From the IMG/VR virus record IMGVR_UViG_3300045988_138358: a DNA stretch of 64,000 bases; one strand, 5' to 3'. The DNA comes from a virus. Lineage: Duplodnaviria > Heunggongvirae > Uroviricota > Caudoviricetes. A program made the position numbers and the translations under genes. The notes below the pieces were generated by a model that ran no database searches, had not been told where the DNA came from, and saw only the letters and a list, made by a program, of their open reading frames with translations. Positions 1 through 64,000 of this stretch are shown here, in pieces; within the stretch, counting starts at the first letter, position 1; each line of letters begins with the position of its first letter.

Positions 1-617
1 TCACTTGCTGAGTTAATTTCGGAGAGTAAAACTTCGGCGGCTGTCACTGCTGCCCGTAAAGCATCAATTTCATCCTGAGTAATGACTGGAGCCTGAGCGC
101 CCCCAGCACCACCCTGTCCACCATTGCTTTCACCACCACCAGCACTTCCGGTAGCTTCAATTTTTGCGTTAATGGCGTTCATGGCGGTTTTCAGAGCATC
201 AAGTTTTAGCGCCGTCAATGCGTCCGTTAGAGATTGCGGAATGGAAACATTCCCCATTCCCTCAACAAGGGCGAAAGCAGGTATGGGGGTCAGCTCGTTA
301 CCTTTTGCGTAGCATTCCCAGCCAATCTTCATCTGTAACAGCTCTGATGGTTTGGTGTATGGGGAAAGAGAATCAGCCAGTAATGAAGACGCTTTGCTGG
401 CCTCATTGAGCTGTTCGGAAAATCCAAGCAATTGAGTCGTCCAGGCCGACACTGAATCAGGATAGGTTTTATCAGGGTGAACCATTTCCTGTATTGCGCT
501 CGCGAGTGACGAGGCTTTTGAAGAAGCCGCCCGGCTTATGGTTATTGATTCCGGTGTGGAGGCACCAGCACCAGACAGAATTTGGAAGGCTTTAACTTCA
601 CCTATTGAATCAAGCAT
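1..617 (-). CDS. hypothetical phage structural protein, Gly-rich; 3' end lies beyond window start
   Basis: Open frame on minus strand from ATG at 615-617 (MLDSIGEVKAFQ...) running off position 1 with no stop; start overlaps stop of upstream PAAR gene in a TAATG junction. Not in the ORF track because it is incomplete. Confidence 0.4.
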   Translation of the reverse strand, partial: MLDSIGEVKAFQILSGAGASTPESITISRAASSKASSLASAIQEMVHPDKTYPDSVSAWTTQLLGFSEQLNEASKASSLLADSLSPYTKPSELLQMKIGWECYAKGNELTPIPAFALVEGMGNVSIPQSLTDALTALKLDALKTAMNAINAKIEATGSAGGGESNGGQGGAGGAQAPVITQDEIDALRAAVTAAEVLLSEINSAS

Positions 618-901
618 TATGCGACCTGAAAAATATCCTCGCCGTTAGCGATAACAGAACCACAAGAAAGCGGATCGCCTACGCAGACTACTCCCTTTCC
701 ACCTATTGAATACCATGCCCGTGTCGATACAGCCGATCCGGGATGTGCACTGTTGCCATCTGTATGGCTGGGAAACATGGCACCATCCACAACAACTGGC
801 TTACCGTTGACGGTGAACCAGGGAACGGTTTCAGCTACCAGTCGCGGCGGAAATCCTCCGTGACCGGAACAAAGTGTGTCGCTGGTGGCTATTGCGCTCA
901 T
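617..901 (-). CDS. PAAR-repeat spike-tip protein
   Basis: 94 aa; repeated G-x-P / VNGKP...VGD...CG motifs typical of PAAR domain proteins that cap phage or T6SS spikes. Confidence 0.55.
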   Translation of the reverse strand: MSAIATSDTLCSGHGGFPPRLVAETVPWFTVNGKPVVVDGAMFPSHTDGNSAHPGSAVSTRAWYSIGGKGVVCVGDPLSCGSVIANGEDIFQVA

Positions 902-994
902 TCTTCATCTCCTGGTTATTCGCCTATTGTCATCACTTTGTTATTTCGTCACTCAAAGAGAGAGTGAAATCACGGAACATTTACAATTCCCGTT

Positions 995-1153
995 TTGTTC
1001 TCAAATTGTTCTCAAATTGTTCTCACTTCTATCCAAGTGCCCGGCAGGCGATTAAAGATATTCTCAAAACAACCTCAATTATGACTCTTATTTATCTCTA
1101 ATTATGTGGATTTTCGATGCCTCCTCTTTTAAAATCATGATTTGATTCTCAAA
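995..1153. repeat. parC-like centromere/promoter iterons upstream of parM
   Basis: Three tandem 11-bp repeats TTGTTCTCAAA at 995-1027 plus further TTCTCAAA copies at about 1051 and 1146, immediately upstream of parM. Confidence 0.55.
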
Positions 1154-1178
1154 TGTGTCTCAGAAGTGGAGCAAGAAG

Positions 1179-2135
1179 ATGCGCATTTTTATCGACGATG
1201 GTTCAACAAATATCAAAATGCTGTGGGAACACGACGGGGAAACTCGCACGCACATCAGCCCTAACAGCTTTAAGCGCGGATGGTCAGCAACATTTGGTGC
1301 TGGCAAGCCATTTAACTATGTCATTGACGACGAAAAGTATTCGTATGATTTGATCTCGCCAGATGTTCTGCCGACGAATAACGTGGAATGGCAATACAGC
1401 CCGCTTAACGTCCTGGCTGTTCACCACGCCCTGCTGACAAGTGGCATTGAGCCGCAGGAAGTAGAAATTGTGGTTACGCTGCCACTGGCGGAGTTTTACG
1501 ACGACGACGCGCAATACAATCTCGATAACATCGAGCGCAAGAAAGCCAGCCTTATGCGCCCCGTCACGCTGAATAAAGGCAATGTATTCACGATTAAGAA
1601 AGTTACGGTACGCCCGGAGTCTATTCCGGCAGGAATTGGCCTGTGCGACAATCTGACCCCTGCCCACTCTGTTCTTATCGTCGATTTGGGTGGAACTACC
1701 CTTGATGTTTCAATGGTCGCCGGGCAAATGACGGCAGTTTCCCGTGTTTTTGGCGATTCGAATCTTGGCGTCTCTCTGGTTACCAGGGAAGTAAGGCAAG
1801 CACTTGCCAGAGCCAATACCGAAACGTCAAATTACAATGTCGATCAGCTCATTATTAACCGCCACGATGAAGATTATCTGAACGACAATATCAATGACCC
1901 ATCAGCTATTGGTGATGTGAAAAAGGCCATTGCTGCAAGTATTGACCGTCTGCGTACCCGCGTTCTTGATGTGATTGGCGATTTTAAAGGATATACGCAT
2001 GTCATGGTGATCGGTGGCGGCGCACCGCTGGTGGCTGATGCAATTCGCGAGCAAGTTAATATTCGCGATGACCGTTTCTTCGTGGCGGATGACCCGCAAC
2101 TTGCTCTTGTTCATGGCCTGAAAGCAATCGGTTAA
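1179..2135 (+). CDS. parM: actin-like partition ATPase ParM (StbA)
   Basis: MRIFIDDGSTNIK...ISPNSF...WQYSPLNVLAVHHALLTSG closely matches plasmid R1 ParM; start moved to internal Met (ORF track 1155). Confidence 0.85.
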   Translation: MRIFIDDGSTNIKMLWEHDGETRTHISPNSFKRGWSATFGAGKPFNYVIDDEKYSYDLISPDVLPTNNVEWQYSPLNVLAVHHALLTSGIEPQEVEIVVTLPLAEFYDDDAQYNLDNIERKKASLMRPVTLNKGNVFTIKKVTVRPESIPAGIGLCDNLTPAHSVLIVDLGGTTLDVSMVAGQMTAVSRVFGDSNLGVSLVTREVRQALARANTETSNYNVDQLIINRHDEDYLNDNINDPSAIGDVKKAIAASIDRLRTRVLDVIGDFKGYTHVMVIGGGAPLVADAIREQVNIRDDRFFVADDPQLALVHGLKAIG

Positions 2136-2141
2136 CGAGGT

Positions 2142-2486
2142 ATGTCCATGTCTCAGGAACGTAAGAAAGTGATGATTTATCTTCGCCCAGGGGCTTATGC
2201 CAATGAAAAGGCGGCGAGCGAGAAGATAAAAAAACATAGCGATATGGCAAGAACTGCATTGTTGGCAGGGCTTGCGCTGGGAGAAGTCGATAGCAGGCTT
2301 CCTGGATTACTGGCTTCCCTGCTGACCGAAGACAATAACCCGGAGCAGATCCGAAAAATGCTGGCATCCTTCCTGGAATTACCTGCTGCTGTTGAGGAGC
2401 ACCCTGCCGCCATTGAGCCAGCGAAGGAGCAAGTTGTTGCCAAAAGCGTGTCGGCGCGTAATCTTGCTGATTCTCTACCTGATTGA
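2142..2486 (+). CDS. parR: partition adaptor ParR-like
   Basis: Small protein directly after parM with 7-nt gap; position and ALLAGLAL segment fit ParR/StbB. Confidence 0.6.
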   Translation: MSMSQERKKVMIYLRPGAYANEKAASEKIKKHSDMARTALLAGLALGEVDSRLPGLLASLLTEDNNPEQIRKMLASFLELPAAVEEHPAAIEPAKEQVVAKSVSARNLADSLPD

Positions 2487-2506
2487 TGGTCAAAACTCTA
2501 TTTTAA

Positions 2507-2529
2507 GGCTGCAAATTGCAGCCTTTTTT
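2507..2529 (+). terminator. rho-independent terminator after parR
   Basis: GGCTGCAA/TTGCAGCC stem followed by a T-run. Confidence 0.6.
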
Positions 2530-2585
2530 GTTCCTTTTTGGTGTTAAAATGGCATCAAAGCGACACCAAATGGGCGTCGTTAATG

Positions 2586-2730
2586 TACTGGTGCATACTT
2601 GGTGCTAATTTAGTGCTATTCAGGCGCAAAACGTGTACCAGTATCCATCGGATTTGATGTTATACTTCCGGCATTAAGAATGGTGCTATTGCTGTACCGT
2701 TGATGTGTAAAAGTGGTGCCGTTTTAGTGT
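2586..2730. repeat. GGTGC-type repeat array, candidate centromere for ParF/ParG module
   Basis: Several copies of (A/T)GTGGTGC(C/T)A and TGTACCAGT upstream of the Walker ATPase gene; similar copies recur downstream at 3713-3750. Confidence 0.4.
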
Positions 2731-2758
2731 AAAAATAGAGCCAAAATAAAGCCGAGGT

Positions 2759-3406
2759 ATGGACATGATTATCCTGGTAGCAAGTCAAAAGGGAGGCTGT
2801 GGCAAGTCAACCACCAGCGTCAATATTTGTGCCGAGCTGGCCCGAAAAAACAAAGATGTCGTCTTGATTGATGCTGATAAGCAGGGAACGGCAGCTCGAT
2901 GGGCGTCAGACCGTAATTCGTCCGAAGTGACACCAGTTATTCATTGCGTCCAGAAGTTTGGAAATATTCGAGAAACTCTGCTCGATCTTAACAATCGATA
3001 TGAATACGTGGTTGTTGATACCGCAGGTCGTGATAGTAAAGAGATGCGCACAGGTATAACGGCGGCGGATATTCTATTGGTTCCATTCAGGCCGTCTCAG
3101 CCAGATTTGGACACGCTGGCACACTTTGTTGAGGTGTTTGAAGAGGCTTTGGATCTGATGCCTAATCCCAATATTAAGGCGTGCGCAGTCTTAACTATGG
3201 CCCCGTCAAATCCGGTTGTGAATGAAGCAAATGAGGCCAAAGAGTATCTGGCAGAATATCCGCAACTGAAATTGCTGAAAACCATTATTCGCGATCGCAA
3301 GGTTTACCGCGACTGCATGGCTGAAGGAAAGGGTGTTGTTGAGATGGATAACGGTAAGGCGAAAGGTGAAATTCAGATGTTAGTTAAGGAGTTGCTAAGT
3401 GATTAA
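2759..3406 (+). CDS. ParA/ParF-type small Walker partition ATPase
   Basis: 215 aa; deviant Walker A VASQKGGCGKSTTS; size typical of type Ib ParA/ParF. Confidence 0.85.
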   Translation: MDMIILVASQKGGCGKSTTSVNICAELARKNKDVVLIDADKQGTAARWASDRNSSEVTPVIHCVQKFGNIRETLLDLNNRYEYVVVDTAGRDSKEMRTGITAADILLVPFRPSQPDLDTLAHFVEVFEEALDLMPNPNIKACAVLTMAPSNPVVNEANEAKEYLAEYPQLKLLKTIIRDRKVYRDCMAEGKGVVEMDNGKAKGEIQMLVKELLSD

Positions 3407-3683
3407 ACGTCGAGAACCAGCTAAAGCGCCTAAGGCTACTGATCCGGAACTTGAGCGAAGAATTGAAGAGTTCGCCAGCAAAGCGGATTTAATCCCGGAT
3501 GAAATTACAACGGGGAAGGTGCTTGATAAAGATGCGCCGCGCGACTTTAAATCCATACGCGTGAGCTTTAATGAATATGAGTACGGGGTGCTCGATGCGT
3601 TAAGCAAAAAGCTTAACCGCAGCAAATTGAACCTGATTCGACATGCCATCCTCATGCTTGCTGAGTCAGAGGATGCTAAATGA
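3399..3683 (+). CDS. ParG/ParB-like small centromere-binding protein (putative)
   Basis: 94 aa basic protein overlapping the end of the ParA-like gene, as in type Ib partition operons. Confidence 0.5.
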   Translation: MIKRREPAKAPKATDPELERRIEEFASKADLIPDEITTGKVLDKDAPRDFKSIRVSFNEYEYGVLDALSKKLNRSKLNLIRHAILMLAESEDAK

Positions 3684-3802
3684 TACCGATTTGATGCCTT
3701 ATTGGCGTCTATCGTGTACCAGTGCAATAATGTGTCAAAGTGGTGCCATAATGGTGTTAATATACAGCCATATTGATATCAAATTGACACTGTATCGGCA
3801 TC

Positions 3803-3830
3803 AAAAAGCCCCAGGCGGGGCTTTTTCTAT
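3803..3830. terminator. bidirectional hairpin terminator between parG-like and dam
   Basis: GCCCC-AGGC-GGGGC stem with A-run before and T-run after; sits where two converging genes meet. Confidence 0.55.
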
Positions 3831-4732
3831 TTGAGCGTTGCAATGATATCGTTAGCGACTATTCGCGTGGATGCTTTGCATGACACGGACCGTCTGGCTG
3901 GCATGTGGTACAGCTTAAAACCGTTTCTTTCGTACAATTCGCGAATTTTTGGCGCGCCACTGTTTGTTATTACTATCTTTGCACCGCGCTGGTGGGCCGC
4001 CACCAACAGTGATACAAGCCGTTTTTGTTCATCGAAAAGGAAGCTATTTCCTGAATAGCTGGTAAATCCCTCTGTATCTGGCAGCGGCTCATACGGCGGA
4101 TCACAAAAAATCACATCGTCTTCACCAGCCGCCTCGATGACACCAGCAAAGTCACCTGATACAAAGGAAGTGTTTTTGAGTACGTCATCAGCCAAAAATG
4201 CCTTCATCTCTGCATGTGGGAAGTAGGGCGCTTTGTATTTGCCATACCCCACGTTGAACTCGCCATTTTGGTTGTACCGCGTTACGCCATTAAAACAGTG
4301 ACGATTAAGGTACAAAAATGCGGCAGCATGATGTAGTTGGTCATACTTTCCTCTGTTAAATGCCTCACGCACTTCGAGGTAAGCGTCAGCGTTGTTGTAA
4401 TTTTTGAAAAAACTATATGACAGCGTGACGAGCGAATGTCCTTCTCGCTGCAATGTCTGATAGAAGTTAATCAGGTCACCGTTAATATCATTAAGCAGGT
4501 TGTGGCGAAATCCTGCATTCGTAAATACGGAACCGCCACCAACGAATGGTTCTATTAACCGCTTACCGTGTGGTAGATGCTCAAGCACTGTAGGCAATTC
4601 TGAGAATTTACCACCTACCCATTTGAATATCGGACGCTCATATTCATCCGGAGTCCGAATGGTGCGCATATAGCTAATTTCAGCCATCGTATCCTGTTTT
4701 TCTATGGCTATGCTTGCTATAGATTTACTCAT
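3827..4732 (-). CDS. dam: DNA adenine methyltransferase (Dam family)
   Basis: KWVGGK, NRHCFNG and DPPY motifs of Dam-type N6-adenine methyltransferases; start set at MSKS, 2 nt after the stop of the upstream gene (ORF track extends to 4828). Confidence 0.85.
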   Translation of the reverse strand: MSKSIASIAIEKQDTMAEISYMRTIRTPDEYERPIFKWVGGKFSELPTVLEHLPHGKRLIEPFVGGGSVFTNAGFRHNLLNDINGDLINFYQTLQREGHSLVTLSYSFFKNYNNADAYLEVREAFNRGKYDQLHHAAAFLYLNRHCFNGVTRYNQNGEFNVGYGKYKAPYFPHAEMKAFLADDVLKNTSFVSGDFAGVIEAAGEDDVIFCDPPYEPLPDTEGFTSYSGNSFLFDEQKRLVSLLVAAHQRGAKIVITNSGAPKIRELYERNGFKLYHMPARRSVSCKASTRIVANDIIATLK

Positions 4733-5477
4733 AGAGCACCCCCTTATTCGCTTCGAAAACTGCCTTTGCGAATCCATGTGGAGTAGCACTTCGAAAATTA
4801 GCCCTGTCAGGCCCTGGTGGCGCGGCATGGATTCTGTTATCTGGCTTGCCTAATGATTCGTCCATTAGGGCATCAGGCATGACAAAGCCCTGGCCGCTCC
4901 AGAGGCATGTTTTTTTTGTGTAGTTATCTTCCTGACAATATGCAGTGAAGAAGTAAGGGTGAAAGATGTGATCTGGCTTACGCCAGAATGTCGATATTTT
5001 GCTGACCGGATTTTCAATCATGTACGGACAACCGATCATCTTTGCAATGTCATAACACTGCCAGACAACCTGCATTGCTTTGAACTGGAAAACCGGATCT
5101 TTATTAGCCTTGTCCGAAAACCAGCGCGCGCCGGAAACAGCCAGGTCAGTACACGGTGGGAACCCGGCCAGAAACACGATGCGCTGCAAATTCTTACGGA
5201 GAAAAGCGTATACTTCATCGCTATCGATGATCGCACTAATACGCGTCAGAACGGCACCTGATTGCATCCGCTCGTCACTGGTCGATAAGTGCTGTGGATC
5301 GACGATAGCGGCATCGACACCGTATTCCAGCCAGGGGGCAACCATTGCCCCCGTAAAATCACAAAGACTCACAACAAGCTGTCGGTTATTATCGTTCTGC
5401 TTCACCGCCAATGGCCTCCACCAGCGCGTTAAACAGTGCAGATAATTCGCCCGTAAAGAGCACGAAATCAGCATCAA
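4725..5477 (-). CDS. C5-cytosine methyltransferase-like protein (short)
   Basis: FLAGFPPC (PC motif) and IENP (ENV-like) motifs; true start may be a GTG nearer the rdgC stop since the track start overlaps rdgC by about 90 nt. Confidence 0.55.
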
Positions 5478-6294
5478 ATCGTTGTGCTACATCCTCCCGG
5501 TCGATATCGTCGTTCTGGTCATAGAGATCATCACAGAATGTCAGGGCTTTGATACTCATATCATCGTTGACTCTGAACGACGCACGGTCCATCCAGTTAA
5601 TTGCAACGGTCGTAGCTACTTTCCCCGCCTCAATGTGAGACATAATCTCGTCGGACTGTAGATCAACTTTGTTGCAGCGAACGGCACCACCATTATCGAG
5701 CAGACCCTTTAATGTGGCGTCTTCACCTGCTGTAAATCCGGCAGGGAAGCCGCTTTTAAACCACTCGGTCATTGTAATTTCCAGCGGTTCGCGTGGTGTG
5801 AATGGAATGACAGGCAGGCTGCCGAGCGACTTTCGCAATAAAGCCAGCTGGTCCTCTGCCTTTTTGGCGCTGCTTGCCTCAACGAATACCAGATGGTTGC
5901 TGCGGTCGATCAGGATTTTGGCGAGTGATTTTCTCGTGAACGCGCGAGGCAAAAGTGAATGCAGGACTTCATCTTTAAGACTGTCTCTTTCCGTTTTCTT
6001 CAGCTTGCGGGCTTGCTCTTCTTCGAGTTTCAGGACTTTTTTCTGCAACTCTTCCTTGAGCACCTGCGAGGGGAGAATTTTTTCTTCTCGCTTATGCTGT
6101 ATTAGCAGAAAACCCTGGTATTCATGGGTGAGGTTGTCACCAAGAACAGGTGTCCAACCGACTTTAGCTGTGTCCTGAGAACCGCAAGGAGTAAACACGA
6201 ATTTGCTAAGAGCATCGGATACTTCTGCGGCACTCCAGTTAACTTCACGTGAAAGACGATAGATGAAGATGTTTTTGAAAGCGACTGATCTCAT
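5389..6294 (-). CDS. rdgC: recombination-associated protein RdgC
   Basis: Near full-length similarity to E. coli RdgC (YRLSRE..., [41 protein letters not shown] end). Confidence 0.85.
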
Positions 6295-6300
6295 GTTTCA

Positions 6301-6344
6301 CCAATTGTGTTAGAAAATTCTATTCAATTATCTAACACAATTGG
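6301..6344. promoter_or_regulatory. inverted pair of TGTTAGA operator-like half-sites upstream of rdgC
   Basis: CCAATTGTGTTAGA ... TCTAACACAATTGG, perfect 14-bp inverted repeat with 16-bp spacer, ending 7 bp from the rdgC start. Confidence 0.55.
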
Positions 6345-6353
6345 ATGTGTTTT

Positions 6354-7007
6354 CTATCCCTTCTTGAAATCAAAGTTGCTTGCGATGGCCTGGAAGGTGC
6401 CTCCAGCCTTGAAATCAATATTTTCGTCGGCTGTCACAGTAATGTTTTTGCCATTAACGCTGATGTTATCGGCTGATTTGACGTTAACACTCCCTCCCGC
6501 ATTCACTACTACATCAGCCGGACCAATGATGTATATCTGCCCTGATTCATTCATTCCAATCCTTGAGCCTGCTGCCGTATTCGCTATTTCATATCCACCG
6601 CCAGCCGTTCGCACTTCGAGCACATTGTTGCGGTGAATCACGAAATCTTTTGTCGCCGAAAATTGCGGGCGGGGAGGCGCTCCGTCTACTTCTGGTGGCG
6701 TCCAGCCGCTACCATTGCCTGACGCCTCCGGCGCGACGTTTGGTACTCCTCCAGGCGCATCCTGAGCTGCGCCAACTATCATTGGGCGTCTGGTATCAAT
6801 TCGACCATTAACATCCAGATAAGGAAACTCTACCCATACCAGGTCGCCTTTTACTGTAGGTACAAACGCGTTACCTATGGGTAACAGGTATTCTGCCCAG
6901 GGTAGATCGTCATCAGGAACGCCATTCCAGTCTGGTAAAACACGGACCTGAGCACGCATAAGCCCTGCCGGGTGCACAGTTCCAACAATTTGCGCTCTAC
7001 GCTTCAT
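6354..7007 (-). CDS. baseplate spike / gpV-like protein (putative)
   Basis: N-terminal region resembles the gpV OB-fold pattern (IVGTV...RVLP...GDLVWVEF); C-terminal short repeats (NVKSADNISVNGKNITV) typical of spike beta-structure. Confidence 0.45.
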   Translation of the reverse strand: MKRRAQIVGTVHPAGLMRAQVRVLPDWNGVPDDDLPWAEYLLPIGNAFVPTVKGDLVWVEFPYLDVNGRIDTRRPMIVGAAQDAPGGVPNVAPEASGNGSGWTPPEVDGAPPRPQFSATKDFVIHRNNVLEVRTAGGGYEIANTAAGSRIGMNESGQIYIIGPADVVVNAGGSVNVKSADNISVNGKNITVTADENIDFKAGGTFQAIASNFDFKKG

Positions 7008-7984
7008 TTGTTCGGCACTCCTAATATCATTCGTGTTGTGTAGCCTACGCGGTCTTCAAAGTGCGCAACATTTTTTACTATCAGCTTGCGGGGCATTGAT
7101 TCATCAATGCGGTTTTCCTGGTCATAGCGGTATACGATAATCTCTATTACCATTCCCGGTTTTATATCCGGATTGCCTGCGACTTCTATATCCATTTTGG
7201 GGACGAGAGACAGCTGCATATTGCGAAGAGTTTCCATATCAGAGTCGGATATATAACGCACTGGGAGTGAGCTATCGCCATATTCGACGTAGCCATCGGT
7301 CATGGAATACCCAACAAAACGATATTGATTCTTTGCTGTTGTCGCATGTTCCTGTTGGAGTAGGCGCATTTTGGACAAAGTGTATTCTGCTTTAGGGTTA
7401 TTCCCCTCGTAGGTAAATGATGGCGTTTGCTTCATCAGATCAGCCAGGGTGTAAAAGTTAAATTCCCCACGGCATACCCAACATAATGCACCTTTGTCTC
7501 GCGCTATCTGCGAGAGCATTTTTGACGGTTTGTCACCGGCATTCAGATGATATGTAACTGCGCGTTTTAGCACGCTGCTGGTAATTTTAAGCTTGCCGGA
7601 ATATGCCTTGAATATAGCGTCTGGTGTTTTGTTGGTATGTAAATTTGTGCGCGGGGAGGGGATCTTAAACCTGCGCACGTCTTCACTGACAGCAATAACG
7701 GTAACAACATCACCAGCCAGCATTGCAGACGTAACAAAGAAGTCTGTTTTAAAAGTGCCTGCATTACCGTTTGGATCGCCCATTTCAGCCACCAGCGATG
7801 CACCGTATTTGGCTTTCCAGTCATCAATTACAGTGCCGGTAGCGTCATGAATTTCCAGTTTTAGCAAAGGGGCTTTGAGGCTGGTTTTTTCTACATATAC
7901 TGCGGTAAAAATCCAGTCTCGTGGCACTTTGTTATCGTTAATGAGCACTGACTGTAGAAAATATTGTTGTAACTCCTGGGCCAC
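7004..7984 (-). CDS. hypothetical phage protein
   Basis: 326-aa ORF, stop overlaps next gene start; no recognised motif. Confidence 0.5.
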   Translation of the reverse strand: MAQELQQYFLQSVLINDNKVPRDWIFTAVYVEKTSLKAPLLKLEIHDATGTVIDDWKAKYGASLVAEMGDPNGNAGTFKTDFFVTSAMLAGDVVTVIAVSEDVRRFKIPSPRTNLHTNKTPDAIFKAYSGKLKITSSVLKRAVTYHLNAGDKPSKMLSQIARDKGALCWVCRGEFNFYTLADLMKQTPSFTYEGNNPKAEYTLSKMRLLQQEHATTAKNQYRFVGYSMTDGYVEYGDSSLPVRYISDSDMETLRNMQLSLVPKMDIEVAGNPDIKPGMVIEIIVYRYDQENRIDESMPRKLIVKNVAHFEDRVGYTTRMILGVPNK

Positions 7985-7987
7985 TTA

Positions 7988-8755
7988 TCACCCCATAGAT
8001 ATCGAGGTTTCGGTAATAATACGTTTTGCGTCCAACTCCCATGCTGTGATCACGTCTGCAATCACACTTATCGGCGCTTGTGTGGCATAAATACGCTCTT
8101 CTCCAATTGGTGCCGAAACATCCGTAAATCCGACTTCTTTGGCATCCTGTATCGAGCAAATCAGCGGGACCGGGACACGAACAAGGTGAGTGGTTGCTTC
8201 AAATTGTGTACCTGTCATCAGGCGAAGCCGTGCGCCCAGCGAATTACACATCAGACTCATGGTCGCTTTATCAGTTGCCATTAACGTAACGTCATACGTC
8301 AGAATGGCCTGGGTGTATTCCAGTTCTGCTAAAGGCATTCCGGTATCCGGTTCGCAAAAACTGGCTACTTTTTTGCGGTCAATCTGCTGATCATCGTTGA
8401 TATAATTGATATCCATAGTGCGTGAGATATTGACCAGGGGGAGAGCATCCCGGTTAATGTTCTGGTTTTCAGGTTTTCTCCCTTGCCCGGCATTTGCGCG
8501 ACGAACTGCTTTAAGAAACTCGATCGCATTGTCGAAACGGGCCACATAGACACGCTCTGCTGGTGGACGATTCAGGAATGACGCAAAGCGTTTTTCTTCC
8601 GGCGCGGGGGCCACCAGTAAGATATCAGAAAAGATATTGCTGATTAGCGTAGCAAACGCGTTATCCACGTTTTCAAAGCCCGTGGTCTGGAATTTTCCTG
8701 TGCGTGAGGTTTGCCATTCACCTGTTCGCGCCAGGAGGGTTTTATTTGAAGTCAT
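7988..8755 (-). CDS. hypothetical phage protein
   Basis: 255-aa ORF in the same tightly packed minus-strand operon. Confidence 0.5.
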   Translation of the reverse strand: MTSNKTLLARTGEWQTSRTGKFQTTGFENVDNAFATLISNIFSDILLVAPAPEEKRFASFLNRPPAERVYVARFDNAIEFLKAVRRANAGQGRKPENQNINRDALPLVNISRTMDINYINDDQQIDRKKVASFCEPDTGMPLAELEYTQAILTYDVTLMATDKATMSLMCNSLGARLRLMTGTQFEATTHLVRVPVPLICSIQDAKEVGFTDVSAPIGEERIYATQAPISVIADVITAWELDAKRIITETSISMG

Positions 8756-9549
8756 TCGATCACTCCGTTTTGAGTCGTATCAAAATTCCTGGCAGGTATG
8801 CAGTAGTAAAGCGAACCAACATGCTGTGTGCCGTAGCTAAAAATACGGTGCACGTACCACCAGCGGCGGGCTACGCCGTTTACCATCTCTTCATTCCATT
8901 CAAGAATTGATCCGACGGGGACGTTATTTGCTGCAATACGCAGAATCAGAACATCATCGGTTAAGCCATCCTGCTCACCGTCTGCGTCAATCGCATGGAA
9001 AGAGTCACGCCCGTCCGGGTTATCCAGCACATAAACGATTTCAGGTTCCTGGTAAGTCAGTTCGCGCTGGTTGTTATCCAGTTCAGTGAATGACTCTTCT
9101 CCTGTTTCGTCGCTGACTACCCCATATGTGCCAACATCTGGTCGATATAAGAGAGCCTGAAACGCGTCTGGGCTGGATTCAATAATCAGCATCCAGTCTG
9201 CGCGGATTTGGTCGTTAAAGGCTTTATGCCCGTTATAGCGTGCTTTTAGCTGTGGAGTTGGTTCTCTGCCAGCCAGGGAAGGTGGAAGTATGGCTATATC
9301 TGATTCGGCAGCATCCGGAGTAAGGCCAGCGTTGCTATCAGCAAAATTATCATGGCTATCAGCTTTGGCGGCGGGTTGCTCTTCCAGAATGCTGAATGAA
9401 TCCGAACCGGTATTGCCATGTTCCGGCGCACCTCCTGCATTCGCTTCAATCGGCGCTGGCGTTTCTCTCTGCGTGCTGTCATGTTCTGACTCCTTACTTG
9501 CCAGGTTTGCATCGTCAGCAAACCATTCGTCAAAACGGCCCATAAGCAT
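8752..9549 (-). CDS. hypothetical acidic protein
   Basis: ORF track 8752..9645; start moved to internal Met (MLMGRFDEWF) because the first 32 codons look non-coding. Confidence 0.4.
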   Translation of the reverse strand: MLMGRFDEWFADDANLASKESEHDSTQRETPAPIEANAGGAPEHGNTGSDSFSILEEQPAAKADSHDNFADSNAGLTPDAAESDIAILPPSLAGREPTPQLKARYNGHKAFNDQIRADWMLIIESSPDAFQALLYRPDVGTYGVVSDETGEESFTELDNNQRELTYQEPEIVYVLDNPDGRDSFHAIDADGEQDGLTDDVLILRIAANNVPVGSILEWNEEMVNGVARRWWYVHRIFSYGTQHVGSLYYCIPARNFDTTQNGVIE

Positions 9550-9705
9550 CCTCAAAGGTCGATCTGTCAGGTATCGAAAGGAAGATTTTCGGGAGATTGT
9601 GATTTTGGATGAAGGAGGGGGAATCCATAAAATGCACTTGCGCACAGTGCAACAGTGCGCTATAGTTATGGCATTCGGTAATCATCACGGAGGATCAAAT
9701 GACTA

Positions 9706-10008
9706 ATGACCAAAAAAATTAACATAAAGGATTTCAGGGATGCGTGGCTTGATGATTTTTTTGAATTTTCAACACCACATAGAAAGATACCTCCTGATAT
9801 TCATATGACATTGTCACGGAAGTTGGACATTATCAATGCCGCAACTACCTGTAAGGATTTAAGATCACCACCAGGTAATCGGTATGAGGAACTGTCAGGG
9901 AAGCTAAATGGCTATTCATCAGTAAGGGTGAATAAGCAATATAGGTTAATTTTTAAGTGGGTTAACGGAAAGGCCGAGGACTTGTATCTCGACCCTCACA
10001 AATACTAA
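9706..10008 (+). CDS. higB: type II toxin HigB (RelE/ParE superfamily killer protein)
   Basis: 100 aa; toxin-first gene order and C-terminal NGYSSVRVNKQYRLIF pattern typical of HigB-type killer proteins. Confidence 0.75.
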   Translation: MTKKINIKDFRDAWLDDFFEFSTPHRKIPPDIHMTLSRKLDIINAATTCKDLRSPPGNRYEELSGKLNGYSSVRVNKQYRLIFKWVNGKAEDLYLDPHKY

Positions 10009-10078
10009 AACAGATACCCGGTTACGGACCGGGTTCTGACCAGAGTCCACTTAATACGCACGCTAGTAAGGGCAAAAA

Positions 10079-10417
10079 ATGAAACAGGCAACCAGAAAAC
10101 CGACGACCGTAGGTGATATCCTTCTGTACGAATACCTGGAGCCGTTAGAGCTGAAGATCAACGAGTTAGCAGAAATACTTCATGTTCATCGTAACACCGT
10201 AAGTGCTCTTGTTAATAATAATCGTAAGCTAACGATGGATATGGCATATCGCCTGGCAAAAGCATTCGATACTTCTGTAGATTTTTGGATTAATCTTCAG
10301 ACCGCAGTAGATCTGTGGGAAGTCGAAAATGATATGCGCGTTCAGGAAGAGTTAAGTCGTATCAATACTGCTGAAAAATTTATTTCTCAGCGGAACCTGA
10401 ATAAAAAAGCAGCCTGA
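10079..10417 (+). CDS. higA: antitoxin HigA (XRE-family HTH)
   Basis: 112 aa with HTH segment (LAEILHVHRNTVSALVNN) directly downstream of higB. Confidence 0.75.
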   Translation: MKQATRKPTTVGDILLYEYLEPLELKINELAEILHVHRNTVSALVNNNRKLTMDMAYRLAKAFDTSVDFWINLQTAVDLWEVENDMRVQEELSRINTAEKFISQRNLNKKAA

Positions 10418-10435
10418 TATAGTAAAACACATACA

Positions 10436-10466
10436 AAAAGCCCACTTAGCAAGTGGGCTTTCCTTT
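10436..10466 (+). terminator. hairpin terminator after higA
   Basis: GCCCACT-TAGCA-AGTGGGC stem followed by a T-rich tract. Confidence 0.45.
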
Positions 10467-10473
10467 GTAATTA

Positions 10474-10674
10474 ATGAACATTAAACCTATCCGTACAGAA
10501 CAAGATTATGAGGCCGCACTGCGTGCGGTCGAACCGATGTTCGATAACGAACCGGAAATGAATACTCCGGAAGGTGATTTCTTTGAGGTTATGAGTCTTC
10601 TCATTGAGGAGTACGAGAAGAAACATTACCCAATTCAGCCACCATCACCTGTTGAATCTTTTAACTATCCATAA
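10474..10674 (+). CDS. antitoxin-like N-terminal domain protein, lacks HTH domain
   Basis: 66 aa (MNIKPIRTEQDYEAAL...PEGDFFEVMSLLIEEYEKKHYPI) resembles the N-terminal half of HigA-like antitoxins; the ORF ends before any HTH domain. Confidence 0.45.
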   Translation: MNIKPIRTEQDYEAALRAVEPMFDNEPEMNTPEGDFFEVMSLLIEEYEKKHYPIQPPSPVESFNYP

Positions 10675-10695
10675 TAAAAGTAATCAGGATAAGCT

Positions 10696-11424
10696 ATGAT
10701 GTCAGAAAAAGTTACAGATAATCCGTCTATAAATGAAACAGAACTAAAATCATTTTCTGAAATAATAAAAGATAAAATATTTAACAAGGTTTTTGCATAT
10801 GTTGTCATTTCTTTTCTAATTTTTAACTGGAAGGATATTTTAATTATATTAAAGTCAAAGGACGACATCCTATATACATTATCTATTGTTTTTGTTGGTG
10901 GTAATGTCCCGTTCTTTGATAATTGGATTGTATCCCCGTGGGTTTATCACGTTGTAATCCCATTTGTTTATGGAGTATTTGCATCTGTGTTAGCTCCTAT
11001 TCTCACACTGAAGATATCTAAGCTAACAAGTAAATTATACACTGAAATAAGATATTTAGATGAAGCTGCTGATTATGATAAAAGAATAGAATTGCAAAGA
11101 AAGAAAACAAAGTTAAATCAAGCAACCAATGACGCTAAATATTCAAAACAAATCTTAGATGAAAATGAAAATAAACTTAATGACCTAGCTAAGAAACAGC
11201 GAGAAATTTGCGGCGCGATAAAACTATTGCATACTGATGTTGGCAGTATTATTGAGCTATATAAAAATAAGGGGGTTAGCATTGAATCTCCGCAAGATTT
11301 ATGTGATTTTATAGTCGCTATAAAAAGCACATCATTCTATAATGATGACAAGCATTTTAATAAATTGGTGTCTGATATTTCCAGTTTGTTTGATAATACT
11401 GGAATTGATCTTTCAAAAAAATGA
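10696..11424 (+). CDS. low-GC membrane protein with C-terminal coiled coil, unknown function
   Basis: 242 aa; three hydrophobic helices in the N-terminal half, Lys/Glu-rich coiled coil after; GC content clearly lower than neighbours. Confidence 0.6.
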   Translation: MMSEKVTDNPSINETELKSFSEIIKDKIFNKVFAYVVISFLIFNWKDILIILKSKDDILYTLSIVFVGGNVPFFDNWIVSPWVYHVVIPFVYGVFASVLAPILTLKISKLTSKLYTEIRYLDEAADYDKRIELQRKKTKLNQATNDAKYSKQILDENENKLNDLAKKQREICGAIKLLHTDVGSIIELYKNKGVSIESPQDLCDFIVAIKSTSFYNDDKHFNKLVSDISSLFDNTGIDLSKK

Positions 11425-11457
11425 AAGCCCAGCATAAACTACTAGGCTATGTGTGGT

Positions 11458-12651
11458 TTATGCTTTTTTCACGTACTCTATAAACATCTTCTCAGCCTGT
11501 TCTTGTGGCGTTCCAGCCATGACAAGCGCATCAATGAACGCCTGCTTCTTCAGTGCGAACTGATCGGCAAGGCGTTGCTGAAGTTCCTTATTTTTCTGTT
11601 TCTCACGTTGCAAGGCCGCTTCTTTTGCAGCCGCCCGTTTTTTCTGTGCGTCTGACAACTTTCTGGCCCTGGTCAATTGGTCACGTAGCTTGTCGATCTT
11701 GCCGTTGTCCTTTGCCAGTTTTGTACTTAAAGCTGCCTGGCGTTTCTGATAGAGCCTCCATTCGCGTTTGGCGGCTTCAACGTTCGTTTTACTGCTACGA
11801 TTGCGATTAAACTCCTTCTCGTCTTCTTTTGAGAAGTGTTTAGTTGTACGGCGGCGATCGTCACCAAATGCAATTTGCGTTGCAGCCTTTTGTAGCGCAC
11901 GAGCAATACTCATTTGCCAACTGGCGGACTGTAACCGCGTCATTGAGTGGATCACGTGTTTACAGGCGACGCCTTGCAGCTTCGGGTTGCGAACTTTTGG
12001 ATAGGCGTATTCTTTTGGCGGTGCCAGGGCAAAGTTACCCGCAGTGGCGATGTAACGATACCAGTATTGATGACGACCACAGTCACAATCGAAAGACACT
12101 CGCCCGGCGCACAGTGATTTAGTGATTTTGAGAGCTGATTTATCGTCTTCTGCGATGTCATCAACCATCTGATCCCATTCTTCAAAGCGTATCCGGACGA
12201 TATGGTGCTGGTGGACGGATATATCCGATGCTTCTACGCGGATATTAATCACATTGTGGCGAAGAGATACGGGGGTAGCTCTTTTGATACCAGATCCGTC
12301 ATCCACGGCGTTATTTGCACGCTTAATATCGATTGCCTGGCTGGATGCCACCAGCTGGGCGTATGTGATGCCAGCCGTCTTGCTGTCATATTTTTCGCGC
12401 GTTTTACTCCGTAGCTTTTCGAAACCTTTCAGGTCGTCTCGCGTGAAGAACGTGCCGCCTTTTTTCTTCCCTAACTTGAGAATATCTTCGGCGGATTTGT
12501 TCCTCAGTCTACCTGGCGTCAGCGTCCGGTGAGCTTGTCGGCGCTTACGGGTTTGTTCTTTCCTGATAATCTCGAATAAACGCGTGAAGTCCTTAGAGGA
12601 CAGGCCGTCAGTGATATAGCGCCCGTCCTGGTTTTTCAGGAAATCAGGCAT
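11458..12651 (-). CDS. SWIM-type zinc-finger protein with basic coiled-coil tail
   Basis: 397 aa; CxC...CxH arrangement (FDCDCGRHQYW...GVACKHVIH) consistent with a SWIM finger. Confidence 0.5.
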   Translation of the reverse strand: MPDFLKNQDGRYITDGLSSKDFTRLFEIIRKEQTRKRRQAHRTLTPGRLRNKSAEDILKLGKKKGGTFFTRDDLKGFEKLRSKTREKYDSKTAGITYAQLVASSQAIDIKRANNAVDDGSGIKRATPVSLRHNVINIRVEASDISVHQHHIVRIRFEEWDQMVDDIAEDDKSALKITKSLCAGRVSFDCDCGRHQYWYRYIATAGNFALAPPKEYAYPKVRNPKLQGVACKHVIHSMTRLQSASWQMSIARALQKAATQIAFGDDRRRTTKHFSKEDEKEFNRNRSSKTNVEAAKREWRLYQKRQAALSTKLAKDNGKIDKLRDQLTRARKLSDAQKKRAAAKEAALQREKQKNKELQQRLADQFALKKQAFIDALVMAGTPQEQAEKMFIEYVKKA

Positions 12652-12973
12652 TTTCTATCTCCGGTTCCGCGCTTGCGTAATCACGGATCTTGTTCCTCAG
12701 CCATGCCACATCAGGAAGAGTTAACGTGGTCCCTGCGGGCATTTCTTCCATTTCTGACTCATGGCCCACCAGCACCCGGAATACCCAGCGCAAATCTGCA
12801 TTGCCATACGCCCTGTAGGCTGCAAGGTCTGAACGATATACTTCATCAATCTTTATCGTGTACTGGAAATTATCAGAGTGATACTCCGATACCCGCTTAA
12901 TCATTTCCTGGTGAAACAGCGCACGAAAAATATCGTCTTCAATGTACCTATCGTCGAGTCTGCTATAGCCCAT
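12644..12973 (-). CDS. hypothetical protein
   Basis: 109-aa ORF overlapping the start of the downstream gene. Confidence 0.45.
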   Translation of the reverse strand: MGYSRLDDRYIEDDIFRALFHQEMIKRVSEYHSDNFQYTIKIDEVYRSDLAAYRAYGNADLRWVFRVLVGHESEMEEMPAGTTLTLPDVAWLRNKIRDYASAEPEIENA

Positions 12974-13166
12974 AACAAAGCCTCTCAGTCATAACCTGGG
13001 GGAAACTGTATGCAGGGTGTGAAATGCGAGAAACAGACAGGCCACCAGTTCAGGGGGATGTGGTTCATAAATCCCCTCACTGGTGACAAGTGACTTTCAT
13101 TAATCTTTATGCGGGGGCCAGCTTCATTTGCTGGCATTAGATTAAAAATTAAACGGAGTGAATAAC

Positions 13167-13301
13167 ATGGATGTTATCTTCGAATTATTAATGCTAATTG
13201 ATCTGTTTATGAACGCTTCATTGACCACTCAAATACTGGCGTCAATATTTTTGTTACTCTTCTACCTGGTATTGAGGGAGTTAACAAAGCTACTAATGTG
13301 A
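13167..13301 (+). CDS. small hydrophobic peptide, 44 aa (candidate membrane toxin)
   Basis: ATG at 13167 preceded by GGAG; MDVIFELLMLIDLFMNASLTTQILASIFLLLFYLVLRELTKLLM; lies antisense between two minus-strand genes. Below the ORF track cutoff. Confidence 0.3.
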   Translation: MDVIFELLMLIDLFMNASLTTQILASIFLLLFYLVLRELTKLLM

Positions 13302-13955
13302 TCAAAGTATCACGGTATCTTCATCAACTTCTTTCCCAGTCAGTGTCTTTGACTGGGAGGTGCCTGCTTTAACTTTTTCATGCCCAATAATGGACAGGAA
13401 CGAAGCGAGTATGCCTGTTTTTTGCTCTTTCTCGACTGTACCGGTCATCTGCTCTACGTAATCCGCACTGGCTACATTGTGGTATACGGTCGCGTAGCAA
13501 CACAGGATCATCAAAATATGCTCCGGCCTGATATCCTGCCAGTTCACCCGGTAGACTTCTTCTCCGTTACCGTTGTATTCGGTGTCAACGATGGAGTCAG
13601 GGATTTCGAAAGCACCTTTGTTATTTTGCGGCAGGGATAATAGCTTCTGGAGTTTTAACTCTCTGTATCTTTCCATCCCGACGATGATTGCTGCTCTGCC
13701 ATCGGCATGACGGGTCTTGAGAGTCACCTGGCTTGCTCCGGTGCCAGCGGAGATCGTTGGCGTAATTTCGTCTACCAGTACCTTAAATTTGCTTTTCCGC
13801 AGGGCTGCTATAGCTGGAGGAATTTTTTGCTTTTGCTCCAATGCTGACGCGGGAAGGGGTTTTACTTCGTTAATAATGAGAGCACCGTCTTTCAGTATTG
13901 CAGTGAGCATTTGAGGCTTGCTGGTGGTCAGGCTGAATATTGCGATCTTTTCCAT
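13302..13955 (-). CDS. hypothetical protein
   Basis: Start set at MEKIAIFSL with a GGAGGAAGG ribosome-binding site (track start 13997). Confidence 0.5.
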   Translation of the reverse strand: MEKIAIFSLTTSKPQMLTAILKDGALIINEVKPLPASALEQKQKIPPAIAALRKSKFKVLVDEITPTISAGTGASQVTLKTRHADGRAAIIVGMERYRELKLQKLLSLPQNNKGAFEIPDSIVDTEYNGNGEEVYRVNWQDIRPEHILMILCCYATVYHNVASADYVEQMTGTVEKEQKTGILASFLSIIGHEKVKAGTSQSKTLTGKEVDEDTVIL

Positions 13956-14223
13956 TGTCCTTCCTCCACGGATGACGGATACAAAAAAAGGCCGCACATG
14001 GCGGCCTGCTTTGGCGTTATGACTCCCTACCGCGCTTCGGCTGAAAGTTAATCGTCAAAAGAACCTTCAACGGGAGCCGTTAGCGCGATGGATTATGTGC
14101 AGTTTGTGATTTCCAAAATAGTGTCAACCACTTTTGGTGGATTTTATTTTTTAACCGAAATTTGGCCTAAATCATGTTTATGTAGTTAATTGTTTTTATA
14201 ACATAAAACTTCATTTTGTTTGC

Positions 14224-14847
14224 ATGAAGGATGGTGTAGTGAAGTTAAGGGCTTTAGGGGCCGCGCTCGCGGCTATGTTGGGATGCGTATCTGCTAATAC
14301 TGCCAATGCAACTGCGTTACCTGCACAATTCAGGGCAGGGCAGCAGGTTATGAATAACGCTGGTGGAGATCATTCACAAGCGGCCATTATGGACTTTTGC
14401 AAGAGGGAGGGCATTCCATTACGGCCTGTTGGAACTCAGTTTATTGGTAAAACTGACTTTTGCGTTTTTGCATATACAGCATATCTGACGGACAAAGCTA
14501 TAACAAAAACAGGTTATTCAACCAAAGATACTCTTTCCAGATTAAGTCAGGGATGGCAGCAATTCGAAGTGTATCGCCAGCAAGGATTAGGTGAGTTATT
14601 GCAACCTCTTTTTATGCTTGCGTTGGTGCCAGAGGGGCAGCAATTTTTGGTTAAAAAGGGAATGCTTCGCCAAAGTGATATTGCCGGGTTCGATAGCATG
14701 ATGGCTTATGAGCGCAAACTAACCGAGCAGCGAAATAAAAAACCATCTGCTTCATGTGTGCAAAGTAAAACAGCAGAATACAGTGCAGTAGCCGGGCCTT
14801 TAGCCAAACAAATGGCAGAGCAATGGTGTAAAAAATACGGGCAATAA
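14224..14847 (+). CDS. secreted protein or lipoprotein, unknown function
   Basis: N-terminal signal-like segment ending AAMLGC. Confidence 0.5.
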   Translation: MKDGVVKLRALGAALAAMLGCVSANTANATALPAQFRAGQQVMNNAGGDHSQAAIMDFCKREGIPLRPVGTQFIGKTDFCVFAYTAYLTDKAITKTGYSTKDTLSRLSQGWQQFEVYRQQGLGELLQPLFMLALVPEGQQFLVKKGMLRQSDIAGFDSMMAYERKLTEQRNKKPSASCVQSKTAEYSAVAGPLAKQMAEQWCKKYGQ

Positions 14848-14867
14848 GTTACGCAGCGGAGGCAGAA

Positions 14868-15260
14868 TTGAAAAGATTGGCTATTGCTTTACTGGCGTCT
14901 TTCCCTTTGATCGCGAGCGCCGGAAATTTACAAGTTAAGTGCGGTCGGTTTGATATAAAAATCTATCCAGATGCCATATTTCTGAATGGGAATAAGGTTG
15001 ATAACGCACACCGAAAAACTGAATCTGACGTAATGAGCTATGTGTTCCAGGAGTATGCGGAGATGGGGGGAACTTACACGCTGTACTCGCTGGATGTTCC
15101 TTCTCGCGGTGATATGACATTATCCCATCAATGGCAGAACGCCGATGGCGAAGCTCTGCGCGAGGTTAAAACAGAAAAATGTGGCACTTTCCATTCTTTT
15201 AAAGGGAAAGCGCCAAATGTTAAATCTGTGCTTGAAAAACAGCGCGCAGGTGAGCTTTAA
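14868..15260 (+). CDS. secreted protein, unknown function
   Basis: Classic signal peptide MKRLAIALLASFPLIASA. Confidence 0.55.
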   Translation: MKRLAIALLASFPLIASAGNLQVKCGRFDIKIYPDAIFLNGNKVDNAHRKTESDVMSYVFQEYAEMGGTYTLYSLDVPSRGDMTLSHQWQNADGEALREVKTEKCGTFHSFKGKAPNVKSVLEKQRAGEL

Positions 15261-16146
15261 ACACCTTTAACCACGGAGATGCCGTTCCCTGCACGATAGC
15301 GGCGGGGAACGGAATTCTCCATCAGGTCACGAATTACTCCCGCCTCATGTAGTTCCACTGTTTCCCAGTATCTGTTTGTCACCAATTACGCCCCTTTCCG
15401 CCAGGGGAAGGTATGAACGAGCTTCTGCTTCGGTTGCAGCCATGACGCAGATATACAGGTGTTTTTGGCAGGAATAGAAACGCCAGATAAATTCAGAATG
15501 AGTTGGGGTGGGGATAGTAGCGATATTGGCAGCCTCCTTTGACTAAGTTAAGGAGCTACCGCGTGAGGTTCCAATCCCGGCACCCGTTTTTCTAAGGTGC
15601 CGTAGAAATATACCCCACGATAAGGCCAGGGCGCAAAAGTCAGTATTTTATGCTTTGGCGGATTTCTTCCGGGCTTGCTTGCAGGCGTAGGCCATTGCTT
15701 TAGCTTTCACTTCATCCAGCTTCCCGGTGATCACTTCTTTTCCGAGAGTGACAAACCAGTCATAGCAACCGCCAGTGATGTTCTGGATTTGAAAGTTGAG
15801 GTAGCGAACGGTCATTTTGACACCCCCAGCGCGAGTAAAGAATGCAGATTATCGCGTGAGTGGCGGACAACGAGTGATGGGAAAAGACAGTAGCTGTTCA
15901 TAGTGTAGTGACTCCTTGCTTTCGGAGCCGCCTTCGACTGTTCCACGGTCTGGTGGCGGCGCAATAAAGGCTGGAACACCGTGAGTCAACGGGGGCTTTT
16001 CAGCCACCTATATTGCACCGCCATAGGTATAGCGGCGGCAATAATACGAAAAACTAAACAGTTTGTCTCAAAAAGTTGACCGGTGTGCCAATCGGTAGTG
16101 AATGTACATCGGAGAAATTTACAATTCAACTTAAAATGTTAGAAAA

Positions 16147-16725
16147 CTAATTTATCAATTCAATCGCCATCTGATACAACGTCATTTCATCGGCATTGTG
16201 CCGCATGAAATCTGCTTTTCCGCCTATTTTTCCATCAGCATGAACAGGGACCAGCCAGGGATATTGTTCTCGGACCTCGGCTGGCGCTGCGTACTGGTGG
16301 TGCCATTTACACAAAGGGAGGACATATTTATGCGCGTTCTCTGCCGTTCTCCCGAAGATATGGTGCAGGGATACCACTGGGCTATGTTGCCCGTGAATAT
16401 GGCAGGCAATGCAGGGGAGAGTACCGATAGCGGTCTGTATCCGGCGTTCATCGGCTGTGAGTGATCTGCCCTTCAGGCCGCGTGACGTGCGTGTTTTTTT
16501 GGGCGGAGCGGATACCGCTTTATCTTTTCTCCGCTGTTCATATTGCTTTGCTTTTTCAATTTTCTTTTGCCGATATTCAGGCGATGCGGCTTTTTCTCTC
16601 GCTCGCTGCTGCTGGCGTTGAGCTTGTTGAAGGCGCTTTGCCCTTTGTTCCTCTCGCCAGGCTGGGTCAGCCAATTTTTGCATGGCTTTTTGTCTCTGTT
16701 TCTCCCAATAACTCTGTTTCTGCAT
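16147..16725 (-). CDS. ref: HNH-type endonuclease, Ref-like (recombination enhancement function)
   Basis: 192 aa; basic N-terminus then HNH-like core (LPCIACHIHG...SLHHI...LPLCKWHH); size and operator-linked promoter match P1 Ref. Confidence 0.5.
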   Translation of the reverse strand: MQKQSYWEKQRQKAMQKLADPAWREEQRAKRLQQAQRQQQRAREKAASPEYRQKKIEKAKQYEQRRKDKAVSAPPKKTRTSRGLKGRSLTADERRIQTAIGTLPCIACHIHGQHSPVVSLHHIFGRTAENAHKYVLPLCKWHHQYAAPAEVREQYPWLVPVHADGKIGGKADFMRHNADEMTLYQMAIELIN

Positions 16726-16770
16726 GATGGCAGTCTCTTACTTTTCAACGATTTTTCTATGATTGATCAA

Positions 16771-16806
16771 AATTGTTAGATATTCAAAATTGATTTTCTA
16801 ACACAA
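16771..16806. promoter_or_regulatory. inverted pair of TGTTAGA operator-like half-sites, divergent promoter region
   Basis: AATTGTTAGA ... TTTTCTAACAC with 16-17 bp spacer between the Ref-like gene and the plus-strand accessory operon. Confidence 0.55.
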
Positions 16807-16997
16807 AATATTAATATCATTCCTGATAACTGTTTGGAGGACATGATGCTTATAGCTTTAAGTGCGATCCACCAGCCATCTGTGAATGAAATTGGCCTGT
16901 TCTATGTGTTGTTTTTCGGGGCGTTGGCGCTACTTGAGCTTGGTATTGAGCTTTTCGCAGTGCTTATGTTTTGCGTCACGATTTTGGGGAAATTTTG

Positions 16998-17621
16998 ATG
17001 GTGAAACGTGTTTTGAAAATTTACATCGCGGGGCCGATGACTGGTTATCCAGATTACAACCGTGCGGCGTTTAATGCGAAAGCGAGCGAGCTGATGGCTG
17101 AAGGGCATATCGTTCTGAATCCAGCTGTGTTACCTGGTGGCCTTTGTCAGAGTGAATACATGGATATTTGCCTGGCAATGGTGCGTTCTGCTGATGCGAT
17201 CTATCTGCTTAAGGGATGGGATGTGTCCGCAGGAGCACGTGCAGAACACGCTCTGGCTGAAAAACTGGGGTTGACGGTAATTTATGAAGCACCATCTGAC
17301 ACAGATTGCAGAATGGCAGCGCATCTTTACCGTGAACTGGTCGATGCGTTACGTGATGTTGCTATTGAATGTCACGGCACGGATCAGCTTCGCGCTCGCT
17401 TAAGCCAAACCCTTTCCAGTTACCTGTCTTTAGCTGAAGGATACAACCTCCGGCAGCGGAGAATGGTCAAATTAATCACGCGTTTATCTCAATCCCTGGC
17501 AAATGCCGAACCAACTAATCCGCTACCTAATGACGCAATGAATTATCTGAAGTCATGCGGCGTTGTTTCTGAAGATGCAGTTCGTTTTGTGGAGTTTATG
17601 TCTCAGAGGATGTCGGCGTGA
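16998..17621 (+). CDS. DUF4406-like (nucleoside 2-deoxyribosyltransferase-like) protein with C-terminal extension
   Basis: KIYIAGPMTG...N...F segment typical of DUF4406; start at internal Met. Confidence 0.45.
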   Translation: MVKRVLKIYIAGPMTGYPDYNRAAFNAKASELMAEGHIVLNPAVLPGGLCQSEYMDICLAMVRSADAIYLLKGWDVSAGARAEHALAEKLGLTVIYEAPSDTDCRMAAHLYRELVDALRDVAIECHGTDQLRARLSQTLSSYLSLAEGYNLRQRRMVKLITRLSQSLANAEPTNPLPNDAMNYLKSCGVVSEDAVRFVEFMSQRMSA

Positions 17622-17935
17622 GCTGGCGGGGATGGGGAAGGGCAGAAATCATGATACTCCGCCAGTGCGCCGGAACTATGACGGTAGAGAGTATTGGGAA
17701 GCTGATCGGTCGTACCGGTGATGCCGTCAGGACTAAAGCGCGAGAGCTGGGGATCAGAATGATTCTGAAAGGTGACTTTCACCAGTCAGCCAAATATCGG
17801 CAGAGCGATATAGAGCTGGCGCGGCAGCTTCATCAGTGCGGTGTTCCCCGCCGTGAGATCGCAGAAAAACTCGAAATGCCCCTGGGCATGATTAATCAGT
17901 ACGTTTATTTCGAAAGGAGAGTGCATGAAGTCTGA
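17618..17935 (+). CDS. hypothetical HTH-like protein
   Basis: 105-aa ORF overlapping neighbours by 4 nt. Confidence 0.4.
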   Translation: MSWRGWGRAEIMILRQCAGTMTVESIGKLIGRTGDAVRTKARELGIRMILKGDFHQSAKYRQSDIELARQLHQCGVPRREIAEKLEMPLGMINQYVYFERRVHEV

Positions 17936-18626
17936 AGGTTTAACGCCAGAGCAACTGGCGGAGATCGAGCTTTACTATCCGTTACGTGAACGTTATTCAC
18001 CGAAACCAGCGCCTAAATGCCCTGTTTGTGGCGAGGAAATGTCAATGCAGCGCATATCTGGATCACATGTTGTTTATGCCTGTTCCGGCATGGAGGATGA
18101 CGGATGCTTCAAAACTGGACGAACTTATGCTGACGAGCATTACAAAAATTCGCGCATATCAGTAGTTGATGGTAGCGATCCTGATGTGATTGAACTGCTT
18201 GACGAGAAAGTGGAGATGGCCCTAACGCTTGAGAAGCTGCGTGTTGAGCTGGAGGCCGCTAAAAAGTGTATTGCAGAGCTGGAAAGCAATAGCGGGGCGC
18301 TGGTGGCGGAATGCCAAAACAAAAAAGCAGCACTTGAGGCAATTCTTAGCCATCTCCCAATTAATCATCCAGATATAGACATCGCATGCGTAGCGAACAT
18401 AGCTCATAACGAGTTAGGTGAAGCGAAAAGCACTATATCTGAGGCTTATCTTGTAGAAATACAGGCTCAGGGATTGGAGGCATTCGCTTTGACGATGCGC
18501 GATACCGGAGATGATCCATTTTTTGATTCCGTTGCTTCTGCTTGCGCGGATGCGGCCGACAGGTTCGCAGCCCTGCTTCGTAAAGGACAATCCTGCCTGC
18601 GCCCGAACTTTGAAGGGGAAAGATGA
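17925..18626 (+). CDS. Ea22-like protein with N-terminal zinc ribbon
   Basis: C-terminal [27 protein letters not shown] matches the shared tail of the other paralogs here; CPVCGEE...YACSG cysteines at N-terminus. Confidence 0.55.
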
Positions 18627-18949
18627 TGACCACATCTCATTCTGCAATTACCCAGGAAAAAGCCTTCCACATACTCGAACGATTAGAAACGCTCGCTACG
18701 GAGGAGAAGATATCCCCGGAGATGCTGGTCGAGTGCAGCCGTGTGATATTGCGTCGCAAGAACGACATCGCGCGGCTGACATCTGGCGCACCATCCGTAT
18801 CAGCCAGTCCAACGCTTTATTGCAGCTTCTGCAACAAATCCCAGCACACCGTTAAAAAGTTAATTGCCGGGGACAACGCTTTCATCTGCAACGAGTGCGT
18901 GAAAGATTGCAACAACATTATCCAGGAAGAGCAAAGGGAATCAGCATGA
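18623..18949 (+). CDS. ClpX-type zinc-binding domain protein
   Basis: C-terminal [39 protein letters not shown] is near-identical in pattern to the ClpX N-terminal C4 zinc-binding domain. Confidence 0.7.
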
Positions 18950-19662
18950 AATTTTCCAAATTTTCTGAGTTGGTGAATCGTATTTTGTCCGACAACCACA
19001 GCCATCGTCGCGATATGGATGTAACGATCGTTGTTCATTCGCCTGGTCGCATCGGTTCAACACCATCAGTTGAGGTTCAGTCAATTCAGGTGGGTTTTGA
19101 TTGGGATGCCGGGAAAGTGCTGATTTTCCCAGCACAGCCACTGACCACGCTAACACCAGAACAGATTACTGATATCACGGATAGTGTGCGCAAAGGTCAG
19201 TCTTGGCACGCATATCAGGAATACAAGAAGCATAAAGAGCAGTTGGAAAAATTGTCGATTGAACTGGATGCTGCAAGACGGCGCATTACAGAACTGGAGA
19301 GCGAACGCGCGGTGCTGGCGGCGGAGAATGCGGAGCTGAAGTCTGTGCACCCTCAACCATTCGGAGCTGAGATGATGAAGGCTCTTGATGCGTATGAGAA
19401 GCATCAGGATGAAGTGCCAGAGACTGGAATGCTCAATGCATTTTTCATCTTGCGCGACAGTATCTGTGTTGACACCCCAGCCACCGATGCTTTCCTGGCT
19501 GAAGTACGGGCGCAGGGGGTAGAGATGTACGCAGATAACCTCGACAACGGAGCAGACGACGCAGAACGAGGTGGTTTTGATTATGCCGTTAAGTTTCTAC
19601 GCAGTGAAGCGTCTAGTGTACGTTTGTTCGCCGACCAGCTTCGCAAAGGAGGCAGCCAGTGA
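18946..19662 (+). CDS. Ea22-like protein
   Basis: Coiled-coil segment ([22 protein letters not shown]) and conserved [17 protein letters not shown] tail; start at internal Met with AAGGGAA site. Confidence 0.6.
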
Positions 19663-19952
19663 ATATCGACACGACAATAACGATCGATACGCTCCTAAAT
19701 ACCGGTCTGGCACTTCTCGGTTGGCTTTACATCATGTCCCGTACATGGCGATGGCTGGGTTCCATTTTCCTGAAACAGTGGAAAAAACGGCGCAAACAGG
19801 AACTACGCCAGAAGGCATTAGAAGCGTTCTATGACGCATTTGAACTTGGCAGCATTGAACCAGGCACAACAGCGAGGATAGCGACAAAAGGTGACCTGAT
19901 GATCGTGATGTTCCGACAGGAGAAAGCAAATGGCAGCAAAGCGAATGACTAA
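19659..19952 (+). CDS. small membrane protein, unknown
   Basis: 97 aa with one hydrophobic helix. Confidence 0.4.
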   Translation: MNIDTTITIDTLLNTGLALLGWLYIMSRTWRWLGSIFLKQWKKRRKQELRQKALEAFYDAFELGSIEPGTTARIATKGDLMIVMFRQEKANGSKAND

Positions 19953-20157
19953 TCGCGAACTTGTTGATGCCGCGATTGAACTTGCTGGCGATTTTTATTC
20001 CATGATGGGTTACGAGCATCGACCTGGTTTTAAGTATTGGGAGTCACCGCATCCGCAAGAACAACAGGTGTTTGAAATGGCCTGCCGCGCTTTTGAAGTT
20101 ATTCGCGGTTCTGATGTGATGGACGCGGTTGCTGATTTGGAGGATGTTGCAGAATGA
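19930..20157 (+). CDS. hypothetical protein
   Basis: 75-aa ORF coupled to neighbours. Confidence 0.4.
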
Positions 20158-20837
20158 TCACCGTTAACGACCAGGCGTTATATAGCCGTATTGATGGTTC
20201 AGGATACAGAAACATATGGGTTGTTGGTGATTTGCACGGTTGCTACACCCTGCTTATGAATGAACTCCATCGTGTGGATTTTGACCCGGCGCAGGATTTA
20301 CTGATATCAGTCGGCGACCTTATCGATCGCGGCACTGAAAATGTCGAATGCCTGGAGTTATTGCAAATGCCCTGGTTCCGGGCTGTCATGGGTAACCATG
20401 AGCGGTTGATGATCGATGCGTTAAGCCCAGCTGGAAACGTGAATAACTGGCTAATGAATGGCGGTCAGTGGTTCTTTATGCTGGATAGTGATAAGGAAGT
20501 TTTAGCCAGGGCGCTGGTGGAGCTGGTAAGGCAATTGCCTCATATCATTGAGCTGAACACCGGGCAGGAGACTATTGTCATTGCTCATGCTGACTATCCG
20601 GATAGAGAGTATCAGTTCGGTAAGGCTGTGCCGCTTTTCAATGTCATCTGGTCGCGCGACCGTGTTAGTGATTCGATAGATGGCATCGGTGAAGAAATTA
20701 CAGGTGCAGATCGATTTATCTTCGGACACACCCCGGCTAAAAGCCCAAAAGCATTCTGGAACCAGCATTATATCGATACTGGTGCTGTATTTTGCGGAAA
20801 CCTGACGCTAATGCAGGTGAAGGGAGGGCAATCGTAA
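20154..20837 (+). CDS. serine/threonine protein phosphatase (lambda PPase family)
   Basis: GDLHG, GDLIDRG and GNHE metallophosphatase motifs. Confidence 0.85.
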
Positions 20838-20867
20838 GCCGGGTTACATCGTTTACGCGCTCAAAAG

Positions 20868-20900
20868 TGTGTTAGATTGTTGATTTTAATTTTCTAACAT
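20868..20900. promoter_or_regulatory. inverted pair of TGTTAGA operator-like half-sites
   Basis: GTGTGTTAGA ... TTTTCTAACAT followed by TATTAT, upstream of the 20942 gene. Confidence 0.55.
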
Positions 20901-20941
20901 ATTATTTTACCGCTCGGAACAAAACAGAGTCGGTATGCATT

Positions 20942-21937
20942 ATGAGTGCAATAATCACCCCATATGTCGTAAATGAAACTGGTGTGGCTGTCTTTCCTGT
21001 AGATAAGCCCACCAGCAATTACATCGGCGCAGGCCGCCGTTTTCTTATCTCCCCATTGCCGCGCGAACAGGCTGAAAACACCCCTGATGGCGTCGTGGAC
21101 CTGAATTATTCCCTGGTTGCCAACCAGTCACTGACACCCTTTTTTCAAAGTGAGCGCGTATTTAATGCGTTAGGTGGCGAGGATTCTATCGTTCACTGGG
21201 TTAGCACCAACATTCACGATTGCCAGGCGCATGATAAGCGCGATTGTAGCCACCAGCTAACCACTCACTTCTATAACGGTTCTGCCGTTCGCCTGTGCTG
21301 GAAGCATGATGCGGAATACATGATGAAGGGGTACAGCAAGCTGGACGACCAGTTATCCCTGAATCGCGCCAACTGGGTTATGAACTGGGCTGCGAGCGAG
21401 TTAAAACTACCGCCAGAACGCGATCTGAGCATGGTTGAACTCACTTTTTGGGCCATTCGCCGGAATCTGAAAGATGAGCTGCCAGATGAAGCCGGGCGCA
21501 TTGCATTTTGTCAGCCAAAAACTGAAATCCCTACCGGTACGCTGAAAGAATCAGATATCACCTGGGAGCGCAGTACGCGCGAGCTGGTGGACATAACCGC
21601 AGAGCAGATCGTCAACCTGTCTGTAGATGAGGATTCTGGCCTCCTATATATGCGCCGTCCAAAAACCTTACTCGGAAAAAGCCCGGCTTATCTCCGCTTT
21701 GTGGTTTCTCGTCCGTGCATCGGATGCGGTGGCAAAGTTAACCACCCGTTCATGTACCGCGCCCGCTCGTTAAACGAACACGACCGCTGGGCTGTTCCTC
21801 TTTGCGATGACTGCGCCAGAAGCGCAGAAAACGATGTCCGGGCATGGGAAAAAGCACATGGCATACGCCTTTACGTAGCCGCTAACCAGCTTTTTGACTT
21901 CGCCATCGAGCGCGGAGTGATCACGTTCAATAACTGA
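20942..21937 (+). CDS. phage protein with C-terminal HNH-like Cys/His module
   Basis: C-terminal CIGCGGKVNHP...PLCDDCAR resembles the Cys/His core of the Ref-like protein at 16147-16725. Confidence 0.45.
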   Translation: MSAIITPYVVNETGVAVFPVDKPTSNYIGAGRRFLISPLPREQAENTPDGVVDLNYSLVANQSLTPFFQSERVFNALGGEDSIVHWVSTNIHDCQAHDKRDCSHQLTTHFYNGSAVRLCWKHDAEYMMKGYSKLDDQLSLNRANWVMNWAASELKLPPERDLSMVELTFWAIRRNLKDELPDEAGRIAFCQPKTEIPTGTLKESDITWERSTRELVDITAEQIVNLSVDEDSGLLYMRRPKTLLGKSPAYLRFVVSRPCIGCGGKVNHPFMYRARSLNEHDRWAVPLCDDCARSAENDVRAWEKAHGIRLYVAANQLFDFAIERGVITFNN

Positions 21938-21950
21938 TGGGAACAATGCA

Positions 21951-22250
21951 ATGAGTCAAGGTAATGGTGACGGAGCTGCAAAGTGCAGAATCTCCACTTG
22001 TTTGATTAATGACAAAAAAATAGAACCGTGCGCGGCGTTGGCACAATCTCTGGAGCAGGATGCTGAATACACGACGCGGAAAGGTCTGCTGAAATACAAA
22101 ATCTATAACCATGAATTAATTCATTCACAAGACCTGATCATGCTGCGATCAGGCGAGTTTTCTAAATCGCCGATTCGAATTTCATTTTGCCCGTTCTGTG
22201 GTGAAAGTCTGAAAACGCGGGAAGCGGAGGCAACCAGTGAGCAAAATTAA
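21951..22250 (+). CDS. hypothetical protein with possible zinc ribbon
   Basis: 99 aa; CxxxC...CPFCGE cysteines. Confidence 0.4.
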   Translation: MSQGNGDGAAKCRISTCLINDKKIEPCAALAQSLEQDAEYTTRKGLLKYKIYNHELIHSQDLIMLRSGEFSKSPIRISFCPFCGESLKTREAEATSEQN

Positions 22251-22854
22251 CTATCAAGAACTGCGCGAGGCGGCGGAACAGGCAACGCAAGATGAATGGG
22301 TAGCATATATTTTGCCGGGTCATAACGGCATTTATCCTGCGCGCACATCTGAGGGTAGGCATTGCGGATACTTTATTGACTGGCCTGGCATTGATGGACA
22401 AAGGAATGCTGGTGCTAATGCCCGTTATATCGCTGCTATCCCACCAAAAGTTGCGTTGTCACTACTGGATGAAATTAAACGTCAGGAGGACTCAAATATT
22501 GATGCTATGTGCCGTATTGCAGAGCTTGAAACTAATATCGCGGCGCTGGTGGCAGAGAACGCCGGACTGAAACACGCAATGGCCGTAACTCTTGAGCATG
22601 TGTCGGTAACGGATGCAGGGCAGGCCGGAGTTGCTGCGATGATTATTAATGATGCCCTGCACCACAGCGAAACGCCAGCTACCGACGCTTTCATGGCGGA
22701 AGTGCGGGCGCAGGGGGTGGATATGGCTCGTAACGCGATGATTGATTTTGTTGATGGTGAAGTTGGGCCAAACAAGAACGTTCCGGGTCTGATTAGAGGC
22801 GCAGAGATATGCGTAAGTATTGCTGAACAGCTTCGCAAAGGAGGCAACCAGTGA
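22237..22854 (+). CDS. Ea22-like protein
   Basis: INYQELREAAEQAT N-terminus and [16 protein letters not shown] tail shared with paralogs. Confidence 0.6.
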   Translation: MSKINYQELREAAEQATQDEWVAYILPGHNGIYPARTSEGRHCGYFIDWPGIDGQRNAGANARYIAAIPPKVALSLLDEIKRQEDSNIDAMCRIAELETNIAALVAENAGLKHAMAVTLEHVSVTDAGQAGVAAMIINDALHHSETPATDAFMAEVRAQGVDMARNAMIDFVDGEVGPNKNVPGLIRGAEICVSIAEQLRKGGNQ

Positions 22855-23336
22855 GCGAAATTAATTACCAGGCACTGCGTGAGGCGGCGGAACGTGCAAC
22901 TCCAGCAATGGAACGCCTGTTAATGTTGCCAGCTGATGATGATTTGTTAAGTGAACAGGAACTTAAAGATTACGGTGTGGATATTGATGCGCTCAACGCC
23001 TTCAAATTTCTGATCGGACCAGAAACCGTGCTGGCGCTGCTGGATGAACGGGAAAGAAACCAGCAATACATAAAACGCCGCGATCAGGAGAACGAGGATA
23101 TTGCGCTAACGGTAGGGAAGCTGCGCGTTGAGCTTGAGGCAGAAAAACAGCGGGCAAAGGATCTGTTTATGGAAAATGCTCGGCTTAAGTCAGGTATAGC
23201 CGGTCTGATACACCTCGGTATTCGATATGCGGATGTTGAGGTCATGAAAATTGCTGGAGATGCCCAGCTTTCTACCCCATGCACTGACAGCATCATAAAC
23301 AGCATTGCAACAGGCATTCGCATCGAAGGAGAGTGA
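22851..23336 (+). CDS. Ea22-like protein
   Basis: INYQALREAAERAT N-terminus, same paralog family. Confidence 0.55.
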   Translation: MSEINYQALREAAERATPAMERLLMLPADDDLLSEQELKDYGVDIDALNAFKFLIGPETVLALLDERERNQQYIKRRDQENEDIALTVGKLRVELEAEKQRAKDLFMENARLKSGIAGLIHLGIRYADVEVMKIAGDAQLSTPCTDSIINSIATGIRIEGE

Positions 23337-23337
23337 C

Positions 23338-24111
23338 ATGACCACTTTAACCGACAAAGAACTGATTAAAGAAATCAAAGAGCGCATAGGCAGCTTGGAC
23401 GTTCGAGACAATATTGAGCGCCGTGCTTATGAAATTGCACTGGCATCGATGGAAGCAGATCCAGTTGCTTATATTTTCAAACATCCGGCCGGGAAATTAT
23501 TCTGGGCTTTAACGGATGAAAGCAATAAAGAGCAAGCGGACGTTATTCCTGTTTATGCCGCCCCTCCAGTACCAGTAGTACCTGCTGCATTACCTGAGAA
23601 CGACGATGATGACGGGCATGACATTGATTATCTTGAGCCATCTGAAGTTTACTCGCTTGGGCGAACAGCTGGCTGGAACGCCTGCCGTGCTGCCATGCTT
23701 CATGGTGCCGAACCTGTAAGCCAAACTTACAAGTTGCCTCCCCTGTCATCCAACGAAGTAAACGACGCGGCATGGAAATTACGCAACATGCTTACTGAAC
23801 ACGGTCCTCTTAATGGGCGTCAGTTCAACAATCTGAAAGGTTGCTTCTATGAGGCATTAAAGGTCGCAATGCGCAACTATCCGGTAACTCCGGATGGTTG
23901 GATAAGCTGTAGTGAGCGAATGCCGGATACCAAAACAGCCGTTCTTGTTGCCAAGGAGTTTGATAGGAAAGGTGACTGGCGAATGAAATGGGCGACTTAC
24001 ATCCCGGGGCATCCTGACGCTAATGATGGGTGGATCATTCCTGGGGCGTCGTGGAAACCGTCACACTGGATGCCGCTACCAGAACCGCCGCAGGAGGTTA
24101 ACCGTGGCTAA
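23338..24111 (+). CDS. DUF551-like protein
   Basis: C-terminal WISCSERMPD...WMPLPEPP typical of DUF551; start at internal Met with GAAGGAGAG site. Confidence 0.55.
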   Translation: MTTLTDKELIKEIKERIGSLDVRDNIERRAYEIALASMEADPVAYIFKHPAGKLFWALTDESNKEQADVIPVYAAPPVPVVPAALPENDDDDGHDIDYLEPSEVYSLGRTAGWNACRAAMLHGAEPVSQTYKLPPLSSNEVNDAAWKLRNMLTEHGPLNGRQFNNLKGCFYEALKVAMRNYPVTPDGWISCSERMPDTKTAVLVAKEFDRKGDWRMKWATYIPGHPDANDGWIIPGASWKPSHWMPLPEPPQEVNRG

Positions 24112-24385
24112 CCTTCAACTGGCAGTTAACGGTGAATATTTCGACCAGATGAAGTCTGGAGAGAAAACGGAAGAGTATCGCTTGTGTAATGACTACTGGA
24201 ATAAGCGAATTCTGTTCCGCGAGTATGACCGCCTGATTATCACAAAGGGATATCCGAAGCGCGATGATTCCAGCCGCAGAATAGACGTCCCGTATGACGG
24301 ATATGAAATCAAGACAATCACGCATCCCCACTTCGGCGATAAACCGGTAAAGGTTTACGCGATAAAGGTAAATATCAATGGCTAA
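24104..24385 (+). CDS. small ASCH/PUA-like protein (tentative)
   Basis: Probable GTG start after CAGGAGG; the ORF track extends upstream into the previous gene. Confidence 0.35.
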   Translation: MANLQLAVNGEYFDQMKSGEKTEEYRLCNDYWNKRILFREYDRLIITKGYPKRDDSSRRIDVPYDGYEIKTITHPHFGDKPVKVYAIKVNING

Positions 24386-24782
24386 ATTTCAAAGAAATAT
24401 TATTTTTCTGGCAATGTTATCTGCCTGTCATTTATCTCATGCATCGGTTATTGCTGCGGGAGCTGCGGCAACCGCTGTAATTAGCGCCTCATCCGCCAGC
24501 GAGCATGAGCAACGTACTGCAATCAATGCATCTGCCAATACCACCACGGTATCAGTAACACAAGAAAAGCCGAATATCGGCTTTGTTACTTGTGGCAAGC
24601 GATATGGTGAAATGGTTGGCTCTCTTGGTTGCGTAATGTGGCAAGACGACGACCGAACAGAAATTCCGTGGAACTCATGGCCTGGCTACATTCTTGGTAA
24701 GAAGCTGCCCACCAGCTATGAAGTAAATGCTATTTCGTTCGACCAATATAACAGTGTTGCAACGGTCTATTTCTCTTATTAA
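24378..24782 (+). CDS. secreted protein, unknown
   Basis: Signal-like N-terminus NIIFLAMLSACHLSHA. Confidence 0.45.
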   Translation: MAKFQRNIIFLAMLSACHLSHASVIAAGAAATAVISASSASEHEQRTAINASANTTTVSVTQEKPNIGFVTCGKRYGEMVGSLGCVMWQDDDRTEIPWNSWPGYILGKKLPTSYEVNAISFDQYNSVATVYFSY

Positions 24783-24794
24783 CACGGAGTAATT

Positions 24795-25088
24795 ATGTGG
24801 CGCGGTAATAATCATGGTGGAAGCCAGATGATACTTACCGAATATCAGCTCGACCACAAAACCAATAAATCACGCTCAGTATATTTGCTTCGGCACAATA
24901 GCCGCGTAAGGAATACCGTGCTGGAGCAAAATCTGACCGTTGAAATGGATAATTCGGGGAACTTCAAGCCAACAATTTCGCTTGATGATTTTCCGCGTGG
25001 TTTAAGCGAAAGAGAAGCCATGCTGAAATTAGCAGAATGGCTTCAGAGGTTAAGTATTGTTATTGAAGATAACTGGAGTCAACCATAA
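24795..25088 (+). CDS. hypothetical protein
   Basis: 97-aa ORF. Confidence 0.4.
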   Translation: MWRGNNHGGSQMILTEYQLDHKTNKSRSVYLLRHNSRVRNTVLEQNLTVEMDNSGNFKPTISLDDFPRGLSEREAMLKLAEWLQRLSIVIEDNWSQP

Positions 25089-25343
25089 TGAAAAACAGAA
25101 AGAAATTTTGGATTACTTTTTTGTTTGTATGCCTTTGCGGTTTATTTATTTTATTAGCTGGTGGTGTTAAATGGGGTACGGTGGGGTGTGGTTTTTGGAG
25201 CGGGGTTACTCTTTTCGCAGCCTGGCTTATCGCCAACTTTGAGTCAGGCGGAGGGTATTGGTAAGTGGTCTTATTCCCCACTTCATAACGGATATCACGC
25301 TCGTGATAACGGATATTCCAATTTTGATAACGGATAAGGCCAA

Positions 25344-25553
25344 ATGAAGCATTTTTTAAGGTTGGCATTTGTTCTGGCGCTATTTGATCCTCCGGCTGCA
25401 ATGGCTGGAGAACAGCAACATTGCACAAAAGAGAATGAACCCCCTTTCATCGTTATTCAATGCGATGACGGAACGGTGACTGTGGTTAATGTAAGAAATG
25501 ACCGTGTAGCTGTTTGCCGTAAAGGCGAACCATGCAAGGAAATAAAACTATGA
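25344..25553 (+). CDS. small secreted protein
   Basis: Signal peptide MKHFLRLAFVLALFDPPAAMA. Confidence 0.4.
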   Translation: MKHFLRLAFVLALFDPPAAMAGEQQHCTKENEPPFIVIQCDDGTVTVVNVRNDRVAVCRKGEPCKEIKL

Positions 25554-26308
25554 CAAGAATCACTAAAGAGCGTATTTCAGATATTATTTCCCGTATCGAA
25601 ATGTATGGTCACGGTGCTGGATATACGGCAGATGAAGTATTGGCACTTGCCCAAATGGCTTTGGCGGCTTGCAAAGATGATAAAAAAATGAAGCTTATCG
25701 ACTTGTTAGTGAAGGAGCTGCCTAAGTGCGGCGGGTGGCCTGATGGTATGATCGATTGTCGCCTGCTCAGTGCCAATTTAATGGCGCCATGCGCGACTTT
25801 TGCTTTTGGCTCAGACCACAAAAAAGACACGTTCTTTGGGCGCAATTTTTGTTGTGAGATTGAGCTTCCAATTGGTGACCTTGATAGCGATGAATACCTG
25901 TCAGTTGTCACTCGCGAACAATACGAATCAGCTCTCATAGCGTCGCAGAAAGTCGAGTTCAATGGTGATGAACTTGAAAGTAAGACTTACAGGTTGGATT
26001 TTGGGCAATGGCTGGAACAGCAACGCGGGAAAATCGATGTGGACTGTGGTTGTGTGTCCACTGAAACATTCATGCACTGGCTGCGGGTAGCTTACGAGGC
26101 TGGCAACCATCCGGATTTTCCGGATAGTTCCCAACAATCGCCCAAGAAAAGCGTAAAAACCACTCTGGAAAGAGGCTATCTTGAGGCCGCATTAAAGATT
26201 AAGCCTGGCCATACGCTAGGCGTCATTGATGCCATGTTGGTTCATGAAATGGCGAAGGCTTTATTGCCGCTGGTGGCTGATAAAATTCCGAATAAAGCCG
26301 ATATCTGA
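25550..26308 (+). CDS. hypothetical protein
   Basis: Start at internal Met (MTRITKER), 4-nt overlap with upstream stop. Confidence 0.45.
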   Translation: MTRITKERISDIISRIEMYGHGAGYTADEVLALAQMALAACKDDKKMKLIDLLVKELPKCGGWPDGMIDCRLLSANLMAPCATFAFGSDHKKDTFFGRNFCCEIELPIGDLDSDEYLSVVTREQYESALIASQKVEFNGDELESKTYRLDFGQWLEQQRGKIDVDCGCVSTETFMHWLRVAYEAGNHPDFPDSSQQSPKKSVKTTLERGYLEAALKIKPGHTLGVIDAMLVHEMAKALLPLVADKIPNKADI

Positions 26309-26347
26309 TCACCATGCTAAAATCCCCTCAATTCACAGAGGGGATTT

Positions 26348-26620
26348 TTGTATATGTTGCATAGAGTTTTATGGAAAAGCGTTATTGTCGGCGCGATACT
26401 GGCTATATCTGGGTGTGCAATGGTGCAATACAACGACGGTGAAAAGGTAAGCATACAGTCAGATGGTTGGTATGGCCTGGATAGCCTGCAAAAAACCGCA
26501 GATAAAGCCTGTCAGCAATATGGGAAGTCTAAAGCAGTATATCAGCATAGCGCGAACGCTAACCCTCATCTAGCGCCCGGTTCTGGTGTTCAGAATACCA
26601 TCTGGAAATGTGAGCCTTAA
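26348..26620 (+). CDS. small lipoprotein (putative)
   Basis: Signal peptide ending in lipobox-like LAISGC. Confidence 0.45.
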
Positions 26621-26622
26621 AT

Positions 26623-26874
26623 ATGAGCGACTGGAATATTGCAGCTAAAAGTCAGGAAGAACGGGATAAGGTTAACGTTGATCTGGCTGCCAGCGGTGTG
26701 GCGTACAAAGAGCGATTGAACATACCTGTCATAGCTGAACAGGTAGCCCGCGAGCAACCAGAGAATCTGCGCACCTATTTCATGGAACGGCTACGGCACT
26801 ACCGGCAGTTAAGCCTCCAGTTGCCAAAAGGGAGCGATCCGGTGTATCAGAACGAGGATGCACCAAAAAAATAG
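26623..26874 (+). CDS. hypothetical protein
   Basis: 83-aa ORF 3 nt after previous stop. Confidence 0.4.
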
Positions 26875-26959
26875 CGGCAAGATGGGGGAGAAATGTGATT
26901 AGCCCCCAGCGTGGCGCGCCTACAAACCCAGCTTTCACAAACTATGCCTTTTCAATGTA

Positions 26960-26979
26960 TACTGTATGAATAAACAGTA
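26960..26979. promoter_or_regulatory. LexA (SOS) box upstream of humD
   Basis: TACTGTATGAATAAACAGTA fits CTGT-N8-ACAG, centred about 30 bp before the humD start. Confidence 0.75.
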
Positions 26980-26997
26980 TCATTAAGGTAAAACGCT

Positions 26998-27387
26998 ATG
27001 GGCTTCCCTTCTCCTGCGGCGGATTATGCAGAGAGCCGCATTTCTCTTGATCAGCAACTAATCAGACATCCTTCCGCGACCTACTTCATGCGGGCGGCAG
27101 ACAGCCATCACCGTGAGGGAATATTGCAAGGTGCTTTGCTGGTGGTTGATTCCTCACTTACTCCGGTTGATGGTTCACTGCTTATATGCGCTATGGAGGG
27201 TGAATATCGCATAAAGAGATACAGGAAGTATCCGCGCCAGCACCTGGAGGATTTAAGCACCGGGAAGAAAGAGGCGTTACCAGTAGATGACGATGGATAC
27301 ACGGGCAGTAATGCTGTTTTTGGTGTGATCACTCATGTCATCAATGATGCCCGAAGTGGGGAGTTTGATTATAGACCTGTGATTTAA
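26998..27387 (+). CDS. humD: UmuD'-like protein (pre-processed form), HumD-like
   Basis: MGFPSPAADYAE... aligns with UmuD starting just after its autocleavage site; Ser and Lys of the S24 dyad appear retained; no umuC follows. Confidence 0.75.
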   Translation: MGFPSPAADYAESRISLDQQLIRHPSATYFMRAADSHHREGILQGALLVVDSSLTPVDGSLLICAMEGEYRIKRYRKYPRQHLEDLSTGKKEALPVDDDGYTGSNAVFGVITHVINDARSGEFDYRPVI

Positions 27388-27432
27388 GGCGCATAAAGAA
27401 GCCCGCCAGACCAGGCGGGCTTTTTGTTGATA

Positions 27433-28527
27433 TCATTCAATGATTTTTTCGGCTGTCAGCCAGCTAATTTCGTGCCTGTCTTTCGGCGGTTTTAGCATGT
27501 GAGCATATTCAGCGACATGCTCCCACGGAATTGTTTTTGCCCACTCAACGATAGCATTGTGATCTGCAGTGAAGAGTGGAATAGTGTGCGATTTCAACCA
27601 TTCTAATGTCGTGACGCCATGTTTTTTGGCGTGGTGCTGCGCATGATGCCGGGCTATCACTCGTAATGGCATTGTCCATTCACTACCATCAGGCATCGAA
27701 AAGCGCATTGTCTTCGGCATATCTGATTCAAGAACAGCCTCCCTAATACCAGGGAACTCACCAAGAATCATACGACGATAGTCATCACTATTTCGCCCGC
27801 CATACCTTTCGGCAAAATGATCAAGATATTCTTGGGTAATAAATGGTGAATCCTCCGCACTCAGCTTAATGGCTTTATATACACCACTCGGATTATCTTC
27901 AGCTAAAGCACGTCCATGATGTGAATCATAAAAAAAGCCTATTTCCTCTGGTGACGGAATTGAAGTGAGCAATATGCGTGAATCACCACTAGTCATGCTT
28001 GCCCACACAATGCTGTATGCCCGATCGCTGATATGTGCGGAATCCACAATAATGAATAAAAGATGGTCGGCGTAGTGACCTGCAATGCTATCTTCATAGT
28101 TAAGGCGGTAGTTACAAAAGCACATTCCCCAAAATTCATTGAACATCAGACCGCTATCACCGACCTTAAAATACTCAATGATAAAAGGTTGTTTTTTCAG
28201 CAATGCCTCCCAACATTGCCACACATATGCAACAATTCCTCTTTTGCAAACATTTGATTTTGGATAAACAATTACTGTCCGGGAATCAGGATACATAATC
28301 GTATAAAGGGTACTAATAACAGCAAGCACTTGCGGTCGTCCGATCCCATACGGAGTGGTGACAGTAGCTTTTGCATTATTGGGCTGTATAGCTTCAACAA
28401 TTTGTTGTTGCTGGTGGCTTAAATCAATATCAAACAATTCTTTTGCTGCCAGTACCCAATTGTCTTTATATTTCTCCACCAGCGACAGCCAGCGCGGATC
28501 TTTATAAATATTGCTCTTAGTCGCCAT
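27433..28527 (-). CDS. terminase large-subunit paralog with degenerate ATPase motifs and divergent C-terminus
   Basis: Aligns with PacB-like protein at 33675-35183 (HQQQQIVEAIQ, FYDSHHG...NP.G...I.L..E.SPF), but Walker A GTGKS is replaced by GIGRPQ and Walker B DE by DS; start at internal Met. Confidence 0.55.
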   Translation of the reverse strand: MATKSNIYKDPRWLSLVEKYKDNWVLAAKELFDIDLSHQQQQIVEAIQPNNAKATVTTPYGIGRPQVLAVISTLYTIMYPDSRTVIVYPKSNVCKRGIVAYVWQCWEALLKKQPFIIEYFKVGDSGLMFNEFWGMCFCNYRLNYEDSIAGHYADHLLFIIVDSAHISDRAYSIVWASMTSGDSRILLTSIPSPEEIGFFYDSHHGRALAEDNPSGVYKAIKLSAEDSPFITQEYLDHFAERYGGRNSDDYRRMILGEFPGIREAVLESDMPKTMRFSMPDGSEWTMPLRVIARHHAQHHAKKHGVTTLEWLKSHTIPLFTADHNAIVEWAKTIPWEHVAEYAHMLKPPKDRHEISWLTAEKIIE

Positions 28528-29284
28528 CTGCCACTTCCTTAACTTCTTCTTTGGCCTGTTCTGCAATCGCCGCACGGCATTTCGCCCTGGCCGTAGCGAT
28601 TGCTTCAGCACGCACATCATCAGGAATCGTTGACGTGATATACATATCCAGTTCTTCGGCGCGGAACACTGTTTGGTCCAGATATTCGCGTAGCATCCAG
28701 GTAAATTCGAAATCACACGCGATAATCTCTGCGCTACCTTCTGCACCATTTGGGAAATGAATAAAAGCCTGTTTAGCCAAACCGATAACACGACATGCGG
28801 TTGCCAAAACAGCGGCAACCAGGTTTACATTTTCACACGCTACGGGCTGATTAACGCCGGAGATTACTCCATTTAACTGTCGGTTATATGGAAGGTAGTT
28901 TGAGATGCGTTCTACGCGCCATGTGCCAGTCAGGCTGCCATTCTTAAAGATAATTGGTGTAACGGATAGCCCAAGCTCGCGTATAAGTCGTTGCGCTATA
29001 GCAGGATCATTAAACATGTCTAATGCTACACATTCGAAAGACTGTGCAAGGGTAAACAGTTCTTCCAGAGAGTAGTCTTTGCCCCTGGCGGTGATGTAAC
29101 GATGAACGCCGCTTTCTGCATCACTCCATATAGCTACGCCATGCTCTTCATTCAGCTCTTCATTAAAGCCGAGATACGTCATGATAGTACGTTCAATCGT
29201 GTCAAACGGCAGTGACATGTCGGCGTTAACAGCCACCAGCAGGCCATTACGCAAGCGGTATTGAATTGCTTTAGTATTTTCCAC
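28517..29284 (-). CDS. hypothetical protein
   Basis: 255-aa ORF in the dUTPase operon. Confidence 0.5.
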   Translation of the reverse strand: MENTKAIQYRLRNGLLVAVNADMSLPFDTIERTIMTYLGFNEELNEEHGVAIWSDAESGVHRYITARGKDYSLEELFTLAQSFECVALDMFNDPAIAQRLIRELGLSVTPIIFKNGSLTGTWRVERISNYLPYNRQLNGVISGVNQPVACENVNLVAAVLATACRVIGLAKQAFIHFPNGAEGSAEIIACDFEFTWMLREYLDQTVFRAEELDMYITSTIPDDVRAEAIATARAKCRAAIAEQAKEEVKEVADGD

Positions 29285-29290
29285 GTTAAA

Positions 29291-29755
29291 TCACTCCACT
29301 ACAAACCAGTCACATGCCAGTAAGTCGCCTACAGAAGGCGCCCACGGAACAACTACACCTTGTGCATTTTTTAAGGCGAAATAAGCACCATACGGAACGA
29401 GATCGCCGGGGAAATATCCCTTAATGGCTTCCATTCGTGCCGGGTACTGTCCTTCAGGAACCAGCCAGCAGAATTGGTTTTCGCCGTTCCACCCGCGCCG
29501 GGCAACTTTCTTGCCATCCTTCAGCCACATCAGCGCGTCAGAAAAGTCGGCTGCTTCAAGGTCGATTTCTTCTTGCTGGGTGGTGATGCCACCAGCAGAA
29601 ATAGTTACGCTCCCGGTAAGATTAATCATCACGCCGTTGTCATCCGTAATGATGACCGTGGTTCCATTTTTGGAGGCGTCGTTAACCAGGCCATAGCGTT
29701 CCTCAGATGATTTGGGAAGGAACTTAAAAAGCTCTTTCGTTGCCATGTTATTCAT
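29291..29755 (-). CDS. hypothetical protein
   Basis: 154 aa; ALMWLKDGKKVARRGW motif is shared with the protein at 37437-38012. Confidence 0.45.
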   Translation of the reverse strand: MNNMATKELFKFLPKSSEERYGLVNDASKNGTTVIITDDNGVMINLTGSVTISAGGITTQQEEIDLEAADFSDALMWLKDGKKVARRGWNGENQFCWLVPEGQYPARMEAIKGYFPGDLVPYGAYFALKNAQGVVVPWAPSVGDLLACDWFVVE

Positions 29756-29769
29756 AGTCTTTTCTCTGC

Positions 29770-30264
29770 TTATAACTTTTCGTACTGAAGCGGTGAACGC
29801 TTAATTTCAAAGTGGCCTTCCGATGTGCTACCAAAGCCACCAGCGCCTCGCTCTGTTTCATCGAGTTCATCAACTTCTACCAGCGATACCGGTTCAACAC
29901 GCTCAAAAATGCCTTGCATGACCGCCATTCCTGGCTTGAGGCAAACGCCTTCACCACCGGGATCTGTAATCAGTTTTGCCATGATTTCACCGCGATAATC
30001 GGAGTCGATAATTCCTACGCAGTTAGCCAGGCGAGTATGTTTTTTGCAGCCCAATCCGGAACGCGGATAGAGTTTCAGACACCAGCCGGGCGGGATCTCC
30101 ATAGCCAGTCCGGTGTACACCCACCAGCTTGAGGAAATTGCACCATTGCTATCGACACATGGTTTTATTTCAACAGCCTCAAAATCCATCGCCGCCGATC
30201 CGGAGGTGGCATAAGCTGGAAGTTTTGCTGCCGGATGTAGGCGTTTCACTTTTACGTAAATCAT
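29770..30264 (-). CDS. dut: dUTP diphosphatase (trimeric dUTPase)
   Basis: PRSGL, GIIDSDYRGEI and GGFGSTS motifs. Confidence 0.85.
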   Translation of the reverse strand: MIYVKVKRLHPAAKLPAYATSGSAAMDFEAVEIKPCVDSNGAISSSWWVYTGLAMEIPPGWCLKLYPRSGLGCKKHTRLANCVGIIDSDYRGEIMAKLITDPGGEGVCLKPGMAVMQGIFERVEPVSLVEVDELDETERGAGGFGSTSEGHFEIKRSPLQYEKL

Positions 30265-30737
30265 TGTTTTTTAGCTCTCTGCGTGAATGTGTAAACCCGA
30301 CGTTTGATATGTGGAACGGTAGGAACAGGAAGACAGGAACTTTCAATAACTCCTTGCTCCTCCAGCGATCGCACCGCCCGCAAGAACTGCGACGTGTCGC
30401 CGCCAAACTGGCGGGCATAGGTGCTGCCGTTATGAAGTATTTGAGCTATTACCCGAGCTTTTGTCTGGCTGTCACGATATGCGAATAGCCGCACGGCCTC
30501 TTCTGGCGCAATCGCTAACTGATAGCCTTTCCCGGCACGGTGTCGAATGAATCCATGCGCCAGTAGGTTTTTGAGTTCGTTACGAGTGCGAACAGATCCG
30601 TAACCCAGGAAGTGTGGATTGATAACGACTGGCTTAAACCATTCCGTAGGTGCTTTAGCTAATAGAGCTAACAGCTTCCCGGATAATTCTGGATAGGAAG
30701 ACGGGTAACAATTCAGAGATGGGTAATAAGTTTTCAC
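30261..30737 (-). CDS. hypothetical protein
   Basis: 158-aa ORF, 4-nt overlap with dut. Confidence 0.45.
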   Translation of the reverse strand: MKTYYPSLNCYPSSYPELSGKLLALLAKAPTEWFKPVVINPHFLGYGSVRTRNELKNLLAHGFIRHRAGKGYQLAIAPEEAVRLFAYRDSQTKARVIAQILHNGSTYARQFGGDTSQFLRAVRSLEEQGVIESSCLPVPTVPHIKRRVYTFTQRAKKQ

Positions 30738-31078
30738 CGACGCCCCCTTGCAGGATATCGACCGGCATTAGTATCCGGTGCAATAAAGCCGGTAGTGGGG
30801 CGAGTGAAAGCGAGATTAATCTTCTCGACCATAGTGCGATAATTTTCCTGATAGTGGGCCAGGAGTTTTTCGGCGGCAATGATGGTTACTTTCCGGACGT
30901 AGCTTTCTGCTTCCTCCAGATTTCGCCAGTTTTTTTCGAGGGTAAACACAGGGACGGCCTCAAGCCCGGTCATGATGCCGAACACAACGACAGCATGACT
31001 GTTCTTAACACCAGCGGCGAAGGTTACGGTGTAACCATCCACCTTGAAGCGTCTTGATTCCGTGATTTGACTCTGCAA
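30734..31078 (-). CDS. hypothetical protein
   Basis: 114-aa ORF; first gene after an operator-like motif at about 31137. Confidence 0.45.
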   Translation of the reverse strand: MQSQITESRRFKVDGYTVTFAAGVKNSHAVVVFGIMTGLEAVPVFTLEKNWRNLEEAESYVRKVTIIAAEKLLAHYQENYRTMVEKINLAFTRPTTGFIAPDTNAGRYPARGRR

Positions 31079-31151
31079 AGCACCCTCCTAAATAGGCGAG
31101 GGTACTTTACAGCAAAGACGTTAATCTAAAAAGATGTGTTAGAAATTTAAT

Positions 31152-32180
31152 TTACGAATCCATCAGGCGGCTATTAGCCCCCACAGACACGCCGCCACGG
31201 CGAAGATACCGCATAAGTGTTTCCGGTTTCTTCCAGGTTCCTTCCTGCATGATCTCCACCATAGACACCTGCTTTTCAGCCATATCAATAGCGGCCCCGA
31301 CGCGTGCACTATGCCCGGTCCACGTCCGGTATCTTCCTTTGTTTGGCGTAGCATCTCTTTTATTCAGCAACACCCAGGCGTCGCTGAATATTTTCTCCAT
31401 TGCAGGTGCAGTAAGGGGCGTTGTCGTGATCCTGGCCTTATTGCTACGGTGTATCGGCGGGAACAGCACTGCGTCAGGATGTTCGCGAAGCCCGGAAACA
31501 TCCAGCCAGTCATTCAGCACAGCGGTAGTGCGACGGGAAAGCACCTTATCAAGCCCGGCGGCGGTCGTTATTGTCTTCGTGTGTGAAATATGTAGCGTGA
31601 CAGTGTCACCTGTTTGGTCCAGATCTCCTACACGAATACGCGAGATTTCCGACATACGCATCAGCGTATTGTATGCAACAAAGAGAAAAGCCCGGTTGCG
31701 CAGGTCCACCAGCCGTTCTGACCTGGACAACAGGACGTCGAGCAGTTTCAGATCGTCCCACCGCAGCGGTATAGCCTGGCCTGTTCGTTCGCCTTTTTCA
31801 GTTGCCGCTTCGCGCCGGATGCGCCGCATAGCCAGAGAAACACTTTTATCATCCGAAAGTGGCGGAAGGCCACAATGCGAAAGCAGCATGTTCAGCATGG
31901 CGTAGTGCTTATCAATGGTGGTCGAAGCCAGATCGGCATCATGCAGCTGAAGAAAATACTCGCGGGCCATTTCTGGTGAGATCGGAAACCAGGCAAGCTG
32001 GCGAGCGTGACACCAGCGCGCCCAGGAATGAAACACCAAACGGAGGTCGCGCAGAGTATTCGGCGCATAAGCTCCCTGGTCATTCATGAACCGCATAAAG
32101 TTTTCTGCGGCTTCCTGGTACTCTTTGCCAATGTTGCGCAGAAAACCACCGGAACTGCCAGAGATAATTAATTCACTCAT
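31152..32180 (-). CDS. dre: Cre-family tyrosine recombinase, Dre-like
   Basis: Roughly 45% identity to P1 Cre by eye across the catalytic domain (SLAMRRIRRE, AYNTLMRMSEISRIRV, WTGHSARVGAA, LMRYLR); paired with a rox-like site. Confidence 0.9.
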   Translation of the reverse strand: MSELIISGSSGGFLRNIGKEYQEAAENFMRFMNDQGAYAPNTLRDLRLVFHSWARWCHARQLAWFPISPEMAREYFLQLHDADLASTTIDKHYAMLNMLLSHCGLPPLSDDKSVSLAMRRIRREAATEKGERTGQAIPLRWDDLKLLDVLLSRSERLVDLRNRAFLFVAYNTLMRMSEISRIRVGDLDQTGDTVTLHISHTKTITTAAGLDKVLSRRTTAVLNDWLDVSGLREHPDAVLFPPIHRSNKARITTTPLTAPAMEKIFSDAWVLLNKRDATPNKGRYRTWTGHSARVGAAIDMAEKQVSMVEIMQEGTWKKPETLMRYLRRGGVSVGANSRLMDS

Positions 32181-32332
32181 GAAACTATTTAACCTCTATA
32201 TACAGATGACGCTACGCGAAAAATATAAAAATGACAGGGTAGCTATAAGTTAATTTTCAAGATTCAAGCCTTTGATTCGATGCACGTATTTTCAGTGATG
32301 TCAATACTGATCATCTACCCATGATTATAGCC

Positions 32333-32364
32333 TAACTTTAAATAATGCCAATTATCTAAAGTTA
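32333..32364. other. rox-like recombination site (14-bp inverted arms, 4-bp spacer)
   Basis: TAACTTTAAATAAT-GCCA-ATTATCTAAAGTTA; differs at one right-arm position from the D6 rox site as recalled; 152 bp upstream of the recombinase start. Confidence 0.8.
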
Positions 32365-32565
32365 GAAATTTAGGAATTTTTTTCCTTTCCGCGCAGATGG
32401 GCAATGCATTGCTGGTGTGGGCTTTAAGTTATGCCTGGCAGTTTTTAAGCAGAATTTTCTAAATTGGATGATAAAAAAATGCATCTTGATCCTTTACTCA
32501 CCCTGTTATTCGGCATAGATTTGTCATAGTAATTTTATGTTAGAAAACTAAATCGAGTAGGAATA

Positions 32566-33603
32566 ATGAGTAAGAAGTCGATCGAGAAAGAGTACAAACG
32601 GTTCCTGCAAACCGCTGAACGGTGGAAAGAGCTGGTGGTCGCAAACTCTGTTTTCCATGATACCAGTTATTCCGGCGAGGAATTCCGCCATGTTGCACTA
32701 ACACATGATCAGAATGTGCTAGAAGAAGCTGAAAAGTGCCTCACAGAATGGAAAGCCTTTGTTGACTTGTGCCGTAACGCTGACGGCAAAGCGTCTAACA
32801 TTGTTGAGTCTGTATATTCTCCGATCCCATTCATTATCGAGGACACAAATCAAAGCACGCATATTGTTGTGCAAAGCGCGACCACCACCCGCTCATTTAC
32901 GCGCGAAAATCTGCTCAAAAAATATGATGCAATTATAAAGAAAAGCCTGAAAAACAAGATATTTTCGCAGATTGTTGGTGCACTTGAAGAAGAGCGCCGT
33001 TTTTTCGCATCAGAACCTGAAGGGGAAGTTTACCGGGCGCGCAAAGATGGATACACAGATGTAGTGCTTACAACAAACATTGAAGGCAGCAATGCTCTGT
33101 CACGATTCAGGGTAGGCGCACACGGAGCCTTAGTGTTCGCAAAACTTCCGAACACCACAGTGCCCGTTGTTAATAATGTCGGCGAACGTCGCAGCATTAC
33201 TATTTATTCTGGGGTTGAGTCGATACCTTGCGGCCTGCTTGGTGACTTTAGTCTCTATCGCGTTCGCGATCTGGAGAAACACCAACCAAGCTATGTTGCG
33301 AAGTCATACATCTTGCGAAACATCGACATCCGCAATGAGAGCTTAAAGAACAAATCAGCCAAAATGCTTGAGGAAGCCGATCCGGCTATTCGCCATATCA
33401 TTGAGCGTAAAATACAGACAGCACGCGAAGCGATGGCGAGACTGAATAAAATGGATCTGGAGTTGTTAGACGTAATGATGACATCCGGAGATGACCTGAC
33501 AGGCATAAAACTGACAGACGCGCGGAAAAGATACGGTAAAACCATAGAAGAACGTTACGGGTTCACTTTCTCCCAAACACAGCACGCCGCTAAACTCTGG
33601 TAA
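32566..33603 (+). CDS. hypothetical protein, candidate regulator
   Basis: 345 aa; an operator-like motif (TATGTTAGAAAACTAAAT) sits about 15 bp upstream of its ribosome-binding site. Confidence 0.45.
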   Translation: MSKKSIEKEYKRFLQTAERWKELVVANSVFHDTSYSGEEFRHVALTHDQNVLEEAEKCLTEWKAFVDLCRNADGKASNIVESVYSPIPFIIEDTNQSTHIVVQSATTTRSFTRENLLKKYDAIIKKSLKNKIFSQIVGALEEERRFFASEPEGEVYRARKDGYTDVVLTTNIEGSNALSRFRVGAHGALVFAKLPNTTVPVVNNVGERRSITIYSGVESIPCGLLGDFSLYRVRDLEKHQPSYVAKSYILRNIDIRNESLKNKSAKMLEEADPAIRHIIERKIQTAREAMARLNKMDLELLDVMMTSGDDLTGIKLTDARKRYGKTIEERYGFTFSQTQHAAKLW

Positions 33604-33674
33604 TCACAAGCCCCGCATTGCCGGGGCTTTATCCGGTGCGCCGTAAAACCCCGTCCTTCAGGGCGTGGAGGATG

Positions 33675-35183
33675 TCAAATATCCAGATCTGGCATTTCTA
33701 CATCTGCAAGAACCTGATCGCGGAAGGTAGCCATTTCAGCGCCGATATCTTCATTAGCAGGAACATAGTCCACCAGCATTGTAAAGCAGTAGGTATCCCA
33801 TCGGTCAGGTGATTTGATGTTCAGCTTTTGCCGCATGTGCTCCTTGCGCATCATCGCCATCTTCCCTTCTTCATTAAGTAAAAAGGGGATTTTTGACGCT
33901 TGCTCTGCCGTTTTAGGGTCGCTGTCTATTCGCATACGACCTGACTTTATGGCATCACGAGCCATAATATTTGCGTAGGCACGCTGGTTAACAAAACGCT
34001 CCTTGTCTTTGTTCGAAAACATGGGTTTCCCCCACCGAATCCGTACCGGATTAGCCCCACGGCGCACCAGCTGCGCACAGGTATCTGAACCAAAACCGTC
34101 TGCGTCAACCGCGATTGTAATATTCGGGTATTTATCCGGCGTGCATTCGTTGTATATAAAGTCAGCAAAAGCCAGCGGGTCCATAGTCCCTGGCATTTCC
34201 ATTACCTTAAAGTTAACAACACGCCGCTTTTCCCGGTGACCAGACACTTTACAGATATTAAGAACTGACTTGTCTCGCCCGTTACCAACGTCAGCAGTAG
34301 CCACCCATCCCCAGTTTTTCTCCAACAACACCTTGCGCCGCGCAGCGCGATCGCATTCATCACGACCAAGCAAATAGCCGTTAATCTCCCGAGGAAACTG
34401 ACCAAGAACCTTGACCATGTACTCAATAGAATCGCGCCCGCCATATTCTAGGAGTTTCTGCCTGATGAATTGTGGTGTGACGAACGGTGATTCTTCTGAG
34501 TTAAGAACAATTGCTGTCCAGATCCCTTTCGGGTTGTCTGGGGTTTTAGCTTGAGAATGGTGCGAATCGTAGAAATAACCACTTGGCCTTGTTGGCTGGG
34601 ATAGCATCAACATTCGGTTATCTTCTTCAGTCAGAGCGCCAGTCATTACGCCGATCGCTTTATCAGATATACCTGATGCTTCATCCAGAATTAGAAGCAA
34701 ATGTGCCGCGTGCTCCCCCGCCAGAGCTTCTTCGTTACCGAGTCGATAGCCTTTGCAGAGAACTTCCCAGATCCCCTTTCGAGAGCGTTCATAAAACATG
34801 GTGTCAGACAGGACAAAATAGGTCTGTAACCACCCATGACGCTTAACGGCATTCGCCCAATACTGTTTAACGTATTTGAATACACCTGTCTTAACCTGAC
34901 CTATTTTGTTAGCAACAATGATGACACGGGCATCGGGGAACAGAATCAAATAAATCAGCAACAACATAGCCGTTAGCGACGATTTCCCTGTACCGTGACC
35001 AGAGGTAACAGTGGTTCTGCTCCCTTTTTGCTGTACGGACTGGATAATCTCCTGCTGCTGGTGGGAGGGAAACATCCCGAATATATCAACAACAGCCTGG
35101 GTAAAGTTGTAGCGGTATTTGATTACCATATCGCGCCAGCGTGGATCGCTGGTGACGCATTTAATCTTGCGCCCACCAGCCAT
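33675..35183 (-). CDS. pacB: terminase large subunit (PacB-like)
   Basis: Walker A TSGHGTGKS, Walker B LLILDEASG, C-terminal Asp-rich nuclease-like domain. Confidence 0.85.
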   Translation of the reverse strand: MAGGRKIKCVTSDPRWRDMVIKYRYNFTQAVVDIFGMFPSHQQQEIIQSVQQKGSRTTVTSGHGTGKSSLTAMLLLIYLILFPDARVIIVANKIGQVKTGVFKYVKQYWANAVKRHGWLQTYFVLSDTMFYERSRKGIWEVLCKGYRLGNEEALAGEHAAHLLLILDEASGISDKAIGVMTGALTEEDNRMLMLSQPTRPSGYFYDSHHSQAKTPDNPKGIWTAIVLNSEESPFVTPQFIRQKLLEYGGRDSIEYMVKVLGQFPREINGYLLGRDECDRAARRKVLLEKNWGWVATADVGNGRDKSVLNICKVSGHREKRRVVNFKVMEMPGTMDPLAFADFIYNECTPDKYPNITIAVDADGFGSDTCAQLVRRGANPVRIRWGKPMFSNKDKERFVNQRAYANIMARDAIKSGRMRIDSDPKTAEQASKIPFLLNEEGKMAMMRKEHMRQKLNIKSPDRWDTYCFTMLVDYVPANEDIGAEMATFRDQVLADVEMPDLDI

Positions 35184-36547
35184 TAGTCATCCTCCGGCGG
35201 TTCTATCGCAATATCATCATCTCCGGCGTCATACCCTGCATCTGATGCATCATAATCACCGTAAATTTCAGCCGTTGCCGAAGGGTCAATGTCCAACTCT
35301 TCATCGTTGGCCTCGAATTCCCCAGCCTTACGCTCGCCATTGTGGTCGTAATCTCCGCACCCCAGATCTTCAACAATGGTTGCCACATCCGCCCGGCGCT
35401 CTGCCAGCCATTGCGGATGGTTAGCCTGAAGCGATGCAAACTCCTTCGCTTCTTTGTCCAGCTGTTCATCATCAACATCATTGATGTCAGAAACTGGAGG
35501 TTCGAGAAGAGTGATAGCTTTCGCCGCGCGCGCCGCGAGGATAGCCGGGACACTGACACCCTGACGCTCGATGTATTCAGCAACACCGATATCGTCCAGC
35601 TCCTCGCGCTCACGCATACGTATAGCGGCGGCGATAACTCTGGCTGCGCGTGCGTCAGCGCCAATGCGATATTCAATCTCTTTGCCACGCTGTTCGGCCT
35701 GTAGGCGTGCTAATTCGAGTTTTTCTCTGGCCTCGGCCTCTCTGAATGCTTGCTGGCGAGCACCCTGACGAAGTTTTTCATCACCCTGTCGCAGCTTTTG
35801 TTCGGACTGATATATCGCTGCCAACCTACTGATAAAATCGTTCATGTAGTAGGCCGCGTCACTGATTAGACCGAGAAGTCGCTGCCCAGGGTGCATTCCT
35901 TCTGGCTGTTCATCACCCAGGGCGTCTATCTCCGCCTGTAGGCGTTCGGCCTCCTGATCAACAATGCTTTGGTACTGAAGTGCGCGTTCTTGCGCCATTT
36001 GAATTGCTAACCGCAGGTGCTCTTCTGCGCCGTTCTTCATCATGTCGCGAGCCACACTCGTAGTGGGCAACGTGGCACGCTGCACAGCACCGCCAGGGAT
36101 CATTGCTGAAGATCCCTCGATTTTTGAGGCGCATTTATCTTCGGTGGGGATCATTTTCGCCATTTTTTCGCGCAATGATCTCCTGACAGATTCTTTTATC
36201 TCATTGTTATTATTTGCATTATTTTCATGATCCGAAGTTTTCTTTCTCGGCATACTTCGGAAAGAACCTGTGCCCTGCGAATTGTCAATTTCTGTAAATT
36301 TTGTTGTTTCTGTACCCTCTTCTGGTCTTTTTTTTGCTCTTCCTGCCCGTTTTTTTTGAGGTGATTTGGTGCTTTTTTTTGTAGTCTTCACCTGCGACCG
36401 CACCTCATTTTTTTTCATATTGAGATGCTTTCTGGCGGTATTGAAGCTAAGGTCGTGTTGCTCGCAGTATTCCTTTACGGTGATCCCTTTTTCTTCACGC
36501 AACGCTATAAATTTGGCGCGGTGCTCTTCCCAATTAACCAGACTCAT
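35183..36547 (-). CDS. pacA: terminase small-subunit / pac-recognition protein (PacA-like)
   Basis: N-terminal HTH (EYCEQHDLSFNTARKHL), long basic and acidic coiled regions; stop overlaps pacB start. Confidence 0.65.
   Translation of the reverse strand: MSLVNWEEHRAKFIALREEKGITVKEYCEQHDLSFNTARKHLNMKKNEVRSQVKTTKKSTKSPQKKRAGRAKKRPEEGTETTKFTEIDNSQGTGSFRSMPRKKTSDHENNANNNNEIKESVRRSLREKMAKMIPTEDKCASKIEGSSAMIPGGAVQRATLPTTSVARDMMKNGAEEHLRLAIQMAQERALQYQSIVDQEAERLQAEIDALGDEQPEGMHPGQRLLGLISDAAYYMNDFISRLAAIYQSEQKLRQGDEKLRQGARQQAFREAEAREKLELARLQAEQRGKEIEYRIGADARAARVIAAAIRMREREELDDIGVAEYIERQGVSVPAILAARAAKAITLLEPPVSDINDVDDEQLDKEAKEFASLQANHPQWLAERRADVATIVEDLGCGDYDHNGERKAGEFEANDEELDIDPSATAEIYGDYDASDAGYDAGDDDIAIEPPEDD
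36095..36235. other. candidate pac site: GATC-hexamer cluster inside pacA
   Basis: Five GATC within about 135 bp (near 36098, 36111, 36149, 36177, 36229), each in a TGATC-like hexamer; P1 pac is a cluster of TGATCA hexamers in the 5' part of pacA. Confidence 0.4.
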
Positions 36548-36936
36548 AAAGCAACACCACGCTTTTTAACGGCGGCATTCCACAGCTTATTCGCCATGTC
36601 CACCAGCTCTCGTTGCTCTTTTCGCGCCTGTTCGACTGATTTCCTGCTACAGTTTTTAACCAGTAAGCTACCGTATTCAGGGGTGCGCCCGCGCACCTTG
36701 AACTGATATCCGTTCAGGCCATGCAACCAGTATTTCCGTGGGTAAACACGATCATCAAGCTCACAAATAGCTCGGCTTGACCGCACAAAATGCCGAATGA
36801 TGTTGGTTACACTTACTCGTGAAACATGAAGGTGAGGATATTTTTCTTTAGCTAGAGTGGTGATTTCGGTGACTGTCAGATAGCAGTCAGCCCTAATCAT
36901 GATATCCGCAATTTCTGCGCTGCTGATATGCTCCAT
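36544..36936 (-). CDS. small HTH protein upstream of pacA, possible late-promoter activator (Lpa-like)
   Basis: 130 aa; first gene after an operator pair; assignment is by position only. Confidence 0.3.
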   Translation of the reverse strand: MEHISSAEIADIMIRADCYLTVTEITTLAKEKYPHLHVSRVSVTNIIRHFVRSSRAICELDDRVYPRKYWLHGLNGYQFKVRGRTPEYGSLLVKNCSRKSVEQARKEQRELVDMANKLWNAAVKKRGVAL

Positions 36937-37011
36937 TAATCCCCCAGGCAGGAAATGACCGAGGGGATGATAATGAGAATGTTATTTCTGTATAGACTGG
37001 CAAAAAGTTGG

Positions 37012-37046
37012 TTATATTAGAAAATTAATTCCATTCATCTAACACT
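37012..37046. promoter_or_regulatory. inverted pair of TGTTAGA operator-like half-sites upstream of the pac operon
   Basis: TATTAGAAAATT ... TCTAACAC; on the gene strand the distal half-site is followed by TATAAC. Confidence 0.55.
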
Positions 37047-37437
37047 ACCAGCGAGATAAGCGAACGACGTGTTTTACCTTAGCGATCCACTTACCACGTG
37101 AGTTATTAATTACGGCCTGCGCCACCTTTAAGCTGACTTCAAAATCAGCCTTACGACCATCAGAATCCACCAGCGTTGCACCGTCTATTTCCGGCAGGCT
37201 TAAATAATCCTGTTCTACCTCTAATGGCATTGACGGCTCTCTGAATGGTGTCAATTGCCGAGCTTTCCAGATAAAGCGAACTCTCAATCCCCTATAAGCC
37301 ATTACCATGTAGCCTGTTATCGTGCTCTTATGGCCTGCATCAGTACGCGCAGCATTACACGATACAATCTTACAGGTGACGATATTCCACTCCACGTTGG
37401 AGACTTCGTGAATGCTTAATTTTGTTGTCTCGTACAT
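37045..37437 (-). CDS. hypothetical protein
   Basis: 130-aa ORF. Confidence 0.4.
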   Translation of the reverse strand: MYETTKLSIHEVSNVEWNIVTCKIVSCNAARTDAGHKSTITGYMVMAYRGLRVRFIWKARQLTPFREPSMPLEVEQDYLSLPEIDGATLVDSDGRKADFEVSLKVAQAVINNSRGKWIAKVKHVVRLSRW

Positions 37438-38012
37438 CAGAATGCCTCCCAGTCAGTTGCGATAATATCCACGCCAGTTGCGAACCAGTCTGTCTGCGCC
37501 TGTAAATCCCCATTCATCATTACCAGGCGAGGCATAACCATCACATCGCACCCTTCCACAATATCGAATGCCTCTTCCGGCAAGAATTCGAAGAGCTTTT
37601 CTTTGCTGCCAATGCTGCCACGGAACATCGATAAATAGCTCCCTTTAGGCCATGATGCCCGGCGGGCATCCAGCCCCTTCATCATCCAGAACATGGCGGC
37701 AGAAAAATTGATGTTCTTTTTGGCGATGAAAACATTATTGGCTTCTGTTTGCTTCAGAAACTTAATTAGCCTTGCCATCGACTCGGATAACGCTACGTAT
37801 GGCTCATGATTGGCTGCGGACACGCTCACACCATGTAATCCAACACTGACTACCGTCATATCGCCGCTTTGAGCGGTTTCAATGTTGACACCTTTGCGAA
37901 CTAACGAGGCATAAAGTTCCTCTCGCTTTTGTGTCCAGCGTTCCCGCTGACCGATGAAGTCACTCAATATGAGGTCTGCTTCTGCATACGCGTTATCGTT
38001 CGCCGTTAACAT
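37437..38012 (-). CDS. hypothetical protein
   Basis: 191 aa; AMFWMMKGLDARRASW motif similar to the protein at 29291-29755. Confidence 0.45.
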   Translation of the reverse strand: MLTANDNAYAEADLILSDFIGQRERWTQKREELYASLVRKGVNIETAQSGDMTVVSVGLHGVSVSAANHEPYVALSESMARLIKFLKQTEANNVFIAKKNINFSAAMFWMMKGLDARRASWPKGSYLSMFRGSIGSKEKLFEFLPEEAFDIVEGCDVMVMPRLVMMNGDLQAQTDWFATGVDIIATDWEAF

Positions 38013-38465
38013 AACGTCTCCTTTTTACACGCGCGACCATCCCTCGGTTAAACCGATAGAGATGTCGAAACTTCGTATTAATTAAGGGTTACAGCCTGAG
38101 CGGCTATATGATGAATTGAAAGGAGTTGTGGCGGTGGTGCCTCCACCTGCCAGGTTAGCCACTCCTGGCGACGTCACTTATCAGAACGTAGTGAATGAAA
38201 ATGGCTTCGTCACGAGCGCATAGCCGCAATTACCACAACGGAAACGGCGCTCACGCTAATTAAACGCCTTTTCCTGTTGTGCGCCGTACTCTTCCGGCTG
38301 TCACACCGAATCGCCAGGGTGGTGAGTCCTCGGTCCGACGATATGAACGGGGCTTGCACATTCCGGCTACCTGGTTTGTTGCCTGAGCTAGGGGAAAAGG
38401 TAACCCCTTTAACGTCACCAGACCGCTAACGACGCATGTGCCATACGCCGTGTTACAACCAAATA

Positions 38466-38541
38466 TGGTGGCCCCTACCGGACTTGAACCGGTGACCGTG
38501 CGATTATGAGTCGCCAGCTCTAACCACTGAGCTAAAGGGCC
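38466..38541 (-). tRNA. tRNA-Ile (anticodon CAT, ileX-like; Met not excluded)
   Basis: Reverse complement folds as a canonical cloverleaf with anticodon loop CTCATAA and encoded CCA; very close to E. coli ileX as recalled. Confidence 0.8.
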
Positions 38542-38953
38542 AGATTACTGTTAATTCCGCTTACGCTTTTTGCCAGAACCGCGTAAGGCTTTTGCCGCTT
38601 GCTCGATCCCATATGCAACCACCAGCAGAAATAAAAATGTCCAACCAGGGTTCTTATCGGCAAAGGCCCAAAAATCCATCACTTGCAGCTACCTTTTAAG
38701 ACAAAACGCCATTGCTGTTAGATTGCGGTGCCTGGTGCCTCCAGGTGACGTTAACCAGTTAACAATTAACGCCGGGATGTTTGATTTAACCACTAAGGAG
38801 GATTGTTTTAACTGTTCCGCGTGCGCTTAGCCGCATTCACCGCAATGGTAAGAGCACTTGGCTGGCTGGGCGGCGATGACGCCTGTACGCATTTGGTGAT
38901 CCGGTTCTGCTTCCGGCATTCGCTTAATTAGCCAAATACTCTTAACGTTGCGC

Positions 38954-39040
38954 TGGCGGAGAGTAATGGAATCGAACCATCATCGCTTGCGCAATGGGAC
39001 GGTTTTCAAGACCGCTTGAGCACCATGCTCCCTACTCTCC
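38954..39040 (-). tRNA. class II tRNA, probably Ser (anticodon TGA), atypical D-arm
   Basis: 87 nt; 7-bp acceptor stem, anticodon loop CTTGAAA, long variable arm, T-arm GATGG-TTCGATT-CCATT, G73, CCA; D-arm does not fold canonically. Confidence 0.45.
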
Positions 39041-39185
39041 GGCCGTTGTGGTGGCCGGTACTGAATCTCCGGCATACGGTGCAGCCAATTAGGACTACGG
39101 ACGATCACCGCTCGCGAAAGGGAAGATTTGCGGCCGCATTTCCCTAACATCCAAGAAAGCTATCGCATCAGTCTGCGAATCCACC

Positions 39186-39277
39186 ACAACGTTGAGAACA
39201 CTGGTTGTCACGCTGCAACGCAACATTTATTCGTAGATTGGGATATGACCCCGTTACGTCAGTGTTCTCAACGTTGT
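39186..39277. repeat. perfect 18-bp inverted repeat with 56-nt loop
   Basis: ACAACGTTGAGAACACTG at 39186-39203 and its exact reverse complement at 39260-39277, in the non-coding tRNA region. Confidence 0.6.
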
Positions 39278-39420
39278 AGTACCGGTTACGGTTCCGGCCA
39301 GGCCTCTTCCTCAACGGGGTATTCTCCATACGGACTACCGTTTATTGGTCGTTCCTGCGGTTTATGTTGTGAAGCCAGATGCTTATCTTCTGGTTGCTTC
39401 AAAGAGCTGCACTTCATCAC

Positions 39421-39500
39421 AACGGTAAGGGTACTTCGTAGGGATTCGAACCCTCTGCCAAGCACGGCGATCTCCGACGTCGCAAAATACCCTTACCTGT
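39421..39500 (-). pseudogene. tRNA-like remnant
   Basis: GGGTTCGAATCCC T-arm-like element enclosed by a 10-bp helix (GGTAAGGGTA/TACCCTTACC); no canonical cloverleaf can be drawn. Confidence 0.25.
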
Positions 39501-39505
39501 TGTGT

Positions 39506-39581
39506 TGGTGCCGATTAACGGACTCGAACCGCTGACATCCTGCTTACAAGGCAGGCGCTCTACCAACTGAGCTAAACCGGC
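39506..39581 (-). tRNA. tRNA-Thr (anticodon TGT)
   Basis: Canonical cloverleaf, anticodon loop CTTGTAA, T-loop TTCGAGT, CCA encoded. Confidence 0.85.
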
Positions 39582-39583
39582 AT

Positions 39584-39660
39584 TGGCGATGGTGGGTGGA
39601 TTCGAACCACCGACCGACAGCTTAGAAGGCTGCTGCTCTATCCTACTGAGCTACACCATC
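39584..39660 (-). tRNA. tRNA-Arg (anticodon TCT)
   Basis: Canonical cloverleaf, anticodon loop CTTCTAA, T-loop TTCGAAT, CCA encoded; 2 nt from tRNA-Thr. Confidence 0.8.
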
Positions 39661-40163
39661 ACTTGCCGGTTACGTCTCCGGCGAGGGCTTCCACCTCCGT
39701 ATGCTTTTCGGCGCACCGCGCCCTGGCTGCAATTCGGTAACAGGGGATGCACAACCCTGGCTTCCAGCGTGATTAGCGCCTTCAGCATGACGGGATATAC
39801 CCGTAACCAACAAACTTTCCCATATACCATCAAACAATGGCTGTTACGCGGGAGGGACGTAACAGGTAAGGGCGCTGACCAGAAAGACCTGACCCTTCTC
39901 ATTCATCTGGTTAATCACACCAGCGCCCTTGCCTGTTATGCCTCCCCGTTCCCTAATACACAGACGGGGACACTCTGCGGTCGATTTTTTGACGGGGGAC
40001 GACTCATACCCCGTGGCGTCTGGCTTCTTAGGCCGCTACCATCATCAGATCATCGTTTGCATTTACTTTAATGGTCGGTTTCTAAACCGCCGCAAAGCCG
40101 CTAACCATGACGAAAACCCTAAAAAAGCCCACCCGAAGATGGGCAAATACGCTACATCTCACA

Positions 40164-40242
40164 CAAGAAAGAAGCCGACTGCCTGAGCTGGATTCACTTT
40201 CAAATGCCCGCAGAAAGGGAACACAAGTCGGCTTCTTTCTTG
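40164..40242. repeat. perfect 17-bp inverted repeat with 45-nt loop
   Basis: CAAGAAAGAAGCCGACT at 40164-40180 and its exact reverse complement at 40226-40242. Confidence 0.6.
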
Positions 40243-40899
40243 ATGCGGCACTCTCTCCGCCCGTCACCGCTCTGTCTCGGTTGTCGCGTTTGCCACGCCA
40301 GCCATAACGAGGTTTAAAGTCTTTGCACGTTTCCATCACTCGACTGCCGTCTGTGGCTGTTCGTTGCAGCGGGGGTGCCTCCCCCTGGGGATATCCCCGG
40401 CCTTACCCCATTCTTTCAAGACACAATGCAAGGCCGCATCCGCATAGGTGCATTACCGCAACATTAAGGAGACTTAGGGCAAAAGGTAATCGCCACAAAA
40501 AAATCCCTATGCCTCCTTAATGTTGAGGATGTGCATTGATGATGATTCGATGCGGCGAGTCCCGTTACTCTCTGCCGGACCATCATCAATGAACATCTTA
40601 AAAAGACCTTCCGTGGCTCAACATGTCTTGTCGTTTACTCCGTAAAGTGCTCTCTCTGAAACCACTTTACGCACTAAACCTGCTGAACTTTGGCTTGCTC
40701 GGTGCCAAAGCGAATCCCTGTATGCATGTAATTTTCTAACACTTTAATTTGTTATTTGCTGGTGGGCGAACAACAACCAATAAGTGACTATCAAGCCCAG
40801 CAAGCGAAATGTGGCAACGCTCCACCAGCAAGGAAAATTCTAAGTTAAGTTACTCTCACAATCAATATGTTCGTTTGGTGAAATTAGATTTCTAACACA

Positions 40900-42106
40900 T
40901 TATTTCCCATAAAGATCTTCTACGCCCCCATTCTTCTTGTCCCATTCGTTAGCCCACACCCGGCAGGCATCAATAATTTCTTGACGACGGTCGCCCTGCA
41001 TAAAGGGGATGCTTTCATGAAAACTACTTGGGATACAGGCCACGCTGAATACGGTATCAAACGCAGTCTGTTTGATAGCTTCCAACGTCTCTGGGCGCAT
41101 TTTCAATTCATCGATCGGCGCATCCTTAGAGTCCATAATCCGGCGATGCAGGCGCGGGAAATCAGTCTCCAGGTACGCCATAATTTTATCTGCCAGGCAT
41201 TCGTCTATATCGGTATTCCAGTCCGTTTCGAAGCCGGGCAGGCGATAGTAAAGCGGCGTTCCCCATACTGATGGGATCACATCCATCGTCAGCAGGCGGT
41301 TGGTTCTAATTTGTTGATGGTAATTAGCCGTCAACAGAGCTTCACCACGCTGACCAGTCTCCGCAACCAGACCATGCGGGTACTCATGGATATAGGCAAT
41401 AGCATCCACCCCGTCATACATGAGCGGGAATGTCTCTGGCCTTTGTCCCATACCACAAGCGCGGTTCAGATCATGACCAAGCTGTGAGCACTCTCGTTTC
41501 AGCGTTTCAATAATGTTCTGCGCTGCTGCTAACTTTTTACGCAGTGTGACGCCTTCGCCTTGATACTTAATGCATTGCTGATTCAGCTCTGTTAAACGCT
41601 CTTTTAGTTCCCGACGCTCTCTTTTCAGCGCACGGTTATCCTTCTCCGCAACATCCAGTCGTTTTGACAGACTGGCTGGATAGTCTTTTTTGTAACGACT
41701 CAAATCGGCTTCTGCGGATTTGCGCAGTGTGTTTGCCTGTTCAAGACGCGCTTCCAGATTGCCGATCTCACTACGCATATTCGCGGCAAATTGATTAACA
41801 GCATTGCCAAGACTTTCAACTGTCGCTGATACGCCTGTGACTTGTGAAAAACGGATCAAGCCATCATTAACGGCTTGTTGATATTCCTCAAACTGATCCA
41901 CCAGCTTGTTGTAATCAACCGTCCCTTCCTCAAGTAGCTGGTTGATCTCCGCGACCAGGTTATCAGTAGTGGCAATGACGCTCTCATGTAGCCGTCTAGA
42001 CAGGTCATCCCCCGGATTCCGCTTTTGAATAAGGGCGATCTGTGTCCGCAGCGTTTCAATCGCGGCTGAGATGATTTCCAGATTAGAAGTATCAGTTTGT
42101 TGACTC
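40900..42106 (-). CDS. coiled-coil protein, unknown function
   Basis: About 400 aa; long N-terminal heptad-rich region; start at MSQQTD; operator-like motif just upstream. Confidence 0.5.
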
Positions 42107-42189
42107 ATTGCAGTTCCCATTGTTTTTGCAAAATTAGTTTTCTAACATATTTTATTAGTATGAGAACAAGATCGAAAGATGTGATAAAC

Positions 42190-42216
42190 AAAAAACCCGC
42201 TAATCGGCGGGTTTTT
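42190..42216. terminator. bidirectional hairpin terminator
   Basis: A-run, CCCGC-TAATCG-GCGGG stem, T-run. Confidence 0.6.
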
Positions 42217-42222
42217 GAGCGG

Positions 42223-42537
42223 TTATTGTGTCATTGCCTGGTAGATAAAATACACGATGCATACCGGTACGATAGCCCATTGCAGCAATGAAAGCAGCCT
42301 CATGGCTGTCATTGGAGTAACTCCGTCTACGTATTCCTTCTCTGACATTTTCCCTAACCAACTAACCGACAAAAGGGTCGAGTTCTCCCCCATTTCCAGC
42401 TCCCTGAGGGCTTCCCGGATTAAAGGCGCTGTTACCACCTTGCGGGCAGTGTTGAGCGTAATGCTCCGCGTCCTCCCGGCGTCATCGGCAAACGCCAGGT
42501 TCACATGATATTTTTTGCTCAATGTACAAACTCCCAA
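42223..42537 (-). CDS. hypothetical protein with C-terminal hydrophobic helix
   Basis: 104-aa ORF. Confidence 0.4.
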   Translation of the reverse strand: MGVCTLSKKYHVNLAFADDAGRTRSITLNTARKVVTAPLIREALRELEMGENSTLLSVSWLGKMSEKEYVDGVTPMTAMRLLSLLQWAIVPVCIVYFIYQAMTQ

Positions 42538-42719
42538 TCATCAGCGCCTGTACTTTCCGGGGTAATGTGAACCTTATCACCAGTGACAATATTCCGAGCC
42601 TCTATTGTTCCATTGCTGTGTTTCAACAACTCAACACACAATGGTTGCTGCCAGGAACGACGGCGAGCAACAACGTTAGCACCAGCAGGGATAAGTTCAG
42701 CCACGTTAAGTAAACGCAA
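42519..42719 (-). CDS. hypothetical small protein
   Basis: 66-aa ORF. Confidence 0.35.
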   Translation of the reverse strand: MRLLNVAELIPAGANVVARRRSWQQPLCVELLKHSNGTIEARNIVTGDKVHITPESTGADDWEFVH

Positions 42720-42733
42720 AACGATTTCTCCGT

Positions 42734-43225
42734 TTAATCAAGACAAACATATTCCGTGATAGCTTTTATGGCTTCAGCGGCACTGCGCGCCTCAAAGCAG
42801 TAGTAACCTGCTTCGGTGAGGCGAGTCATCCAGACGAGTTGTTCGGGAGTCAGGCGATTTCTCCCATGTTTCATCTCAATGCGCATTCCGTGGTATCCCC
42901 CACAAGCAAGGTCTATAGAAAGATCGGGATATCCCTTCTTTTGGCCCTCTGCCACCATTTTTATTGCCGTCCTTATGCCTCGCAGACCGCCGTTTGGAGT
43001 GGCGTGTGTATGCTCATACACATAGCGCATATTGCGATACAACCAATCCAGGACGCGTACCTGCTCGTAATGCTCATGGTTCCTTTTGATTAGATCTGGG
43101 TTTTTCTCCAGTTCTCTGAGAGCTGCGGCATGTGGTGATGTTTCAGAATATTCACTGCGACGCCTTCTTTTTCTCGCTATTTTTCTAACACACCCATTGA
43201 TAGTAAATAAGCGAAATAATAACAA
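42734..43225 (-). CDS. VRR-NUC domain nuclease
   Basis: KGYPDLSIDLACGGYHGMRIEMKHGRNRLTPEQLVWMTRLTEAGYY fits the VRR-NUC core; the 5' end is uncertain because the frame opens on TTG. Confidence 0.55.
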   Translation of the reverse strand: MLLFRLFTINGCVRKIARKRRRRSEYSETSPHAAALRELEKNPDLIKRNHEHYEQVRVLDWLYRNMRYVYEHTHATPNGGLRGIRTAIKMVAEGQKKGYPDLSIDLACGGYHGMRIEMKHGRNRLTPEQLVWMTRLTEAGYYCFEARSAAEAIKAITEYVCLD

Positions 43226-43364
43226 CTGCGTTAGATTTGTAAAACAAGAGAGATACTACTCAAGGCTGGGCTATATGCAACAGGTCGGATTTGCTTTTAG
43301 AGTAAAAAGTGACCTTAATCAACAAGGAGGGTAAATCGCATGGCATTTACCCAACTTGTTATTT

Positions 43365-43625
43365 TTAAAGGTTTATTTTATCCGGTTCGGATATTTCTGT
43401 GATTGTCTTGTCGATTGCGATCAACCACCCTTCATAGGTTAAATCATCAACAAGCTCTACCAGTTTGTCTTCTGTATGAGGGAAGTATACCCAGCTCCAG
43501 CTCGCTGGGTTTTCTGCTTTTCGCAGCGTAAAAACCTTCTTGTAACGGTGAAACTCAAGGACATACCCCTTCGATATGGAATATTCCTTTAGGTCTTCGA
43601 CCGTAAACCTACGATTCTTTCGCAT
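43365..43625 (-). CDS. hypothetical protein
   Basis: 86-aa ORF. Confidence 0.4.
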   Translation of the reverse strand: MRKNRRFTVEDLKEYSISKGYVLEFHRYKKVFTLRKAENPASWSWVYFPHTEDKLVELVDDLTYEGWLIAIDKTITEISEPDKINL

Positions 43626-43627
43626 GG

Positions 43628-44062
43628 CTACCCCATGATTCGATATTTCTCTATTGACTCGTCGTAACTTGTGTACACGTATGGCTCTGTATCATCAGCA
43701 TAAGGTGCGACTTCCAGAGCATGAACGGGATTGTATACCGCGTCATTTTCCAGGCGATCGCTCGAATACAGATGCCCAGCCAAAACCGTAAGCGCCGGGC
43801 GACTCATTTTGTAGATCTCTGCCACATCACTATCTACAACTTGTCCAAATGATATGTCGCCGCGCTCCAGCAATATCGTTTTGAGCGCGGGCCACCACGG
43901 ACCATAAAGGTGATAAAGCTGTGGATTTTTCTTCAGTCTTTCTACCATGCCATCAAGATAAACTGTCAGGTATTCTTCTTCACTCCTGCCATTGAGTGCC
44001 TGCGGCAAGATTTCCTCAAGGTAGGATTCCGTCGGTTTTACAGTGTCAATTAGTGTCGTCAT
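43628..44062 (-). CDS. hypothetical protein
   Basis: 144-aa ORF directly downstream of the giant gene. Confidence 0.45.
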   Translation of the reverse strand: MTTLIDTVKPTESYLEEILPQALNGRSEEEYLTVYLDGMVERLKKNPQLYHLYGPWWPALKTILLERGDISFGQVVDSDVAEIYKMSRPALTVLAGHLYSSDRLENDAVYNPVHALEVAPYADDTEPYVYTSYDESIEKYRIMG

Positions 44063-44098
44063 TCAAATTCGGCCCCGGTTGGGGCCGCTCCTTATCTG

Positions 44099-47000
44099 TT
44101 AGGCCGCATCGGCGATTATTTTACGCAGTTCATCTACCGAGTAACGCGTAGATACCATCCACGCCGGACGGTCAAAGTTCACATCAGCAACCGGGTTTGC
44201 TTCAAAATTCCAGAAACGCCCGCCAATCTTCTTAATCGCGTCTTTGGCGTTCCGTATTGTCGAGGAACCTGGCTGGTCGGCAATGAGATAAACCGCGCCA
44301 ACGTCTTCGCTGACGCTCCACCAGCGCCCGCGAACACGCGCCTTAGCGCGAATCGGCTTATCATTAACCACAATGATATAGTCATCATTCGCCGCTTCAT
44401 CAGCTCTGGCTTCAGCCACTGCCGCCTGCTCTTCTCTTTTGCTTTCAGCCTGCTCAAGCCTTTCCGCGATCTCTGATTCAGTGGCCCCGCCGTTTTTCAG
44501 CGATACATAGTCCTGCCACGTTGCCGATTTGAGCGCATCCGGCAACTCATTCACATAGTCGCCGTCTTTCAACTCACGGGCGCGACGGGTAGCCATTTCT
44601 ACCAGGCGATTAACAGAAACAGCATCAGCAAAATCGTCCTTACTAATGTGTTTTTCATCAAATGCATTGATGACAGCCCCCACCTTAATCCACTGTGCTG
44701 CTGGCGAATCCAGAGGATTATCGGCCTGAACAATGGCTAATTTCGCTCCATCGACACCATTATTAGCCAGCTGCTCCAATGCCGACCAGCCATCGGCATC
44801 GCTGAGTGATTTATATTGCTCAAACAATGCATCGCGCCAGGCCACCAGCGCAGCTCGTGTTTTCTCAATTTTCGCCGTAATTTTCGCGGCCTTCACCTGA
44901 TTAAACATCCGTTCAATGTCATCAGTGTTGCTAAAGGCTTTCATCCTGCCCTGGAATAAACGGTATGCCACCACGGTCTTCCAGAAAGATTCCAGCCCTT
45001 CTCCGGACGGTTTACGGAACAGGCTAAGAATATCTTCAGAAGTAACTTTATTAAGTGAGCGACCGGACAAACCACGCCCTGCCATCCAGTTTTCAAACTC
45101 CTGGGAAACATCATCCATCGTGGCCTGTGACCCCCATGCCTGCATTCCCTGGATGTAATCATATCCATACAATGCCTGGAGGAATCCCTCTCCGTCCACG
45201 ATATTCAGCGGGTTATCACTGGCTTGTATTTTTGCCACTTCACGCTTCAGCGCCTCATCGTTGCCATCAGGGTAAATCCACCGCTCAGGCGCTATATCCG
45301 ATGCTCGCCCGATTTTTTGACCTATTACGCCATCATAAGCCGATGACAGTGCAATCTGACCATCATCGGTGCGATAAGCCCAGTATTTAATAGCTGAACC
45401 ACCGCCCCATACTCTACCAGGCTTCCCGGCAGTGACATTCATTACCCCATTGCGAATAGCATCATAGAACTGATCGCGCGTAAGTGTTGTTGATAGCTGG
45501 TGGCATTGAACACCACGTGCAGCTGTTTCACGCGATTCTGCAACTCCCTCTTCAAAGGTTACCGATTCAATTATCAGGTTAAAGGGCAAAAATAATGCCG
45601 TCCCCGGAGAACGAGAGTAACGACTAGCCACATCCAGCCAGGATATGCGGCACGTACACCCGCCCCTTTCCGCATCAATGGCGGTAACACGAACAATTGC
45701 TGTCGTATTGTGATTCTCATCGATGATCGCGCGATAATGGCTGCCCTTGTGCAACAAGATATTTTTCTCAGTGCGTACATACTCCTGTGGGTTCTGCAAT
45801 ACATCGGCATCAAGCTCCAGAACCCCGGCTTTAATCGCACGTTCCAGATCACCACGAGAACGTTTCATAACGGTGTCAGCGTCTTTAGCTCTGGTGATCG
45901 CAAAGCGTAGCTCCCGCACACGTTTTCTGTAGTCTCGCAACTGTTCCAGAACATATTTCTGCCCGTTCCTGTTCGTCCCCGCTTTAATCAGGTCGTCAAC
46001 ATTGCGCTGGTAATGCTCTACCTGCTCCATCGCGCTTTTCAGTTCAGTCTCCATCATGCCGATATCTTTCCCGGCAGCATTCGCCGCTTTCAGGTAGTTA
46101 TCGAGAGCATTATTGGCTTCGCGTAGGGCTTTCAGTTTCAGACGTTCTTCACGCTCTTGCGCCTGACGACTCATGATTGCACGGCGTTCTTCCGGATTTG
46201 CCGCCAGCATAATGGCGCGTTCATCTGCGTCATCCGCATCACCATTGGCGATCTCTGACATGTCGGAGGTCATCACCATATTGATCCAGTCCTTCTTACG
46301 TTTCAGCGTATCCAGACGGAAGTCATCAAATGTGCCTTTGCCACAATAGTAGTGAACATTGACCTTTTCTTGTGGTGAGCCTACCCGAGCGCCGCGTCCA
46401 TTACGTTGGTCGATACTGGCAGGAGTCCAGGGTAGTGTCAGATGGTGGATATCGGTTGTCCCGATGTGCAAGTTAATACCTACTTCAGCCTTCTTGTTAC
46501 AGATTATGATGCGCGTGCGACCTTCGTTATAGTCGGCGGCAATACCTTCCATGCCCTCAAGGCCAGCATCATTTTTAGCTGAGAGATAATCCTCATATTG
46601 GGCAAGTTTGCTGTAGTAGGTTTCCCATGCACCTTCTTTGTATTCACCGTTTTTATTTGGCGTAGGTTCAGTCGGCTTATTCACCTTCTTCAGCTTGACG
46701 CCGCCAGCCTGGCTAACTGTCGTCGCATTGATAATGCCTATCTCCTGCTCCGGCATTTGCAGTGCACTGGCAATAATACGGCGCAGCTTCTGGTGCTGGG
46801 CTTTTTCATCAATGAAGACGATTTGTTTACCGTTCTTCAGACCTTCACGAAGGTTTTCGATCAGCGCGGCATACTTCGGCGGGATGGGGTGTGATACCTG
46901 CTGCATATCAATACCGGCAGCCGCAATGGCCTTCAGTATTTCAGCTTCCAGTTCAATGCCAGCACGTATTTCAACATGCGACGGATGTTCGCTAAAGGTG

Positions 47001-50000
47001 GTCTTCACTACCTTGCTGGTACGCGTACTGACCAGCCCACCAGCGCCATCTTCTTCGGCATCGTCTACATCATCTGCCACTTTACCGCCAGCTACTTTTG
47101 GCAGGGCATCAGCAATAGCTTTTACCTTGTCTGCAAGCTCAACGGGGAACTGGAATGTAATCGCACTGGCATACAGATCAGGATCTATAGCAACCTTATC
47201 CATGTCGCGGATGATGGAGAAGATGAAATCATCCGGTTTTTCGTTTGTGATATGCCCGTTTTCATCGACCGTCAGCGCATCTTTACTGCTTAACTCCTGT
47301 GCACGCTTACGAAGTTCTTCGTAAATGGCCTCTTGCTCTCCTGTCATCGGGATCTGCAAGGTATTCTCGACAATATCAGGGATTTTTACCGTCGCCCCGA
47401 CGTCAGCAGCAGTCTTCAGAGTAGTCCAGCGATGGAAAATACCACGCAGACCATCCAGGTTCTGGAAGCCCACCAGTCCCTGCTTCTCTTCCACCTCACC
47501 GGAAATTTTCTGAACCTGAACTGTGGCTGTTTTACCGAACACGCGAACGAAATCATCCGGCGTAACAATACCCATGCGCATCCACTCTTCCTGCGGAATG
47601 ACAGTAGACAGCATGTTGAAAGCATCAATCGGGCTGTTCACCAGCGGTGTTGCCGTCAGCATAACCACACCACGCCCGTTGTTGCGTTTCATCATGTACG
47701 CAGCTTTTACAGCCATGTCGCGGGCCATTTTGGATACTGCCGGGTTAGGCAAATATGCCAGTTGCCCCGCTTCGCGCCCGGCGCTAAAGGAGTTGCGGTA
47801 GTTATGCCCTTCGTCGGCAATTACGCTATCGAAGTTCATATCCTCAAAGTACGGGATATTCTGCTTCTTCGTTGTACCGGTATTTGCGGCCTGGTCCTTA
47901 ATCTTGTTCTTCTTCTGCGCGTCACGGTGTTTGCCAGATGCCAGGTCAAGACGCCCCATTTCCACAGCATTAAAGACCGCTTGCTGTGAGTTTTCCTCAA
48001 TGGTTTCTTCTCGTAGCGGGATAGACGCGAATTGCTCTTTTGTCATGATGACCGTTCGCCAATTTGACGACGGGATCATGTTCATGCGCTGAACGATAAC
48101 GGCGCTGGCGGACTCTTTCACAACATTTCTGGTAAGAGCCTGCCCGTTACTGTCGAGGCGTGGTTCGCCATTTTCATCAAGCACCGGCGCGGTCAGAATA
48201 TTTCCGCTGTCATCACGAACTTCATCCAAACCGATAAACATCATATTGGCGAAGGCATCAGCACTGTAGAAACTCTGTGCCTCGTGATACCAGTTCTGAT
48301 AAACCGCCTTCGGAACAACAATACACGTGCGTTTAGTGCGACCTGTTTCGAAGTTATACGCCTCAAGCGCAAGCGCGGTCGTGGTTTTACCCAGCCCGGT
48401 GCCAAATCCCATGATGCCGCGCCCATCTTCTGATAAGCGACGAACTTCTTCATTCTGATAAGTCAGAGGAATGCGCTTCCCACTAATCCCCTCCAGGCCA
48501 AGCGGTGCGTCAGAATGCGTAAACGGGATGAAGCCATTAAATGCGTCGTTATAGTCGCGGGCTATCTGATCAGCCTGCGGGTGAGTGCGTAACCAGTCGT
48601 TGAAGCTAATTTCCAGTTGAGCAATCTTATCCAGGTACTCGTTAGCGTTCTGCCCACGCGGTTTAATGCCGTTCAGGTAGTTTTCTAACTGGTTCAGGAA
48701 GCCGTCTTTATTGTTGGCCTTCTTGAACTCATTCCCGTTTTTGCCGTTTACGGTTCGTAGTTGATAGCCAGTAAATACCCCGTCCTTACCTTCGTAATCG
48801 TCCGGAGATACCAGAATGCCGTCCTCAACCTTAAGGTCGGGTTCTGTATACTTAAACTCGTCATAGCCTTGCTCTGCCAGGAACTCTTTTATCAAGCGGC
48901 GATCCAGCCAGCGGGCGTTCAGATTAACGGTGACTTTATTTAGTGGCGTGAAAATGCGTTTCTCTTCGATTTTCGCCAACTGACGCTCAAAGTTCGCTTT
49001 CTGCTCACCTGTTGACGCATCACGCCAGCCCACCAGCAATGCTGTTTTGGTTGCAATATCGCCGCTGGTGGCGCGGTCCATAGGCAGCAGGCAGCCATAC
49101 CCATCAATAGCGATATCATCAAATTTCGCCAGGTATTCCAGAGCAGCATCGTCGTCTCCTGGCAGTTCGCCAGCAAACGCCTCACGAAAATAGTCCAGTG
49201 TGATTGGATTAAGTGCCACGTCACTGAAAAGGTGGGTTACAACTTGTTCCGGGCGTGTAAAGTCAATACCGGCAGCACCATCCGTTACATCAAGTCGTCC
49301 AGCAAGGAGGTCAGAAGCAGAGCCGTCCTGTTTCACGTTGCCAGTGAAAGTCATCCAGTTTTTAGCGCCAGCTTCAGCAATCCCATTCAGCTTAATCGCG
49401 TGCGGCGGACCATACTTCGCAATTTCGGCTTCCGCCAGGCGCGCGGCATCAGCAAGTTCATCATCAACATTTTCCCCCAGATTACGCTTATCAAGCGCCT
49501 TGTTGATCAACTGCCCTATCAGTGCGCCGCGCATAACGCGTTCTCTGTCTTTTTCTCTCTGCTTGCCAGCAAAGCGAATCATTGCCGCTACTTCATCACT
49601 GATAACCGACGGATAGTCGGACGCGATCGCCGATATCTGGTCCCATGACAACGCCAGAATGCCATTTGTTGACTGAAACGCGATCTGCAGATCACCAAAC
49701 GTCGTAACACCATATCGATTTACATCAAGCGCGGAGGATTTGGTTGTCGCGTCCTTGACCCATTTCAGACCATCAAACTCATGCCAGATGCCGCCTACAA
49801 GGCGTTTATCGCCCACTTTCGCGCCCTGCCATGCCTGAGTAGTTACGCCAAGCAAATCCCAATTAATGCGGCTTTCAAAGCGGCGCGATAGAGCGGTTTT
49901 CATCGACTCATTGGATACACGACCGTCCTTTTTCACCACCAGGGTATTGCGGAAGCTGGTACGCTCCATATCGCCGTAAACAAATCGCTTCCCTTCGGTT

Positions 50001-50938
50001 GTAAACCATTTCCCTTTGAGGAAGGTATCCCAAAGGACGTTTGCCGACTTGAGCGTTGCATCATCCGTGTCGGGGATCATCTCCAGGAAGGTTTCCGGGT
50101 GTTTACGCAATACCCATACGTCCACCACTGTATCTGTACCGGATTCGCTGAACGTACCAGAAGGCATACGATGTGCGCCCAAAAATTCCGCTTTACGGCT
50201 GACTTTATCGCGCAATTTTTTGTATTTCGTACCATCGGTCATGCCATTCGGCACCACCAATACAATTAGTCCACCAGGCTTAACCTTGTCGATCGTGCGC
50301 AGCACAAAATAATTGCCAACGTTCTTCTCGTTTGCATATGCCGGATCAAGCCCGGCGACACCGGAACGCCCTTCGCCAAACGGTACGTTACCAACAGCAT
50401 GGTCATACATTGCGTCTTTCGCCGCCAGAGCTTCAAACGCCCCGATATTCACATCGTCTTCCGGGTGCAAAAGCTGGTTTATTCGACCGGAAATCGGAGA
50501 CAGTTCGGCGCTGGTCATTATCATGCCCTGCCGTTTTGTCTCCTGGAAAATACCTGTGCCCGCTGATGGTTCCAGTACGTGCCCACCATCAATACCGTAG
50601 TCAGCAAACAGATCCCATATACCTTCAGCCATAAACTGTGGCGTGTAGTATTCGTATTGGCTGCCCTCACCATCTGTCAGGCCACCTTCACCGGTATACC
50701 CGGCAAGAATCTGACGTTGTTCGTCAGTTAATTTCGCCCCATCGAAGCCGGGCGGAAGGGAATTAAGAAGATTTACTGCGGCATTGTTTGCTGCCCGGCG
50801 TGTTTTCTGAATACTGACGCCATCGGCTTTCCTGACGCCAAAGGTCGCAACAGCACGTAATTTATGCAACCGACTAACAATTTCAATCAGTTCGCCTAAG
50901 CTGGAGGCTTCACTGATTGAATGAAGTAGTTTGTCCAA
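44099..50938 (-). CDS. darB: giant methyltransferase-helicase, DarB-like anti-restriction protein
   Basis: 2279 aa; N-terminal methyltransferase-like region (GNVPFG), central helicase motifs (GFGTGLGKTTTA, VIADEGHNYRNS); size and domain order match P1 DarB. Confidence 0.75.
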   Translation of the reverse strand: MDKLLHSISEASSLGELIEIVSRLHKLRAVATFGVRKADGVSIQKTRRAANNAAVNLLNSLPPGFDGAKLTDEQRQILAGYTGEGGLTDGEGSQYEYYTPQFMAEGIWDLFADYGIDGGHVLEPSAGTGIFQETKRQGMIMTSAELSPISGRINQLLHPEDDVNIGAFEALAAKDAMYDHAVGNVPFGEGRSGVAGLDPAYANEKNVGNYFVLRTIDKVKPGGLIVLVVPNGMTDGTKYKKLRDKVSRKAEFLGAHRMPSGTFSESGTDTVVDVWVLRKHPETFLEMIPDTDDATLKSANVLWDTFLKGKWFTTEGKRFVYGDMERTSFRNTLVVKKDGRVSNESMKTALSRRFESRINWDLLGVTTQAWQGAKVGDKRLVGGIWHEFDGLKWVKDATTKSSALDVNRYGVTTFGDLQIAFQSTNGILALSWDQISAIASDYPSVISDEVAAMIRFAGKQREKDRERVMRGALIGQLINKALDKRNLGENVDDELADAARLAEAEIAKYGPPHAIKLNGIAEAGAKNWMTFTGNVKQDGSASDLLAGRLDVTDGAAGIDFTRPEQVVTHLFSDVALNPITLDYFREAFAGELPGDDDAALEYLAKFDDIAIDGYGCLLPMDRATSGDIATKTALLVGWRDASTGEQKANFERQLAKIEEKRIFTPLNKVTVNLNARWLDRRLIKEFLAEQGYDEFKYTEPDLKVEDGILVSPDDYEGKDGVFTGYQLRTVNGKNGNEFKKANNKDGFLNQLENYLNGIKPRGQNANEYLDKIAQLEISFNDWLRTHPQADQIARDYNDAFNGFIPFTHSDAPLGLEGISGKRIPLTYQNEEVRRLSEDGRGIMGFGTGLGKTTTALALEAYNFETGRTKRTCIVVPKAVYQNWYHEAQSFYSADAFANMMFIGLDEVRDDSGNILTAPVLDENGEPRLDSNGQALTRNVVKESASAVIVQRMNMIPSSNWRTVIMTKEQFASIPLREETIEENSQQAVFNAVEMGRLDLASGKHRDAQKKNKIKDQAANTGTTKKQNIPYFEDMNFDSVIADEGHNYRNSFSAGREAGQLAYLPNPAVSKMARDMAVKAAYMMKRNNGRGVVMLTATPLVNSPIDAFNMLSTVIPQEEWMRMGIVTPDDFVRVFGKTATVQVQKISGEVEEKQGLVGFQNLDGLRGIFHRWTTLKTAADVGATVKIPDIVENTLQIPMTGEQEAIYEELRKRAQELSSKDALTVDENGHITNEKPDDFIFSIIRDMDKVAIDPDLYASAITFQFPVELADKVKAIADALPKVAGGKVADDVDDAEEDGAGGLVSTRTSKVVKTTFSEHPSHVEIRAGIELEAEILKAIAAAGIDMQQVSHPIPPKYAALIENLREGLKNGKQIVFIDEKAQHQKLRRIIASALQMPEQEIGIINATTVSQAGGVKLKKVNKPTEPTPNKNGEYKEGAWETYYSKLAQYEDYLSAKNDAGLEGMEGIAADYNEGRTRIIICNKKAEVGINLHIGTTDIHHLTLPWTPASIDQRNGRGARVGSPQEKVNVHYYCGKGTFDDFRLDTLKRKKDWINMVMTSDMSEIANGDADDADERAIMLAANPEERRAIMSRQAQEREERLKLKALREANNALDNYLKAANAAGKDIGMMETELKSAMEQVEHYQRNVDDLIKAGTNRNGQKYVLEQLRDYRKRVRELRFAITRAKDADTVMKRSRGDLERAIKAGVLELDADVLQNPQEYVRTEKNILLHKGSHYRAIIDENHNTTAIVRVTAIDAERGGCTCRISWLDVASRYSRSPGTALFLPFNLIIESVTFEEGVAESRETAARGVQCHQLSTTLTRDQFYDAIRNGVMNVTAGKPGRVWGGGSAIKYWAYRTDDGQIALSSAYDGVIGQKIGRASDIAPERWIYPDGNDEALKREVAKIQASDNPLNIVDGEGFLQALYGYDYIQGMQAWGSQATMDDVSQEFENWMAGRGLSGRSLNKVTSEDILSLFRKPSGEGLESFWKTVVAYRLFQGRMKAFSNTDDIERMFNQVKAAKITAKIEKTRAALVAWRDALFEQYKSLSDADGWSALEQLANNGVDGAKLAIVQADNPLDSPAAQWIKVGAVINAFDEKHISKDDFADAVSVNRLVEMATRRARELKDGDYVNELPDALKSATWQDYVSLKNGGATESEIAERLEQAESKREEQAAVAEARADEAANDDYIIVVNDKPIRAKARVRGRWWSVSEDVGAVYLIADQPGSSTIRNAKDAIKKIGGRFWNFEANPVADVNFDRPAWMVSTRYSVDELRKIIADAA

Positions 50939-51089
50939 AGGATTTCCCCCTCTAAACCGTAAAAAATTCCGCTATGCGGTACGGTTGAGAGGGTATGGAG
51001 AATGTTATTTTCATGGGGACGATACTACCGTCAAAATCACATACTCCCCATAGTTTGCCTACTTATTAACCCATGACCGGGAGAAAAAT

Positions 51090-51575
51090 ATGGCAAATAT
51101 TGAACCTCGCTGGCTAATTGAAGCCCGTAAGCACATTGGCCTGACTGAAATAAAAGGCGCTAAACACAACCCTGAAATCGTTCAGTTCTGGCGCGACATC
51201 AAGCGCGGCGGAATTAAAGACGATGAAACGCCGTGGTGCGCAGCATTTGTCGGTGCAATGCTGGAACGTGTAGGCATCCACTCAACAAGATTTGAGTCGG
51301 CAAAATCCTATCTGGATTGGGGCGAGAAATTAGATACACCGGCATACGGATGTATCGTTGTATTTACCCGCGTAGGCGGTGGGCACGTAGGCTTCGTTGT
51401 CGGACGCCGTGCCAATGGCGATCTGCTTGTCCTGGGTGGGAACCAGGGGGATGCGGTTAATATTCGCGCATTCCCAACATCAAGAGTGTCTGGCTATCGC
51501 TGGCCTGCTGGCGAACCACGCAATACCGCTCTGTTACCAGTCGGAGACGCAGCAACCTCAACTAATGAGGCATGA
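51090..51575 (+). CDS. NlpC/P60-CHAP-like peptidoglycan hydrolase (putative)
   Basis: Candidate Cys (ETPWCAAFVGA) and His (GGGHVGFVVG) catalytic segments. Confidence 0.55.
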   Translation: MANIEPRWLIEARKHIGLTEIKGAKHNPEIVQFWRDIKRGGIKDDETPWCAAFVGAMLERVGIHSTRFESAKSYLDWGEKLDTPAYGCIVVFTRVGGGHVGFVVGRRANGDLLVLGGNQGDAVNIRAFPTSRVSGYRWPAGEPRNTALLPVGDAATSTNEA

Positions 51576-51804
51576 AAAAAGCCCCGGCCTGGCCGGGGCA
51601 TCACGCTTCAAGTCACGATCCAATCATTACCGACTATATCAGCCGTCGATAAATCAACTTCCCGGATCTGGAGTCCATTAATACAAAACCATCCGGTAGT
51701 AGAGTAATTATCAGGCCAGGCCCATACACCAACACTCCATGCTTTACGGCGGCACACTTCAGCCTGTTCTTCCCTGATTTTTTTTACCGCCTGCATGATG
51801 TCCA

Positions 51805-52512
51805 TCACTCACCTCCCCAACCGATCACCTGGAATTGCCCCATTTTTGGGTGATACCAGCGTTTTCCTCGGTGTTCAGCCTCCGACATCATCCGGTTAAA
51901 AGCATTCATGAAGGGAGATAAGGCCACGATGGATCGACGCGACAATACCCCCTCTGGAGTTAAAAACTCATGTGTATCGGTGGGAATCCGGTAAGCGTTG
52001 ACCAGGTTGCGACATTTGGCTTTGGTCAGGCCGCATTTTGCCGCCAGCTGGCGGTAGCCAATGTAGCCTTCCGGCATATTGCCTTTCTTGATTTGCTCAA
52101 CGGTTTCAGCGACCTGGCTAACCTTTGACTCAACAGCATGAAGCCGCTTTTGCTGCTGAACTGCATTTGCAGCCATTGCGGCGATCATCTCTATTTCGGT
52201 CAACGGCTGGCGTACTTGTTCTTCCAGTTCGCGCCAGCGGTCCACCAGCCGGGCGGTGAATTCCGGAGAGAGCTGCGCAACGACAATAATGCTGTCTCGT
52301 TTGCCTTGCTCGCCTTCGAAGACGTAAGCCTCGACACTACGGCGTAGTCCTAAGTTATTGATTTTTTCGAAAACCTGCAATGCAGGAAGTTGAATAACTC
52401 CAGATTTAGCCAGGCGCTCTATTGATATTTTTACGTTATCTGGACGACTTCCCACCAGCTCCGCGATCTCAATGCTGGTCATTGATGGCTTTTCAAGAAT
52501 GCAGATATCCAT
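51805..52512 (-). CDS. Rha/antirepressor-like regulatory protein
   Basis: N-terminal TSIEIAELVGSRPDNVKISIERL resembles Rha-family N-termini; start at internal Met. Confidence 0.55.
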   Translation of the reverse strand: MDICILEKPSMTSIEIAELVGSRPDNVKISIERLAKSGVIQLPALQVFEKINNLGLRRSVEAYVFEGEQGKRDSIIVVAQLSPEFTARLVDRWRELEEQVRQPLTEIEMIAAMAANAVQQQKRLHAVESKVSQVAETVEQIKKGNMPEGYIGYRQLAAKCGLTKAKCRNLVNAYRIPTDTHEFLTPEGVLSRRSIVALSPFMNAFNRMMSEAEHRGKRWYHPKMGQFQVIGWGGE

Positions 52513-52934
52513 CAGTGTGCCTCCGCAATTCCGGGATTGGTAATATTGCGATACCAAGGATTAGTGTTTGGTTGTGATGAAGTAGAGAAACGGCCAGTCA
52601 GGACGCCATGTTGATCAGGGATCAGAGAACGGGCTTCTTTTTCAGTTGCGGCAATTGCGAAGTGATCACAGTGTTTTTGCAGGGAGTGGAAACGCCAGAT
52701 AAATTCCGGGCGCGAGCAAGGATTGGCATTAACCATAGTTACGGCCTCATTCGTAGGTTTAACAACCTGCGCCCCGCTGCTAAACGGGTGGCAGGACGTG
52801 ACGGGGTTAGCAGACTGGCACGAATGAAACCAGCAGGCCGAAGCCTCCCCATCACGCCCCACCATAATTCGGGCGTAACGTGGTTTTACGGACACAAAAA
52901 TACCGCAATATCGGATATCTGCGGTTGTCCGCAT
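52512..52934 (-). CDS. Icd/Ash-like small protein (tentative)
   Basis: Overlaps the start of the Rha/Ant-like gene as icd does in P1; the 5' part may be structured leader RNA rather than coding. Confidence 0.3.
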   Translation of the reverse strand: MRTTADIRYCGIFVSVKPRYARIMVGRDGEASACWFHSCQSANPVTSCHPFSSGAQVVKPTNEAVTMVNANPCSRPEFIWRFHSLQKHCDHFAIAATEKEARSLIPDQHGVLTGRFSTSSQPNTNPWYRNITNPGIAEAH

Positions 52935-53066
52935 TCGTATTCAGGCTGCTAAACCCGGTCGCAGAATTTGCTACGACGACATGAATATAAGCCTGAAAAC
53001 ATGGAAGATCAACTAAAAATTTCAGCAATGGATGACTTCAGTCGATGATGCAGATCATACATTCCG

Positions 53067-53097
53067 ATTTAGAAACAGCAAATTAATTTTCTAACAC
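53067..53097. promoter_or_regulatory. operator pair and promoter for the icd/ant-like operon
   Basis: On the minus strand: TGTGTTAGAAAAT, 16 bp, TTCTAAAT, then TGTATGAT (extended -10-like). Confidence 0.5.
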
Positions 53098-53150
53098 AAA
53101 TTATCGGGCGAGCATTTTCCGATCATTGGGATGCTTTGTAGACACACAGG

Positions 53151-54113
53151 TCATCCCCTAAATCCCGCAGGGATTGACCAATCCTCACGGTCAAATTCAG
53201 ACCGATAGCCACGCTGTTTCATCAGGTCAAAGGCTTCACCAATGGTTGCACACCCCTGGGAGCCAGAATAATCCATTGAGAAATCCAGGGCACTGGATTG
53301 TTTAGGCTTATTCACTGCGGTAGCGGCACTACGTATCCATGCAAATTTTTTTGCCAGCTTTTCAGCGGTACGATACAGAGCCTGCCGTTTTGTGTGCCCC
53401 TCGTCTGAACGACGCTTTGCAGCTCTCGCTTTTGCCGCCGCCAGGCAGTGGTTGGTATGTTCTTCCCTGATTGCTGTTTTTTTATCCAGTACCCCGTGAT
53501 CCGTTTGAGAACTATCTGCTGGTGAAGCCTTTGGCTGAACCGCGCATGATCTTTCTCTTCTTTTGGCTATAGAGTGACTCTTATTTTCTATTGGCTGTTC
53601 ATTTTGAACATGGGGGGACTTGTTCAATTTGAACAGGGGGTTCCCAGTTTCAAAAAAATAACGAACCTTTGAAATCAACTGCTTAACCAGTTTTGTGGCG
53701 TTGGCAAATTTGATGCCCTGCTTACCCCCTATCTCCATTGCTACATGAATGAAGTGGAGAAATTGTGTCGTAAACCGATATACGTTACACACCTGGGCAT
53801 TGTTATTCGCTACCTGATGTTGCTTAACAAGCATTCCGCACTTCGTCGCTTCAGCAAATGCCCGGCGTACAGTAGAAATACTGCGTCCTGTAATCTCGGA
53901 CATATCAGCATATGAGCGACGGATCATGTATTCATCGGTAGACCCTGCCAGGTTGGCGAACTCGGCAATAATGGCGCTATGTGAAGGAGAAAGAAGACCA
54001 CTATGACGAGCAAAAAAACTCAACTGATGACCTTTGATTTTTTTGTGGTATTCAGTGTTGTTTTTATACTCAGAAGTGTTGAAAGTTACTGAAACTGAAT
54101 TTAAAATATTCAT
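53151..54113 (-). CDS. repL: RepL-like replication protein (putative)
   Basis: HTH segment DMSEITGRSISTVRRAFAEATKCGMLV; internal repeats and an operator-linked promoter parallel the P1 lytic replicon. Confidence 0.4.
   Translation of the reverse strand: MNILNSVSVTFNTSEYKNNTEYHKKIKGHQLSFFARHSGLLSPSHSAIIAEFANLAGSTDEYMIRRSYADMSEITGRSISTVRRAFAEATKCGMLVKQHQVANNNAQVCNVYRFTTQFLHFIHVAMEIGGKQGIKFANATKLVKQLISKVRYFFETGNPLFKLNKSPHVQNEQPIENKSHSIAKRRERSCAVQPKASPADSSQTDHGVLDKKTAIREEHTNHCLAAAKARAAKRRSDEGHTKRQALYRTAEKLAKKFAWIRSAATAVNKPKQSSALDFSMDYSGSQGCATIGEAFDLMKQRGYRSEFDREDWSIPAGFRG
53604..53640. repeat. TTGAACA / TGTTCAA repeats with G-runs inside the repL-like gene (candidate origin)
   Basis: TTGAACATGGGGGGAC-TTGTTCAA-TTTGAACAGGGGG. 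Confidence 0.35.
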
Positions 54114-54173
54114 CAGATAGTTCCGTGCAAAAATCTATCTACCGTATAAATCTATGCCAGTGGATTTATACAC

Positions 54174-54207
54174 CAAAAAGCCGCTTCTCAGCGGCTTTTG
54201 CTTTTTT
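54174..54207. terminator. bidirectional hairpin terminator
   Basis: A-run, GCCGC-TTCTCA-GCGGC stem, T-run. Confidence 0.55.
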
Positions 54208-54313
54208 TGGCAGTCGCTACCGGAGCAGTGACCGCGATCCTACTCGATCACATCGGACAGGATCAACAGTGTATATAAATACACTATGTTAGAAATTTAA
54301 TTTCATGCAGCGG

Positions 54314-55312
54314 TTATCCCCGTCGCGAAACGAAGAGTAATGGGGTAGTATTTTTGCTCTCCTTCGGCGATAACTCCGGCTCTTTCTTGCCTGATATCGG
54401 CAAGCCATAAGTCGCATTTGCCCCCAGAGATTCAAGCATCGCAGCCACTATGCGAGCATCATCTTCAGACTGCATACGGCAGAGCGCCCGACGCTGTTCT
54501 GCGCTGATAAAAACAGGCAGCTCCTGGATAGCATCACGCAAAATCCTACGGCATTTCTTCGCATCTTCGCCCTGGCTTTCCATCATTGCGGCCTGGTTGC
54601 GTAATTTGTCGCGAAGTTGCATATTTTCCACTTCAAGGAGCATCAATTCTGACTCAAGGGCTTCACGCTGTGCTGACTCGAAAATAGCCTGCTGATTCTT
54701 CATTGCTGAAAAGTGGTGAACAAGATCCGTAGCCGCGTTATCGGTAAAACCTTGTTCGATAAGTGCCGCATGAATAGCCGCGTCGCGCTCTTCTGCTGAT
54801 TCAAGCATCAGGCTTTTCTTGTCGAGGCTGATATAGTTAGGAACAGTTACGTAATCAAAGCCGTGGAAAGACTTTACCAGGGATACCGATGAATCTGGAC
54901 CAGATGTAGCCCACGACCAACCACCAGCACCAGAGTTAATCATGCCCTGAACAATACGCCCGGTGTCTGTATCCAGTATTTCCTGCGTATGAGTAACAAT
55001 GCCGTTGTCGTCAATCGAAATGTCGATAGTCCTGTTTGACGGCACGTTCTCCAATACAACAGGCTTCCCATCTACCATCACAACAGAGACTTCCGGCAAG
55101 TTCAGGCTTTTCGTTTTGTTATAGTGCATCGCCCGGCGACCATGACCGTAATAACCATACATCTCACCCAGCGCGATACGCTCTTTTGTTTCTGGCGAGT
55201 TGAATGTGTCTCGTACCGACTGAATGACGTAATTTCGGTTGTTCTGCGGTGTGTGTTTGCGGATTTTCTCTACCAGGGAGAAGCGATCCGTAACAGTATT
55301 CAGTGATTGCAT
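54314..55312 (-). CDS. head morphogenesis protein (protease or scaffold, tentative)
   Basis: 332 aa with C-terminal coiled coil, immediately after the putative portal gene. Confidence 0.3.
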   Translation of the reverse strand: MQSLNTVTDRFSLVEKIRKHTPQNNRNYVIQSVRDTFNSPETKERIALGEMYGYYGHGRRAMHYNKTKSLNLPEVSVVMVDGKPVVLENVPSNRTIDISIDDNGIVTHTQEILDTDTGRIVQGMINSGAGGWSWATSGPDSSVSLVKSFHGFDYVTVPNYISLDKKSLMLESAEERDAAIHAALIEQGFTDNAATDLVHHFSAMKNQQAIFESAQREALESELMLLEVENMQLRDKLRNQAAMMESQGEDAKKCRRILRDAIQELPVFISAEQRRALCRMQSEDDARIVAAMLESLGANATYGLPISGKKEPELSPKESKNTTPLLFVSRRG

Positions 55313-55325
55313 TATTTCCCTCCGG

Positions 55326-57008
55326 TTAATTGCTCATCACAAATTTTGCAAAGTTTATTAACTGTTCTGGCGTCCAGTTTTCCGGATCGTCACCGGACGA
55401 CAACGGCGCGGATTCGTACATACCATGCTCGTTGTTTTGCTCTGATTCATTCGCCTTAAACTCTTTGATCATGGTGTTGAGAGTGTCATCGTCGATGTGC
55501 AACTGCTCAGTGAACAGATAACGCATAAACGCGTCGCTACCAGCCAGTTTCGGGTTGTTCTGGATCTGGTCCATAATTTGGGAGATGACAGCAACAAAGT
55601 TGGCGCGTGCATCCAGTTCTCGGTTTTCCTCTTCCTGGATAGCAGTGTTCATTGAGTTGAATTGCACGTCATAAGGGCGGTTTGTTTCGGTGTAAACCTT
55701 GCCGTATTTATAAGCGAGGTGAATGTCCAGAAGCCGATAAATAGTTCGCTGGGCGGCCTGTCTGATCCAGTTCGCACGCAATGCAGCCTGGATAGCAGTT
55801 TGCTGCCAGCCGCCTTCTCCAAGCCCTCCGCTCATCTGATCAGCCCAGCCAAGCATTGTTGCGTCAATGCCGAGGCTTGCAGCAAGCTGCCGGAGGTGAA
55901 ACATAACGTCTTCGATACCACTGATATCTGCGGGTATGGATTGCGTATCAATGGTGATGCCGTTCTTCCCGTCTCCCATAACAGGTATCAGATGGTTAAG
56001 CACAGTCGGAATAGCGTTGGCATTAATCGACCTTTGCGCCACCAGGTCACTATGACGCTTCAATGCCTGGCTGACGCCACGCGTATAGTTCGCCGCATTA
56101 ACCGGGTCCAGTGTGTTCGTCGTAAGAGCAATCAGGCGGTCAATTTTGGCTGCATTATTTCGCGTTGATTTCAGCGCGGCGAGCGAAGCACATAAATTAA
56201 GGTAAGGTTCATAGCTGTATTCCAGGAATGAAGTTCCGTAATTCTGCGTCTCCATTAACGGCTTATCAGCCTGATCACTTAACAGTGAATACCCTTTTGT
56301 ACCGTAGCTAACCGGAATAACCTTATGCTGCGGCGTCCAATACGGGTTTTTCATGGAAACAAGATTCCACGGTTCGGTTATTACCCTGCGCAAACTATGC
56401 GTATCCAGAATGTAATCACCACTGAAACCGACCAGCTGGCTACCGCGATAAAATTCCTGGACGAAGTGTGGAAGAGTGTAATAACTGGATTCAATGCCAG
56501 TTATCCCTCTGCCCTGTTCAGCATAAGGTCGGACATAAGACACCCCAAAGATCGCCATAATCATGGCCCATGAAGGAAGTCCGTCATTAATCATTGCCCC
56601 CAAATCAGCTGTTAACTCTTCACACCTACTTACCGCCTCGGCATCGGAACCATCTTTTGGCGAAAGCATGAATGCCAGCCCGGTTTTCTTTGAAGGCGCA
56701 AGCGCATGTGCAATATGAATGTTTAAAGCCGTTGAGATAGTCGGGCTTTTAGCCATCGTTTCCAGGATGTTGTACTTTTGCAGGCGCTCGCCGGGCAGTT
56801 CAGCGGATAAAGAAATTGAATCTGCTGCACTCGTCATGCCATCGCTGTTGCCACCCAGGATGCCTGGACGTAAAGCGGACAGGCCGGAACGAGCAACGAC
56901 ACTATGCCCGCTCGTAAAAACGACCGGATCGGCGGGCGTAACATCACCACCGTTGAAGGCTTTCTTCAATGCCGACAGAAAGCCTTTGTTTTTGTCTTTC
57001 GTTGCCAT
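55326..57008 (-). CDS. portal-like protein (putative)
   Basis: 560-aa protein preceding the head gene; assigned by size and position only. Confidence 0.35.
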   Translation of the reverse strand: MATKDKNKGFLSALKKAFNGGDVTPADPVVFTSGHSVVARSGLSALRPGILGGNSDGMTSAADSISLSAELPGERLQKYNILETMAKSPTISTALNIHIAHALAPSKKTGLAFMLSPKDGSDAEAVSRCEELTADLGAMINDGLPSWAMIMAIFGVSYVRPYAEQGRGITGIESSYYTLPHFVQEFYRGSQLVGFSGDYILDTHSLRRVITEPWNLVSMKNPYWTPQHKVIPVSYGTKGYSLLSDQADKPLMETQNYGTSFLEYSYEPYLNLCASLAALKSTRNNAAKIDRLIALTTNTLDPVNAANYTRGVSQALKRHSDLVAQRSINANAIPTVLNHLIPVMGDGKNGITIDTQSIPADISGIEDVMFHLRQLAASLGIDATMLGWADQMSGGLGEGGWQQTAIQAALRANWIRQAAQRTIYRLLDIHLAYKYGKVYTETNRPYDVQFNSMNTAIQEEENRELDARANFVAVISQIMDQIQNNPKLAGSDAFMRYLFTEQLHIDDDTLNTMIKEFKANESEQNNEHGMYESAPLSSGDDPENWTPEQLINFAKFVMSN

Positions 57009-57092
57009 GAATCACCGCGAATTGTTTCCAGTTTCGCGGCAGCATAATCAGTATGTGATTTGATAGGAGAGTTTTATTGGTGCTGTTAATGA

Positions 57093-57425
57093 TTACTTAC
57101 ACGCTTCCCTGCCCACATAGTCAGCGATGGAACCACTTACAATCCCCACCATTTTGGGATCAGGTTTTGAATTTTTCATCTGTTCAAGCGTCTCCCCAGA
57201 ACCAAGATACTTCACTTCATTTGTCATGCAATTATATATTCTCTTCGAATATGCTGTCCCAGATGGGCCTTCCCTTTTTGTAATGATAGTTTTATATTCA
57301 CCTTCACGACCAATATCCAGCACTGTATAAGTAGCTTTTGGATCAGAAGGGATTTTTATCTTATAGGGCGCAGCACAAACTGATGCAGAAGCTAATAAAG
57401 CACAAACCAGGATTATATTTCTCAT
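57093..57425 (-). CDS. small secreted protein, low GC
   Basis: Signal peptide MRNIILVCALLASASVCA. Confidence 0.45.
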   Translation of the reverse strand: MRNIILVCALLASASVCAAPYKIKIPSDPKATYTVLDIGREGEYKTIITKREGPSGTAYSKRIYNCMTNEVKYLGSGETLEQMKNSKPDPKMVGIVSGSIADYVGREACK

Positions 57426-57469
57426 AACTATACTCCATGTTATAAATTATCAAAGCTAAGTAAGTAAAA

Positions 57470-58027
57470 CTAATCTGGATCAACAATAAGTTGTGAAACC
57501 TTCGCTGCAAGTCTTATATAGCGTTCAGCTTCATTTCTGGTGATTTCAAAATCCAGAAAGTGCGCGGCTTCATTTCTTAGCGAGCGAAGCCGTTTTAACA
57601 GCAAAGCAGCGGAATCTTCAAGTTTTCCTTCTTGAATCAACCAGTCAATGAATAGTTCTGGATTCCGTTTCGGCTTTAACCCTCCCTGTATAAAACCAGA
57701 GCGCCCGGCAGCCTCCTCTACCATCAACCATGACTCCATAATAGCAGCTCTAGGTGAAAAATCAGCAATTCTCTCTAATTGTGCGATTTTATTTATATAT
57801 TCAGAGTTATTATTACCATTGTTAATATTTTTATTCCCAACTGATGCATCTGTTGCTAATACTTCTGCTGCGGTTAGTCCCGCATTAAACTCAGCTTCAG
57901 CTGCTCCAATCTTGAATCTACTCAGACGTACTATTAACTCCTTAATATCAACCCCATACTTATTAACAAACCACACAAACACCAATGGCCATGCAAGAGC
58001 TGAAACCAAATCTGTAAATGATGACAT
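57470..58027 (-). CDS. HEPN-motif protein with N-terminal transmembrane helix, low GC
   Basis: 185 aa; hydrophobic helix LVSALAWPLVFVWFV then R-x4-H motif (LRSLRNEAAHF) near the C-terminus. Confidence 0.55.
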   Translation of the reverse strand: MSSFTDLVSALAWPLVFVWFVNKYGVDIKELIVRLSRFKIGAAEAEFNAGLTAAEVLATDASVGNKNINNGNNNSEYINKIAQLERIADFSPRAAIMESWLMVEEAAGRSGFIQGGLKPKRNPELFIDWLIQEGKLEDSAALLLKRLRSLRNEAAHFLDFEITRNEAERYIRLAAKVSQLIVDPD

Positions 58028-58152
58028 CGGTTATCCTCATTCATTATATTCTCAGCTAGTTTACATATTATTAAACAGGAACAAAAATGAATTATGCGCC
58101 CATCTTCAGATATGTTATGAACGCACAGAAAGAGCATTAAGTTACATTGATG

Positions 58153-59517
58153 TTACCCAACAGAGGTTGACTCAAACATAGAAAAAATTAACCCTTTACC
58201 TTCGCCAAACTCAGTCTCAATTTCATCAGAAACGGCAGATAAAATGCTACGCAGATCGACATCTCCGCCGCCGAACATATCGCCTAACGCTTGTTGCTGG
58301 TGAATAAGCTCATCGTTAATTTTTTGCGCCAGTTTCTTGAAAGCAGCCCCCATACGCTTAGCGCTTCTGTTGTTGGCAACAATAAACAGAGCAAGCGCTT
58401 CCGCTTCCGGAGTGCTATCTCCAAACAATCCGCGCTGTGCGATCACCTCTTCTACTGCCTGACCGTTATCTTTTGCTTCACGAACAAGGTTAATTGCTTC
58501 CTGTAGCGCGGCAATAGCCTGTTTATCCAGCCCATTCAATTGCTCTATGCCGTCTACTAGTCCGGTTACCGTGTCATGGTGAACATCGCCTGAAAGTGAC
58601 TGCATTTGCGCAAAATCGCTGGCTGCCGTATTTAATGCGGTAAGGATGTTACGCATTTCCGGATCTGGCTCTTCCGCCACCAGCCGGACAAGCCTTTCAT
58701 CCTTGTACGCTTTGGCAAAAATTGCATTCTGGATGCGGTCGATAAGTTGTTTCGTTGGACGCCCATCGGCAGTAAGCAAACCTGCCGTCGCCGTATCACC
58801 TATTTCGCGCAGAAACGCACGAATAAACGCATCATTGGACCGCGCCAGTAGATTCCCATCATCTGAAGGATTAAATAGCGCCATGACGCTCTCAGTGAGA
58901 AATTGCGCATCCGCATACGCTTTTTCACTTGCAGCCATCTCTTGCAGATCGCTGATGTTTGAATCGCGGGCAAATTGTGCGCGGTCTACATCTGTGAGTC
59001 TTTCGCGCACCAATACGGGCATAGACATTTGTGAAATGTCGTCAGGATTCAGACCAAACTCTTTTGCATGATCGATCAGGTACTGGCGATATTCATCCGC
59101 CTGCCCTTGCTCATAGGCACGCCAGATACCCATGCTCCTTCCGTTGCCGGATTCAACAACGTTGTCCGGACCAACTATCGGCGCTCCGTGGCTGCTCATG
59201 CCGGAATCCGTTAATTGTGCCGGGCGTAAATTGGAGGCAATACGGTTAACCTGGAGTTTGCTGGATAGCCGTGTACGGTCACGTGGCTGGAGTTCTTCCG
59301 GGAAGGCCGGATTAATCGTACCGTCAAGGTTGTTCGAAATGATCAGGCTGCTGGCATCAACGACCTTAAAAGCCGTCTTTACCTCTGCCCCTTTACTGGT
59401 GACTACGTAACTACTGCGCCCCTGGCGTGTTTCTCGCCTCTCTAATGAAGAAACCAGCGCAATAACACTGTTAATGTCTGCTGCTTCGGATATCGCGGAA
59501 GTAACTGACTTGTTCAA
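58153..59517 (-). CDS. hypothetical protein, possibly virion-associated
   Basis: 454-aa ORF in the darA-like operon. Confidence 0.45.
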   Translation of the reverse strand: MNKSVTSAISEAADINSVIALVSSLERRETRQGRSSYVVTSKGAEVKTAFKVVDASSLIISNNLDGTINPAFPEELQPRDRTRLSSKLQVNRIASNLRPAQLTDSGMSSHGAPIVGPDNVVESGNGRSMGIWRAYEQGQADEYRQYLIDHAKEFGLNPDDISQMSMPVLVRERLTDVDRAQFARDSNISDLQEMAASEKAYADAQFLTESVMALFNPSDDGNLLARSNDAFIRAFLREIGDTATAGLLTADGRPTKQLIDRIQNAIFAKAYKDERLVRLVAEEPDPEMRNILTALNTAASDFAQMQSLSGDVHHDTVTGLVDGIEQLNGLDKQAIAALQEAINLVREAKDNGQAVEEVIAQRGLFGDSTPEAEALALFIVANNRSAKRMGAAFKKLAQKINDELIHQQQALGDMFGGGDVDLRSILSAVSDEIETEFGEGKGLIFSMFESTSVG

Positions 59518-59610
59518 AATACACTCCCCTTACATAGAAAGCAGGAAGTGTAAAAAGTGTGTGATTTATGGACTTACAGGAAAGTGAAAGGGGCATTTCA
59601 GCCCCTTTGA

Positions 59611-59979
59611 TTACCCTGCATAACCGTTGGCTTTCACCCAGCTTATGGTCTGCTCTTTAGCCTGTTCCAACGTAAGGAACTCGCCTACATAGTTTGAGAT
59701 CCCACGTAGCGCATCAATAAATTCCATTTGCGTGGACTTTGTGAATGCACCTCCAAGGAAGTCTGTCACTATCTTAGGAATGTCACCTGCAACAGTATCT
59801 GGCTGCGCCTGCGGGTCCGATACTGATTGGGCCGCAGCCCCAAGCCCCAGTTTAAGCATCACATCAACAATCTGCTTACCAATTGAGACGCGTTGCAATA
59901 CTGGCGCGGTTTTCTGCGCCTGCATTAGATCTGATAGCTCTTTACCTAATTTCAGGCGTTCTAAAACAGAGATAGCCAT
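59611..59979 (-). CDS. hypothetical protein
   Basis: 122-aa ORF. Confidence 0.4.
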   Translation of the reverse strand: MAISVLERLKLGKELSDLMQAQKTAPVLQRVSIGKQIVDVMLKLGLGAAAQSVSDPQAQPDTVAGDIPKIVTDFLGGAFTKSTQMEFIDALRGISNYVGEFLTLEQAKEQTISWVKANGYAG

Positions 59980-61910
59980 TAAGCACCTCCCTGCTGAATT
60001 TCAGCCAGAATATTGATCAGGTAGTCAACGGCTGCACCTACAGTTGCTTCGTTCTCGTCATATCGACCAGCACTGATTAGAGCGTTTGCTGCTTCCTGCA
60101 CATGATCAAGTTCAGCACTGATGACCGTCAGATCGCGGGATGTAAACTGCTTCGGCACGGATTTCAGGTACTCCAGCGCTTTATCTGCCTCCTGATCAGC
60201 TTCACTTGCTGATTCACCAGCTTCTTCTGGCTCCGGCTCCTGTTCTGGTGCTGGTTGTGGTTGTGATTCCGGCTCAACCACATGCTCTGTTTTTACTTCG
60301 CTTGAATGATTTTGAAGGGCGTTATACACGTCCATAATGAAAAGGTTCTCCCCATCACCAAGTGGATACGCCACGTTTGGAAACGCTTTGCGGAAAAGAA
60401 TTTTCACTTGCGCCTTGAATGTTTTCAGGTCACTGCCAAACAGGTCTACATAGCCATCAATATGTTTCGACATGCTGGACACAACCAATTGGCCTGCAAA
60501 ATCTTTCAGCTCATCTTCATCAGGAAGATAGAGCAACTCGTACTGGCTGACTTCTTCATCTGTCAGTTTACGGTCATACGTAATGATACCGTGACGAGCA
60601 TATTCGTAATACTGATCAGCCTGGTCAGGACGATCAAGCACGGCTTTATTTCCATCCGGCACAGCACCAACACCAGCCGGGCGAGATTGAAGTGCATAGT
60701 GGTATTTACCTACATCTTGGCTCTCTGGTTGTGATACTGGGTTCGTCTCGGGGTCTGTCTGTGGTGGTTCGGAGTCTTCCTGCTGGCCTGGTAACACATC
60801 AACTTTATATTTATCTGCGTTATGCTCTCGGTAGGCTTTAAGTAATTTGGTTGCAGCATCTGCCAAACTGCCTCCTTTGACAGCACTGGCATCAATACTG
60901 AATTTACCTTCAGGTGCTACTATCGTAACGAAATTGTCACTGCCGGACGTGACATAATTAACTTCAGCGCCATTATCCAGCACTGTTTTTCCGTCAATGG
61001 CAAGATTATGTTTTACATGTCGCAGCTGGTCACTAAACGCTCGTTCTTTCGTTTTTTCACCTTTAGCAGACAACAATTTATCGCGTTTTGCTTGTAATTC
61101 CTCGTTGATGGCTTTCTGGGCATCAAGTTTTTTTTGCATCTCCGTAAGAGCAGCACGCTTTTCAGTCAGCCCACGTTGTGCAACGTCCACCTGATCAATC
61201 ATTATTGACCGTTCTTCTGCCAGTTTATCTGCCTCATTGAGATAACTCTCAATATCTGCCTTCATTTTGTCCTGGCGCTCTTTTGCTTTCTTAAATTTTT
61301 CGCTGTTACGCTCAATCAAATTAGATAGCGCCTGGCATACCTGGCTTAAAGAAACATCTCTCCCACCAATCGGGGCGACAACGTGAGTTACGTTACGCTT
61401 ATTAAGTAAAAACTGAAATGCAACAAGCTCGTCGTTACTCTTTATTTTTGCCCCGTCAGCTGTTGGAGAGTGGAAAATTATGCTTGTACTCTGCCCGTCA
61501 GTAAGCGGTATCTGCGCGGTCAAAACAGGGATATTAGCTACCCGACGCACACGACCGATAATCGCACCACCAATACAATTACGTCCATTTTCATCGGTCC
61601 CGGCTTCATCAGTCCCTGCCATAATATTCGTACCATTCAGGCCACGATTCAGCGCACGGACGAAAGCTCGCATTGTTTGAGCTAACCGAATTCTGGTTGT
61701 AGTTATGGACTCAAACATAGCTTCGTCAGACACAACCAGTATTTCATTGCCCATATAGGCAAGCTCAATATCTTCTAAGGTCGCCGCCTCAAAAATCAGG
61801 TCATCTTCGCTTAATTCTTCTGAAGACCAGCGACTTGGCACATAGCCGGGGATCGTATCAGCAAAAGTAGACTGAATATTAATTCGTAAAGGATTGTTAA
61901 TCATGCTCAT
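59979..61910 (-). CDS. DarA-like virion protein (tentative)
   Basis: About 640 aa with central coiled coil and acidic tail, placed after lydA/lydB-like genes as darA is in P1; start at internal Met. Confidence 0.35.
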   Translation of the reverse strand: MSMINNPLRINIQSTFADTIPGYVPSRWSSEELSEDDLIFEAATLEDIELAYMGNEILVVSDEAMFESITTTRIRLAQTMRAFVRALNRGLNGTNIMAGTDEAGTDENGRNCIGGAIIGRVRRVANIPVLTAQIPLTDGQSTSIIFHSPTADGAKIKSNDELVAFQFLLNKRNVTHVVAPIGGRDVSLSQVCQALSNLIERNSEKFKKAKERQDKMKADIESYLNEADKLAEERSIMIDQVDVAQRGLTEKRAALTEMQKKLDAQKAINEELQAKRDKLLSAKGEKTKERAFSDQLRHVKHNLAIDGKTVLDNGAEVNYVTSGSDNFVTIVAPEGKFSIDASAVKGGSLADAATKLLKAYREHNADKYKVDVLPGQQEDSEPPQTDPETNPVSQPESQDVGKYHYALQSRPAGVGAVPDGNKAVLDRPDQADQYYEYARHGIITYDRKLTDEEVSQYELLYLPDEDELKDFAGQLVVSSMSKHIDGYVDLFGSDLKTFKAQVKILFRKAFPNVAYPLGDGENLFIMDVYNALQNHSSEVKTEHVVEPESQPQPAPEQEPEPEEAGESASEADQEADKALEYLKSVPKQFTSRDLTVISAELDHVQEAANALISAGRYDENEATVGAAVDYLINILAEIQQGGA

Positions 61911-62532
61911 CCTCCAGGCGCGCGATTTCTTCTTTAAGAGCACGTGTCTTAGCTACTTCCTGAGACAAGGCAGCTTTAACGTTACCCGTATCTTGCATTA
62001 CTTTGTCTGACTTGCTCTGGAGTTTAGACAGTTTGTCGTTAGCATTAGCGATATCTTCACGGAGTGCATCACGTGATTCTTTCGCTTCAGCTAATTTCTG
62101 AGCGTTAGATTTAACTCCCTGCCGCTTCTTATTTCCGTCATCAATATTTTTTGCTGCACGAGCAAGTTTTCGAGCTAATGACTTCTGGAAAGAAGTTGCT
62201 CCGCGATTAAATAAAGCCGCAAGAGATTGCCCCAAAGCCGACATTGTTTTTACTGGCTTGAACGGTACTGTTTTACCATTCAGTTTGATCCCAGATATAT
62301 CACCGGTATCGTTAACCTGAACTTCCATTGTCTGTTCATCAATACCAATAAGGGTAAACGTGCGCGTCATGATCCCATCTTTCTTCCTGCCATTACTTGC
62401 AGGGATCACCCTCGCTATCTTGTAACCACCTTTGCTGATTTCTTTGACGAGTTTTGCCAGCCCCTTTTCGTTTAACTCATCATAATTAAGAAGAACATAA
62501 TTATTCTTATTTGACATCCCAGTCTCCTTCAC
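61897..62532 (-). CDS. hypothetical basic coiled-coil protein
   Basis: 211-aa ORF between the lydB-like and darA-like genes. Confidence 0.4.
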   Translation of the reverse strand: MKETGMSNKNNYVLLNYDELNEKGLAKLVKEISKGGYKIARVIPASNGRKKDGIMTRTFTLIGIDEQTMEVQVNDTGDISGIKLNGKTVPFKPVKTMSALGQSLAALFNRGATSFQKSLARKLARAAKNIDDGNKKRQGVKSNAQKLAEAKESRDALREDIANANDKLSKLQSKSDKVMQDTGNVKAALSQEVAKTRALKEEIARLEDEHD

Positions 62533-62953
62533 GCTTTTCGATCGTAAACTGGCGCTCTATGCAGTCATTGATAGGGAAAATGCGATAAAGCGGATTCAGT
62601 CGACAGTTACCGTTAGTCAATGTGACTTTCAGATCCCACTTCGTTGGCTCAAGATATTTCGTATCGATGAGCAAATACTCTTCTCTCTCACCGCGTTTTG
62701 AGGCGTCAACTGGTCGCGTTTTCCCTGAAATAACCACAGATGGATTTTTCAGGTCTTGCAACCAATATTCGATTTGAGCATTGCTGACCCAGCTTCGCTT
62801 AACACGTAGCGAAACAGGAAATGCTATAGCGGATTCTTTCACTACAGCGTCACCAATACTCAAAATCTCAACACTCTTGCGACGAAAAATGAAACGGTCA
62901 ATGATGGCAACAAATGCCATGATAAAAATGAAATAATTTCCAAAGTTACCCAT
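62507..62953 (-). CDS. LydB-like protein (tentative)
   Basis: 148 aa with N-terminal hydrophobic helix, directly after the holin-like gene; P1 LydB is of similar size. Confidence 0.35.
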   Translation of the reverse strand: MGNFGNYFIFIMAFVAIIDRFIFRRKSVEILSIGDAVVKESAIAFPVSLRVKRSWVSNAQIEYWLQDLKNPSVVISGKTRPVDASKRGEREEYLLIDTKYLEPTKWDLKVTLTNGNCRLNPLYRIFPINDCIERQFTIEKREGDWDVK

Positions 62954-63279
62954 TATTTCTCTCCACCTTTTCCCCCATTCGCTATTACGCTTAAGAGATT
63001 CAAGACGTTACTAGCTCTGGACTTCAAGCCCTGTAAAATTTCACTACCGTTGTTACTGGCAATCAGAACAACGCAGAAAATGATACCTTCAGGCCATTCT
63101 TGGCTAACCGCCACCCCATACCCCGCAAGCCCGGCTGTTACCGCAGTAAACAATTCACTCGCAAGATTGAGCAGGGACGCAGAAATGCGCCCGTCTCTAA
63201 CTCCGAGAAGGAATACGCCGGTTCCACTTAGTAGGGATGTTATGACTACTACAGCCAGATTTTCATAATCTGCAAACAT
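62953..63279 (-). CDS. holin-like membrane protein (LydA-like)
   Basis: 108 aa with three predicted transmembrane helices; first gene of the operon. Confidence 0.45.
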   Translation of the reverse strand: MFADYENLAVVVITSLLSGTGVFLLGVRDGRISASLLNLASELFTAVTAGLAGYGVAVSQEWPEGIIFCVVLIASNNGSEILQGLKSRASNVLNLLSVIANGGKGGEK

Positions 63280-63357
63280 ACCCCTCCAGAAATAACATCT
63301 AATGCGCCACTAACTTAGTCAGTTTGTTATTTCCTTACAGGACATCTTCTAGAATCT

Positions 63358-63380
63358 CCCCCCTTAACATACAAGGGGGG
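63358..63380 (+). promoter_or_regulatory. hairpin that sequesters the cin ribosome-binding site
   Basis: CCCCCCTT-AACATAC-AAGGGGGG; the 3' arm is the only Shine-Dalgarno-like sequence, 4 nt before the cin ATG. Confidence 0.4.
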
Positions 63381-63384
63381 ACAT

Positions 63385-63945
63385 ATGCTTATTGGATACA
63401 TTCGCGTATCAACTAATGACCAAAACACCGCTTTACAACGAAACGCCCTTGAAAGCGCAGGATGTGAGCTAATTTTTGAGGATAAGGCGAGCGGCAAAAA
63501 GGCTGAACGCCCAGGGTTAAAAAAGGTTCTGCGTATTCTTTCCAGAGGTGACACCCTGGTCGTATGGAAGTTAGATCGTCTTGGGCGCAGCATGCGTCAC
63601 TTGGTTGTGCTGGTGGAAGAGCTGCGTGACAGAGGCATTAACTTCCGGAGTCTCACTGACTCCATCGACACCAGTACACCAATGGGGCGCTTTTTCTTTC
63701 ACGTAATGGGGGCGCTGGCAGAAATGGAACGTGAGCTTATCATTGAACGTACACGCGCTGGACTTGATGCAGCTCGCGCAGAAGGTCGTATAGGTGGGCG
63801 TCGGCCTAAATACCAAGAAGAAACATGGCAGCAAATGCGGCGATTGCTGGAGAAGGGCATCCCTCGTAAGCAAGTTGCAATCATCTATGATGTGGCTGTT
63901 TCCACGCTTTATAAGAAGTTTCCGGCATCATCATTTCAATCCTAA
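63385..63945 (+). CDS. cin: serine DNA invertase Cin
   Basis: MLIGYIRVSTNDQNT...TLVVWKLDRLGRSM...GRFFFHVMGALAEMERELIIERT...GIPRKQVAIIYDVAVSTLYKK, near-identical in pattern to P1 Cin and the Hin/Gin family. Confidence 0.9.
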   Translation: MLIGYIRVSTNDQNTALQRNALESAGCELIFEDKASGKKAERPGLKKVLRILSRGDTLVVWKLDRLGRSMRHLVVLVEELRDRGINFRSLTDSIDTSTPMGRFFFHVMGALAEMERELIIERTRAGLDAARAEGRIGGRRPKYQEETWQQMRRLLEKGIPRKQVAIIYDVAVSTLYKKFPASSFQS

Positions 63946-63962
63946 ACCTTGGTTTAAGAGAA
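63937..63962. other. cix-like inversion crossover site
   Basis: CAATCCTAAACC-TT-GGTTTAAGAGAA: 12-bp imperfect inverted half-sites around a 2-bp core, overlapping the cin stop codon. Confidence 0.65.
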
Positions 63963-64000
63963 CTCGGTACCAGCGGTGAAAAGATCCCCCTGTTGAGTAC

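What the first reader, a model, noticed from the sequence alone, without database searches (positions are those of the whole stretch)
63358..63962. Cin invertase with a hairpin over its ribosome-binding site and a cix site at its stop codon
The only Shine-Dalgarno-like sequence for cin (AAGGGGGG) is the 3' arm of a perfect 8-bp hairpin, implying translational control. A 26-bp cix-like site overlaps the cin stop codon, so the invertible tail-fibre segment probably begins at the right edge of the window and is cut off here.
Basis: partly seen in the sequence, partly recalled or inferred. Interest (0 to 1): 0.5.

Follow-up and report, generated by a model that had tools for sequence, protein, structure and literature searches.

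The report
Known Cin/cix tail-fibre switch, D6-like phage
The window ends in the already described Cin invertase gene and its cixL crossover site from a D6-like, P1-family phage-plasmid. The hairpin over the ribosome-binding site is real, but it is lineage-specific, variable and of unproven function, so the finding is largely ordinary.

Summary
All three observations are in the sequence.

- **cin:** 63385-63945 (+) encodes a 186-aa serine invertase. It is 96% identical in DNA to P1 cin and 99.6% to the annotated phage D6.
- **Hairpin:** a perfect 9-bp stem (63357-65 / 63373-81, -15.7 kcal/mol) contains the only Shine-Dalgarno sequence.
- **cixL:** 63937-63962 is identical to P1 cixL and covers the stop codon.

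The window stops 38 bp past cixL. In D6, in pLD93-1-90kb (99.8% identical to the window) and in P1, an inverted cixR lies 4.0-4.3 kb further on. Relatives carry the segment in both orientations, with homology breaking at the crossover. The switch reading is therefore correct, but it is already known.

The inference of translational control is only partly supported.
- The RBS is among the most occluded in D6 (rank 5 of 117 genes).
- P1 and the divergent D6-like types lack this stem.
- The arms are the most variable part of the region, with no compensatory changes.
- A conserved -10-like hexamer 1 nt upstream may place the transcription start inside the 5' arm.

The likeliest role is a constitutive brake on Cin translation, possibly acting only on read-through transcripts. 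It may equally be an incidental structure.

The parts
63385..63945 (+). cin: a 186-aa serine DNA invertase. The nucleophile Ser9 lies in YIRVSTNDQ. The protein has an N-terminal Resolvase domain and a C-terminal HTH_7 domain.
   Evidence: ORF and translation. Pfam. 96.3% DNA identity to P1 cin and 99.6% to D6. Gin structure 3uj3 at E=4e-89.
63357..63381 (+). Perfect 9-bp stem with a 7-nt loop: 5' arm TCCCCCCTT (63357-65), loop AACATAC (63366-72), 3' arm AAGGGGGGA (63373-81). The 3' arm is the Shine-Dalgarno sequence, 4 nt before the ATG.
   Evidence: Sequence. -15.7 kcal/mol with 0 of 200 shuffles as stable. RBS opening energy 16.9 kcal/mol, rank 5 of 117 D6 genes.
63350..63355 (+). -10-like hexamer TAGAAT, 1 nt upstream of the 5' arm. 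It is a candidate cin promoter element (inferred, not mapped).
   Evidence: A hexamer of the form TAGAAT, TAAAAT, TAGGAT or TAATAT is kept at this position in every upstream type, including the divergent E. marmotae and Shigella types. No acceptable -35 was found, and the consensus scan did not call it.
63403..63474 (.). Recombinational enhancer (sis) inside the 5' part of cin, assigned by homology. Candidate Fis sites lie at 63406-20 and 63455-69, with centres 49 bp apart.
   Evidence: The P1 record annotates the enhancer at cin nt 19-90. The window is 68/72 identical there, with no indels. Fis-like G-N13-C 15-mers. Function not tested.
63937..63962 (+). cixL, the 26-bp crossover site: outer half CAATCCTAAACC (the last two cin codons plus TAA), core TT (63949-50), inner half GGTTTAAGAGAA.
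   Evidence: Identical to the P1 cixL region and to the annotated D6 cixL. It is the only such site in the 64-kb window.
63947..64000 (.). First 54 nt of the left inverted repeat, which is the left end of the invertible C segment. It is truncated by the window edge.
   Evidence: In D6 the repeat runs 198 nt at 93% complementarity, from cixL to cixR. The window tail is found at L176 12902 onward, followed by tail-fibre genes.

Best explanation
The window ends in the left end of the Cin/cix tail-fibre host-range switch of a D6-like, P1-family phage-plasmid.

How the switch works. Cin is a small serine invertase. Its gene carries the Fis-dependent enhancer in its first ~90 nt. Its last two codons and stop codon form the outer half of cixL. 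Strand exchange at the TT core (63949-50), 4 nt past the stop codon, leaves cin intact. It flips the ~4-kb C segment (Sv'U' / U Sv) against the constant part of the tail-fibre gene S. The partner site cixR lies outside the window.

The hairpin. It is real and lies over the Shine-Dalgarno sequence. The most likely role is a constitutive brake on Cin translation, which would fit the infrequent inversion. The brake would act on all cin transcripts if transcription starts upstream of 63357. It would act only on read-through transcripts if the -10-like TAGAAT is the promoter, because transcription would then start inside the 5' arm. It is not shown to be a responsive regulator, and it is not a conserved feature of the Cin system.

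Shown versus inferred. Shown: gene identity, site identity, the second site and both orientations in relatives, and the stability and variability of the stem. Inferred: enhancer function, promoter position, and any effect on translation.
For: Identity of the locus:
- 99.6% to annotated phage D6, and 96% to P1 from 63383 onward.
- Pfam Resolvase plus HTH_7; Gin structure match.
- The D6 and P1 records annotate cin, cixL, cixR, the enhancer and the C segment.
- cixL is identical in the window, D6, pLD93-1 and P1, and each complete relative has one inverted cixR 4.0-4.3 kb away.

Natural inversion:
- The C-segment interior of pLD93-1 is reversed relative to D6 and P1.
- An in-silico inverted junction is matched over at least 80% of its length in 18 plasmids.
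- The segment next to cin in pLD93-1 is 99.8% identical to a segment fused to the tail-fibre gene in pL9-1. Homology begins inside cix, at ...TTATCCAATACC|TT|GGTTTAAGAGAA.
- The literature describes Cin-mediated, infrequent C-segment inversion (10.1101/2022.07.24.501295; PMC6799933).

Hairpin:
- -15.7 kcal/mol, 0 of 200 shuffles as stable.
- Opening energy rank 5 of 117 D6 genes.
- Every D6-type allele with an intact cin keeps at least 7 pairs, and the 5'-arm changes are C-to-T, which gives G.U in RNA.
- Unrelated upstream sequences of other invertase genes also tend to pair with their Shine-Dalgarno sequence: P1 GCUUGCUAU/AUAGUGAGC, Erwinia AUGCUGCCU/AGGCAGCAU, and Enterobacter CACCUGAU.../...GGGUG. 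Mean z at cluster level is 0.75, Wilcoxon p=0.017.
Against: Switch: the window itself contains only one cix, so inversion in this particular molecule is inferred from relatives.

Hairpin:
- P1 cin has an entirely different leader.
- The E. marmotae- and Shigella-type leaders of intact cin genes have background-level occlusion, 7-10 kcal/mol against a D6 median of 7.8.
- Among intact D6-type alleles the opening energy ranges from 6.8 to 17.7 kcal/mol.
- Six of the 12 variable columns fall in the 19 arm columns (Fisher p=9e-5), and none is a compensatory double change. This is not the signature of purifying selection on a structure.
- If transcription starts 7 nt after TAGAAT, at 63362, the leader folds at only -2.6 kcal/mol.
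- There is no Rfam match.
- Other D6 genes, such as lpa, have equally occluded RBSs, so the feature is not unique.
Confidence: 0.7

Rival explanations
1. The hairpin has no function. It is an incidental complement between a G-run Shine-Dalgarno sequence and a C-rich stretch just downstream of the cin promoter. The cin transcript starts inside the 5' arm, so the stem never forms in the mRNA that matters.
For: A -10-like hexamer lies 1 nt upstream of the arm and is conserved across all leader types. A leader starting at 63362 is essentially unstructured, at -2.6 kcal/mol. The arms are the most variable part of the region, and G-run and C-run lengths vary (G4-G7, C6-C8) as expected for slippage-prone homopolymers. 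The stem is absent from P1 and from the divergent D6-like types.
Against: A perfect 9-bp stem at one given RBS is improbable by chance: about 7e-4 per gene by my arithmetic, and z -2.8. Alleles with an intact cin never carry a pair-breaking transversion in the 5' arm, whereas the GTATCCTT allele, found only with a disrupted cin, does. This involves few independent events and is confounded by phylogeny. There is also a weak family-wide tendency to occlude the Shine-Dalgarno sequence.
Confidence: 0.35
2. The hairpin is a responsive translational switch, which is the strict reading of the first reader's 'translational control'. It would open in response to temperature, a trans-acting RNA or protein, or upstream translation, to time Cin synthesis.
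For: The Shine-Dalgarno sequence is fully inside the stem. Invertase levels plausibly need control.
Against: A perfect, GC-rich stem of -15.7 kcal/mol is far too stable to melt physiologically, and it has no bulges or mismatches. There is no Rfam family. No alternative conserved pairing partner was seen, and no credible upstream ORF would unfold it; the only upstream reading frame lacks a Shine-Dalgarno sequence, by inspection. Stability varies by about 10 kcal/mol among functional alleles.
Confidence: 0.06
3. The inverted repeat acts in DNA, as an operator for a dimeric regulator that overlaps the cin transcription start (TCCCCCCTT-N7-AAGGGGGGA).
For: Perfect dyad symmetry immediately downstream of a -10-like hexamer. 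The loop or spacer AACATAC is invariant among D6-type alleles while the arms vary.
Against: Operator half-sites would be expected to be conserved, but here they are the most variable positions, and arm lengths change through indels. The motif occurs nowhere else in the window; it is one of 10 hairpins of unrelated sequence. No candidate binding protein was identified.
Confidence: 0.06
4. The hairpin is a transcription terminator or insulator between the divergent lydA/dar late operon and cin, or it acts against antisense transcripts coming from the tail-fibre operon.
For: Most of the other perfect hairpins in the window look like bidirectional terminators, with A-run / T-run flanks.
Against: There is no T-run after the stem on either strand, and the terminator scan does not call it. 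It lies between the promoter-like element and the start codon of cin, and downstream of nothing on the minus strand except the antisense of cin.
Confidence: 0.03

Closest known systems
Phage P1 Cin / cixL-cixR C-segment inversion system, with its annotated counterpart in phage D6 (MF356679)
   Same: cin is 96% identical in DNA to P1 and 99.6% to D6. The 26-bp cixL is identical and overlaps the stop codon. The enhancer lies in the 5' part of cin. The neighbours are the same (lydB, lydA upstream on the other strand; Sv', U', U, S, R downstream in relatives).
   Different: Upstream of the ATG, homology to P1 stops at 63383. P1 has lydC and its own predicted promoters P1cin and P2cin there, plus a different and weaker stem over its Shine-Dalgarno sequence. 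There is nothing different from D6.
Mu Gin/gix, Salmonella Hin/hix, e14 Pin and p15B Min (the Din family of Fis- and enhancer-dependent serine invertases)
   Same: The same protein fold and domain order (Gin 3uj3, E=4e-89). 26-bp sites with an AAACC-NN-GGTTT core. An enhancer inside the invertase gene. Tail-fibre or flagellin switching (family properties are from my own knowledge).
   Different: In the Mu/Pin-type homologues fetched here, a crossover half-site lies about 70 nt upstream of the invertase gene, so the gene sits downstream of the invertible segment. A conserved TGGCAYNNT motif precedes the ATG. In P1 and D6, cin is transcribed towards the segment and the site is at its 3' end.
Shine-Dalgarno-occluding stems that set translation level, and the 'fold-back inhibition' of IS10/IS50 transposase read-through transcripts (both from my own knowledge, not retrieved here)
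   Same: The Shine-Dalgarno sequence is the 3' arm of a stable stem. A promoter-like -10 sits so close to the 5' arm that only transcripts initiated further upstream would contain the whole stem.
   Different: No transcription start site or expression data exist for cin in D6-like elements. There is no obvious strong sense-strand transcription entering cin from the left, because the upstream genes are on the other strand.

Membership tests
Din-family serine DNA invertases (Cin/Gin/Hin/Pin) | Small (~185-195 aa) protein with an N-terminal resolvase catalytic domain, a Ser nucleophile near residue 9-10, and a C-terminal HTH | tested here: met
   186 aa; YIRVS(9)TNDQ and the DRLGRS motif. Resolvase 5e-51 plus HTH_7 3e-18. 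Gin 3uj3 E=4e-89 over residues 1-182.
Din-family serine DNA invertases (Cin/Gin/Hin/Pin) | 26-bp crossover site: two imperfect 12-bp inverted half-sites around a 2-bp core | tested here: met
   CAATCCTAAACC-TT-GGTTTAAGAGAA at 63937-63962, identical to P1 cixL.
Din-family serine DNA invertases (Cin/Gin/Hin/Pin) | A second site in inverted orientation, bounding an invertible segment | tested here: met
   Met by proxy only. The window ends 38 bp after cixL and has no other site. D6 (99.6%), pLD93-1-90kb (99.8%) and P1 each have an inverted cixR 4.0-4.3 kb away, with 198-nt inverted repeats.
Din-family serine DNA invertases (Cin/Gin/Hin/Pin) | Fis-dependent recombinational enhancer in cis, inside the 5' part of the invertase gene | tested here: inconclusive
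   The sequence is homologous to the enhancer annotated in P1: 68/72 identical with no indels. There are two Fis-like 15-mers 49 bp apart. Fis binding and enhancer activity are not testable here.
Din-family serine DNA invertases (Cin/Gin/Hin/Pin) | The segment actually inverts at the crossover core | tested here: met
   Tested in relatives, not in this molecule. Both orientations and both junction types occur, and homology breaks at the cix core.
Translational repression by a Shine-Dalgarno-sequestering hairpin | A stable stem that includes the Shine-Dalgarno sequence | tested here: met
   9 bp, -15.7 kcal/mol; opening energy 16.9 kcal/mol, rank 5 of 117 D6 genes.
Translational repression by a Shine-Dalgarno-sequestering hairpin | Both arms are present in the mRNA (transcription start upstream of the 5' arm) | not testable with these tools
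   No transcription start data. The -10-like TAGAAT at 63350-55 predicts a start near 63362, inside the arm. The only scan-called promoter-like site, at 63242-69, would include the arm.
Translational repression by a Shine-Dalgarno-sequestering hairpin | The pairing is conserved or covaries among relatives | tested here: not met
   No compensatory double changes, and the arms are hypervariable (Fisher p=9e-5). Opening energy spans 6.8-17.7 kcal/mol among intact alleles. The stem is absent in P1 and in the E. marmotae and Shigella types. Only C-to-T (G.U-compatible) changes occur in intact alleles, which represents 2-3 events.
Known structured RNA families (Rfam) | Match to a curated covariance model | tested here: not met
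   No match at E<=1 in 63000-64000 on either strand.
Intrinsic terminator | GC-rich stem followed by a T-run | tested here: not met
   Not called by the scan, and there is no T-run on either strand.

The most novel reading that the evidence does not exclude
The stem is a fold-back insulator and tuning element. The cin promoter would start transcription inside the 5' arm, so that only read-through transcripts are translationally silenced, as for IS10/IS50 transposase. The slippage-prone C-run and G-run arms would set different Cin levels, and hence different inversion rates, in different lineages. Stems of unrelated sequence over the Shine-Dalgarno sequence of P1 cin and of the Erwinia, Enterobacter and Pin/Gin-type invertase genes would make occlusion of the invertase RBS a convergent design rule of this recombinase family.
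Probability: 0.18. Interest if true: 0.4.

Novelty: already known. Interest (0 to 1): 0.15.

Why it matters
The Cin/cix switch determines which of two tail fibres, and therefore which host range, a P1-family phage-plasmid displays. Such elements are common carriers of accessory genes in Enterobacteriaceae: this cin leader occurs on plasmids in 78 of 5,426 complete E. coli genomes. Recognising the switch here adds nothing new, because D6 is annotated. The one open point is how Cin output, and so inversion frequency, is set. If the variable RBS stem does this, it would be a simple, evolvable dial for the rate of host-range switching. That would be a modest advance.

Tried and rejected
- **Terminator reading of the hairpin.** Rejected: no T-run, and not called by the scan.
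- **Known RNA family.** None found.
- **Pseudo-cix in the cin promoter.** The hairpin region has no AAACC..GGTTT core, and the window has a single cix-like site.
- **Conservation of the stem in P1.** Homology to P1 stops 2 nt before the ATG. P1 has a different leader.
- **RNA thermometer.** Rejected on stability and on the absence of mismatches.
- **Lpa-box enrichment.** ACTAAGTTAGT at up to 2 mismatches gave 10 matches against 9.9 expected, so it cannot be used to define late promoters.
- **15-mer scan of viral contigs.** This gave mostly chance matches, which had to be filtered by requiring the cin start.
- **Family-wide occlusion test.** The uncorrected result (Mann-Whitney p=9e-4) shrinks to a weak trend once sequences are clustered (18 clusters, p=0.017). 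The 'partners upstream of the TSS' test is uninformative, because a 20-nt leader cannot hold a 5' arm.
- **Literature.** The P1 genome paper, the D6 genome paper and the 1982-83 EMBO J cin papers are not held. No held paper combines DNA invertase with Shine-Dalgarno and stem-loop. The searches for IS10 fold-back inhibition gave nothing citable.

Full report
**What is at the coordinates**

The ORF at 63385-63945 (+) encodes a 186-aa protein beginning MLIGYIRVSTNDQ. It has a Resolvase catalytic domain (5e-51) and an HTH_7 domain (3e-18). It matches the solved Gin invertase 3uj3 at E=4e-89 over residues 1-182.

Upstream, on the other strand, lie a 108-aa ORF that the D6 and plasmid records annotate as holin/lydA (no Pfam match here), a LydB antiholin and a DarA_N-domain protein. 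The last 1.1 kb of the window is 99.6% identical to phage D6 (MF356679). That record annotates this gene as a DNA invertase 'similar to P1 gene cin' and marks cixL at its 3' end. Over 6 kb the window is 99.8% identical to the E. coli plasmid pLD93-1-90kb. The window is therefore a D6-like, P1-family phage-plasmid.

**The cix site**

CAATCCTAAACC-TT-GGTTTAAGAGAA occupies 63937-63962. The cin stop codon TAA is at 63943-45 and the core dinucleotide at 63949-50.

From the cin ATG to the window end the sequence aligns with P1 without indels, and the cixL region is identical. The P1 record marks this position as the Cin binding site, as cixL, and as the crossover that forms the left boundary of the C segment. 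It is the only such site in the 64-kb window.

The 12-nt core alone would not be significant. The weight comes from identity to the defined P1 site.

**The second site and real inversion**

The window stops 38 bp past cixL, so the partner site cannot be seen in it. D6, pLD93-1-90kb and P1 each have exactly one further site, TTATCCAATACC-TT-GGTTTAAGAGAA, in inverted orientation 4.0-4.3 kb to the right. In D6 the two sites head 198-nt inverted repeats of 93% complementarity. The genes between and beyond them are Sv', U', U, S and R.

Three results show that the segment inverts in nature:
- The interior of the pLD93-1 segment aligns to D6 and P1 in reverse orientation.
- A junction built in silico from the cin 3' end plus the far end of the segment is matched over at least 80% of its length in 18 plasmids.
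- The segment next to cin in pLD93-1 recurs at 99.8% identity in pL9-1. There it is fused to the constant part of the tail-fibre gene, and homology begins at the cix core.

This matches the published description of Cin-mediated, infrequent C-segment inversion and of the D6-like tail-fibre inversion region.

**The enhancer**

P1 annotates the inversion enhancer at cin nt 19-90. The corresponding window stretch, 63403-63474, is 68/72 identical. It contains two Fis-like G-N13-C 15-mers whose centres are 49 bp apart. Function is inferred.

**The hairpin: is it real and unusual?**

TCCCCCCTT (63357-65), loop AACATAC, and AAGGGGGGA (63373-81) form a perfect 9-bp stem. The G-run is the only Shine-Dalgarno candidate, 4 nt before the ATG.
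- The isolated stem folds at -15.7 kcal/mol, and 0 of 200 shuffles fold as well. In a 61-nt context the value is -17.7 kcal/mol with z=-2.5.
- The window has 10 perfect hairpins of at least 9 bp, against 1.7 in shuffles. Most of the others look like terminators.
- Across the 117 annotated D6 genes, the energy needed to open the cin RBS (16.9 kcal/mol; median 7.8) ranks 5th.

The hairpin is therefore real and in the upper tail, but not unique. The late activator gene lpa is even more occluded.

**The hairpin: is it conserved?**

Homology to P1 starts only at 63383. P1 has lydC and a different leader, without this stem.

I collected 22 alleles of the leader from plasmids, viral contigs and metagenomes. 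The anchor was an invariant upstream block, so the sampling was blind to the stem.
- Intact cin genes go with C6/G6, C6/TAG6 and C6/G7 (opening energy about 17 kcal/mol), with CCTTCC or CCCTCC arms (10-11) and with CCTTCC/G5 (6.8).
- The E. marmotae- and Shigella-type leaders of intact cin genes are at background level (7-10).
- Among the 8 distinct intact D6-type haplotypes, 6 of the 12 variable columns fall in the 19 arm columns (Fisher p=9e-5). The loop is invariant.
- There is no compensatory double change. The 5'-arm changes in intact alleles are C-to-T, which is G.U-compatible in RNA, but they represent only 2-3 events.
- The one allele with pair-breaking changes (GTATCCTT) occurs only with a disrupted cin. 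This is suggestive but confounded by phylogeny.

This pattern fits a tunable or mutable element, or relaxed constraint. It does not fit a structure held by purifying selection.

**The hairpin: is it in the mRNA?**

A -10-like hexamer (TAGAAT here; TAAAAT, TAGGAT or TAATAT in other leader types) lies 1 nt upstream of the 5' arm, and a hexamer of this kind is kept in all leader types. A start 7 nt downstream, at 63362, would leave a leader that folds at only -2.6 kcal/mol.

The only promoter-like site called by the consensus scan, at 63242-69 inside the antisense of lydA, would include the whole stem. There are no transcription start data, so this point is undecided. It is also the decisive one.

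**Wider family**

In 53 invertase leaders from 18 sequence clusters, the region upstream of the Shine-Dalgarno sequence pairs with the RBS more than its own shuffles do. Mean z is 1.08, against 0.44 for D6 genes. At cluster level the mean is 0.75, with Wilcoxon p=0.017.

Unrelated stems occur at P1 cin (GCUUGCUAU/AUAGUGAGC, -12.7 kcal/mol but z only -1.2), in Erwinia (a perfect 9 bp covering the Shine-Dalgarno sequence and the ATG) and in an Enterobacter group. This is a weak trend and is not proof.

**Verdict**

The cin, cixL and truncated C-segment reading is correct and already known, because it is annotated in D6 and was defined experimentally in P1.

The hairpin observation is correct. 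Its interpretation as translational control is plausible only in the limited sense of a constitutive brake or a read-through insulator. An incidental origin is nearly as likely. There is no evidence for a responsive switch, and terminator, operator and known-RNA-family readings are disfavoured.

Noticed in passing
window 63290-63333: A perfect 9-bp inverted repeat, GAAATAACA (63290-98) / TGTTATTTC (63325-33), brackets the near-palindrome ACTAACTTAGT (63309-19). That near-palindrome resembles the -22 box of the P1 late promoter LPdar (AAGTTACTT) and lies upstream of lydA on the minus strand. The right arm sits in the block CAGTTTGTTATTTCC, which is invariant in all 10 aligned relatives. It may be a late-promoter or regulator site for the lysis/dar operon.
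   Followed up: partly
L003-L008, L010 and several viral and metagenome loci (e.g. L135, L141, L162, L169, L171, L177, L187): Many D6-like plasmids keep the leader and only a 21-64-codon stub or a disrupted copy of cin. At least two (L006, L007) carry a different invertase gene in the opposite orientation nearby. The tail-fibre switch therefore appears to have been remodelled or replaced repeatedly.
   Followed up: partly
window 63358-63363 and 63375-63380; alleles in L003, L004, L145, L179, L186: The C-run and G-run of the stem differ in length among close relatives (C6 or C8; G4, G5, G6, G7), while the flanking sequence is almost invariant. This could be homopolymer slippage or sequencing error.
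   Followed up: partly
window 36934-36968 (minus strand): The RBS of the late-gene activator gene (the lpa homologue) lies in a stem ATCCCC...GGGGGAT. In D6 the opening energy is 18.6 kcal/mol, rank 2 of 117, which is stronger than at cin.
   Followed up: no
L012-L068 (chromosomal Pin/Gin-type homologues): About 20 homologues share a motif TGGCAYNNT that ends about 26 nt before the ATG (predicted start at -18 to -21). It resembles an extended -10 element, or alternatively a sigma-54 -24/-12 element. A crossover-like half-site, CCAACGTTT, lies about 70 nt upstream.
   Followed up: partly
window 2505-2525, 3803-3826, 10437-10461, 13334-13358, 26319-26348, 27399-27422, 42191-42216, 54144-54171, 54176-54199: These are the nine other perfect hairpins of at least 9 bp (10 in total, against 1.7 expected). 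Several have A-run / T-run flanks typical of bidirectional intrinsic terminators.
   Followed up: no
window 63986: Inside the left inverted repeat the window reads accagCggtg. This matches the cixR-side repeat of D6 and both P1 repeats, whereas the D6 cixL-side repeat reads accagTggtg. The difference is consistent with exchange between the repeats.
   Followed up: no
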